In this document: in pieces, positions 1 to 39,393 of the stretch
Numbering within the stretch: the first letter of the stretch is position 1
How the letters are laid out: the number at the start of each line of letters is the position of its first letter
Source: a virus
Length of the DNA stretch: 39,393 nt
Virus record (IMG/VR): IMGVR_UViG_3300045988_068338
Direction: 5' to 3' (one strand)
The notes under the pieces: model-generated
The model's input: only the letters and a program-made list of their open reading frames with translations
Database searches by the model: none
Told to the model about the DNA's origin: nothing
Translations under genes and position numbers: made by a program

Positions 1-99
1 GTATATAATAACACGTATTTTACGTAATGTCAATAAAAATATACGTAAAATACGTAAAAATAACAGAGATTTTCATACTACTAAATTGAACCTACCGAC
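1..99. repeat. Direct terminal repeat, copy 1 (identical to 39295..39393)
   Basis: Read by eye: 99/99 identity between the first and last 99 nt of the window. Confidence 0.97.
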
Positions 100-122
100 C
101 GGAGGGGTTCAGTTAGTAGTAT
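75..122. promoter_or_regulatory. 48-bp imperfect inverted repeat between the int stop and the hicA promoter; candidate attP core or int transcript hairpin
   Basis: Arms ATACTACTAAATTGAACC (75-92) and GGTTCAGTTAGTAGTAT (106-122) flank a 13-nt centre. There is one bulge and one mismatch. No U-tract follows on either strand. Confidence 0.4.
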
Positions 123-127
123 AACAA

Positions 128-1537
128 TCATAAAAAAATAATATGAATGTTTTTGTCATGGTCAACACGGATTTCCTTGACAATGGAACGCCACAATTCA
201 CGCCTCTCCGGTATAGACAAAGAATCATACACACTTTCAAAATCCATTTTCAAAAAGTTTTTCAAATACGATAAATCCTTGACGGGTCGGGAATCCTCTG
301 CATTTATTTTCTCAAGCTGCATCAGCAATTTTTCTCTATCAAGTTTGAACTCGTCCATTGTTATGAGGTCGTTCAAATATAGGTCTTTCAATTTCTGCAT
401 TTTTCCCTCAACACTCCGGCGTTTGGCATCGGTACGCAATGCCGGAAGATTTGCGACCTCGTATTCTGCAATATAGTTTTCCAGTTCCGGACGGATGCGT
501 TCGAGGAGCATCTTTTCAAGGGTTGTCTCAAAGACGAGTTTTCGGTTCGGGCAGCGATGCAGGTTCACACCCTGTCGGCAGCGGTACACACTGTATTTAT
601 ATATAATTCGTGTTCCATCGGCACGGACACGACCTCTTGCACGTTGCTGACACCCGCTCATGATATGGTCACAGTCATCACAGACAACGAGACCACTGAA
701 AATATAATCGTGCTTTTTTCCGCTCTTGATGTTGATTTTGAGAAGCCTCTGCACATCAAAGAAAAGGTCACGGTCAATGATAGCAGGACAATAATTTTTA
801 TTGTCACGAAACTCACCGATGTATTTCGTATTTGTGAGCATATTTTTGAGACTGGCAGCAGAGCGGACAAGTCCGAACTCGCTCTCCATGTACCGGAGTG
901 TCATGCTCAAGTTTCCGGTCTTGCGGTAGTATTGGAAGATAGCAACGGCAGTCGGAGCATCGTCATCCGGTACAAGGTGTTTATTTACAATCGTATATCC
1001 GAGAGGAGTTGAGCCGGAAAGAACCTCTCCGTTGTCAACCTTGTCATCGAACACGCCGAGGATTCGGTCGGAATCATTTTGAGCCTCAAGTTCTGCCCAT
1101 ATCATTGAATTATTAACGAAAGCACGACCGTGAGGGGTTGAGGTGTCAAAATAAGGCTGCTCAATGGCAGTCCATGAAACACCGTGCTTGTCAAGAATGT
1201 CCTGCGTATTCAGATAATGACGGAGGTTTCTGAACCAACGGTCAAGACGGGTGAAAATAATGAGGTCAATTCTACCTGCACGGACATCATCAATGAGGCG
1301 TTGAAAGTCGTCTCGTTTCAATTTCTGTCCGGAGATTCCGTCATCAATGTATGTGTCAACGAGAATCATATTCTCATGACTGTCTATGTATTTTTGCCCT
1401 GTTGCTAATTGGTCACGCATGGAATCTCCGTCCTTGACCTGTTTGTCGGTCGAAACACGGATATAGATTGCCACACGGAGCAGGATTTTCTCAACAGGAG
1501 CGGTTGTTTTACGTCGCATTTTATCAACTCCATTCAA
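128..1537 (-). CDS. int: Large serine recombinase (phage integrase)
   Basis: 469 aa. N-terminal resolvase-type catalytic domain with Ser in YIRVSTDKQ, a recombinase domain, a Cys-rich zinc-ribbon region (CDDCDH...CRQG...C) and a C-terminal coiled coil. Confidence 0.95.
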   Translation of the reverse strand: MNGVDKMRRKTTAPVEKILLRVAIYIRVSTDKQVKDGDSMRDQLATGQKYIDSHENMILVDTYIDDGISGQKLKRDDFQRLIDDVRAGRIDLIIFTRLDRWFRNLRHYLNTQDILDKHGVSWTAIEQPYFDTSTPHGRAFVNNSMIWAELEAQNDSDRILGVFDDKVDNGEVLSGSTPLGYTIVNKHLVPDDDAPTAVAIFQYYRKTGNLSMTLRYMESEFGLVRSAASLKNMLTNTKYIGEFRDNKNYCPAIIDRDLFFDVQRLLKINIKSGKKHDYIFSGLVVCDDCDHIMSGCQQRARGRVRADGTRIIYKYSVYRCRQGVNLHRCPNRKLVFETTLEKMLLERIRPELENYIAEYEVANLPALRTDAKRRSVEGKMQKLKDLYLNDLITMDEFKLDREKLLMQLEKINAEDSRPVKDLSYLKNFLKMDFESVYDSLSIPERRELWRSIVKEIRVDHDKNIHIIFL

Positions 1538-1564
1538 AAAAAGGTATAAAAATAAAACCTATGC

Positions 1565-1624
1565 ACAAGCACGGTTTTATGATAAAATGAGACTTGCGGG
1601 TGACATTTTATCAATCGTGCTTGT
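1565..1624. promoter_or_regulatory. Composite inverted repeat immediately upstream of int
   Basis: Outer arms ACAAGCACG (1565-1573) and CGTGCTTGT (1616-1624). Inner arms GATAAAATG (1581-1589) and CATTTTATC (1604-1612). 14-nt centre. Confidence 0.4.
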
Positions 1625-1693
1625 ACGATAGATATGTGTTGTCAAAGAGCGGTTTCCATTGGCGTGGAGGCTGCTCTTTTTTTATTTACATTT

Positions 1694-2149
1694 CTATTCG
1701 TTCAAATGACGTTCCTTGACGATTTTTCTATATTTGCGACCGATAATGACGCAAATCACACCAACGGCAACAGCCACGATTCCACCGACAGGAACAGCAA
1801 GCAGCAGAAACAATCCTAAAAGTGCAAGGATAACACCGAGAACAATCATGAGTGTTCCACAAACATTATACATGCGGTCGGAGTATTCCTTTTTCTGCGG
1901 AACGGTATGAGGAACATTTGCAGCAGATTTTTGGGTTGTCGATGCTGCCTCTTTTACAAGGTCAGATACACTGACGGTCGTTCTACTATAAACTGCGTTG
2001 TATGCTGCCTTTTTCGGGTCGTTGACGATTCCCATTCCTTTTTTACCATAAAGGGGATTGACCGCCTTTTTGACCTGCCGTTTGACTTTTCCGGTCGTTC
2101 GTGCCTTGATGCTTTTCTTGACATTTGGTTTCCGGACACCGTATTTCAT
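1694..2149 (-). CDS. Hypothetical membrane protein (lysogeny-module moron)
   Basis: The ORF track gives 1694..2248. I moved the start to ATG 2149 (MKYGVRK), which follows GGAGGTG. Lys-rich N-terminus and two C-terminal hydrophobic helices (LMIVLGVILALLGLFLLLAV, GGIVAVAVGVICVIIG). Confidence 0.6.
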   Translation of the reverse strand: MKYGVRKPNVKKSIKARTTGKVKRQVKKAVNPLYGKKGMGIVNDPKKAAYNAVYSRTTVSVSDLVKEAASTTQKSAANVPHTVPQKKEYSDRMYNVCGTLMIVLGVILALLGLFLLLAVPVGGIVAVAVGVICVIIGRKYRKIVKERHLNE

Positions 2150-2214
2150 GAACACACCTCCATTTCTATAACTTTTCGTTCTGTACACTTTCCTTGAGAA
2201 AGGAGGTGAGCAGG

Positions 2215-2412
2215 ATGAAAATTCTCGTTTGGGAAATGAGAACCTCAAAAGGGTTCACATTGATGGAGTTATCGAAGAAATCCGGAATCGGAAAATCTAC
2301 GATAAACAACATCGAAAACGGTAAGGTGTCGCCGACATTATTTCAGCTTGAAATGATAGCGATTGCATTAGGCGTGAAAATCACCGACCTGTTTGAATCC
2401 GAATACAAATAA
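2215..2412 (+). CDS. XRE-family helix-turn-helix regulator (65 aa)
   Basis: Start moved to ATG 2215 (MKILVWE), which follows AGGAGGTGAG. HTH_XRE signature LMELSKKSGIGKSTINNIENGK. Confidence 0.85.
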   Translation: MKILVWEMRTSKGFTLMELSKKSGIGKSTINNIENGKVSPTLFQLEMIAIALGVKITDLFESEYK

Positions 2413-2453
2413 TTGTATCACATTGCAGCGGGATTCCGGCAGCAGGAGGAACG

Positions 2454-2503
2454 ATTTCCACGATTATGGAAATCAACCTCGATATTTCCACAATGATGGA
2501 AAT
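2454..2503. promoter_or_regulatory. Two 20-bp palindromes ATTTCCA-N6-TGGAAAT (2454-2473 and 2484-2503)
   Basis: Both half-sites are perfect in both copies. Centres are 30 bp apart. The sites lie in the gap between the two XRE genes. Confidence 0.6.
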
Positions 2504-2539
2504 ATATGATACACTGTAATCGGAAAGGGGGTGTTCCCC

Positions 2540-2653
2540 TTGAATTACAAAGAGGCTATTGTTGAAATAGTCGGGAAGATACAAAACGAACGCATCCTCA
2601 AGAGGATATATAAATTCGTGGCGTATCTGTACACCCATGAGGCTGACAGTTGA
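2540..2653 (+). CDS. Possible 37-aa small protein (speculative)
   Basis: TTG start after AAAGGGGG. Product MNYKEAIVEIVGKIQNERILKRIYKFVAYLYTHEADS. The start sits inside an AAGGGG/CCCCTT hairpin (2525-2541). The stop lies in the loop of the downstream terminator. Confidence 0.25.
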   Translation: MNYKEAIVEIVGKIQNERILKRIYKFVAYLYTHEADS

Positions 2654-2665
2654 AAAGACTGTCAG
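2643..2665. terminator. Hairpin terminator between convergent genes
   Basis: CTGACAGT (2643-2650) pairs with ACTGTCAG (2658-2665) across a 7-nt loop, followed by TCTTTTTCTTT. The stop codon of the repressor gene lies in the right arm. Confidence 0.6.
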
Positions 2666-3042
2666 TCTTTTTCTTTATCTTGCGTGAATTTTATCGCCTT
2701 TTTCATTAGGCGGTCGAGTGCTGCGATGTCATCATCGCTCAACTCAAGCATGAATTTGAAAAGGCTTTTTCGTGCCTCATCCTCACCCGCCATGATGCGG
2801 TCAATGCGTTCGATGAAATCATCGTCCGTGTCAATGAACATCTCACCGTCTCCGGTGGTTAACCACATATAATCAACATTATACTCACGACAAATCGCCT
2901 TGACGACCTGTTCAGTCACGGAGTTTTTTCCATTCTCAAGCTGACTGACAGAGTTCTTTTTCATTCCTATTTTCTCACCGAATTTCTCAAGAGTGAGACC
3001 GAGAGCTTTTCGGACTTCTCTGATTCGTTCGCCTTGCGTCAT
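2662..3042 (-). CDS. CI-like phage repressor (XRE HTH plus C-terminal helical domain)
   Basis: 126 aa. HTH_XRE segment LTLEKFGEKIGMKKNSVSQLENGKN. RBS GAGGAGGTG. Transcribed divergently from the early operon across an operator-rich region. Confidence 0.9.
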   Translation of the reverse strand: MTQGERIREVRKALGLTLEKFGEKIGMKKNSVSQLENGKNSVTEQVVKAICREYNVDYMWLTTGDGEMFIDTDDDFIERIDRIMAGEDEARKSLFKFMLELSDDDIAALDRLMKKAIKFTQDKEKD

Positions 3043-3068
3043 ACTGAATCACCTCCTCTGTTTTCTAA

Positions 3069-3097
3069 AGCATAACACCCAACGAGACAAAAATCAA
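3069..3097 (-). promoter_or_regulatory. Leftward sigma-70-type promoter for the repressor gene
   Basis: On the minus strand: TTGATT (3092-3097), 17 nt, TATGCT (3069-3074), about 27 nt upstream of the repressor ATG. Confidence 0.6.
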
Positions 3098-3104
3098 TAA
3101 AAAA

Positions 3105-3172
3105 GTTCTTTGAAAGAACAAAAAAGTGTTGACAATGTTCTTTAAGGGAATTATACTGTTCTTACAAAGAAC
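3105..3172. promoter_or_regulatory. Operator set GTTCTT-N3-AAGAAC
   Basis: Full sites GTTCTTTGAAAGAAC (3105-3119) and GTTCTTACAAAGAAC (3158-3172). A half-site GTTCTTTAAGGGAAT (3137-3151) lies inside the rightward promoter spacer. Confidence 0.65.
3129..3157 (+). promoter_or_regulatory. Rightward early promoter
   Basis: TTGACA (3129-3134), 17 nt, TATACT (3152-3157), about 35 nt upstream of the first early gene. Confidence 0.7.
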
Positions 3173-3191
3173 AACAGGGAGGTGAAAAGAA

Positions 3192-3401
3192 ATGCCAAAA
3201 CATGAAATTTCAAACGTAAGAACACGGGGAACTGGGGCGATTGAAAAACTCATTTTCTACAAAACGGAGGTTTCCGAACACCAAGAGATTAGAGTGAGAG
3301 CGGAATTCGAGGGAGACCCCGAACCGGAGCAAATCAAGCAGATTTCAGAGGTTGTCAAAAAGGCAGCGGAAGAAATAGGAAAGATTGTGGAGGAGTGGTG
3401 A
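3192..3401 (+). CDS. Hypothetical early protein (69 aa, Cro position, no HTH seen)
   Basis: RBS GGGAGGTG. First ORF downstream of the rightward promoter. Acidic product. Confidence 0.6.
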   Translation: MPKHEISNVRTRGTGAIEKLIFYKTEVSEHQEIRVRAEFEGDPEPEQIKQISEVVKKAAEEIGKIVEEW

Positions 3402-3419
3402 AACACTCCTCCGAGAAAA

Positions 3420-3599
3420 TCATTTCAAAGTGCGAATGTGTTGTGCAAAATCTTGTGTTTCAACACATGCCTTGATAGCTGATGCGAGAAGACGTTCAAA
3501 TTCTTCTTTTGATAAATCAGAAACTTTTGAAAATTTGATGTCGCTATTTTCAAACGCACTTGCAATCGCACTTTTGAAAGTGTCATGATGAACCGCCAT
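3420..3599 (-). CDS. Hypothetical protein (59 aa)
   Basis: Start moved to ATG 3599 (MAVHHDTF), which follows AGGAGGTGACAAC. It is a lone minus-strand ORF in the early region. Confidence 0.5.
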   Translation of the reverse strand: MAVHHDTFKSAIASAFENSDIKFSKVSDLSKEEFERLLASAIKACVETQDFAQHIRTLK

Positions 3600-3687
3600 G
3601 TTGTCACCTCCTGTCATTTGAGAATGGTTGCACATTTATTATATGGCAGGAGATGCAGCAGGGCAAGGAAGAACAGGAGGAACAGAA

Positions 3688-3822
3688 ATGAGCAATGCAG
3701 AGACATTGAACCAGTACATAAAAGAATTATTTGATTATTGGGATGGGAAAAACGATGATTTTGAACCTATTCCGATACCGAAAGAAGTCGACGACGAAAT
3801 GCAGAGAGATTCATTTTATTAA
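3688..3822 (+). CDS. Hypothetical protein (44 aa)
   Basis: Start moved to ATG 3688 (MSNAETL), which follows AGGAGGAACAGAA. Confidence 0.5.
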   Translation: MSNAETLNQYIKELFDYWDGKNDDFEPIPIPKEVDDEMQRDSFY

Positions 3823-3829
3823 AGCCGAA

Positions 3830-3850
3830 ACGGGGCAACAATCGCCCCGT
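3830..3850 (+). other. Stem-loop after the 3688 ORF
   Basis: ACGGGGC (3830-3836) pairs with GCCCCGT (3844-3850) across a 7-nt loop. No U-tract follows. Confidence 0.4.
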
Positions 3851-4106
3851 CAGCGTCCGGATGGCGACCGACGCTCTGACGATGGCAAGCCGAGAGACAG
3901 CGTCAGCGATACCGTGGGAAACATGGCAGCGGGTGGACTTGCTAAAAGGTTCACGGTTGGTCAACAGGTTTTCAATGATTTTTTAAGGTGAAAAGTCATA
4001 ACACGGTAGACATAGCCGGAAAGCAGGTGGACGGGATGCAGAGACCGAGAGAACCACCAGTGCAGGAAATCACATAGAACACTATCAACAGAGGAGGTGT
4101 TGAATC

Positions 4107-4292
4107 ATGACGAGAAACGAGAAAAAGACAGCAATCGAGGACATGGCAGAAAGATTCATGAGTATTTCTGACCTTGAGGGAAAATCAATGGCAATTATGG
4201 TCATGTCTGCATACGCAGAGGGCAAGGCAGCAGGAAAAGTCGAGGAGCGTCGCAGATGGGAGCAGAAAGAGGCAGTTGCAACGACCGCCTAA
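4107..4292 (+). CDS. Hypothetical protein (61 aa)
   Basis: RBS GAGGAGGTG 7 nt upstream of the ATG. Confidence 0.6.
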   Translation: MTRNEKKTAIEDMAERFMSISDLEGKSMAIMVMSAYAEGKAAGKVEERRRWEQKEAVATTA

Positions 4293-4346
4293 CCGGACAC
4301 GAAAACAACAGGTGAGAGCCTTTTTGATAGATTGGAGGTGCAGCAG

Positions 4347-4457
4347 GTGAGTGAACAGAACATCAAGAAATTTTATGAGACATTAGCGAGAATCATTTCT
4401 GAACGTGAGCAGGTGAAAATCACCGTGAGCGTCTCAAAGAAAGAAAAAGCAGCATAA
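4347..4457 (+). CDS. Possible 36-aa protein
   Basis: GTG start after GGAGGTGCAGCAG. It falls below the ORF-track length cutoff. Product VSEQNIKKFYETLARIISEREQVKITVSVSKKEKAA. Confidence 0.35.
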   Translation: MSEQNIKKFYETLARIISEREQVKITVSVSKKEKAA

Positions 4458-4466
4458 AGACAAAAA

Positions 4467-4495
4467 ACGGATGACCGCTGCGAACGGTCATCCGT
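4467..4495. terminator. 11-bp-stem hairpin with the A-tract on its 5' side (U-tract only on the minus-strand transcript)
   Basis: ACGGATGACCG (4467-4477) pairs with CGGTCATCCGT (4485-4495). It is preceded by AAAAAA (4462-4467) and followed by GTGTCAATC. Confidence 0.5.
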
Positions 4496-4512
4496 GTGTC
4501 AATCGGTGTCGA

Positions 4513-4540
4513 TTGATATGTTTCAAACTAAGAATATTAT
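4513..4540 (+). promoter_or_regulatory. Candidate promoter of the replication operon
   Basis: TTGATA (4513-4518), 16 nt, TATTAT (4535-4540). The -35 element overlaps the TCAATCG/CGATTGA hairpin (4499-4516). Confidence 0.5.
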
Positions 4541-4673
4541 ATCAAATCTGACACGAAAAAGCAACTCAAAAACGACCGGAAAGGTCGGGAAAACAAAGGG
4601 TTTTCGGAGGTTTTGTCGTCCTTGTAATAGATACTAACAAGTCTACGAAAACATAACAGGAGGATTGTGTCAG

Positions 4674-5630
4674 ATGGCAAGAAAAAGAGGGATGCAGTTT
4701 ATCCCGTATGATTATGAGGCAGCATATAACAAAGCGATGGAGGACATGCACGAATGGTTCATTGAGAACCTGTTCCAACATCGAAAGAAAGTGATATATG
4801 CACTCAAAGAGATAACAGCAGGAGACCAGTTTGAAATTGAGATATATCCGCAGTTCCGGAGTATGGATGAAGTACCTCCGGAGGGGAGGACAATCAAGAA
4901 AGACAACAACAAGGCTCAAAAGAATCTGAATGACAAGAACGCAAGGAAATACGTTGAGAGGTTAATCAACGAGAATTTCAGTGACCGTGATATTTGGATG
5001 ACATTGACCTATGATGACGCACACCTCCCACCGGACGGGGATGTTGATGCAGCAATCAAGAATGTGCAAAAGTACATCCGACGCATCAACTATCAGAGGA
5101 AAAAGAGAGGTCTCCCGAACGCAAAATATGTCTATGTGACCGCATACAACCCGGATGCGGAAATCAGATGGCATCATCACATTGTCATGGATGGTGCGTT
5201 AGACATGGAGACAGTTGAATCCTGTTGGAAACAGTCAAGCAGGAATGAGGTTCGCAGGTTACAGACAGATGAAAACGGTCTGTCCGGTATGGCGAACTAT
5301 ATCGTCGAAGAAAAGAACCGTGTTCCGTCGGAAAAGAGATGGAACAGTTCGCAGGGATTGAGAGACCCACGAATCAAGGTCGTACACTCCAAACGTCCGG
5401 CAGCAGGAGGCAGCTATAAAAAAATAGGGTCATTTGTTGACGGTATGGTCAAAGATAGGGATTCAATACCGGAGATATTAAAAAAGTGGTATCCGGACAT
5501 GGATTTCACGAACGCAAATGTGTACTATAACGATTTTAACTGCATGTTTTACATACATGCACGAATGAGGAAAAGGAGGCTACAAAGTGAAAAGACGGAA
5601 AAGACGGGCAAGACATGCAGGACGACGTGA
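4674..5630 (+). CDS. HUH-type rolling-circle replication initiator-like protein
   Basis: Start moved to ATG 4674 (MARKRG), which follows AGGAGG. Three ordered RCR motifs: WMTLTYDD (motif 1), RWHHHIVMDG (HUH) and GMANYIVEEK (Tyr motif). Confidence 0.65.
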   Translation: MARKRGMQFIPYDYEAAYNKAMEDMHEWFIENLFQHRKKVIYALKEITAGDQFEIEIYPQFRSMDEVPPEGRTIKKDNNKAQKNLNDKNARKYVERLINENFSDRDIWMTLTYDDAHLPPDGDVDAAIKNVQKYIRRINYQRKKRGLPNAKYVYVTAYNPDAEIRWHHHIVMDGALDMETVESCWKQSSRNEVRRLQTDENGLSGMANYIVEEKNRVPSEKRWNSSQGLRDPRIKVVHSKRPAAGGSYKKIGSFVDGMVKDRDSIPEILKKWYPDMDFTNANVYYNDFNCMFYIHARMRKRRLQSEKTEKTGKTCRTT

Positions 5631-6309
5631 TGCGTTCCATTTGACAATGATTGCGGTATTGATGACGGTGTTGTGCTTGATGATAGTGAATATCAAAGAG
5701 CCGGAGCAGACCGAGGAGGAGCAGCCGGAGACGACACATGCGGAAGTGGTACAGAATCCGGAAACAATCGTGCAGACAGCAGAGGAGACCGAAAACAAAT
5801 ACAAGGTTTTCGATGGTATGTCCGAGGACTGGGGGAGCGATGACCTTGAGGGATTCGTGCTTTATAAGTTACCGGAACAGTATGCGGATAAAGGCTATTT
5901 TCCGGAGAAAATGCAGATATACACAAGATGTCTATGCAAGCAAAATGACGTTCCCTATGCCCTTGTACTGGCAATCATCGAGCGTGAATCTGGATATGAA
6001 TTTGACAAGGTCGGAGACGGCGGGCAGTCAAAGGGATATATGCAGATATATGAGAAATGGCACACTGACCGGATGAAACGGTTGAACTGCACCGACCTCA
6101 TGAACCCATATCAAAATGTGAGGGTCGGGATTGATTTCCTGTCGTACCTGCTCAAGAAATACGGCACGGTGCAGGATGCACTTGCAGCGTACAACTACGG
6201 TGAAAAGGGTGCGAGGGAACATTTGTGGAGCAATGGCGTGTATGTCTATTCATACAACAGTGCAATCATGCAGAGAATGAAAGAGATTGAGGAGGTGGTC
6301 GGGAAATGA
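5587..6309 (+). CDS. Membrane-anchored lytic transglycosylase (SLT domain)
   Basis: GTG start after AAGGAGG. Basic N-terminus plus TM segment (FHLTMIAVLMTVLCLMIV), then AIIERESGY (catalytic Glu), GYMQI and AAYNYG. Confidence 0.85.
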   Translation: MKRRKRRARHAGRRDAFHLTMIAVLMTVLCLMIVNIKEPEQTEEEQPETTHAEVVQNPETIVQTAEETENKYKVFDGMSEDWGSDDLEGFVLYKLPEQYADKGYFPEKMQIYTRCLCKQNDVPYALVLAIIERESGYEFDKVGDGGQSKGYMQIYEKWHTDRMKRLNCTDLMNPYQNVRVGIDFLSYLLKKYGTVQDALAAYNYGEKGAREHLWSNGVYVYSYNSAIMQRMKEIEEVVGK

Positions 6310-6614
6310 GTTTTGACTGGCGACCGGAATCAAAAGACAGGTATTTCAGAAAAGCCGAGGCAGCAGTCAAGGCAGCGGGATTCGATGACATCCTGCAAAT
6401 CAGCAAAGAACAGTTTGCAATCACGAAAAGCACGGTCAAGGTGTATTTCAAGCCGATTCCGAGAGAGGGAAAGACCCGCCGATGGTGGGAGGCAAAGAAA
6501 AGCATTACAGGGATGCAGGAACAGTCCGGAGGGCGTGACGAGTTCGGCAGGAAAAAGAAAACCATTTTTATTCATGCCTATATGATTTTAGAAATGGAGG
6601 AGCAGGACAGGTGA
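6306..6614 (+). CDS. Hypothetical protein (102 aa)
   Basis: ATGA start/stop overlap with the SLT gene. Lys/Arg-rich product. Confidence 0.6.
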   Translation: MSFDWRPESKDRYFRKAEAAVKAAGFDDILQISKEQFAITKSTVKVYFKPIPREGKTRRWWEAKKSITGMQEQSGGRDEFGRKKKTIFIHAYMILEMEEQDR

Positions 6615-6754
6615 GGGCAGGAGAAATCATTGAAAGAATCAGACACATGCTCAAGGTCAAGGACTGCAAACATGTATGTCTGTTCTGCGAATATTATGAC
6701 ATGTGCAAAGAGGAGGCGAAAGCGAATGAACATGAGATATGCAAAGAGAAGTGA
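6611..6754 (+). CDS. Possible 47-aa Cys-rich protein
   Basis: GTGA overlap with the upstream stop. RBS GGAGGAG 8 nt upstream. Product contains C..C..FC...C...C. It overlaps the VRR-NUC start by 29 nt. Confidence 0.35.
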   Translation: MRAGEIIERIRHMLKVKDCKHVCLFCEYYDMCKEEAKANEHEICKEK

Positions 6755-7178
6755 GGACACGGAGCAAATCAACGTCGTGTCATGGGCGGGATGGAACATG
6801 AACCGTTATCCGGAATTAAAGTGGTTGTTCCATGTGCCAAACGGAGGCAGTCGAAACAAACAGGAGGCAGTCAAATTCAAACAGATGGGTGTCAAGGCGG
6901 GCGTTTCTGATTTGTGCCTCCCGTACCCGAAAGGCTCATACTGCGGGTTATTTGTAGAAATGAAATTCGGGAATAACAGGCAGCAGGACACACAAAAAGA
7001 GTTCCTTGCGGATATGGCAGCAGCCGGACATTTTGTTGCAACCTGCTATTCGGCAGAGGAGGCAATCAAGGTCATTGAGGAATATCTGAATTTGTCGGAT
7101 GCGGTACACATGGAGAGAAATCTGAACATGAGCATCCCGAACAACAGCATCCTCAAGGACGGGAAAATCAAGAATTGA
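6726..7178 (+). CDS. VRR-NUC domain nuclease
   Basis: Start moved to ATG 6726 (MNMRYAK), which follows GAGGAGG. PD-(D/E)xK core GVSDLCLPYP...GLFVEMK. Confidence 0.85.
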   Translation: MNMRYAKRSEDTEQINVVSWAGWNMNRYPELKWLFHVPNGGSRNKQEAVKFKQMGVKAGVSDLCLPYPKGSYCGLFVEMKFGNNRQQDTQKEFLADMAAAGHFVATCYSAEEAIKVIEEYLNLSDAVHMERNLNMSIPNNSILKDGKIKN

Positions 7179-7189
7179 GGAGAAAAGCG

Positions 7190-7309
7190 ATGAAAGTATT
7201 GATTGTGTTAGGTATTGCAGCGGTTGTCATGCTTGCGATGGTATTTCTTGCGGTGATTTTATTCGTGGCAGCAGTTGCGGTCGATATAGCGTCCGAATTT
7301 ATGGACTAA
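7190..7309 (+). CDS. Possible 39-aa hydrophobic peptide
   Basis: RBS GAGGAG. Product MKVLIVLGIAAVVMLAMVFLAVILFVAAVAVDIASEFMD is a single long TM segment. Confidence 0.4.
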   Translation: MKVLIVLGIAAVVMLAMVFLAVILFVAAVAVDIASEFMD

Positions 7310-7340
7310 AAAATATAACAGGATAACAGGAGGAAACAAC

Positions 7341-8120
7341 ATGAGAATTATTGCGGTAATGTCACCAAAGGGAGGAATCGGAAAAACGACGACATCCGAT
7401 TCAATCGCCTATATGTTGGGCGAGGAGCAGGGAAAGAGAGTGCTTGTGTTAGACGGAGACCCGCAGGGCGATACATCAAAGACGTTCGGGGTATTTGAAC
7501 CGGACGGAATCGGAATGAGTGAGCTGCTTGAGAAACATGAATGTGTCGGCGGTACATACAAAACGGGTGATTTGATTCGCCCGACGGAATACTCACACGT
7601 TGACATCATTCCGGCGAACGGCTATCTCATGAAAACGGACATGAATTTGCTGCTCAAGTCAGAGGACAATCAAGTCACACGATTGCGTGAGGCGTTGGAG
7701 GAGGTAGCAGACGCATACGATTATTGCATTTGTGATTGTGGTCGACTGCTTGACATGGTGGTCATCAATATCCTCATATCGGCAGAGTTAATCATTGCAC
7801 CCGTAAAGGTTGGAGGATATGAAATCGAGGCATTGCAGAACCTTGAGGAGCAGATTGAGGACTTGAGAGACATCAATCCGGATTTGAGAATCAAGGCACT
7901 CATGACCATGCGACAGAAAAACAAGACCTCTCTTGAGGTTGAGGAGTGGTTGAAAGCAGATTCCGGATTTGACATGTTTGTCACTCCGGTTCGCCGTTCC
8001 ATCGTTGCGGAAAAATCAACAACGGCAATGATGCCACTCCCGAAATTTTCAAAGCGTGGAATCGTGTCTCAAGATTACAGATGTGTTGTGCATGAGTTAC
8101 TCAAGGAAATGGAGGGGTAA
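7341..8120 (+). CDS. parA: ParA/Soj-family partition ATPase
   Basis: Deviant Walker A SPKGGIGKTT, VLVLDGDPQGD, 259 aa. RBS AGGAGG. Confidence 0.9.
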   Translation: MRIIAVMSPKGGIGKTTTSDSIAYMLGEEQGKRVLVLDGDPQGDTSKTFGVFEPDGIGMSELLEKHECVGGTYKTGDLIRPTEYSHVDIIPANGYLMKTDMNLLLKSEDNQVTRLREALEEVADAYDYCICDCGRLLDMVVINILISAELIIAPVKVGGYEIEALQNLEEQIEDLRDINPDLRIKALMTMRQKNKTSLEVEEWLKADSGFDMFVTPVRRSIVAEKSTTAMMPLPKFSKRGIVSQDYRCVVHELLKEMEG

Positions 8121-8123
8121 GGC

Positions 8124-9107
8124 ATGGAAAACGAGACAATACAAATCCTTGAATTGTTCGGAGGGATTGGGTCGCCTCGATGTGCCTTGAGAAATTTGAA
8201 CATTCCAACGAAAGCAATCGACTATGTGGAAATCAATGAAAAGGCGGTGCGTTCGTACAATTCGATGTTCCGTGAGGAATTGGCATATAAAACACAAACG
8301 GTTGTCGGATGGAATCTGAAACCGGACATTCTGATTCACGGTTCGCCCTGTCAAGATATGAGCATTGCAGGACATCAAGGAAAAGCCACAGGCGAGGGCA
8401 GAATCAACAGAGGAAAAGGTTCAGACGAGGGGAGCGGAACACGTTCCTCCCTCATGTGGGAGACAATACATATCATTGAGAACATGGGCGAATGGCGACC
8501 TCGTTATGTAATATGGGAAAATGTGAAGAATGTGAAATCAAAGTACATGAGACCGAATTTTGACAGATACATGGTTGAAATGGAGCGGTTAGGATATACG
8601 AATAATTTCGAGGTACTGGATGCAAGAGAGTTCGGATTGCCACAGGCAAGAGAGCGAGTGTTCACGGTTTCTGTTCTGAATGGAGAAAGATTTGAGTTCG
8701 ATGACCTTATAAGAACACCGATGCGAAATTTGCAGGAATTTCTTGAGGATGATGCAAGTGTTCCGGATGTCTACGATGTGACGCAACCGTCCGTCCTTGC
8801 ATGTATCGGAGAAAAAGGCATCCGCAGGGCAACGGTTATCACAGATTGTGCATATACAATCACAACAAGACAAGACCGGACACCTGCACAAGTCATTGAC
8901 CGAGGCGGTGGACGCTATCGTTATTTGACCGAGCGTGAGTGTTGGCGATTGATGGGGTACACGGACGAGGATTTTGACAGGGCGAAAGCAGTACAGGAAA
9001 GAAACGGCAAGTATTACAAAGCATTATACGACCAAGCAGGAAACAGCATCGCCGTTCCAATATTCGAGAGCATATTCAGAAAAATAATTTTGCATGAGGT
9101 CGCATGA
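8124..9107 (+). CDS. DNA (cytosine-5)-methyltransferase, orphan
   Basis: Motif I ELFGGIG, motif IV GSPCQDMS, motif VI ENVKN, motif X GNSIAVP. No adjacent restriction endonuclease candidate. Confidence 0.95.
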   Translation: MENETIQILELFGGIGSPRCALRNLNIPTKAIDYVEINEKAVRSYNSMFREELAYKTQTVVGWNLKPDILIHGSPCQDMSIAGHQGKATGEGRINRGKGSDEGSGTRSSLMWETIHIIENMGEWRPRYVIWENVKNVKSKYMRPNFDRYMVEMERLGYTNNFEVLDAREFGLPQARERVFTVSVLNGERFEFDDLIRTPMRNLQEFLEDDASVPDVYDVTQPSVLACIGEKGIRRATVITDCAYTITTRQDRTPAQVIDRGGGRYRYLTERECWRLMGYTDEDFDRAKAVQERNGKYYKALYDQAGNSIAVPIFESIFRKIILHEVA

Positions 9108-9129
9108 GACCGGAAAGAGAGGAAAGCAC

Positions 9130-9525
9130 ATGGGAAACATCGTGAAAACAGCAAAATGCAGATTCTGCGGTCAGATGACGCAGATTGAGGCAGATGAAAA
9201 ACTGACAGCAGCACAAGCAGAGGAACAGGCAACAATGACATGTAACTGCACCGAGGCGGTCGAGTATCAGAAAGAGAAACAGAGGAAAGAAAAGGCAATG
9301 ATGAATGTGTCTGCCTTGTTTGGAGAGAACGCAGCACCGGACAAGAGATGCGGTGAGGGCATCGTGAACATCTTAAAGGCAGCAGTCGAGGAGATTTACA
9401 CCGGAGGACTTGCGAAAGTCACATTAAACCTCCGAGGGGGGGTCAAAGCATCAATTTCACAGAATGCAAAGGGTGAAATTAACGTCGAACGTACAGAGAC
9501 AAAGAAACAGAAACTCACAGAGTAA
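9130..9525 (+). CDS. Hypothetical protein with N-terminal Cys pairs
   Basis: Start moved to ATG 9130 (MGNIVKTAKCRFCG). The upstream ATG at 9094 has no RBS. Confidence 0.55.
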   Translation: MGNIVKTAKCRFCGQMTQIEADEKLTAAQAEEQATMTCNCTEAVEYQKEKQRKEKAMMNVSALFGENAAPDKRCGEGIVNILKAAVEEIYTGGLAKVTLNLRGGVKASISQNAKGEINVERTETKKQKLTE

Positions 9526-9543
9526 TAACAGGAGGTTGAACAG

Positions 9544-10848
9544 ATGGCAGCAGGATTCAGCGTGAAAGACGCACTCAACAAGAACAGCAAAGCGGGGATT
9601 GATGAATCTCCGAGAGCGAGATTCCGGACAAAGGACATTTCAATTTTCAAGATGTACCGGAACGATATGAATTTTTACAGTGTAGAGCAGATTGAGGAAC
9701 TGGCAGGAGACATCCTCATGTATGGGTTGAAACAGAACCTCGAACTTGTATATGCACCGTGCGAAATGGGCGAATATAGAATCGTGGCAGGTGAAAGACG
9801 GTGGGAGGCTCTCAAGTATCTTGTATCAAAGGGATATAAAGAATTTGAACTTGCGACCAGTAAATTGACGACACCGCAGGACGATGACGAGGAGCAGGTT
9901 GAAATCATAATTGCGAATGCATACCGTACAAAGACCGTTTCAGACATGATTGAGGAGGAAACACGCCTCAAGGCATCTCTTGAGCGTATGAAAGCAGCGG
10001 GAAAGAAAATCAAGGGATATGACCTGCAATCCGGACGATTGAGAGAGGTGATTTCCTCAATGCTGCACATGAGCAAAACAAAGGTTGCTCAAATAGAGGC
10101 AGTCAACAACAATCTGATTCCGGAATGGAAAGAGGAACTCAAGGGCGAACGCCTCACATTTTCCGCAGCCTATGAATTGAGCGGGATGACAGAGGACGAG
10201 CAGCGGGAGGCACTGGGGAAATTCACAGAAACCGGAGAACTCACACACAAAGATGTGAAAGACATGAAAGCAGAAAGGGCAGCAGGGCAGCAGGTGTCAG
10301 AATCCGACACAGAGACAGAAATCGGCATGAACCCGCCGGAAGTGAGAGCGGGCGACGAATATGAGACACCGCATCCGGAGGGAATCACATCAATATGTTA
10401 TTCCTGCACCGAATATGAGACATGCAACGTCAAAACCGGAACATGTACATCATGCGACCAGTACAAGAACCGTACAGAGGCATACAAGACCGACGAGCAG
10501 AGATATTCAGAGGAACAGGATGCAATCGACCGTGAGACAAAGAAAAAACTCCGTGAGATGGAGCAGGAGGAGAAGATGCAGAAACTCCCGTCAACAGCAC
10601 CGGAGGAAATAAAGACAATCAGAGTGTCACAGGACAAATTCGAGGAATACACGGGAGAATATAGAAAACCGTACATGATAACAAAAGACGACGGATTCAA
10701 GGTCGGAAATGTCGTCAAATTAGTAGTATTTGCAGCAGGTAAAGCGACCGGAGAGACGGCAGACATGAGAATCACCTGCAAAGATGATGACATCACATGT
10801 AGTGGACTGTCAGACGGTTGGTGCGTTATCGGTTTAGGCGAGGCATAG
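9544..10848 (+). CDS. ParB-like nuclease-domain protein with Cys-rich linker and DUF3850/ASCH-like C-terminal domain
   Basis: ParB/Srx motif IVAGERRWEA. Cys cluster CYSCTEYETCNVKTGTCTSC. The last ~75 aa (FKVGNVVKL..TGE..ITC..GWCVIGL) resemble a PUA-like DUF3850 fold. Confidence 0.75.
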   Translation: MAAGFSVKDALNKNSKAGIDESPRARFRTKDISIFKMYRNDMNFYSVEQIEELAGDILMYGLKQNLELVYAPCEMGEYRIVAGERRWEALKYLVSKGYKEFELATSKLTTPQDDDEEQVEIIIANAYRTKTVSDMIEEETRLKASLERMKAAGKKIKGYDLQSGRLREVISSMLHMSKTKVAQIEAVNNNLIPEWKEELKGERLTFSAAYELSGMTEDEQREALGKFTETGELTHKDVKDMKAERAAGQQVSESDTETEIGMNPPEVRAGDEYETPHPEGITSICYSCTEYETCNVKTGTCTSCDQYKNRTEAYKTDEQRYSEEQDAIDRETKKKLREMEQEEKMQKLPSTAPEEIKTIRVSQDKFEEYTGEYRKPYMITKDDGFKVGNVVKLVVFAAGKATGETADMRITCKDDDITCSGLSDGWCVIGLGEA

Positions 10849-10858
10849 AGGAGACAGA

Positions 10859-10939
10859 ATGAGTTATAAACAGAGACACCCGTATTTGATGCAGATTGTA
10901 TATATCATCAAATACAGATTGAAGAATTGGAGGAAATAA
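10859..10939 (+). CDS. Possible 26-aa peptide (speculative)
   Basis: RBS GAGGAG. Its stop abuts the TTG start of the next gene. It contains a 10-bp perfect inverted repeat. Confidence 0.2.
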   Translation: MSYKQRHPYLMQIVYIIKYRLKNWRK

Positions 10940-11275
10940 TTGAAAACAGTATATGTCAGAACAAAGACAAAAGACGAGGCAAGAAAGAGAGCGGAGTGGC
11001 TCTATATGATATTAAGGGATTGCACTCCGGTTATTGCAGATTTGCACACATCAAAAGCACAGGTTGTGACTGAATCAATGGTTATCAAGTATGTTCCGGA
11101 AAACTACACAATGGACGGAATACGATGCGACATTGCAATCGGGTTCGGGCAATTAGGAAAAATCATCGCAACAGAGAACACCTGTGACAATTTGATGGAC
11201 GAAAGAGAACTTGCAAAGTATATCGTTGACAATGAAACGATTTCAGAAAATGAAAATATCGAATGCAGGAGGTAA
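10940..11275 (+). CDS. Hypothetical protein (111 aa) immediately upstream of the MazF-like gene
   Basis: TTG start after GGAGGAAATAA. It ends 6 nt before the toxin-like gene. Confidence 0.6.
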   Translation: MKTVYVRTKTKDEARKRAEWLYMILRDCTPVIADLHTSKAQVVTESMVIKYVPENYTMDGIRCDIAIGFGQLGKIIATENTCDNLMDERELAKYIVDNETISENENIECRR

Positions 11276-11281
11276 AAATCA

Positions 11282-11893
11282 ATGAATGACATCAAAAGAG
11301 GCGAAATGTTCTATATCAGCAGAGGGGGGGCATCCTACAACGGGAGCGAACAACACGCAGACCGTCCGGCGGTAGTGGTTAGCAACAACAAGAACAATGA
11401 GAACAGCAATGTTGTTGAAATCGTATATATGACGACACAACCGAAAACAGACCTCCCGACACATGTGACAGTGAGGTCAACAGGGAGAATCAGCACGGTA
11501 TTGTGTGAGCAGGTCTATTCGGTATCAACGGAGCGTGTAGGAACATACATCGGAGAGTGTACAGACAAGGAAATGGAGAACATCGACATTGCTCTCATGA
11601 TTTCCTTGCAGCTTGACGGCAACATGAAAACCTCAAAGAAATACAATGAGACAATCAAAGAGCAGCAGGAGGAAATCGACAGTCTCAAGAAAGAAATTGA
11701 GATGTTGCAGCAGGAGCATGAGGACACAATCGCAGAGATTGAACAGGATGCAGCAGTCTATGTTGAGGAAAACAAGAAAATTGCGAACATGACACAGACA
11801 GAGGACACAATCAGATTACAGACAGAAAGAGACACATACAAGACCATGTATGAACAGTTACTCAACAGATTAGTGAATGGAGGAGCAGCATGA
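11282..11893 (+). CDS. MazF/PemK-family endoribonuclease-like protein with ~95-aa C-terminal coiled-coil extension
   Basis: RGEMFYI...GSEQ..DRPAVVVSNN...LPTHV...STVLCEQVYSVS..R...EMENIDIALMISLQL matches the MazF/EndoA pattern. Residues ~110-203 are heptad-like and Glu/Gln/Lys-rich. Confidence 0.8.
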   Translation: MNDIKRGEMFYISRGGASYNGSEQHADRPAVVVSNNKNNENSNVVEIVYMTTQPKTDLPTHVTVRSTGRISTVLCEQVYSVSTERVGTYIGECTDKEMENIDIALMISLQLDGNMKTSKKYNETIKEQQEEIDSLKKEIEMLQQEHEDTIAEIEQDAAVYVEENKKIANMTQTEDTIRLQTERDTYKTMYEQLLNRLVNGGAA

Positions 11894-12468
11894 ACAAAAG
11901 CGAATTAAAAGCAATATTTATCAATGCAAAGGCAACAGATGCGAAATACATCGGCGTGAGCATTCAGACAGAGGACAGCAGTCAACCGGAAATCATCATC
12001 AATCCGAATGCGAATTTTGATGCGAAATTTGACTATTACATGGAGGCATACGACGACGATTTGATTCTGATTGCAGCAAAGGGCAAAAAGGACATCAGAA
12101 TCACGGCAGCAGGGCAAGGAAAACGTTTCGAGGATATTGAATGTCAGCTATTAGGAGAGCGGGGCAAGGGTTGGAAAGAACTCATTGCAGGAGCGATTGA
12201 CAATGCGTATGAGAAAATGATTGCAACCACACCTCCAACGACAGAGGAGGAACAGACCCATTGTGAAATGATAAAAGAGGCAGTCAAGGGAATGTTCATC
12301 AATGAGAGCAGGACGGCAGCAGAGGCAGAGTTCATCAAGACACACATTGTCGACTATGAGAAAATATTCGATGTGTGCATGAATGGTGATGACCTTGAGT
12401 TCAAAAAAGGACTTGTCAGATTGCAGAAAATGCAAAATGAATATGTTATGCAGCGGGAAAATGACTGA
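11890..12468 (+). CDS. Hypothetical protein (192 aa)
   Basis: ATGA overlap with the upstream gene. RBS GGAGGAG. Confidence 0.7.
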   Translation: MNKSELKAIFINAKATDAKYIGVSIQTEDSSQPEIIINPNANFDAKFDYYMEAYDDDLILIAAKGKKDIRITAAGQGKRFEDIECQLLGERGKGWKELIAGAIDNAYEKMIATTPPTTEEEQTHCEMIKEAVKGMFINESRTAAEAEFIKTHIVDYEKIFDVCMNGDDLEFKKGLVRLQKMQNEYVMQREND

Positions 12469-12613
12469 TAGAGAAAAAGAGGCGTTCATCGGCGGGATAG
12501 AATTTGCGAGAGACTGGAATCTCGACATCCCGCCGGATGATTTGCGTTTATACGAGAGATTGATTCAAGAAAGGACAAAAAAAGAGAATGAACAAAGTCA
12601 TATTGATGGGTAG
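12461..12613 (+). CDS. Hypothetical protein (50 aa)
   Basis: ATGACTGA start/stop overlap with the upstream gene. Start MTDREKE chosen from track ORF 12383..12613. Confidence 0.4.
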   Translation: MTDREKEAFIGGIEFARDWNLDIPPDDLRLYERLIQERTKKENEQSHIDG

Positions 12614-13016
12614 GCTCACGAGAGACCCGAATGTCAGATACACACAGCAGAACAGTTCACAGGAATCCATGTGCGTGGCACGGTACACACTGGCGGTCGA
12701 CCGCAGAGGTACAAGAGACGGGCAGCAGTCAGCGGATTTTATATCTTGCGTCGCATTCGGCAAAAATGGCGAATTTGCAGAGAAGTATTTGAAACAGGGA
12801 ACGAAAATTGCAGCAACAGGCAGGATTCAGACAGGCTCATACACCAACAGAGACGGTCAAAAGGTATATACGACCGACGTTGTGATTGAGGAACAGGAAT
12901 TTGCGGAAAGCAAGAGGGCAGCAGGAGAACAGGCAGAAAATGCCGGATATTCAGACGCAGGAGACGGATTCATGAACATTCCGGACGATGTCGACGGCGA
13001 ATTGCCTTTTATGTAA
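12588..13016 (+). CDS. ssb: Single-stranded DNA-binding protein
   Basis: MNKVILMGRLTRDPNVRY OB-fold N-terminus, a Gly/Gln/Ala-rich linker and an acidic tip DVDGELPFM. Confidence 0.95.
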   Translation: MNKVILMGRLTRDPNVRYTQQNSSQESMCVARYTLAVDRRGTRDGQQSADFISCVAFGKNGEFAEKYLKQGTKIAATGRIQTGSYTNRDGQKVYTTDVVIEEQEFAESKRAAGEQAENAGYSDAGDGFMNIPDDVDGELPFM

Positions 13017-13039
13017 GCGAAAAGGAGGGTTGTGATAAT

Positions 13040-13405
13040 ATGGGAATCTTAAAAGGCATAATTGACCGATTTCGGGCGATGGGAAAATCAGAAAAAGAGA
13101 TTTCGGGCATTATCGAGACGGCAGCAGACAAAGCGACCGCAAATCCGGATGTCACGAAACCGGAAAAACCGAAAAAACCGGAAATTAAGATTGAAACAAC
13201 AGCAGAGGCGTTCGTTGAGGCAGTCTTGCGAATAGGAACGACTTTGCAACAGGCAAAAACGGCAATTTTGAAAATGAGCAGTTTGAGAGATGCGGAAAAC
13301 CGCAAAAACACGAATAACTGGCGTAAAATGCACGGTCTGCCTATGAGAAGAAAGCAGAAAGCGAGGAAAAAGCATGAAAGAGGAAAAGGAGCAGACGGTC
13401 ATTGA
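13040..13405 (+). CDS. Hypothetical protein (121 aa, basic C-terminus)
   Basis: RBS GGAGGG. Confidence 0.6.
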   Translation: MGILKGIIDRFRAMGKSEKEISGIIETAADKATANPDVTKPEKPKKPEIKIETTAEAFVEAVLRIGTTLQQAKTAILKMSSLRDAENRKNTNNWRKMHGLPMRRKQKARKKHERGKGADGH

Positions 13406-13817
13406 AAAAACCTTGCTATATCTTGAGAATTATCGTGAAATGGAACGATATATCAATGAGGCGGTATCAGAGACCTCTCAAGTGCCGGATATAGGCAAAT
13501 ACAACATATCAGCGGAAAAGGCATTCCTGCAATCGGTCAGAGAGTGCCGTGCAGAGACGGTCATTCTGTTTGAACATTTGAAAAAGGCTCTTGCATCGCT
13601 CAAGGAAGATGCAGAGGCAGCAGGTGAGGGGTATAAATACGACGCTCTTGAGGCGGTCTATATAAAGGGCATGTCATACGAGGATATAGTGAGGGAGACA
13701 GGATGCGGACGCAACTCACCGAAAAAGTGGTGCAGGGTGATGATTCAGCGGTTGTCAATCAAGTTATTCGGTGCAAAAGCGATTGAAAATGATAAAAACG
13801 GAGTGAAAACAGGGTGA
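13374..13817 (+). CDS. Putative late-gene activator (sigma-70 region-4-like, RinA/ArpU position)
   Basis: C-terminal HTH-like segment MSYEDIVRETGCGRNSPKKWCRVMIQRL. It is the last gene before a strong terminator and the packaging module. Confidence 0.55.
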   Translation: MKEEKEQTVIEKTLLYLENYREMERYINEAVSETSQVPDIGKYNISAEKAFLQSVRECRAETVILFEHLKKALASLKEDAEAAGEGYKYDALEAVYIKGMSYEDIVRETGCGRNSPKKWCRVMIQRLSIKLFGAKAIENDKNGVKTG

Positions 13818-13851
13818 AATGAGGGTGAAAACAGGGGTAAAAAGTGGGTGA
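13801..13851. repeat. Five helically phased heptamer repeats (GGGTGAA-like) at an exact 11-bp period
   Basis: GAGTGAA at 13801, GGGTGAA at 13812, GGGTGAA at 13823, GGGGTAA at 13834, GGGTGAA at 13845. The array straddles the stop codon at 13815-13817. Confidence 0.7.
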
Positions 13852-13902
13852 ACAAAAGACAAAATAAACGTGATAATATGTTAGCGTGAACAGTTGAGAC
13901 GA

Positions 13903-13930
13903 GCGATTGCAGATATGCAGTCGCTTTTTT
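13903..13930 (+). terminator. Rho-independent terminator closing the early/middle operon
   Basis: GCGATTGCA (13903-13911), GATA loop, TGCAGTCGC (13916-13924), then TTTTTT (13925-13930). Confidence 0.8.
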
Positions 13931-14044
13931 CTTGCCTGTTTGCCCTCCTGTTATATGCGGGTGGGATATACACAGTCATGTGCATAACTGCCCGCCTCTT
14001 GTGGATAACACAGCAGGAGAACACAGCAAGAGAGGAGAACACAG

Positions 14045-14554
14045 ATGCTATTGAAATCATGCAGGTGTGGGAAGTTGATTCCGCAGTCAATGAAGATGTG
14101 CGATGAATGTGAGCAACGGCAGCAGTCGAGACACATGATATATAACAACACACGGCGAGACGAGAGAGCAGCAGAGTTCTATGTATCAAAGGAATGGCGG
14201 GCAATGCGAGAGCGTATCATTGAGGTCTATGACAACGTAGATATATACGCATTATATGTCGAGCATGAGTTGCTCACATGCAATCCGGTTCACCATATCA
14301 TTGAACTTGAGGACGACTGGGAACAGCGTTTGAATCCGTTCAACCTCATACCTCTCAACCATAAGACACACAACACAATCACTGCTTTATATAAGCAGAG
14401 CAAAGCAAGTATGAGAGCAACACAAAAACAGTTGAGGTCACTGATTGAGTACCACTTTCGAGAGGCAGGGGGATATAAAAAAGTTTTGTGCGATTCGTTT
14501 TTAGTCGCACCCCCTCTTTTCCTTGGAGAAAACTCCCCACGAGAATTTCAGTAG
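14045..14554 (+). CDS. HNH endonuclease (packaging-associated)
   Basis: Cys pairs CRCG..CDEC. HNH core VHHIIELEDD...N..N.IPLNHKTHN. It lies directly upstream of terS/terL. Confidence 0.9.
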   Translation: MLLKSCRCGKLIPQSMKMCDECEQRQQSRHMIYNNTRRDERAAEFYVSKEWRAMRERIIEVYDNVDIYALYVEHELLTCNPVHHIIELEDDWEQRLNPFNLIPLNHKTHNTITALYKQSKASMRATQKQLRSLIEYHFREAGGYKKVLCDSFLVAPPLFLGENSPREFQ

Positions 14555-14631
14555 ATGGGTATATCCGAAAGAGGCGTCAGAATGTGACACAAAAGCACTG
14601 AAATACTGACGGAAAGGAGGTTTGTTGCATC

Positions 14632-15171
14632 ATGGCAGGACAAAGACAACCTACAGATTTGGTTGTGATGAACGGGCGAAAACACCTAACAAAAGCCGAG
14701 ATTGAGGCACGAAAAAACGCCGAGGTCACAGCACCATGCGACAAAGTGAGACCTCCGTCATATTTGACACCGGAACAAAAGAAACAGTTCCGGAAGATTG
14801 CGAAAGAATTACTCGAAATCAAACTGATTTCAAACCTTGATTGCGATGCACTGGCAAGACTACTCATTGCACAAACGCAGTACATCGAAATCACAGAGCA
14901 AATCAGAGCAACTCCATTGATGGAGGATGTTCCAGTCTATGAGATGCGGGAAAATCCGGACATGGGCGAAAAAGAACGTGTGCAGGTCGGTACAAGACAG
15001 GTCGTTTCCGGAGAAAGAGAACGCCTCATGATTATTCAAGACCGCTGCATGAAACAGTGTAGGCAGGGAGCATCAGATTTCGGACTGACAGTTTCCTCCC
15101 GCTGCCGTTTGGTCGTACCGAAACCACAACAGCAAAAGCCGGAGAACAAATTTGCGAAATATGCAAATTAA
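14632..15171 (+). CDS. terS: Terminase small subunit, P27 family
   Basis: MAGQRQPTDL... N-terminus, then PPSYLTPEQKKQFRKIAKELL..LDCDALARL, typical of P27-type TerS. RBS AAGGAGG. Confidence 0.85.
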   Translation: MAGQRQPTDLVVMNGRKHLTKAEIEARKNAEVTAPCDKVRPPSYLTPEQKKQFRKIAKELLEIKLISNLDCDALARLLIAQTQYIEITEQIRATPLMEDVPVYEMRENPDMGEKERVQVGTRQVVSGERERLMIIQDRCMKQCRQGASDFGLTVSSRCRLVVPKPQQQKPENKFAKYAN

Positions 15172-15174
15172 GGC

Positions 15175-16974
15175 ATGGCAAAAGCAGGAGAAACACAAGA
15201 CCGCTGCACACAATACGCCCTTGATGTCGTATCGGGCAAGATAACAGCCGGAGAATATGTCCGTCTTGCATGTCAGAGGCATCTTGACGACATCGAAAAA
15301 TCGAAAGCAGCACCGTACAAATACTATTTCGACGTTGAAAAGTCGGAGGAAATCATCAATTTCGCAGAGGAATTGACCATTGCAGAGGGCGAGGAAAATG
15401 AGCATGTGACGGCATATCCGTTCCAGTGTTTCATTTTAGGGTCGCTCAATGGATGGAGAACAAAGGAAAAGTCATACAGACGATTTAGAACATCCTATGT
15501 GCAATTAGGACGACAGAACGGAAAATCGTTCATCAATGGTATTTTGGCGTGTTATTACGGCAATTTTGACGGGTACAAGTACGGAAAAATATTTTGTACG
15601 GCTACAAAGCAAGACCAAGCGAACATCGTTTTTGACGAGGTCGCAAAATTCATCAATTCCGACGAGGATTTGTCAGAGTGGTTCAAGGTTCACGACCACA
15701 ACCACACGATTGACTGTTTGCTGACACATTCGGAAATCAAAGCGTTGTCCGGAGACACAAAGTCACTTGACGGACACCGTGCATATTTGGGAATCGTCGA
15801 CGAGTATCACGCACACAAAACAAATCAGATGTACAAACTGCTTGAGGGCGGTATCAAGAAACTCAAGTCGGCGTTGATTTCAGTTATTACGACAGCAGGG
15901 TTCGACCTCAAGTCGCCGTGCTACAAATTGTATGAGTATTGCTGCAATCTACTCAAGGGCGTTTTCGAGAATGACAGTCAATTTGTCTACATCGCACAGA
16001 TGGACGAACACGATGACAGGTACACACCGGAAAACTGGATAAAAGCGAACCCGATTCTTGAGTTTGACAGGGATGCACTTGAGAACCTCATTCCGATTGC
16101 ACACACTGCCCGTGATATGGGCGGGGAGGACTTGAGAGATTTCCTTGTAAAGCAGTTGAATATGTGGATGCAGTGGTCAAATTCACTGTACATCAAGGAC
16201 ATTGCATCATGGAAAGCATGTGCCGTTCTGAAATCACTCAAGGATTTCAGAGGGTCAAAGTGCTATGTCGGAGTTGACTTGTCATCCGGAGGCGACTTGA
16301 CATCAATCGCAATCGTGATTCCGTTCATGGTGGAGGACACGAAAAAATATTTTGTTCACACACATTCGTTCATTCCGTCCTCAAGGGTGGATGAACACAT
16401 CAAGACCGACAAAGTACCATACGACGTATGGATTGAAAAAGGTCTTGTGACGGTAACGAAAACACTGGGAGGAATCAAGACAGATTACAAATATATCATC
16501 AAATACCTTGAGGATTTGGTGAGAGAATACAACCTCAAACCGCAGTTGATTTGTTACGACCCGCACAACGCATCGGCGTTCCTGTCAGACCTTGAGGCGA
16601 TGGGATTCGATTCAATCTCTGTCACGCAGACAGCAAAAGAGTTGAACGATGCGACCGTTGATTTCAGACTTGAAATCCTTGCGGGCAATGTGGAGATTGA
16701 GGGAATGGAAGTCGGCAAAGAGGGCAACAAGATAGTTGTTCCGGTCGACAGTCTGCTTGTTTGGTCGATTGCGAACGCAAAGACCATTTCAAACAACTAC
16801 GGCGAAATAAAGATTGATAAGGACATCACGACAGAACGAATCGACCCGATTGACGCTATCATCGACGCATGGAAACACGCAATGAAAGAGGAATACCGTC
16901 CGGACGTGAACGAAACTGTCAATGAATGGCTTGAGCAATATGAAAAATACATGAAGAAAGGCGGTGAGAAATAA
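15175..16974 (+). CDS. terL: Terminase large subunit
   Basis: 599 aa. Walker A GRQNGKS, then a C-terminal nuclease half. Lies between terS and the portal gene. Confidence 0.95.
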   Translation: MAKAGETQDRCTQYALDVVSGKITAGEYVRLACQRHLDDIEKSKAAPYKYYFDVEKSEEIINFAEELTIAEGEENEHVTAYPFQCFILGSLNGWRTKEKSYRRFRTSYVQLGRQNGKSFINGILACYYGNFDGYKYGKIFCTATKQDQANIVFDEVAKFINSDEDLSEWFKVHDHNHTIDCLLTHSEIKALSGDTKSLDGHRAYLGIVDEYHAHKTNQMYKLLEGGIKKLKSALISVITTAGFDLKSPCYKLYEYCCNLLKGVFENDSQFVYIAQMDEHDDRYTPENWIKANPILEFDRDALENLIPIAHTARDMGGEDLRDFLVKQLNMWMQWSNSLYIKDIASWKACAVLKSLKDFRGSKCYVGVDLSSGGDLTSIAIVIPFMVEDTKKYFVHTHSFIPSSRVDEHIKTDKVPYDVWIEKGLVTVTKTLGGIKTDYKYIIKYLEDLVREYNLKPQLICYDPHNASAFLSDLEAMGFDSISVTQTAKELNDATVDFRLEILAGNVEIEGMEVGKEGNKIVVPVDSLLVWSIANAKTISNNYGEIKIDKDITTERIDPIDAIIDAWKHAMKEEYRPDVNETVNEWLEQYEKYMKKGGEK

Positions 16975-18381
16975 ATGAATCCGTTTCAGAGATTAGGAGT
17001 AAAAATTTCAAATTGGTGGAGAGGCGAACCACAGAACGACGGAGGGAAAATGACATTGAACTCACCGTCGTTCCTTGAGCGAATAGGATTGAAAAGAAAA
17101 GGGAAACCGACATCAGAGGTCACATATTTCACTTGTCTCAAGATGCTGTCGGAGACACTTGCGAAAATGCCTATCAAATACTATCAGAAAACGGACAAGG
17201 GAATCATTGAGGCAGAGGCGACAGATACATCAAAACTGCTCTCAAAAAGACCGAATCCGTTCATGACACCAACAACATTTTGGAACACTGTTGAAATCAA
17301 CCGCAACCATTACGGAAACGGCTATGTGTATATGAGAAAGAAGTTTGACCGAAAGAAATTCGGCGGTGAAATAAAAATCGTTGATTTGTGGGTCATGCAG
17401 TCAAATTGTGTGCAGATAGTCGTTGATGATGCAGGGATATTCGCAGGAGTGGGGCGTTTGTGGTACGTCTACACAGACCCGACATCCGGTCGTCAATATG
17501 TGTTTAGTACAGACGAGGTGATGCATTTCAAGACATCATTCAGCTTTGACGGAATCACAGGACTACCAGTGCAACAGATATTGAGAGACACGGTTGCAGG
17601 TGCATCCGAATCACAGGCGTTTATGAATAACTTGTATGAGAGCGGTCTGACAGCAAAAGCGACACTCGAATACACAGGAGAGTTGAACGAAAAGGCAAAA
17701 GAGGCACTTGTCAAATCGTTCGAGGAGTTCGGCAGCGGGGCAAAGAACACAGGAAAAATCCTGCCTGTTCCGTTGGGAATGAAACTCACGCCTCTCGACA
17801 TCAAACTGACCGATTCGCAGTTCTTTGAACTGAAAAAATACAATGCATTGCAAATCGCAGGAGCGTTCGGAGTAAAACCGAATCAAATCAACGATTATTC
17901 AAAGTCGTCATATAGCAATAGCGAGATGCAGCAGTTATCATTCTACGTCGACACGGAACTGTTCATCATCAAGCAGTATGAGGAGGAAATCAATTTCAAA
18001 ATGCTGCCGGATGAAGATACAGACGACGGATATTATTACAAATTCAACGAAAAGGTATTGTTCCGCACCGATTCAAAAACGCAGATGGAGTATTTGAGAA
18101 ACGGTGTCGGTGGAATGATTATCAAACCGAATGAGGCAAGACGTAAACTCGACATGGAAGATGCGGAGGGAGGCGATGTCCTACTTGCAAACGGTAGCAT
18201 CGTACCGTTGACGATGGCGGGTGCAGCATATTTGAAAGGTGAATCCGAGCAGGAGAACACCGATGAACCGGAGCAACCGGAGGAAGAAACAGAGCCGGAC
18301 ACAGAACAGCCGGACACAGCAACAGAACCGGACGAAACCGACACGGCAGAGGACGAGACTGACGAGGAGGGAGGTGAATAA
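16975..18381 (+). CDS. Portal protein (HK97 family type)
   Basis: 468 aa. Sits in the position after terL. Acidic Glu/Asp/Thr/Pro-rich C-terminal tail. Confidence 0.9.
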   Translation: MNPFQRLGVKISNWWRGEPQNDGGKMTLNSPSFLERIGLKRKGKPTSEVTYFTCLKMLSETLAKMPIKYYQKTDKGIIEAEATDTSKLLSKRPNPFMTPTTFWNTVEINRNHYGNGYVYMRKKFDRKKFGGEIKIVDLWVMQSNCVQIVVDDAGIFAGVGRLWYVYTDPTSGRQYVFSTDEVMHFKTSFSFDGITGLPVQQILRDTVAGASESQAFMNNLYESGLTAKATLEYTGELNEKAKEALVKSFEEFGSGAKNTGKILPVPLGMKLTPLDIKLTDSQFFELKKYNALQIAGAFGVKPNQINDYSKSSYSNSEMQQLSFYVDTELFIIKQYEEEINFKMLPDEDTDDGYYYKFNEKVLFRTDSKTQMEYLRNGVGGMIIKPNEARRKLDMEDAEGGDVLLANGSIVPLTMAGAAYLKGESEQENTDEPEQPEEETEPDTEQPDTATEPDETDTAEDETDEEGGE

Positions 18382-18383
18382 GC

Positions 18384-19211
18384 ATGGGAAAGAAAAGACG
18401 TTTTGATTTCACAAAGAAAAATAAACGCAGCGGAAAAGTTGAAAATGTCGGCTATTTGGATTTAGAGCAGGACGAGGAACAGAGCAGATGTTCCTTGTAT
18501 TTCTACGGTGACATTGTATCGGCGACATGGGAATCCATGTGGTACGAGGAGGACAGATGTCCGCAGGACATCGCAGATTTCCTCAACCAGTTAGATGGAT
18601 ATGAGGACATTGACATCTATTTCAATTCCGGCGGTGGCGATGTATTCGCAGGACTGGCAATCTATAACCAGTTAAAACGATACGACGGACACAAAGTCGG
18701 ATATGTCGACGGAATGGCAGCATCTATCGCATCAGTCATCATGTTCGCATGTGACGAACTGCATTTTGCAACAGGTGCTCAAGCAATGATTCACAAACCG
18801 TTATGCATGGCATACGGAAATGCAGACGATTTCAAGGCAGTTATAAAGCAGTTGAATCTCTGCGAGGATTCGATTCTTGATGTCTACATGGAGCATGTGC
18901 AGGAGGGTGTCACAAGAGACAAGATTCAGACCCTTATGAGCAATGAGACATGGTTTGACAGTAAGAAGATGCAGCAGTATTTCGACGTTGAAATCGAGGA
19001 AAAGGCAGCAGTTGCAGCGTGTGCATCTGACTTTTTCGAGAAATACAACAATATTCCGGAGGCACTCAAGGGAATCGACACAAAGGACATTGTCGATGCG
19101 GTAATTACGGAATTGGAAAACCGGAACAATGTGGCAGCAGAGGCAGAGAAACAGAGAATCGAGGCAGAAAAGCAGCAGATTCTTGATGATTTATACCTTT
19201 ATGGTATGTAA
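18384..19211 (+). CDS. ClpP-like head maturation protease
   Basis: FNSGGGDV, GMAASIAS (Ser) and MIHKP (His) motifs. C-terminal coiled coil. Confidence 0.93.
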   Translation: MGKKRRFDFTKKNKRSGKVENVGYLDLEQDEEQSRCSLYFYGDIVSATWESMWYEEDRCPQDIADFLNQLDGYEDIDIYFNSGGGDVFAGLAIYNQLKRYDGHKVGYVDGMAASIASVIMFACDELHFATGAQAMIHKPLCMAYGNADDFKAVIKQLNLCEDSILDVYMEHVQEGVTRDKIQTLMSNETWFDSKKMQQYFDVEIEEKAAVAACASDFFEKYNNIPEALKGIDTKDIVDAVITELENRNNVAAEAEKQRIEAEKQQILDDLYLYGM

Positions 19212-19231
19212 GAAATGGAGGACAGAAAGTC

Positions 19232-20464
19232 ATGAATAAGGAATTACAGAAGTTATTAAAGCAGATTAACGACAAGAAAAATGAAGTCAAGAGCCTTGTG
19301 AACGATGGAAAACTCGACAAGGCAAGAGCAGCAAAGGAGGAACTCGTAGAATTACAGAACAGATTCGACCTCCTCTATGATTTGGACGAGGACGAGCAGG
19401 ACGGCATCGAGAACAAGGTCAAGGATGGAACTGCAAAGCAGGTCGGCGGGGATGTCAAGCCGGACAAAAAGAACATCGTGAAATCATTTGTCAACATTGT
19501 CAAAGCCGGATTCCTGCACAAAGAGGCAGACGAGGCAGACATCAAGGTGTACAAGGATGCACTCACATCCGACACAACCGCAGGAAGTGAGGGAGAGGTC
19601 GGAATCGGCGTGACAATTCCGGAGGACATCAGAACAGACATTATCGAGTTGCGTCGTTCATCCGACAACCTTGAACAGTATGTCAATGTCGAGGGCGTAA
19701 CAACTAAGACAGGAACACGAAACATTGAGGTTGATGCAGAATCAACACCATTTGACAATGTTGACGAGGCTGCGGATTTTCCGGAGATGGACGAACCGGA
19801 ATTTTTACCGATTGAGTACAAGGTAAAGAAAAAGGGTGGAATCCTCAAGATGACAGCAGAGTTACTTGAGGACACAGCATCCAACATCATGGCATACATC
19901 AACAAATGGATTGCCAAGAAAACAAAGGCAACCCGTAACGCAATGATTCTCAAGGTACTCAATGAGATGACAAAAGGGAAAGAGGTCACAGTCGAGAACC
20001 TTGACAGCCTCAAGGACATTTTCAATGAGCAGTTAGACCCTGCAATCGCTGACAATGCAGTTGTTATCACAAATCAGAGCGGTTTCAACTACCTTGACAA
20101 GTTAAAGGATAAAGACGGCAACTATATTTTACAGAAAGACCCGACACAGCAGACAAAGGGAAAGATGCTTTTCGGTGAATATCCTATCATCAAATTATCA
20201 AAGAAAACTCTTGCATCCGAGAAGATTATGGACACCGATGGTCACACAATCGACGGGTACAAGCATCCTATTTTCTGCGGTGATTTAAAAGAGGCAGTCA
20301 CACTCTTTGATAGAAACGTCCTCACAATCGACCTTAATGACAAAGGTGCGGGTTTATGGGATAAGGACATGACCGGAATCAAGGTGCGTGACCGTTTCGA
20401 TGTGCAGCCTGTTGACAAGGGAGCAGTCATCAAGGGTCAGATTACAGAAGTTATCAACGGGTAA
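19232..20464 (+). CDS. Major capsid protein (HK97 type with N-terminal delta domain)
   Basis: 410 aa. N-terminal ~60-aa coiled coil followed by the capsid body. Follows the protease gene. Confidence 0.92.
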   Translation: MNKELQKLLKQINDKKNEVKSLVNDGKLDKARAAKEELVELQNRFDLLYDLDEDEQDGIENKVKDGTAKQVGGDVKPDKKNIVKSFVNIVKAGFLHKEADEADIKVYKDALTSDTTAGSEGEVGIGVTIPEDIRTDIIELRRSSDNLEQYVNVEGVTTKTGTRNIEVDAESTPFDNVDEAADFPEMDEPEFLPIEYKVKKKGGILKMTAELLEDTASNIMAYINKWIAKKTKATRNAMILKVLNEMTKGKEVTVENLDSLKDIFNEQLDPAIADNAVVITNQSGFNYLDKLKDKDGNYILQKDPTQQTKGKMLFGEYPIIKLSKKTLASEKIMDTDGHTIDGYKHPIFCGDLKEAVTLFDRNVLTIDLNDKGAGLWDKDMTGIKVRDRFDVQPVDKGAVIKGQITEVING

Positions 20465-20470
20465 TATGGC

Positions 20471-20495
20471 AGCAGGGCGGTGAATCCGTCCTGCT
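20471..20495 (+). other. Stem-loop directly after the capsid gene
   Basis: 10-bp stem (one G-T pair), 20471-20480 with 20486-20495, loop TGAAT. No U-tract, so it is likely an attenuator or mRNA stabiliser. Confidence 0.45.
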
Positions 20496-20514
20496 ATTGA
20501 AAGCAGGTGAGAAC

Positions 20515-20823
20515 ATGACGGATGAAGAAAAAGAGAAGTACAGAGGCGGTCTGATTGCTACATGCAAGACATATTGTCACATCGACTATGATGACGACAT
20601 CGAAATCCTTGAATTGATGCTTGACACGACACTGGATGAAATGACGGAACTGATTCCGAATTTCGACCGGAACAACCTCACAAGCCGTCAAAAACTGCTT
20701 GCATTTATGTCCGTGAAAGAACTGTACGACAACCGTGACAAGTACCGGAGCGACACGAAAACGCTATCAGCTGCCGTTTCCTCCATGCTATTGAAAGAAA
20801 TATACGGAGGTGCAGCAGAATGA
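20515..20823 (+). CDS. Head-tail connector protein (gp6-like)
   Basis: Start moved to ATG 20515 (MTDEEKEKY), which follows AGGTGAG. Assigned by size and position. Confidence 0.75.
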   Translation: MTDEEKEKYRGGLIATCKTYCHIDYDDDIEILELMLDTTLDEMTELIPNFDRNNLTSRQKLLAFMSVKELYDNRDKYRSDTKTLSAAVSSMLLKEIYGGAAE

Positions 20824-21137
20824 CAGGCAGAATCAAGATAATTCGCAAGACAACAAGTGTTGTTGACGGTAGACGACAGCAGGAGGAAAAGGAGTTTTTC
20901 TCATGTTGGTGTGATGTCAAGAGTTTGGGAACAAATGAAAAATACAATGCGTTGCAGATAGGTCTTGAGAACACAATCATGTTTGAAACGAGAGCCTGCG
21001 ACAAGATGGAGGAAATCAGATTGAATCTGAAAGAGTTCTACGCAGTATATAAAGGCGTTGAGTTCAAGATATATGATGCATGTCCGATGTTCACAGACGA
21101 CAGGAAATATCAGTTGAAATGTAGAGCGGGAGCATAG
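20820..21137 (+). CDS. Head closure / head-tail adaptor protein
   Basis: 105 aa. ATGA overlap with the upstream gene. Pattern ...CWCDVKSLGTNEKYNA... is typical of head-tail joining proteins. Confidence 0.75.
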   Translation: MTGRIKIIRKTTSVVDGRRQQEEKEFFSCWCDVKSLGTNEKYNALQIGLENTIMFETRACDKMEEIRLNLKEFYAVYKGVEFKIYDACPMFTDDRKYQLKCRAGA

Positions 21138-21166
21138 TGTCATAATCTGACACCGGAGGTGATGCA

Positions 21167-21616
21167 GTGAAAATCGAAATGGAATTTCAAGGCTTGAAAG
21201 AACTCATGAAAGCATTTGAGGACGCAGCAAGCGACGAGGACATAAAAGAGGTCAATCAAAAGATTGTAAAGCAAAGCGAACCAGTTGTGAAAAACATCAT
21301 GTCCGGCAAAATTCCGAAATCGGCAGACATCAAATTATCCGGTAGAGGTTTCGGTTCAAAGTCATCCGCGACATCACATGCAGCGGACAGCATACCGATG
21401 GGAGCAGTCAAAATGAAAGACACAGGAGCAACAGCAGATGTCGGATGGGAAAAGTCGGACAATAGCGAACACTTTTATGTGAAATTCATAAACTGGGGAA
21501 CTATCTATCAACCGCCTCAAGAATTTATCTATGCAACAGGGCGTGAGGCAGATGCGGAACTGCAAAAAATCGCAGAACAGGAATATCAATCATATTTAGA
21601 CAACACATTGAAATGA
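21167..21616 (+). CDS. HK97 gp10-family tail-component protein
   Basis: GTG start after GGAGGTG. N-terminus MKIEMEFQGLKELMKAFEDA is typical of the family. Confidence 0.75.
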   Translation: MKIEMEFQGLKELMKAFEDAASDEDIKEVNQKIVKQSEPVVKNIMSGKIPKSADIKLSGRGFGSKSSATSHAADSIPMGAVKMKDTGATADVGWEKSDNSEHFYVKFINWGTIYQPPQEFIYATGREADAELQKIAEQEYQSYLDNTLK

Positions 21617-21625
21617 GGTGAGAGC

Positions 21626-21988
21626 ATGAGCAGCAGTCCGGACATCATCAAAGATGCATCCGACGCATTGAAACCAATATCAGACAGGAAAATCATCGTG
21701 ATGCAAGGATGGTATGACAAAAACATCCATGACAGACATGTGACATTGTGGGATTTGGGAGAAAACGACGAGAATTTTTCGGACGACGATGCAGAGGGAG
21801 TGACGCTGTCAGTGCAGGTCACTATATTTTCAGAGAATGACGAGGTTGAACTTGCGAGGGAAATCAAGTCACTTATGAAAGAAAATGATTTCTCATTTGA
21901 CGGCAGGAACGGAGACGATTCAAAGCCGGAGGACGGAATCTATATGAAAGCACAAAGGTTTTCAAAGTTTTATGAAATGGAGGAATAG
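21626..21988 (+). CDS. Putative tail completion/terminator protein
   Basis: 120 aa. Assigned from its position between the gp10-like gene and the major tail gene only. Confidence 0.45.
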   Translation: MSSSPDIIKDASDALKPISDRKIIVMQGWYDKNIHDRHVTLWDLGENDENFSDDDAEGVTLSVQVTIFSENDEVELAREIKSLMKENDFSFDGRNGDDSKPEDGIYMKAQRFSKFYEMEE

Positions 21989-21990
21989 AC

Positions 21991-22626
21991 ATGAGCGAAA
22001 CAGTAACACAGGTTAGCGACACAGAACAGAAGATTGTGAGGAGTAGAACTTGCGGTTGTAGAGATTTCTACATCGCAAAACTCACACAGAACGATGCGAA
22101 AGCATACGTTGCAGAAACTCCGGTCAAACTGGCAAGAGCAATCAAAGCAAAGGTTGACGAAAAGTGGAGTTCTGAAAAGATTTACTCTGACGATGGAACA
22201 GAGGAAGTCATCAATTCCTATGAGGGAACAGAAATCGAACTTGAGGTCAATGCACTCGCACCGCAGGACAGACAGATTCTTTTCGGTCAGTTATACGAGA
22301 ACGGTTTTCTTGTAAAGACTGCGGATGATAAAGCACCGGAGGTTGCTGTCGGATGGAGAGAAAGAAAACTCAACGGAAAGTATGATTTCAAATGGTTATA
22401 CGCCGGAAAGTTCGCAGAGGGCATCAGTGAGGAGGCAAGCACAAAAGAGGGCAAATTGTCTCCGACAACAAAGAGCATCAAGGGTTCATTCTATGAGAGA
22501 AGTCTTGACAATGCGTATGAGATTTCGGTCGACGAATCAAACCTCGTTTCCGGAGACACAAAGGCAGCAGAGGCAATCAAGGCATGGTTCAGCAAAGTGC
22601 AGGAGAAAAACGGCGGTTTAGGCTAA
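21991..22626 (+). CDS. Major tail protein
   Basis: 211 aa. Assigned by position. FYIAKLTQND...PVKLARAIKAKVD... is like phi13-type major tail proteins. Confidence 0.85.
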   Translation: MSETVTQVSDTEQKIVRSRTCGCRDFYIAKLTQNDAKAYVAETPVKLARAIKAKVDEKWSSEKIYSDDGTEEVINSYEGTEIELEVNALAPQDRQILFGQLYENGFLVKTADDKAPEVAVGWRERKLNGKYDFKWLYAGKFAEGISEEASTKEGKLSPTTKSIKGSFYERSLDNAYEISVDESNLVSGDTKAAEAIKAWFSKVQEKNGGLG

Positions 22627-22655
22627 TAAGAGGACATATAACAGGAGGATAAATC

Positions 22656-22973
22656 ATGAAAAGAAAAATTATAGTCAATAACAAAGAGTTTACAATGCCG
22701 AAAATGTCAATCGACACATACACGGAATATCTCGAACTTGCAGAGATTGTCGACGCAAAACAGAGGTATTCAAAGCAGGACATTGAGGCGATGGGTCTTT
22801 TTATCTGCAAAGCATACGGAGACCAGTTCACCGTTGAGGAATTAAAGAATCCGGAGACCGGACTTGATGCAGCAGGATTGATTCTTGAGTTCCAGTTCAT
22901 TGATATGGGAATCGCCGACGACCTCACCAAACGTATGGAGAAGATAGAGAAAAATTTTCAGAGTGGCAAGTGA
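22656..22973 (+). CDS. Tail assembly chaperone (G-like)
   Basis: 105 aa, acidic, between the major tail and tape measure genes. Confidence 0.75.
   Translation: MKRKIIVNNKEFTMPKMSIDTYTEYLELAEIVDAKQRYSKQDIEAMGLFICKAYGDQFTVEELKNPETGLDAAGLILEFQFIDMGIADDLTKRMEKIEKNFQSGK
22952..22958 (+). promoter_or_regulatory. Candidate -1 programmed frameshift heptamer A_AAT_TTT
   Basis: X_XXY_YYZ pattern in the zero frame of 22656..22973 (codons AAT 22953-55, TTT 22956-58). The -1 frame is open from 22904 into ORF 22970..23497. Confidence 0.55.
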
Positions 22974-23497
22974 TACCGGAAATCGAGGTCACTTGCAGAG
23001 GTGAGAGACTTTTCATCAATTCCGTAACGGTAGAACAGTATAAAAAATACATCAGTCTCATGGAAAAGAATGACACGGAGAAATTCTCCGGAGTGATGTT
23101 TTTCAACAAAAAGATAATGCAGGAGATGTTCGGGAATGAATTGTCGCTTGCAGCAGTTGGGGAGATTGATGCAGTTGAATTTCTGACGGCAATCAAGACG
23201 GTTCATTTCATCATGCAGAACATTGTTGCAGAGAAGATGTTGAACATTGTCGAGGTTGAGCAGGTGGAAAAAGAGGCATCCGCATTCGATGACTATGACC
23301 GTGAAAATGGATATGAGGACGAGGATGAACAACCGGAGGAAAATCAATGGAAAGTCTGCGGGGAAATTGTTGACCGTGTTGTAAAAATTGCGATTCGGCT
23401 ATTGAAAAACTCATACAGTCAATGCATGAAAGAGAACATTGTCACGTTGTTGGACTACTTAAAATTTGAATTAGATACAATCAACGAAAATCAGTAA
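22970..23497 (+). CDS. Tail assembly chaperone T-like part (probably made as a G-T fusion by -1 frameshift)
   Basis: It lies in the -1 frame relative to the upstream chaperone. No independent RBS; the only start is a GTG overlapping the upstream stop. Confidence 0.65.
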   Translation: MIPEIEVTCRGERLFINSVTVEQYKKYISLMEKNDTEKFSGVMFFNKKIMQEMFGNELSLAAVGEIDAVEFLTAIKTVHFIMQNIVAEKMLNIVEVEQVEKEASAFDDYDRENGYEDEDEQPEENQWKVCGEIVDRVVKIAIRLLKNSYSQCMKENIVTLLDYLKFELDTINENQ

Positions 23498-23513
23498 GAG
23501 AGGAGGCGACCGA

Positions 23514-26500
23514 ATGGCTTATACAAGCGTCAAAATATCGGCAGATTCGAGCAGTTATCAATCGCAAATGAAATCAGCAGCATCGCAGATGAAAGTCTTG
23601 TCTGCGGAATATACGACGGCAGCGACGAAAGCAAAGTTGTTCGGGTCGGAAACAGACAGCCTCAAGGCAAAAGCCGAATCGCTCACTCAAAAAATCACGG
23701 TGCAGAAAAACATCGTGAAATTGAACAGTGAGCAGCAGGAGAAGTTGACAAAGAAACTGTCAGACCAAAAGACAAAGCAAGAGGAACTCAAAACAAAGAT
23801 TGATGCTGCAAAAGAGGCTTATGAGAAATCGACAGCAGAGACCGGAAAGAACTCCGAACAGTCAAAGGCACTCAAAGAGGAACTTGACAAGTTAGAGAAA
23901 GAGTTTACTGCAAATGAGACAGCAATCGGAAAGACAGAGACCGCACTTGCAAATCAGACAGTAAAGACGGAAAAGTCAAAAACTGCTCTCATGAACATGG
24001 AGGCAGAACTAAAAAACGTTAATGACCAGTTGAAAGATAATAAACTTGAAAAATTTGCGACCGCTTGCGATACGGCGGGAACAAAGATGGAAAGTTTCGG
24101 AAAGAAAATGTCGGTTGTCTCTGCCGGAATTGCGGGCATTGGTGCAGCATCTATTGCAGCGTTCAAAGAACTCGACGAGGGATATGACACCATAGTGACA
24201 AAGACCGGAGCAACCGGAGAGGCACTTGAGGGATTGACAAAGTCTGCGGATAATGTTTTCGGCACAATGCCGGAGGATATGTCGACGGTAGGCGAGGCAA
24301 TCGGAGAAGTCAACACAAGATTCCATACAACAGGAACGGAACTTGAAAAGACCTCAAAACAGTTCATACAGTTTGCAACAATCAATGGAACAAACGTCAC
24401 ACAGTCAGTTGACCAAGTCGACAAAATCATGAAAGCGTGGAACGTGGATGCATCACAGACGGGAAACCTGTTAGGATTGCTCACGGCAAAGGCACAGGAA
24501 ACCGGAATCTCCGTTGACACACTTGAATCAAATGTACTTGATAACAACGCAGCGTTCAAAGAAATGGGTCTGTCATTGCCTCAAGCAATCAATTTGATGG
24601 CTCAATTCGATGCAAACGGTGTTGATTCAACTCAAGCAATGGCGGGTCTTAAAAAGGCATTACAGAACGCCACAGCAGAGGGGAAATCAATGGACGAGGC
24701 GTTGTCAGAGACCATCGGCAGCATCAAGAACGCAAAAACAGAGACCGAGGCGATGCAGATTGCAACGGAACTGTTTGGAAAGAAAGGTGCAGCAGAAATG
24801 ACAAAGGCGATTCGTGAGAATCGAATCGACCTCACCAGTCTGTCGTCATCAATGGAGGAATACGGAACGACGGTCGAGGACACCTACAACGGAACTCTCG
24901 ACCCGATTGATAATGCAAAAGTTGCGATGAACAACGCAAAACTGGCATTGTCGACACTGGCATCCACAGCACAGACATCCGCAGCACCTATGATTGAGAA
25001 ACTGACCGGAAAGATTCAAGAGTTGACAAAGTGGTTCACGTCGCTCTCTCCGGCACAGCAAGAAACAATCCTCAAGGTCGGTCTTGTGGTCGCTGCTATC
25101 GGTCCGTTGTCAATCGGATTCGGAAAAGTGGCAAAGGGAATCTCTGACACGGTAACGACCGGACAGAAATTTGTTTCCGGTGCTGCGAAAATCATTGCAA
25201 AGATAACAGCAAAGACAGCAGCCACGGCAGCAGGAACGGCAGCAGATACGGCAGGAACAGCAGCCACGGCAGCACACACGGCAGCTACAACAGCAGCCAC
25301 GGCGACGACCGGAGGAATGACGGTAGCACAGACGGCACTCAATGCAGTTATGAACTTGTGTCCGATTATTTTGATTGTGACACTGATTGCCGGACTGATT
25401 GCAGCAGGTGTCGCACTATATAAAAATTGGGATAAAGTCAAAGAAAAACTGTCCGAATTGTGGGGCAACATCAAAGAAAAATTCAATGCAATCAAAGAGA
25501 CCATCACGGGAGCATTCACGAAAGCGAAAGAGGCGGTCACGAATAAGGTCAAGGAAATCGGCGACAACATAAAAAACAGCACAATAGGACAAGCTGCATC
25601 GAAAGTATTCAACGGCGTAAAGGACACGGTTCACAATGTCATGTCGGCAGCGACCGAAACGGCAAAGGAAAAACTGGGGAACATGAAAACCGCCTATGAA
25701 GAAAACGGAGGCGGTATCAAGGGCGTTGTTGCTGCCGGATGGGAGGGAATCAAAGGATATTATTCAGCAGGATTTACATTCGTTGATAATTTATCCGGAG
25801 GAAAACTCTCTGAAATCAAATCAAAATTCTCTGAAAAGACATCGGAAATCAAAACAAAAGTTTCCGAGGGTTGGGAGAATATGAAAACCTCCGTCACAAC
25901 AAAAATGACGGAATGGAAAACCAATGCATCAAACAAACTGAATGAAATAAAGACGAATTTCTCAACAAAGGTTTCAGACATCAAGTCCAATGTTTCGACA
26001 GGTTGGGAGAATATGAAAACCACGGTCACGAATAAAATGACCGAATGGAAAAACAATGCATCGAATAAATTGACGGAAATCAAGTCCGGATTCTCCTCAA
26101 AAGTTTCGGAGATAAAAACGAAATGGTCAACGGATTTCACGAATATAAAGGACAAGGCAACCTCACTCATGGAGACGGCAAAGTCCAATGTGTCAACGAA
26201 ACTAAACAACATGAAATCCGCATACAGTGAAAAAGGCGGGGGAATCAAGGGAATCGTGTCTGCTACATTCACAGGCGTAAAGGACACGATGAACTCTCTC
26301 ATGGGTACGGCGAACACTCTGACGGGTGGAAAACTCGACAGTATCAAGTCGGCGTTTTCCTCAAAAATGGGAGCAGCAAAGTCAACCGTGTCATCGGTGC
26401 TTGACGACATCAAGGGTGCATTTTCGTCAAAATTAGAAAGTGCAAAGTCTACTGTTTCGAGCGTGATTGAGAAAATCAAGGGCGTGTTCAATTTCAAGTG

Positions 26501-26879
26501 GTCATTGCCACATTTGAACCTCCCACACATCAGTGTAAACGGAGGAAAAGCACCATACGGAATCGGAGGAAAAGGTTCACTCCCGTCATTCTCGATTGAA
26601 TGGTACAAAAACGGCGGTATCATGACGAATCCGACCGTGTTCGGAATCAACGGAAACAGTCTCATGGTAGGAGGCGAGGCAGGAGACGAGGCAATATTGC
26701 CTCTTGCGGAATTTTACAACAAATTGAACAGCATCCTTGACAAGAAACTGGATGCAGTACAGAAATCGCAAGTTGTGTATGTAACGAATCACACATACAT
26801 TGACGGCGACGAAATAGCAAGCAGAACCGTGTCAAAGGTTGATGCGGAAATGGTAATAAATAAGCGAAAAGGGAGGTAA
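23514..26879 (+). CDS. Tape measure protein
   Basis: 1121 aa. Coiled-coil N-terminus, Ala/Thr-rich and hydrophobic central segment, internal 44-aa tandem repeats. Largest gene in the tail module. Confidence 0.95.
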   Translation: MAYTSVKISADSSSYQSQMKSAASQMKVLSAEYTTAATKAKLFGSETDSLKAKAESLTQKITVQKNIVKLNSEQQEKLTKKLSDQKTKQEELKTKIDAAKEAYEKSTAETGKNSEQSKALKEELDKLEKEFTANETAIGKTETALANQTVKTEKSKTALMNMEAELKNVNDQLKDNKLEKFATACDTAGTKMESFGKKMSVVSAGIAGIGAASIAAFKELDEGYDTIVTKTGATGEALEGLTKSADNVFGTMPEDMSTVGEAIGEVNTRFHTTGTELEKTSKQFIQFATINGTNVTQSVDQVDKIMKAWNVDASQTGNLLGLLTAKAQETGISVDTLESNVLDNNAAFKEMGLSLPQAINLMAQFDANGVDSTQAMAGLKKALQNATAEGKSMDEALSETIGSIKNAKTETEAMQIATELFGKKGAAEMTKAIRENRIDLTSLSSSMEEYGTTVEDTYNGTLDPIDNAKVAMNNAKLALSTLASTAQTSAAPMIEKLTGKIQELTKWFTSLSPAQQETILKVGLVVAAIGPLSIGFGKVAKGISDTVTTGQKFVSGAAKIIAKITAKTAATAAGTAADTAGTAATAAHTAATTAATATTGGMTVAQTALNAVMNLCPIILIVTLIAGLIAAGVALYKNWDKVKEKLSELWGNIKEKFNAIKETITGAFTKAKEAVTNKVKEIGDNIKNSTIGQAASKVFNGVKDTVHNVMSAATETAKEKLGNMKTAYEENGGGIKGVVAAGWEGIKGYYSAGFTFVDNLSGGKLSEIKSKFSEKTSEIKTKVSEGWENMKTSVTTKMTEWKTNASNKLNEIKTNFSTKVSDIKSNVSTGWENMKTTVTNKMTEWKNNASNKLTEIKSGFSSKVSEIKTKWSTDFTNIKDKATSLMETAKSNVSTKLNNMKSAYSEKGGGIKGIVSATFTGVKDTMNSLMGTANTLTGGKLDSIKSAFSSKMGAAKSTVSSVLDDIKGAFSSKLESAKSTVSSVIEKIKGVFNFKWSLPHLNLPHISVNGGKAPYGIGGKGSLPSFSIEWYKNGGIMTNPTVFGINGNSLMVGGEAGDEAILPLAEFYNKLNSILDKKLDAVQKSQVVYVTNHTYIDGDEIASRTVSKVDAEMVINKRKGR
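25803..26130 (+). repeat. About 2.5 tandem copies of a 132-bp (44-aa) unit inside the tape measure gene
   Basis: GGTTGGGAGAATATGAAAACC recurs at 25869 and 26001. Unit boundaries fall at the AAA-CTN codons at 25803, 25935 and 26067. Confidence 0.85.
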
Positions 26880-26888
26880 AACAGGGCG

Positions 26889-27587
26889 ATGAAAATAAAC
26901 GGAATAGACATCAAGAAATACGATGCAAAGCAGTTGACCGCCGATGTGCAGCCTCCCTCTTTTTCAAATTCTTATGAATGGCTGACGAGTGCAGCACTGC
27001 CGACGGAATTTGAGACAGAGGTTCAGATGGGTCATTTGAAACTGTCAATATATTTCAAAGGCAAGGACAGGAACAACATCATCCGTGCTGCATCGGAGTT
27101 CATGAGCAATTTCACAAAGGCTTGCAAGATGGAACTCGACGGCTACAAAGGAACATACATCGGATTCATCACAACAAATGACTACGAAAAAAAGAATGTA
27201 AAACAGAGATACATTGTAAACCTCGAATTTGACGGCTTTTTCGTCGATGACGACCTCTCAATCACATTCGACGGGAAAACCTCTGCATCGTTCTATAAAG
27301 TGGGTACAAGAGACGCTCCGTGCGTTGTGGAGGTATATGCAAAGAGTGCCTTGACGAATTACACAATCACCGGACTGGGAGAGGATGACATCATCATTGA
27401 GAGTTTGGCAGCAGGAAAGACGGTTGTGATAGATGCAAAGACAGGACTTGTGACAATCGACGGGGCAAATGCATTCGACAAGGTGAACATGTGGACGTTT
27501 CCGGTATTAAAGACCGGAGAAACAGCACTCACATTCTCCAACACAAAGGCGAGAGTGACTATCAGATACACGCCTATGTGGATTTAG
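26889..27587 (+). CDS. Distal tail protein (Dit)
   Basis: 232 aa, immediately after the tape measure gene. Confidence 0.8.
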   Translation: MKINGIDIKKYDAKQLTADVQPPSFSNSYEWLTSAALPTEFETEVQMGHLKLSIYFKGKDRNNIIRAASEFMSNFTKACKMELDGYKGTYIGFITTNDYEKKNVKQRYIVNLEFDGFFVDDDLSITFDGKTSASFYKVGTRDAPCVVEVYAKSALTNYTITGLGEDDIIIESLAAGKTVVIDAKTGLVTIDGANAFDKVNMWTFPVLKTGETALTFSNTKARVTIRYTPMWI

Positions 27588-27590
27588 GAG

Positions 27591-29870
27591 GTGAGAACAT
27601 TGCAGATTTTTAATGACAAAAAGAAAAGAATCGGAACATTGTCCGGATTCAAGGACAGGGAAATCACCACGACACTGGATTCCGGAGACAAAGAGTTGTC
27701 GTTCAGTTATCCGGCAGCGGGAGCGTTGGTCGACTTGCTAAAAGAAGAATACTATATACGAACCAAAACGGACGAATTTGTTCTCAAAGCGGTCGAAAAA
27801 GGTGAACAGTTCAACAAATACACAGCCGTCCTCAATGTGGAGGAATTGGAGGGAACGCCGTTCCCGTATGGCTTTGAATCGAATGAACAAACAATCAAAG
27901 CGTGTCTTGAGTTTGCATTCGAGGGTACGGGATGGCATGTCGGAACATGCACGGTAAAAAAGAAAAGAACTATTGACGAGCAGGAGAGTGTCACGGCATG
28001 GGATGTCCTGCAAAAGTGCCTCACAACATACCGCTGCGAGTGTATCATCCATTCACTGACAAAGACAATCGACATATATGACCGGATAGGCAGCGACAAA
28101 GGGTGCTATTTCATGGAGGGGTTGAACCTCCGGAAAATATCATTGAAATCGGACACATACGATTTTTACACAAGAATCTATCCGATAGGCAAGGACGGCA
28201 TCACACCGGAGTGGATGACCGGAAAAGATTACATCGACAATTTTCAGTATAGTTCCAAAATCAAGGCGTATGTTTGGAAAGACGAAAGATATACCAATAC
28301 CACAAGTCTGATTGAGGATGCGACAGCAAAGATTGAGGAAATGTCAAGACCATACAAGGCATACACCGCAGAGGTGGTTGACCTTGCGAAAGCATCAGAG
28401 GAATACAAAGACATTCTCTCATACGGAATCGGAGATACAGTCACGCTTGTGTCAAAGAAAACGAGGACGAGGGAAAAGCAGAGGATTGTCAAAATCACAG
28501 AATATCCGGAATCGCCGGAAAAGAACACGGTTGAGATTTCCAATGCGAGAAAGACATTCGCAGAGATTCAGAAAGAGGAGACGGCAGCAGCCACAGAGGA
28601 GGCGGTCTCCATCTCCAACAGGGCAACCAAGAAAGTCCTTGAGAACTATTCGACCACGGAGGAGATTGAAACCAAAATCACGGCATCGAAAGAGGCAGTC
28701 GAGGCAGGTGTTGCCTACACTCTGAAAAATTATTATACATCCGTGCAGATGGATTCCTTGATAAAAGCCACAAAAGAGGAGATTTCTCAAGAGGTAAAGC
28801 ATGTTGAGGAAAACTCAATGCACAACTATGTTGTGAATGGAGATTTTTCAAACGGACTTGATGATAATTGGTACAACAGCAATGAGACGAACAATGCCGT
28901 GATGGATGTGTCCGGATTGGGAACGGTTGCGAAGATTTTGAAAACATCAACGACCAGTTCCTATATACGGCAAACACTGGGAAAGTTACCTGCGGGAACG
29001 TACCGTGTGAGATATAAGGCAGCAACAGCAGCAGGGTACGAAAACACGGCAAGGGTGCAGGTGGGGGCGTTGGGAAGTTATTCAACGACATCCTCCGGAA
29101 CGCTAAAGAGCAAAGAGTTCACGACGATTGAACGTGAAATCACGGTATCAGAGGGAACGAAATATATTTACATTTACGCATACACACAGAACGCACCCGT
29201 GTATATCACAGATATTGAGGTATTAGGATTGTATTCATTGTATGCGGATGCAAAGATTCAAGTGACTGCGGAGGAAATAACCTCCGAGGTCAACAAAAAA
29301 GTGAACAGCGATGATTTCGGAACACTAATCACACAGAACGCATACAATGTCCGAGTTGCATTCAATAACGGCAGTTCGTACATGCAGTTTGATTCAACCG
29401 GAATCACGATGTACACAGGAACTATCACAGACAACACAAAAAGAACTCGATTCGATTACAACGGCGAGCATTTTTACCGTGACGGAAATTATGTCGGAAA
29501 AATTGGAACGAATACCATGAAAGACAATGACAGTCAGAGAGGACTTGTATTCGATATTGAGTACAACACTGCATATATGTCATGGTCAAATAAAGAATCA
29601 CAGAATGCAGATGTGTACACGATGAAATGGTCGTACTGCACACAGCAGTGTGGAAATTACGAGGCAAATATGCTACATGCGGGAGCGGACATCAACATGC
29701 ATTTCTTCACATTAAGGAATGTAAGTTTTGAGGATGGCTCAATAAGTGGAACACTAACATTCAAACAACCTTTAGAAGTAGGCAGCGACGGGAAACTTGC
29801 AAAGTGGTCAACGGCGACGCTTGAGTTCAAAAGAGGAATATTAGTGTCCGGAACATGGAGCAATGGATAA
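27591..29870 (+). CDS. Tail-associated protein (Tal-like) with C-terminal carbohydrate-binding-like domain
   Basis: 759 aa. The true start may be TTG 27600, 6 nt after GGAGGTG. Tal-like N-terminal region, central coiled coil, then NYVVNGDFSNGLDDNW beta-sandwich-like module. Confidence 0.8.
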   Translation: MRTLQIFNDKKKRIGTLSGFKDREITTTLDSGDKELSFSYPAAGALVDLLKEEYYIRTKTDEFVLKAVEKGEQFNKYTAVLNVEELEGTPFPYGFESNEQTIKACLEFAFEGTGWHVGTCTVKKKRTIDEQESVTAWDVLQKCLTTYRCECIIHSLTKTIDIYDRIGSDKGCYFMEGLNLRKISLKSDTYDFYTRIYPIGKDGITPEWMTGKDYIDNFQYSSKIKAYVWKDERYTNTTSLIEDATAKIEEMSRPYKAYTAEVVDLAKASEEYKDILSYGIGDTVTLVSKKTRTREKQRIVKITEYPESPEKNTVEISNARKTFAEIQKEETAAATEEAVSISNRATKKVLENYSTTEEIETKITASKEAVEAGVAYTLKNYYTSVQMDSLIKATKEEISQEVKHVEENSMHNYVVNGDFSNGLDDNWYNSNETNNAVMDVSGLGTVAKILKTSTTSSYIRQTLGKLPAGTYRVRYKAATAAGYENTARVQVGALGSYSTTSSGTLKSKEFTTIEREITVSEGTKYIYIYAYTQNAPVYITDIEVLGLYSLYADAKIQVTAEEITSEVNKKVNSDDFGTLITQNAYNVRVAFNNGSSYMQFDSTGITMYTGTITDNTKRTRFDYNGEHFYRDGNYVGKIGTNTMKDNDSQRGLVFDIEYNTAYMSWSNKESQNADVYTMKWSYCTQQCGNYEANMLHAGADINMHFFTLRNVSFEDGSISGTLTFKQPLEVGSDGKLAKWSTATLEFKRGILVSGTWSNG

Positions 29871-29886
29871 AACAGGAGGAAAAGAA

Positions 29887-30117
29887 ATGCAGATGAATGA
29901 CGAAAATATTCAGACAGAGGAAGTCAAACGAGCAGCAGAACCGGAGTACAAAATTCCGGAAGATGCTGCCGACAACTCAAGACCAAACGAGACAGCAGAG
30001 GTTGTGACAAGAGAATCAGCAGAGGAGACAAACACGGAACTCTTGCAGAGCATCGACAAGAAACTTGACATGCTACTTGCAGCACAAACAGCAACACAGA
30101 CGGCAAAGGAGGAATAA
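29887..30117 (+). CDS. Hypothetical acidic protein (76 aa)
   Basis: Start moved to ATG 29887 (MQMNDEN), which follows AGGAGGAAAAGAA. Confidence 0.5.
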   Translation: MQMNDENIQTEEVKRAAEPEYKIPEDAADNSRPNETAEVVTRESAEETNTELLQSIDKKLDMLLAAQTATQTAKEE

Positions 30118-30119
30118 TC

Positions 30120-30413
30120 ATGAATACACCGATTGCAGTGAGAATTGAATGTGCAAAGGGAGAAATCCTCAATGCTATGGAGACGATACAGAAAAGACAT
30201 GCATTGCCTCCGTGCATCATGGACGGAGTTTTGTCCTCCGTACTAGCAGAGGTAAGGAGCGAGGCAAAGATTGAACTCATAAACTCCACAAATACAATGA
30301 TGGCAGAAAAAAATGAGGAACTTGAAAAGGCAAAGAAAGCAGCAAAGAGAGTTCTGAAAACAGAACCGGACGAGGAGCAGGAACAGGACACACAGGAGAA
30401 TCCGGAAGAATAA
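30120..30413 (+). CDS. Hypothetical protein (97 aa)
   Basis: Tightly packed after the previous ORF. RBS AAGGAGG. Confidence 0.6.
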   Translation: MNTPIAVRIECAKGEILNAMETIQKRHALPPCIMDGVLSSVLAEVRSEAKIELINSTNTMMAEKNEELEKAKKAAKRVLKTEPDEEQEQDTQENPEE

Positions 30414-30441
30414 ACAATAAACACCGAGAGGAGGTGAGAGC

Positions 30442-31503
30442 ATGGCAGCGTTGACAAAATTGACGACGAACATCAATCTTGAGATGTCCGGAGACACTAA
30501 AAGATATTTAGTATCAGCAAAGCAGGGAGACAAGGCAACACGATTCATCATCGCAAGGCTGCTCAACAACGGCGAACCGTACACAATCCCGACAGGGGCA
30601 AGAGCAGTCATCAACATTACAAAACCGGACGGAAAACATGTATATAACACATGTTCATATTCCGGTTCGGATGTGACAGTCGAATTGACAAATCAAGCAC
30701 TTGCAGCCTCCGGAACGGCGTATTGCGACATTGAAATCCGGACGAGTGACGATTCACAGGTTATCACATCCGCATCATTCACAATAGAGATTGAACCGTC
30801 ACAGAGGAACGACAATGCGATTCTATCAGCGAATGAGTTCACAGAACTTGAGAACCGTGTCAAGGGTCACATTGAGAGTATTGACAGCACGAATGAGGCA
30901 GTCAAGAAAGCGGAACAGGCAAGAGTGACCGCAGAAAATGCGAGAGTAAAAGCAGAACAGGCAAGAGCGAACGCAGAGAATAATCGACAGCAGAATGAAA
31001 ACACCCGCATCCAACAGGAGCAGCAGAGGCAGCAGGACACCTCACAGGCGGTCAAGAATACGAACGATGCAACGGATGAATCCAAGAGGGCGACAACAGC
31101 CTGCAAAGAGGTCACAGAGCGGGCAGAGGACGCATTGCAGAATCAAGAGCAGCTTGAGGCGACATTGAACACGGCGACACAGATTCGACAGGATGTGTCA
31201 CAGATGCAGACAGCAGTTGCAGAGGCAAAGAAACAGGTCGAGCAGGACAAAAAGGATATTGATGACACGATTCAAAATTCACTGCTTGCATCAGCAGAGA
31301 AAATACTTGAGAGTGTGCAGGACTATTTCAACCGTGCAGAGGCGTTATATTCGAGCATGTATCTTGATTGTGACGGAGAAACGCCGTATCTGCGAACGGT
31401 GACACCAGTATTCATTGACGGAGCAACGCCACAGGTCAGAAATGCGAATGAGGGCGTTGATTTTGACGGAGGAACGCCGACCTCCCGACAATTAGCAGTA
31501 TAA
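30442..31503 (+). CDS. BppU-like baseplate/fibre protein with long coiled coil
   Basis: N-terminal BppU_N-like pattern (SAKQGDKATRFIIARLLNNGEPYTIPTGARAVINITKPDG...GTAYCDIEI), then a Gln/Glu/Ala-rich coiled coil. Confidence 0.75.
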   Translation: MAALTKLTTNINLEMSGDTKRYLVSAKQGDKATRFIIARLLNNGEPYTIPTGARAVINITKPDGKHVYNTCSYSGSDVTVELTNQALAASGTAYCDIEIRTSDDSQVITSASFTIEIEPSQRNDNAILSANEFTELENRVKGHIESIDSTNEAVKKAEQARVTAENARVKAEQARANAENNRQQNENTRIQQEQQRQQDTSQAVKNTNDATDESKRATTACKEVTERAEDALQNQEQLEATLNTATQIRQDVSQMQTAVAEAKKQVEQDKKDIDDTIQNSLLASAEKILESVQDYFNRAEALYSSMYLDCDGETPYLRTVTPVFIDGATPQVRNANEGVDFDGGTPTSRQLAV

Positions 31504-31593
31504 TTCCATGATACTGGAAACAGACGGCGAAACGAACACAAAGGAGTGATTGTGTGATATATTCCATAATCACGGAGCAAAGGAGGTTGAACA

Positions 31594-32025
31594 ATGGCAG
31601 CAATCAGACCATGCACCGGAACAACGGCAGACTGGAAAGCAGTTGAGGACACTCTGATTCTCAAAGAAAGAGAAATCGGAGTTGAGATTGACACATCCGG
31701 TCATTATCAAATCAGACAGGGAGATGGTAAAAAGAAATTCTTTGACCTGCCGATTATCGTCAACAATGCCCGTTATGAGGAAATACTGACATTGACACAG
31801 GGATATATGAACACCGTGAACAATTTCAGCAAGAACATGACAGAGGCGACGAACAGTGCAAACGGTGCAGCAACAACGGCAAACAATGCAGCGTCGACAG
31901 CAAGTGCAGCAGCAAAAGCGTGTCAAGGCATTGTGAACGGTCTCAACACTATGGTTGACACCGTCACAAAGAAATCATGTGTCCTCACGGTTGAGGATGG
32001 AATTTTGACGATAAGGGAGGCGTAA
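31594..32025 (+). CDS. Small fibre protein with Mtd_N-like N-terminal motif
   Basis: GTTADWKAVEDTLILKEREIGVEIDT...GDGKKKFFDLP resembles the R.GT.A.W......L..GE.G.E.DT...K.GDG...W..LP motif of the major tropism determinant N-terminal domain and of fibre proteins. Confidence 0.55.
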   Translation: MAAIRPCTGTTADWKAVEDTLILKEREIGVEIDTSGHYQIRQGDGKKKFFDLPIIVNNARYEEILTLTQGYMNTVNNFSKNMTEATNSANGAATTANNAASTASAAAKACQGIVNGLNTMVDTVTKKSCVLTVEDGILTIREA

Positions 32026-32028
32026 AAA

Positions 32029-33324
32029 ATGGCAAGTGGAGACTTGATTGTAAAAGTAGCAGACAAAGACACACTCGACCGCACATATGCGAATACAAAC
32101 GCTATACTGGCAGCAGTCGGGGAAGATGTAAGAATAAAGGGTGTAAAGCGTTACGGAATGAAAATCAACAAAAATGACAGCAATCCGGCGACACGATGCA
32201 CATATCTTTTCGATGCAGTGGGAATGACACCAGCTGCGATGAATTATTCTGCCGGACGGTTCGATTTTGGAGACTGGGGAAACGTCTTTTTTGTAAAGAA
32301 CAATTATCCGGCAATGGTCAAATATGACGGTACAGAAGATTATAAACTCGACCCGAACGACCACACAAAGAAAGCAGACGGAAAAACGGCATCCGATGTC
32401 TCAAACACGGCATACGGAGGAAATGCAATGAGTGTATTCGATGGCAGCGGTGACAAGGGCAAGATTTGGCTCTCACAGTTTGAAGTCGGAAACTATGAGT
32501 ACATGATTATTTCAAACGTCCAGTACGATGAATCATACAACGATGACGCATATGTCAGAGAGGACGGTTCACATGCGGACAAACTCTATTTCCCGATGTT
32601 CGGCGGTTCGTATGATGGAACACGCATCCGCTCACTTGCAGGACAAGCACTCATGTATAACACAAACGCATCAACAGAGATTGCAAGAGCAAAGGCAAAC
32701 GGTGCGGGATGGAATATCGGCTCATGGAGCAAACGAAACCTGTTGAATTGTATGCTCAAGATTATGTCAAAGACAGACAATTCACAGACTGCATTCGGAC
32801 AGGGTCAAACATCCGGATATGTGAACGACGCATCACAGAATTACGGGCATCTTGCAACCGGAACACTCAAGGACAAAGGACAGTTTTTCGGATATAACGA
32901 CACAACACATGAGGTCAAAGTGTTCTACATGGAAAAACCGTGGGGCAACCGTTGGGATAGAATCAACGGTCTGTTGATGGTAGGCGGTGAAATCCTTGCA
33001 AAGATGAAACCACCGTACAATCTGACAGGAAAGGACTTTGAAAAGGTCGGAATCACATTCGCATCATCCGGCAACGGTTATCAGAAAGGAACAAAGTCAA
33101 GCAGATTCGGACGCATTGTCAATTCAATAGGTGGCAGCAGTAGCACATACACATGTGACTATTTTTGGTGGAATGCCGGAATTACTGCGGTCGCCCTTGT
33201 CGGCGGTAGCTGTAGCGCTGGCGAGGGCTGCGGTGCGGATTACTTGAGTTTGGACAATTCTGCGGGCGCTGCGAGCTGGGGCATCGGTGCGTCCGTTTTC
33301 TTAGAACAGCCTATCGCTGCGTAA
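32029..33324 (+). CDS. DGR target protein: fibre-tip receptor-binding protein with C-terminal variable region (C-type-lectin/Mtd-like)
   Basis: 431 aa. Codons 386-425 form the VR, which is homologous to the downstream TR. The C-terminus ...YFWWNAG...GGSCSAGEGCGADYLSLDNSAGAASWGIGAS has the layout typical of CLec-fold DGR targets. Confidence 0.9.
   Translation: MASGDLIVKVADKDTLDRTYANTNAILAAVGEDVRIKGVKRYGMKINKNDSNPATRCTYLFDAVGMTPAAMNYSAGRFDFGDWGNVFFVKNNYPAMVKYDGTEDYKLDPNDHTKKADGKTASDVSNTAYGGNAMSVFDGSGDKGKIWLSQFEVGNYEYMIISNVQYDESYNDDAYVREDGSHADKLYFPMFGGSYDGTRIRSLAGQALMYNTNASTEIARAKANGAGWNIGSWSKRNLLNCMLKIMSKTDNSQTAFGQGQTSGYVNDASQNYGHLATGTLKDKGQFFGYNDTTHEVKVFYMEKPWGNRWDRINGLLMVGGEILAKMKPPYNLTGKDFEKVGITFASSGNGYQKGTKSSRFGRIVNSIGGSSSTYTCDYFWWNAGITAVALVGGSCSAGEGCGADYLSLDNSAGAASWGIGASVFLEQPIAA
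33185..33302 (+). repeat. DGR variable repeat (VR)
   Basis: 118-nt ungapped match to 33446-33563. The 15 mismatches all lie opposite TR adenines. Confidence 0.93.
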
Positions 33325-33340
33325 GCAGCAGGGGGAGGAA

Positions 33341-33379
33341 CGGAGGGGGAACGCCTCCGCTATTCCCGCCGTTAGGCGG
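33341..33379 (+). promoter_or_regulatory. Two GC-rich hairpins just downstream of the target gene stop
   Basis: CGGAGG (33341-46) pairs with CCTCCG (33354-59). CCGCC (33366-70), GTTA loop, GGCGG (33375-79). A T5 run lies 9 nt further on. Confidence 0.5.
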
Positions 33380-33402
33380 TGTGGTCGTTTTTAGAAAAAT
33401 GA

Positions 33403-33418
33403 ATATAGGGATATAGGG
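33403..33418 (+). repeat. Tandem ATATAGGG ATATAGGG upstream of the TR
   Basis: Copies at 33403-33410 and 33411-33418. GGGATATAGG (33408-17) is the exact complement of 33593-33602. Confidence 0.8.
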
Positions 33419-33445
33419 TGCGGTGTCGGGCGGTGTTCCTGCTCC

Positions 33446-33563
33446 CTGCGGTCGCCCTTGTCGGCGGTAACTGTAACAATGGCGAGAACTGCGGTGCGGA
33501 TTACTTGAATTTGAACAATTCTGCGGGCAATGCGAACTGGAACATCGGTGCGTCCAATTTCTT
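33446..33563 (+). repeat. DGR template repeat (TR)
   Basis: Non-coding copy of the VR. It has 26 adenines and 11 AAC/AAT codons when read in the VR frame. It lies 125 nt upstream of the RT start. Confidence 0.93.
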
Positions 33564-33592
33564 CTCATATCGGAGCGTTTAATCAAATGCAG

Positions 33593-33637
33593 CCTATATC
33601 CCACGCCACAAGGCGAAAATCATTCCGGATATAGGGT
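33593..33637 (+). repeat. CCTATATCCC / GGATATAGGGT inverted pair between the TR and the RT
   Basis: 33593-33601 pairs with 33627-35 (9 bp, 25-nt loop containing a CGCC-ACAA-GGCG mini-hairpin). The third ATATAGGG copy is at 33629-36. Confidence 0.7.
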
Positions 33638-33688
33638 CGGTTGAGTAAGCATCCGCACAAAAACCGATAGGAGATAAGAAAATACTAC

Positions 33689-35074
33689 ATGAGAAGTTAC
33701 AACAACCTATATGAACCAATGTTACAAGACGACTACATAAAACAGTGTTTTATAAATGCATCCAAAAAGAAAAAGAACAGGAATGATGTGCGGGAGGTAT
33801 TAGAGAACCTCGATGAACACACAGAACTCTTGAAAAAGATGTTGACAGAGGAGTTGTTCATTCCGGACTATCACAAACCAAGCATCATCAACGAGAGCAG
33901 CAGCAAGAAAACACGCCGTATATTGAAACCACATTACAAATACGAGCAGGTTATTCATCATTGTGCAATAGGTCAGTTCAAACCGATTGTGATGAATGGA
34001 TTGTATGAATTTTCATGCGGGAGCATTCCGGACAGGGGTGTTCATTATGGAAAGAAGTACATGAGAAAATGGCTTGATTCCTACGACGGAAAGAAATTCT
34101 TTGTTCTCAAGATGGATGTTCACCATTTCTTTGAATCCATAAACCGGAGAATCCTCAAAAGGAAACTCAAAGAGGTAATTCGAGATAAACGGTTTTATAG
34201 ATTACTCTGCATACTGATTGAACATGACAAAATAGCACTCGTTGCAAAGATTTTGACGGATGCAGGTGTTGAGATAGATGCAGAACAGACGAAAACGCTT
34301 GTCGGATGCATAGCATTTGACGACATCTCCGGAGCGTTGGAGATATTGCAGGAAATCGGCATCACAGGAGCGATGTTCGATGAACTGAAAGAAATTATTG
34401 AGGAGATGCGAAAAGGCGTTCCGTTGGGATATTTCACATCACAATGGTTCGGCAATTTTTACTTGAAAACACTCGACCACTACATCAAAGAGAAACTCCG
34501 TGCAGAACATTACATGCGATACATGGACGACATGGTGATACTGGGAAAGAGCAAAAAGAAACTACACAAAATACATGCAGCAATCGAAACATATCTGAAT
34601 GACAACCTCGACCTTGAAATAAAAGGCGATTGGCAGGTGTTTAGATTTGAATATCCGGTATTTGATAAAGGCGGGAATCCGGTACTTGATAAAGACGGAA
34701 AGCAGGTCACAAAGGGTCGTATGCTTGATTTTATGGGATTTCAATTTCACCATGACCGGACAACCATCCGGAAATCAAACATTGAGGCTGCGAGACGCAA
34801 GGCAAACCATATCTCAAAGCAGGATAAAATCTCATGGTATAACGCATCGGTGATGTTGTCATATATGGGATTGTTCAAACACACAGACACATACAACTAT
34901 TACATTGATTACATCAAACCGAAAATCAATGTCAAGAAACTCAAGAGGATAGTTTCAAAGCATAGCAGAAAGGAGAACGAACATGACAGACTGGAAAAAG
35001 GTGACAGGAACACAGCCGGACAAGCCGGAGGAGGTCGACAGGACATCGTCGCCGTCAACGGTTTACCTGCGTAA
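33689..35074 (+). CDS. DGR-type reverse transcriptase (461 aa)
   Basis: KMDVHHFFESI, then GVPLGYFTSQ ([ILV]GxxxSQ DGR signature), then YMDD (34520-34531), then FMGFQF. The N-terminus ...KKTRRILKPHYKYEQVIHHCI... is typical of RT fingers. Confidence 0.93.
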   Translation: MRSYNNLYEPMLQDDYIKQCFINASKKKKNRNDVREVLENLDEHTELLKKMLTEELFIPDYHKPSIINESSSKKTRRILKPHYKYEQVIHHCAIGQFKPIVMNGLYEFSCGSIPDRGVHYGKKYMRKWLDSYDGKKFFVLKMDVHHFFESINRRILKRKLKEVIRDKRFYRLLCILIEHDKIALVAKILTDAGVEIDAEQTKTLVGCIAFDDISGALEILQEIGITGAMFDELKEIIEEMRKGVPLGYFTSQWFGNFYLKTLDHYIKEKLRAEHYMRYMDDMVILGKSKKKLHKIHAAIETYLNDNLDLEIKGDWQVFRFEYPVFDKGGNPVLDKDGKQVTKGRMLDFMGFQFHHDRTTIRKSNIEAARRKANHISKQDKISWYNASVMLSYMGLFKHTDTYNYYIDYIKPKINVKKLKRIVSKHSRKENEHDRLEKGDRNTAGQAGGGRQDIVAVNGLPA

Positions 35075-35309
35075 GAACATCGAACAGGTGACAAGAGAGG
35101 TTGAGGGCAGCGACGGAAAGATGCAGACAGTGACCGAATGGCAGTACGACGAGAAAGAAATGACAGTCAAGGAATATGAGAACATGGCACTCATGAAGTC
35201 AGTCGTTGAGGAGAACACATCCGGAATCGTCGAATCAGTGACACAGTTTCAGAAAGATGCGGTCATTGACGAATACACACAGCAGTTGATTGAGGAGGGG
35301 TTGATTTAG
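34983..35309 (+). CDS. Hypothetical acidic protein (XkdW-like position)
   Basis: RBS AAGGAG. The start lies 92 nt inside the 3' end of the RT ORF. It is followed by an XkdX-like gene. Confidence 0.5.
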   Translation: MTDWKKVTGTQPDKPEEVDRTSSPSTVYLRKNIEQVTREVEGSDGKMQTVTEWQYDEKEMTVKEYENMALMKSVVEENTSGIVESVTQFQKDAVIDEYTQQLIEEGLI

Positions 35310-35310
35310 T

Positions 35311-35463
35311 ATGAAAATACTTGTTGAAAGTCTCAAAAGAATGTACAAAAAAGGCACTCTCACAAAGGAACAGATTTCCGAGCGTGTCGCAAAGGGCAGT
35401 ATTTCAGCGGATGAATATGAATATATCACAGGAGAAAAATTCTCCGGCGGTGATACAGAATGA
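35311..35463 (+). CDS. XkdX-family small phage protein (50 aa)
   Basis: ...KGTLTKEQISERVAKGSISADEYEYITGEKF matches the XkdX pattern (T.EQ......G.IT.EEY..ITGE). It falls below the ORF-track cutoff. Confidence 0.6.
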   Translation: MKILVESLKRMYKKGTLTKEQISERVAKGSISADEYEYITGEKFSGGDTE

Positions 35464-35705
35464 GTCCGCTTGAAATAATATCACGATTGTGCGATGTGAC
35501 GGAAAATCTATCGGCAATCGTGAAAAAACAGCAAACAATCATTGAACAGTCGAAAATCGAGGAGACGGTCAGAGCGGAACTCCGGCAGGAGGTAGAGGAG
35601 ACAGACAGGGAGATGGATGTTCTCGAATATCACATGCGGAAATATTGCGACACCGACGACATCGAGGCGACAGAGTTCGGAAAGGAGAACGCCGTTGACG
35701 ATTGA
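35460..35705 (+). CDS. Hypothetical acidic protein (81 aa)
   Basis: ATGA overlap with the XkdX-like gene. Confidence 0.55.
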   Translation: MSPLEIISRLCDVTENLSAIVKKQQTIIEQSKIEETVRAELRQEVEETDREMDVLEYHMRKYCDTDDIEATEFGKENAVDD

Positions 35706-36000
35706 GATTTCCCTGTTGCTCTCCGGAGTATCTGTTGCGTTTGCGATTTTTTTCGGTATCTGCTCAAAGCAGAGAAATGAGAAAAAGGACACACAGGAAG
35801 ATGCGGAACAGAGAGCAACAACCGACACGATGGTGATGGTGAAACTTGAGAACATCGCAGACGACCTCAAAGACATCAAACGGGAATCGAGAGAGAACCG
35901 TGAGGAGATGAAAACATTGAGAGAGCGTGTTGTCATTGTGGAACAGTCACTCAAGAGTTATCACAAGAGACTGGACGGAGAACAGCATTCCGACCGATAA
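35695..36000 (+). CDS. Membrane-anchored coiled-coil protein (XhlA-like, holin-associated?)
   Basis: TTG start 35695 after AAGGAG. N-terminal TM segment (ISLLLSGVSVAFAIFFGI), then a coiled coil LENIADDLKDIKRESRENREEMKTLRERV. Confidence 0.45.
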   Translation: MTIEISLLLSGVSVAFAIFFGICSKQRNEKKDTQEDAEQRATTDTMVMVKLENIADDLKDIKRESRENREEMKTLRERVVIVEQSLKSYHKRLDGEQHSDR

Positions 36001-36051
36001 CAGGAGGGCAGGAAACGGGCAAGAATCAACCTCACAGAAAAGAGGCAATAC

Positions 36052-36405
36052 ATGAGAATGACAGAACAGGAACGTCGCATCAGAATCCGGCATATGAAAA
36101 GAATGTATCGGATAAGAGAGCGAAAAGAGAGACATGACAAAAAGGTGTCCGGTCTGTTCATGAAACGTGTTGTATTCACTTTGATTCTTGCAGCATTTAT
36201 CTTTACAGTCGTGATGATATTTGTGTTTTTACGGATGGGTTCAGAGCCGTCGACACTGATTGAGAATGTATTCAGATTTCTTTCAGTTGAGGGCGGTGCA
36301 ATGGCACTCATTAAGTCCGTGAAAACGGTCAAGGGAACAAAGTCAAACGGAGAAATACAACACAATGACGAACCGGAACAGGATGACGAGGAGGTACAAG
36401 GATGA
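36052..36405 (+). CDS. Membrane protein, holin candidate
   Basis: Arg-rich N-terminus, one strong TM segment (VVFTLILAAFIFTVVMIFVFL), acidic C-terminus. Confidence 0.5.
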   Translation: MRMTEQERRIRIRHMKRMYRIRERKERHDKKVSGLFMKRVVFTLILAAFIFTVVMIFVFLRMGSEPSTLIENVFRFLSVEGGAMALIKSVKTVKGTKSNGEIQHNDEPEQDDEEVQG

Positions 36406-36767
36406 AATACATCGTCGAGAATTGGTTTGTGATTGTGGGTCTGATTGCGGTATGTGCAGCGGGAGGATATGCAGTATATGTTTTCGTGAAAATGCCGTCA
36501 GACAAGCAGTTGAACAAAGTGAGAGAATGGTTGCTCTATGCAGTCACAAAGGCAGAAAAAGAACTGGGAGGCGGTACAGGTCAAATCAAGCTGCGTTATG
36601 TATATGACATGTTTGTCGCAAGGTTTGCGTGGCTTGCGAGAGTGATTTCTTTTGAGGCTTTTTCGATGATGGTCGACGAGGCACTTGAGAGAATGAAAAA
36701 GATGCTTGAGAGCAACAAAGCGATGCAGACGCTTGTGAGCGGTGAGGCAGGTGAGGTCAATGAGTAA
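36402..36767 (+). CDS. Holin candidate (LL-H-family-like)
   Basis: N-terminal TM segment (WFVIVGLIAVCAAGGYAVYVFV) followed by a soluble helical domain. ATGA overlap with the upstream gene. Confidence 0.55.
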   Translation: MKYIVENWFVIVGLIAVCAAGGYAVYVFVKMPSDKQLNKVREWLLYAVTKAEKELGGGTGQIKLRYVYDMFVARFAWLARVISFEAFSMMVDEALERMKKMLESNKAMQTLVSGEAGEVNE

Positions 36768-37122
36768 AATCGTAGACTTTTTCGTGCAGAACGCAAGGAC
36801 AATCGGGATTGTGTACGTTGTGGGTGCGGTCGTCGTATTTTTAGCGATGACAGCGTTTTACATTTGGGTCGACAGGGCAAGCAAAAAGGAACAGGAGCTT
36901 TACTACGACGAATATTATTATCCGGATGACAAATTTGCGGAAAGAATGTCGGTGGTAGTATGGTTCATTCTTTCATTGGGATGTGCGATTTTATGGGTCG
37001 GTATTCCGTTACTGATTTGCGGGTTGATTGTGTACACAGAACTTGAGGAACATTGTCCGGAACTTATGGGAGACATGACGGACAGAAACACAGAAGAATT
37101 TGACAAGGAGGAAAACAAATGA
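36760..37122 (+). CDS. Three-TM membrane protein, holin/antiholin candidate
   Basis: Start moved to ATG 36760 (MSKIVDF). TM segments IGIVYVVGAVVVFLAMTAFYIW and VVVWFILSLGCAILWVGIPLLICGLIVY. Confidence 0.5.
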   Translation: MSKIVDFFVQNARTIGIVYVVGAVVVFLAMTAFYIWVDRASKKEQELYYDEYYYPDDKFAERMSVVVWFILSLGCAILWVGIPLLICGLIVYTELEEHCPELMGDMTDRNTEEFDKEENK

Positions 37123-37925
37123 TTTCAAATTGCGGACATGATGAAAATAACAGATACAGCGGAGGAAAAGCAGGAGACCAGACAGGTACAGAGTGGAGGG
37201 TTATAAATTGGTATAACAGACCGTGGAAATGTGTCCTCCGTCATCCGGATGCAAAGGTCAGAAAAATGATTGCGAGCATGGCAAAGGCAGCAGCAGTCAA
37301 CAATAAAATCGGATATGACCAGTCAGAGAGATACACATTTTGGGAGCATCTCAAGGCATCGAATTACGACCCTGCACAAATCACGATTGCGTGTGAGGCA
37401 GATTGTTCATCCGGTGTCGCTGCAATCGTAAAGGGAGCAGGTTACAGACTGGGAAATGAGAAAATGAAGAATGTGAGCATTTATCTCTATACCGGAAACA
37501 TGAGAGCGGGTCTCAAGGCAGCAGGATTCGAGGTGTTGACAGATAGCAAATATCTGACATCGGATGCGTATTTGCTTGAGGGAGACATCCTCCTCAATGA
37601 CAATGCTCACGTTGCAACAAACCTCACGGACGGAGCGAAGTCATCCGGAACAGGTGCATCCAACACAACACCAGTCAAGAGCAATACAAAGGTCGACGTT
37701 GCACACGGGTTCAACAAGAGCCTTGCAGGAACTTATAAGGTGACTGCATCCGGATTGAATCTCCGTGCGGGAGCAGGAACAGGAAAGTCAATCCTTGCGG
37801 TGATGAAAAACGGCGAGAAAGTCCAGTGCTATGGATATTATAACGATTGCAACGGTGTGAAATGGTTGTATGTGGTTTACAAGAACATCGTCGGATATGC
37901 GTCAAGCAAGTATTTGAGCAAATAG
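37119..37925 (+). CDS. Endolysin: N-terminal peptidoglycan hydrolase/amidohydrolase-like domain plus C-terminal SH3b domain
   Basis: SNCGHDENNRYSGGKAGDQTGTEW N-terminal pattern. C-terminal YKVTASGLNLRAGAGTGKSILAVMKNGEKV...WLYVVYKNIVGYASSKYL is SH3b-like. It follows the holin candidates. Confidence 0.8.
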   Translation: MISNCGHDENNRYSGGKAGDQTGTEWRVINWYNRPWKCVLRHPDAKVRKMIASMAKAAAVNNKIGYDQSERYTFWEHLKASNYDPAQITIACEADCSSGVAAIVKGAGYRLGNEKMKNVSIYLYTGNMRAGLKAAGFEVLTDSKYLTSDAYLLEGDILLNDNAHVATNLTDGAKSSGTGASNTTPVKSNTKVDVAHGFNKSLAGTYKVTASGLNLRAGAGTGKSILAVMKNGEKVQCYGYYNDCNGVKWLYVVYKNIVGYASSKYLSK

Positions 37926-37936
37926 GAGGGATAATC

Positions 37937-38590
37937 ATGTTATACTATTTAGACAAAGGAACAGAGTTCAAGAAAGAGGACTGCAAAGAGTACAAGACCA
38001 TCGAGGGAGCAATGAAAGCAGCAGCAAAGGACGAGAGTTTTGTTGTGCGGGATGAAAACGGAAACGTCATCGGCTCACTCACGGACAATGTTCCGGAGGG
38101 AGCATTGCAGACAAATCCGGACGGCAGCGTCAACACATACGATGCGGACGGAAACAAGGTCGGAACAGTCGATGCGGAAACCGTTGAGAAAATGACAACA
38201 TTTGAGAGTGACGAGGATGCAGCAGGGCAGCAGGAGGACGCAGAGAACGGGGGAACAGCCTCAAACGATGCAGAGACGACAAATCCTCCGTCTGAACCGG
38301 AAACGGGCGAGAATGGGGCAAATACAGAGCCACAGGAGGCAGAGGACGAACCGGAGGACAAAGTCATCATCCCGCAGGGAAAAATGAAAGTGACGGTCAT
38401 TTGCGACGGCTCACTCAATATCAGACGTTCCGCAGCGTGGGGCAATGAGAACATCTGCGGTCGTGCTATCAGAGGACAGTCATATTATGTGAAAGAGAGT
38501 CATGTTGTGGACGGAAAGAAGATGGTCAGAACAATCGGCGACCTTTACCTCTCCGGAGAATCGGAGCATGTACAATTCGAGCAGTTATAA
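37937..38590 (+). CDS. Hypothetical protein with acidic linker and C-terminal SH3b-like domain
   Basis: Start moved to ATG 37937 (MLYYLDK), which follows AGGAGGG. C-terminus VICDGSLNIRRSAAWGNENICGRAIRGQSYYV..VVDGKKMVR. Confidence 0.6.
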   Translation: MLYYLDKGTEFKKEDCKEYKTIEGAMKAAAKDESFVVRDENGNVIGSLTDNVPEGALQTNPDGSVNTYDADGNKVGTVDAETVEKMTTFESDEDAAGQQEDAENGGTASNDAETTNPPSEPETGENGANTEPQEAEDEPEDKVIIPQGKMKVTVICDGSLNIRRSAAWGNENICGRAIRGQSYYVKESHVVDGKKMVRTIGDLYLSGESEHVQFEQL

Positions 38591-38610
38591 GAGCATACAG
38601 ACAAAAAAGA

Positions 38611-38638
38611 GGACGGCATCCGGAAACGGGTGTCGTCC
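38611..38638. terminator. Terminator between convergent late and hicAB transcripts
   Basis: 12-bp stem GGACGGCATCCG / CGGGTGTCGTCC (two G-T pairs) with a GAAA tetraloop. A-run 38603-38608 gives a U-tract for the minus-strand (hicB) transcript. Confidence 0.8.
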
Positions 38639-38654
38639 TTGTGCTATAATGGAT

Positions 38655-39056
38655 TTATGAACGTGCTTGAATTTTGGCAATCAACGCATCCTGCAAAACT
38701 TTTGAATAGTTGATACCGTAATTTTCACATGCAGTATTGAGCCATGCAGGAATACTCAAAGTTTTCTTGACCGCTTTGTCATTGTACGCACGGGCGTATT
38801 CGTCGAGGTTGACACAAATCAAATTGACAAGTGCTGCATCCTCGTCCTTTTCAACTGCATCAAGAGGGGTCGGAGCGGGAAGAACATCACCATCACGCAA
38901 GGATGTGAATAAATACTGACCGCAAGCCTCTTGAGCCATTGCGAAAGCGTCCGCAAGGTTATCTCCGTAAGTTGCTAAATCATTGAGGTCGGGGAAAATA
39001 ACTGAATATTTCCCGTCGCCCTCCGGATAAAAAACAGCAGGATAAATATAATTCAT
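38655..39056 (-). CDS. hicB: HicB-family antitoxin
   Basis: MNYIYPAVFYPEGDGKYSVIFPDL....YGDNLADAFAMAQEA N-terminal HicB fold pattern. The C-terminal ~45 aa look like a ribbon-helix-helix-type DNA-binding tail. Confidence 0.9.
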   Translation of the reverse strand: MNYIYPAVFYPEGDGKYSVIFPDLNDLATYGDNLADAFAMAQEACGQYLFTSLRDGDVLPAPTPLDAVEKDEDAALVNLICVNLDEYARAYNDKAVKKTLSIPAWLNTACENYGINYSKVLQDALIAKIQARS

Positions 39057-39089
39057 GATAACGCTCCTTTCTTTAATGGGTGGCAGGTC

Positions 39090-39272
39090 TCATTTGAGAC
39101 CCGCCTGTTTGAGTATGGAGTTGACAACCCTTTGAGGAATGTCGCCTCGATGATTTGGGATTGTAACTTTTCCCGTTTTGGTTGGGTGTTTGTATTGGTG
39201 ATGTGAACCTCTCACATCTACTAACTCCCATCCGTCATTGAGGACTATTTTTTCAATTTCTCGAAATCTCAT
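39090..39272 (-). CDS. hicA: HicA-family mRNA interferase toxin
   Basis: Start moved to ATG 39272 (MRFREIEK), which follows AAGGAGGAAAC. GW..V...GSHHQYKHP...G.VTIPNH..DIP......ILKQAGL is the classic HicA pattern. Confidence 0.9.
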   Translation of the reverse strand: MRFREIEKIVLNDGWELVDVRGSHHQYKHPTKTGKVTIPNHRGDIPQRVVNSILKQAGLK

Positions 39273-39298
39273 TTGTATTGTTTCCTCCTTACAAGTAT

Positions 39299-39327
39299 AT
39301 AATAACACGTATTTTACGTAATGTCAA
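39299..39327 (-). promoter_or_regulatory. hicAB promoter
   Basis: On the minus strand: TTGACA (39322-39327), 17 nt, TATTAT (39299-39304), about 27 nt upstream of the hicA ATG. Confidence 0.7.
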
Positions 39328-39349
39328 TAAAAATATACGTAAAATACGT
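39307..39349. promoter_or_regulatory. Perfect 14-bp inverted repeat bracketing the hicAB -35 box (same as nt 13-55)
   Basis: ACGTATTTTACGTA (39307-39320) and TACGTAAAATACGT (39336-39349) with a 15-bp spacer. One arm fills the promoter spacer and the other lies upstream of -35. Confidence 0.7.
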
Positions 39350-39393
39350 AAAAATAACAGAGATTTTCATACTACTAAATTGAACCTACCGAC

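Follow-up and report, generated by a model that had tools for sequence, protein, structure and literature searches.

Diversity-generating retroelements (DGRs) are best compared through a few described cases. The DGR of Bordetella phage BPP-1 (mtd-avd-TR-brt) contains a 'cPRT Stop', in which a duplex of ∼13 bp formed by the TR-flanking sequences is followed by a short stem-loop and unpaired adenosines (Handa et al., bioRxiv 10.1101/2023.10.23.563531). A hairpin with the loop consensus GRNA has been described as a DGR element (Guo 2011; PMC3240598), and a candidate equivalent occurs at the locus reported here. For DGRs that carry no accessory gene, Wu et al. (2018; PMC5758913) proposed Avd-independent retrohoming and placed the avd-lacking reverse transcriptases (RTs) in 'Lineage 3'. 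The RNA RT-18 and the related RT-4 and RT-17 were published as candidate RNAs near RT genes with no assigned role, RT-10 being the only one tied to a DGR (Weinberg et al., 2017; PMC5737381).

We analysed a 39,393-nucleotide stretch of viral DNA (IMG/VR record IMGVR_UViG_3300045988_068338), referred to here as the window. The carrier is a ∼39-kb temperate siphovirus of the human gut bacterium Agathobacter (former Eubacterium rectale group). We conclude, with a probability of about 0.93, that positions 32029–35074 constitute a genuine DGR of the accessory-free type that is functional and recently active. The cassette runs compactly from a target gene carrying the VR through the TR to the RT gene, an arrangement shared by about 30 relatives found in Clostridia genomes and by Idris, a cultured Butyrivibrio phage. 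A search of both strands of the window for second, remote targets found none. The DGR subclass without Avd is already known, and the element is a well-supported but ordinary example of it; we found no paper in the literature that describes this particular element. The coordinates of the features are summarized in Table 1.

Table 1. Features of the cassette and its surroundings (positions in the window; AAY residues numbered in the target protein)
Feature	Position	Strand	Description
Target gene	32029–33324	+	431 aa; phrog_5302 'tail protein', 1e-74
VR	33185–33302	+	Codons 386–425 of 431; diversified part 33208–33283
VR/TR mismatches	33209, 33215, 33217, 33218, 33226, 33227, 33248, 33253, 33268, 33269, 33275, 33280, 33281, 33295, 33296		
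Altered AAY residues	394, 396, 397, 400, 407, 409, 414, 416, 418, 423		VR codons, in order: AGC, AGC, GCT, GGC, AGT, GAC, GCT, AGC, GGC, GTT
VR 3' part	33284–33302	+	GC-rich GGTGCGTCC, then GTTTTCTT; constant; candidate IMH-like end
Post-VR hairpin	33316–33329	+	GCTGC-GTAA-GCAGC; 13 nt after VR; target stop codon in loop
Two GC-rich hairpins and T-run	33341–33392	+	CGGAGG..CCTCCG (33341–33359); CGCCG..GGCGGTG (33367–33381)
Bracketing helix, 5' strand	33408–33422	+	GGGAUAUAGGGUGCG; immediately 3' of AT-rich stretch
TR	33446–33563	+	26 adenines, including 11 AAY codons in VR frame; functionally non-coding
Bracketing helix, 3' strand	33588–33602	+	14 of 15 pairs formed with 33408–33422
Stem-loop	33604–33615	+	CGCC-ACAA-GGCG, then AAAAU (33616–33620)
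RT-18 RNA match	33604–33681	+	Rfam RF03021; TR–RT spacer; 41.6 bits (gathering 41.3), E 6e-06
DGR RT	33689–35074	+	461 aa; ATG 33689, 125 nt after TR; Pfam RVT_1; phrog_1423, 1e-89
RT insertion	34223–34402	+	Residues 179–238; four short helices predicted; between motif 2 and LGxxxSQ motif
ORF after RT	34983–35309	+	108-aa acidic protein; phrog_20201

Repeat pair and population variation

The VR and TR align without gaps over 118 positions at an offset of 261. They differ at 15 positions, and at each of these the TR base is A, so that 15 of the 26 TR adenines and none of the 92 non-A positions are affected. Ten of the 11 AAY codons are altered in the VR, with N410 intact. An earlier, sequence-only reading of the window had given these figures, together with the coordinates, and pairwise alignment reproduced every one of them. 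The hypergeometric probability that all 15 mismatches fall on the 26 adenines of the 118 positions is 2.1e-12. At the mismatched sites the VR carries G (12 sites), C (two) or T (one). The earlier count of 15 mismatches stands in that all lie at TR adenines, but the last two do not belong to the diversified set. Positions 33295–33296 (AA in the TR, GT in the VR) are all but fixed in the population: their nucleotide diversities are 0.07 and 0.00, compared with a mean of about 0.59 (range 0.17–0.74) at the other 24 A-sites. Their behaviour is that of a constant difference between VR and TR at the repeat's 3' end. This fixed difference, GTTTTCTT in the VR versus AATTTCTT in the TR, recurs in relatives.

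Variation was assessed in assembled contigs from many samples, comprising about 60 related phage contigs, and thus speaks for the lineage. Hypervariation only at adenine-templated sites and VRs that track their own TR were both shown here. Across 62 loci, 834 of the 872 mismatches between a VR and its own TR lie at adenines. At the 26 A-templated VR sites nucleotide diversity amounts to 0.545, versus 0.028 at the non-A VR sites; it is 0.06–0.08 in the remainder of the target gene and 0.030 in the nearly invariant TR. Contigs with only 0–3 differences over 1,566 surrounding positions still differ at 11–20 of the 26 adenine-templated sites; L046 and L004, for instance, are identical in all 1,566 backbone columns, yet 20 of their 26 A-sites differ. 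VR divergence levels off at about 14 of the 26 sites, however much or little the backbones have diverged. Since backbones that are nearly identical bear unrelated VRs, with differences confined to adenine-templated sites, the VR turns over faster than by ordinary mutation, and what the sequence-only reading called 'active-looking' can be raised to recently active in natural populations.

At non-adenine positions VRs track their own TR, which indicates the direction in which information flows. The TR allele GATTAT, a non-A change, is mirrored in the VR of the same contig in L001, L048, L049 and L053, and further TR-following VRs are found in L044, L068, L070 and L077; the two exceptions, L047 and L063, both look recombinant or chimeric. 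The substitution spectrum is biased towards G (A>G 60%, A>T 28%, A>C 12%) and is not uniformly random, a bias that protein-level selection could produce. The human gut harbours this phage family in great abundance, with 258 relatives in IMG/VR. At 90% identity, clusters of the target contain 15,513 and 9,645 distinct sequences (more than 15,000 in a single cluster), versus 863–2,663 for the RT. No other part of the genome turns over as fast as the presumed receptor-binding domain.

A DGR that was active in the past, or in sister phages, and is now frozen in this genome would have left an inherited VR/TR pattern. In L001 (MT835666.1) an in-frame 90-nt deletion removes RT residues 110–139 and the VR nevertheless has 11 A-site mismatches, so a decayed element can retain the signature; the population evidence, moreover, derives from contigs of the lineage and not from reads of this genome. 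Here, however, the RT is full length and 100% identical to that of the independent contig L003, the TR is the majority allele and the RNA elements are all intact, and the unrelated VRs on near-identical backbones also count against a frozen element, which we consider improbable.

Target protein and reverse transcriptase

No Pfam or NCBIfam family matched the target protein, and only PHROGs and a fold search were informative. Its AF2 model (pLDDT 85.5) best matches TaqVP (PDB 5vf4; E 5.5e-11) and then Mtd (PDB 1yu0); formylglycine-generating enzyme comes next, with weak matches that are not significant. The domain fold is thus predicted to be the C-type lectin of the DGR variable-protein type, in keeping with the C-type-lectin or Mtd-like fold that the sequence-only reading had put forward for checking. 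The gene belongs to a tail or baseplate module in which TMP, Dit, Tal and BppU_N precede it, and its product is presumed to be a distal-tail receptor-binding protein with a variable C-terminal domain. The description of the diversified part as a phage 'fibre tip' was accordingly right in pointing to the C-terminus of a tail protein, but is better replaced by the C-terminal domain of a distal tail receptor-binding protein. Under the mechanism proposed below, the ligand-binding face of this C-type-lectin domain could take up to about 1.5e14 different forms.

The length and position of the RT and its two motifs, LGYFTSQ (residues 246–252; [ILV]GxxxSQ type) and YMDD, are as first read from the sequence. 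Its best PDB sequence match is bRT (8ub7_A; 4.6e-18), with a group II intron RT next (6.9e-06), and bRT is also the best match of its predicted fold (E 1.6e-14, target-normalised TM 0.81). Judged by sequence and modelled fold, the enzyme is therefore nearest to the Bordetella phage DGR enzyme, and the retron or group II kinship weighed in the earlier reading was not found. The insertion between motif 2 and the LGxxxSQ motif was modelled with AF2 pLDDT values of 93–97. It falls in an alignment gap of bRT and is clade-specific: no RT less than 64% identical to the 461-aa enzyme has it. A Pfam search of the insertion gave no significant match, and the impression of a helix-hairpin-helix motif was unsupported. 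The 3' end of the RT gene shares a 92-nt overlap with the next ORF.

The weakest alternative, that the VR is an assembly artefact or an ordinary diverged duplication and that the RT stems from a group II intron, retron or abortive-infection element, could draw on assemblies that break at the repeat (many contigs begin just before the TR), on four contigs (L006, L043, L047 and L063) with the look of VR–TR chimeras or of chimeras of TR alleles, on weak NCBIfam similarity to group II intron, Drt and retron RT models and on the authors of related Butyrivibrio phages having taken their RT for an immunity gene, but it has a negligible probability and is already contradicted by the adenine-only mismatches (P = 2e-12), by the same VR/TR pair and layout in more than 60 independent contigs and the layout in about 30 distant genomes, by NCBIfam scores far under the cut-offs (69 versus 300 for group II, 47 versus 235 for retron and 58 versus 390 for Drt2), by bRT as the top match and by an Rfam search of 33250–33750 that detected no group II intron or retron RNA. 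The repeat, RT, target and population hallmarks tested here instead bear out a DGR with the defining adenine-specific TR-to-VR signature, as the sequence-only reading had proposed.

Nucleic acid structures around the repeats

The post-VR hairpin is a candidate DNA hairpin or cruciform that would serve in target recognition. In relatives its stem, read by eye, varies with compensation (GCGGC/GCCGC, CCCGC/GCGGG, GACGGC/GCCGTC and GCCGACC/GGTCGGC). The two GC-rich hairpins and T-run that follow look like a terminator of the target gene, and relatives have a GGGGG..CCCCC hairpin at the equivalent position.

The TR is bracketed by a long-range helix. In 22 diverged loci whose interior sequences are unrelated there is an equivalent helix of 9–21 bp, and its covariation holds across 13–22 diverged loci. 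The duplex energy is −27.05 kcal/mol for cognate strands versus −19.17 kcal/mol for non-cognate strands, and none of 20,000 derangements attained the cognate value. Together with the stem-loop and the A-run, the helix resembles the BPP-1 cPRT Stop, the duplex, short stem-loop and adenosines of which have counterparts here in 33408–33422/33588–33602, 33604–33615 and AAAAU; from this likeness we infer only that the element may act in stopping or priming cDNA synthesis. The RT-18 match that begins with the same stem-loop scores barely above threshold, whereas relatives score 43.8–60.8 bits; of 11 relatives, seven have RT-18 at the equivalent place and another has RT-4.

A template:primer duplex was considered in which the 3' end of the TR would pair with GAUAAGA, located before the RT start. 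This complementarity is conserved; cognate pairs, however, are no better than non-cognate pairs, and such pairing is a guess. Part of the GAUAAGA stretch is also claimed by an RT-18 stem. A consensus scan found no promoter for a TR RNA before 33408; the AT-rich, TATA-like stretch there is only suggestive of one.

In the mechanism that we propose, an RNA intermediate spanning about 33408–33688 would be made, with the template closed off by the 14–15-bp helix of its 5' and 3' flanks and followed by the small stem-loop, the A-run and the RT-18 structure. From a putative priming site, the RT would copy the template to cDNA, misincorporating opposite adenines, and the cDNA would replace 33208–33283 of the tail-protein gene. 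Two features would label the target and prevent transfer in the opposite direction: the constant VR 3' end from 33284 on, a putative integration boundary, and the downstream stop-codon hairpin. The phage would presumably be able to follow changes in host surface receptors through its probable receptor-binding protein.

The accessory protein and comparison with known systems

Avd is found in 74% of DGRs and is not universal; to our knowledge, it is essential in the sole DGR studied biochemically. The VR-to-TR and TR-to-RT gaps (143 and 125 nt) leave no room for an avd gene within the cassette, and Pfam and NCBIfam scans of the cassette-flanking ORFs and ten other small ORFs gave no Avd-like four-helix-bundle match. 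The 108-aa protein encoded after the RT likewise has no Avd, Pfam or NCBIfam match and, unlike Avd, is acidic. It has homologues behind the RT in relatives whose RT identity is as low as about 30%, and also in Butyrivibrio phages; the whole tail-XkdX module is also syntenic with the RT, so the ORF travels with both and could be part of either the DGR or the tail module. The four-helix RT insertion was rejected as a general Avd substitute since most Avd-less relatives, with the same layout, do not have it.

A tentative reading, possible but on balance doubtful, is that in this widespread lineage of Clostridia phages mutagenic retrohoming is carried out by the RT and its own RNA alone, as a minimal two-component DGR independent of Avd. 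The bracketing helix, stem-loop, A-run and RT-18 fold may then position the template and primer. The 108-aa protein or a host factor could instead be the missing partner. Such a two-part RT-plus-RNA mutator, if true, would be attractive for engineering, and the Butyrivibrio phages Arawn and Idris are cultured relatives of the Avd-less lineage. The element adds no new principle but is an unusually clean natural example, through which the Avd-less class gains a conserved RNA architecture and the orphan Rfam family RT-18 a functional context.

BPP-1 provides the nearest solved relative of the RT by sequence and fold. Both systems have adenine-specific transfer from the TR to a C-terminal VR in a tail protein with a C-type-lectin fold (here the presumed receptor-binding protein), a constant VR 3' end that differs from the TR (here a candidate counterpart of IMH versus IMH*), a hairpin just past the VR (here a candidate recognition element) and a TR-flank duplex followed by a stem-loop and adenosines. 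The present element differs from BPP-1 in the absence of avd, in an RT that is 133 aa longer (four-helix insertion, thumb insertion and longer C-terminus), in a VR-to-TR gap of only 143 nt and in its hairpin loop, GTAA, which departs from the GRNA consensus (Guo 2011; PMC3240598). In Avd-encoding DGRs an Avd-binding stem-loop directly follows the TR; here, none was seen by eye in the 24 nt directly after the TR.

TaqVP of Thermus aquaticus is the best structural match of the target, over about 384 alignment columns, although with a TM-score of only 0.39–0.46 and 14% identity, and is cellular rather than a phage tail protein; structural alignments of the target with Mtd and TaqVP give identities of about 10–14%. 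Read from its layout, the cassette agrees with the accessory-free Architecture A1 (Wu et al., 2018; PMC5758913) in its TR–RT core, adjacent upstream target and lack of an accessory gene, whereas the bracketing helix and the RT-18 spacer were not described there. RT-18 is placed here between the TR and a DGR RT, and its first hairpin and A-run adjoin the long-range helix, which lies outside the Rfam model. As a temperate tailed phage of the human gut with a tail-protein target, the carrier is like the catalogued gut-phage DGRs (Nayfach 2021; PMC8241571), and it shares its host group with the prophage DGR of E. rectale DSM 17629 (Guo 2011, Fig. 5; PMC3240598).

Repeat pair, reverse transcriptase and target protein

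The element is a very well-evidenced diversity-generating retroelement (DGR) of a known accessory-free subclass. The variable repeat (VR) and the template repeat (TR), which lies 261 nt downstream, align without gaps and differ at 15 positions, each of which (15/15) is an adenine in TR. Thus, 15 of the 26 TR adenines and none of the 92 other TR positions differ, with a probability of 2.1e-12 that all 15 differences would land on adenines by chance, and ten of the 11 AAY codons of TR are changed in VR. These counts, together with a reverse transcriptase (RT) frame of 461 residues that starts 125 nt after TR and contains the motifs LGYFTSQ and YMDD, reproduce exactly what the sequence-only reading had reported, and the observation is confirmed. 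Its interpretation as a DGR is supported by an RT resembling that of Bordetella phage BPP-1 (bRT), by the fold of the target protein and by adenine-restricted variation of VR in the population. In principle, the template can encode 1.5e14 protein variants and never produces a stop codon.

Sequence and model comparisons indicate that the RT is of the DGR type. Its best sequence match in the PDB is bRT (8ub7_A, E = 4.6e-18), followed by a group II intron RT (6.9e-06), and the AF2 model (pLDDT 78.6) superposes best on bRT (target-normalised TM 0.81, r.m.s.d. 4.3 Å). Identity as a group II intron, retron or Drt RT was rejected, as the NCBIfam models score far below their cut-offs. Compared with bRT, the protein contains a 60-residue insertion (residues 179–238), for which four short helices are predicted by AF2 with high confidence and which is limited to close relatives (at least 64% RT identity). 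For the final ∼36 residues, the model predicts disorder (pLDDT about 25), and the length of this tail differs from relative to relative, so that the functional C-terminus may lie upstream of the end of the frame. A stretch of 92 nt (34983–35074) is shared between the RT frame and the ORF that follows. In one closely related contig (L001; MT835666.1), an in-frame 90-nt deletion at 22407/22408, equivalent to window positions 34015–34104, removes RT residues 110–139 (CGSIPDRGVHYGKKYMRKWLDSYDGKKFFV), a stretch that aligns with the finger region of bRT. VR and TR of this contig differ at 11 adenine sites despite the deletion, which represents a natural RT defect or, alternatively, a fault in the assembly.

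The target matches PHROG 5302 'tail protein' (1e-74) and no family in Pfam or NCBIfam. The sequence-only reading had proposed a check for a C-type-lectin/Mtd-like fold, and the AF2 model (pLDDT 85.5, pTM 0.87) is nearest to the Thermus aquaticus DGR variable protein TaqVP (E = 5.5e-11) and then to Mtd, the variable protein of BPP-1. The model thus supports a DGR-type C-type-lectin fold; formylglycine-generating enzymes follow as weak, non-significant matches.

Variation of the repeats among relatives

We found 258 relatives of the RT in IMG/VR and fetched 80 loci, 62 of which contain both repeats. Comparison of each VR with its own TR in these 62 loci gives 872 differences, 834 of which fall on TR adenines, and the exceptions are concentrated in four chimeric-looking contigs (L006, L043, L047 and L063). 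The VR of L047 is identical to that of another locus (L016), yet TR is present there as the other allele (GATTAT). The converse holds for L063, and L006 and L043 carry VR-like substitutions in the copy at the TR position. Exchange between co-infecting relatives, by recombination or homing, could produce these patterns, as could chimeric contigs assembled from mixed populations.

Nucleotide diversity is 0.545 at adenine-templated VR sites, 0.028 at other VR sites, 0.06–0.08 in the target gene outside VR and 0.03 in TR. No difference separates two loci (L046 and L004) over 1,566 columns of the surrounding alignment, yet their VRs disagree at 20 of the 26 adenine-templated sites and nowhere else; in pairs with 1–3 backbone differences, 11–19 adenine-templated sites differ. 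VR divergence is constant at about 14 of 26 sites, independent of backbone divergence. A non-adenine change in TR (GAGAAC to GATTAT) is mirrored in its own VR, which shows that the flow of information is from TR to VR. Clusters at 90% identity hold 15,513 and 9,645 distinct target sequences and 863–2,663 distinct RT sequences. At the population level, the variation proves that mutagenic homing has taken place recently and repeatedly in the phage lineage, as distinct from a direct demonstration for the genome in the window, the RT of which is intact and has an identical counterpart in an independent contig. Many metagenomic contigs (L007, L008, L011, L013, L022, L025, L028, L030 and L055) start 35–180 nt 5′ of TR, another (L029) starts within TR and one (L002) stops within VR. 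Such ends indicate that assemblers break at the repeats and, therefore, that automated DGR surveys probably under-count the element.

The sequence-only reading needs refinement at the last two of the 15 mismatches: the difference at 33295–33296 (AA in TR, GT in VR) is fixed in nearly all VRs, encoding Val423 and rarely Ile. Relatives have comparable fixed differences at the same place, with the repeat homology invariably stopping a few bases later. By analogy with the IMH/IMH* target-recognition ends of BPP-1, in which transfer excludes the very 3′ end of the repeat, the fixed GT and the GC-rich GGTGCGTCC just upstream look like an arrangement of this type; alternatively, residue 423 may be strongly selected to be hydrophobic. 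Beyond this IMH-like end, the hairpin GCTGC-GTAA-GCAGC shows compensatory stem changes in relatives (judged by eye) and is equivalent in position to the hairpin/cruciform required for target recognition in BPP-1 (PMC3240598), with a loop that is unlike the GRNA consensus of that study.

Genome setting and absence of Avd

With an integrase and a CI-like repressor at its left end, the 39.4-kb window has the appearance of a complete temperate phage and is essentially the whole genome of a siphovirus. The gene order of the tail module places the target in the distal receptor-binding protein position of Gram-positive siphophages. The 143-residue protein encoded directly before the target has an alanine-zipper coiled coil, matches Mtd_N, the N-terminal domain of Mtd, below threshold (E = 7.7e-04) and may be an adaptor or shaft that bears the variable protein. 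The closest genome match of the RT is an Agathobacter isolate (98% identity), with more remote relatives in Lachnospiraceae, Oscillospiraceae and other Clostridia. In GenBank, unannotated phage contigs from human faeces share 89–99% identity with portions of the window.

Features of the window in gene order
Feature	Coordinates	Strand	Remarks
Serine recombinase-type integrase, large	128–1537	-	phrog_95, 7e-104
CI-like repressor	2662–3042	-	Left end of window
Replication initiator, SSB, ParB-like genes			After integrase and repressor
Terminase, portal, major head, major tail proteins			After replication genes
Tape measure	23514–26879		
Dit			Between tape measure and Tal
Tal	27591–29870		
BppU_N protein	30442–31503		
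143-aa coiled-coil protein	31594–32025		Weak Mtd_N match; directly upstream of target
Target	32029–33324	+	431 aa; VR in its last part; followed by TR, then RT
VR	33185–33302		
Hairpin	33316–33329		Stop codon of target in loop
Bracketing helix, 5′ strand	33408–33422		
TR	33446–33563		
Bracketing helix, 3′ strand	33588–33602		
RT	33689–35074	+	
108-aa ORF, XkdX, holin-like protein, amidase-like protein			In that order after RT

The 143 nt separating VR from TR and the 125 nt separating TR from RT are too short for any gene, and the flanking and other small ORFs scanned have no match to families like Avd, the accessory protein of BPP-1. This compact layout is common to about 30 relatives, with RT identity down to 26–30%, and is also present in the cultured Butyrivibrio phage Idris, in which all mismatches (17/17) fall on adenines. 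The RT insertion was rejected as the cause of Avd independence across the clade, since its restriction to close relatives cannot account for the whole. The repeats of Idris (L123; MN882554.2) are located at 3414–3524 and 3656–3766, with the RT, a 108-residue ORF homologue and an XkdX-like gene after them. Phage Arawn is arranged likewise, and both are cultured rumen phages with the same Avd-less DGR; in the paper on these phages, the RT was interpreted as possibly conferring prophage immunity, and a DGR is not mentioned (PMC7372960).

RNA around the template and comparison with known DGRs

A helix of 9–21 bp, present in all 22 diverged loci examined (22/22), brackets TR by joining sequence just 5′ of it with a segment 9–39 nt 3′ of it. 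The 5′ strand usually begins GGG, immediately past an AT-rich stretch, and the 3′ strand usually directly precedes a 4-bp stem-loop and AAAAU (33604–33620 in the window); a few relatives have an extra hairpin between the two. Interior sequences of the helix show no relationship from one locus to the next (about 40% identity). Flank pairing energy is −27.05 kcal/mol for cognate and −19.17 ± 0.9 kcal/mol for non-cognate flanks, and none of 20,000 derangements (0/20,000) attains the cognate helix energy. An 11-nt element, GGATATAGGGT, is present both upstream of TR (33409–33419) and in the spacer (33629–33639). Either copy can pair with CCTATATCC (33593–33601), the minimum-free-energy fold picking the downstream one, and this pairing may be an alternative RNA conformation in the closest relatives only.

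Spacer 33604–33681 attains the gathering score of the Rfam motif RT-18 (RF03021), as do 7 of 11 relatives, with an RT-4 match in an eighth. Originally described as an orphan motif close to RT genes (PMC5737381), RT-18 here lies between TR and a DGR RT. The TR end (UCUUAUC-like) can pair with GAUAAGA before the RT start; as a possible priming pair, this complementarity is conserved but without covariation support, and it overlaps an RT-18 stem. By eye, no Avd-binding-type stem-loop was seen in the 24 nt directly 3′ of TR.

Gut-phage DGRs have been catalogued in the tens of thousands (PMC8241571), and an E. rectale prophage DGR has been on record since 2011 (PMC3240598). The Avd-less class is not new: in Wu et al. 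(2018), 75 of 372 DGRs have the accessory-free Architecture A and one RT lineage lacks avd, and Avd-independent homing was already proposed there (PMC5758913). The remaining interest is mechanistic, namely the mode of action of an Avd-less DGR and its conserved RNA scaffold, with the cultured relatives whose RT was interpreted as an immunity gene as a further point. In the BPP-1 RNP as solved by cryo-EM, the RNA element 'cPRT Stop' consists of a duplex followed by a stem-loop, with A-minor adenosines, and the search for it by its authors covered Avd-encoding DGRs only (bioRxiv 10.1101/2023.10.23.563531); the helix, stem-loop and AAAAU of the window match this layout.
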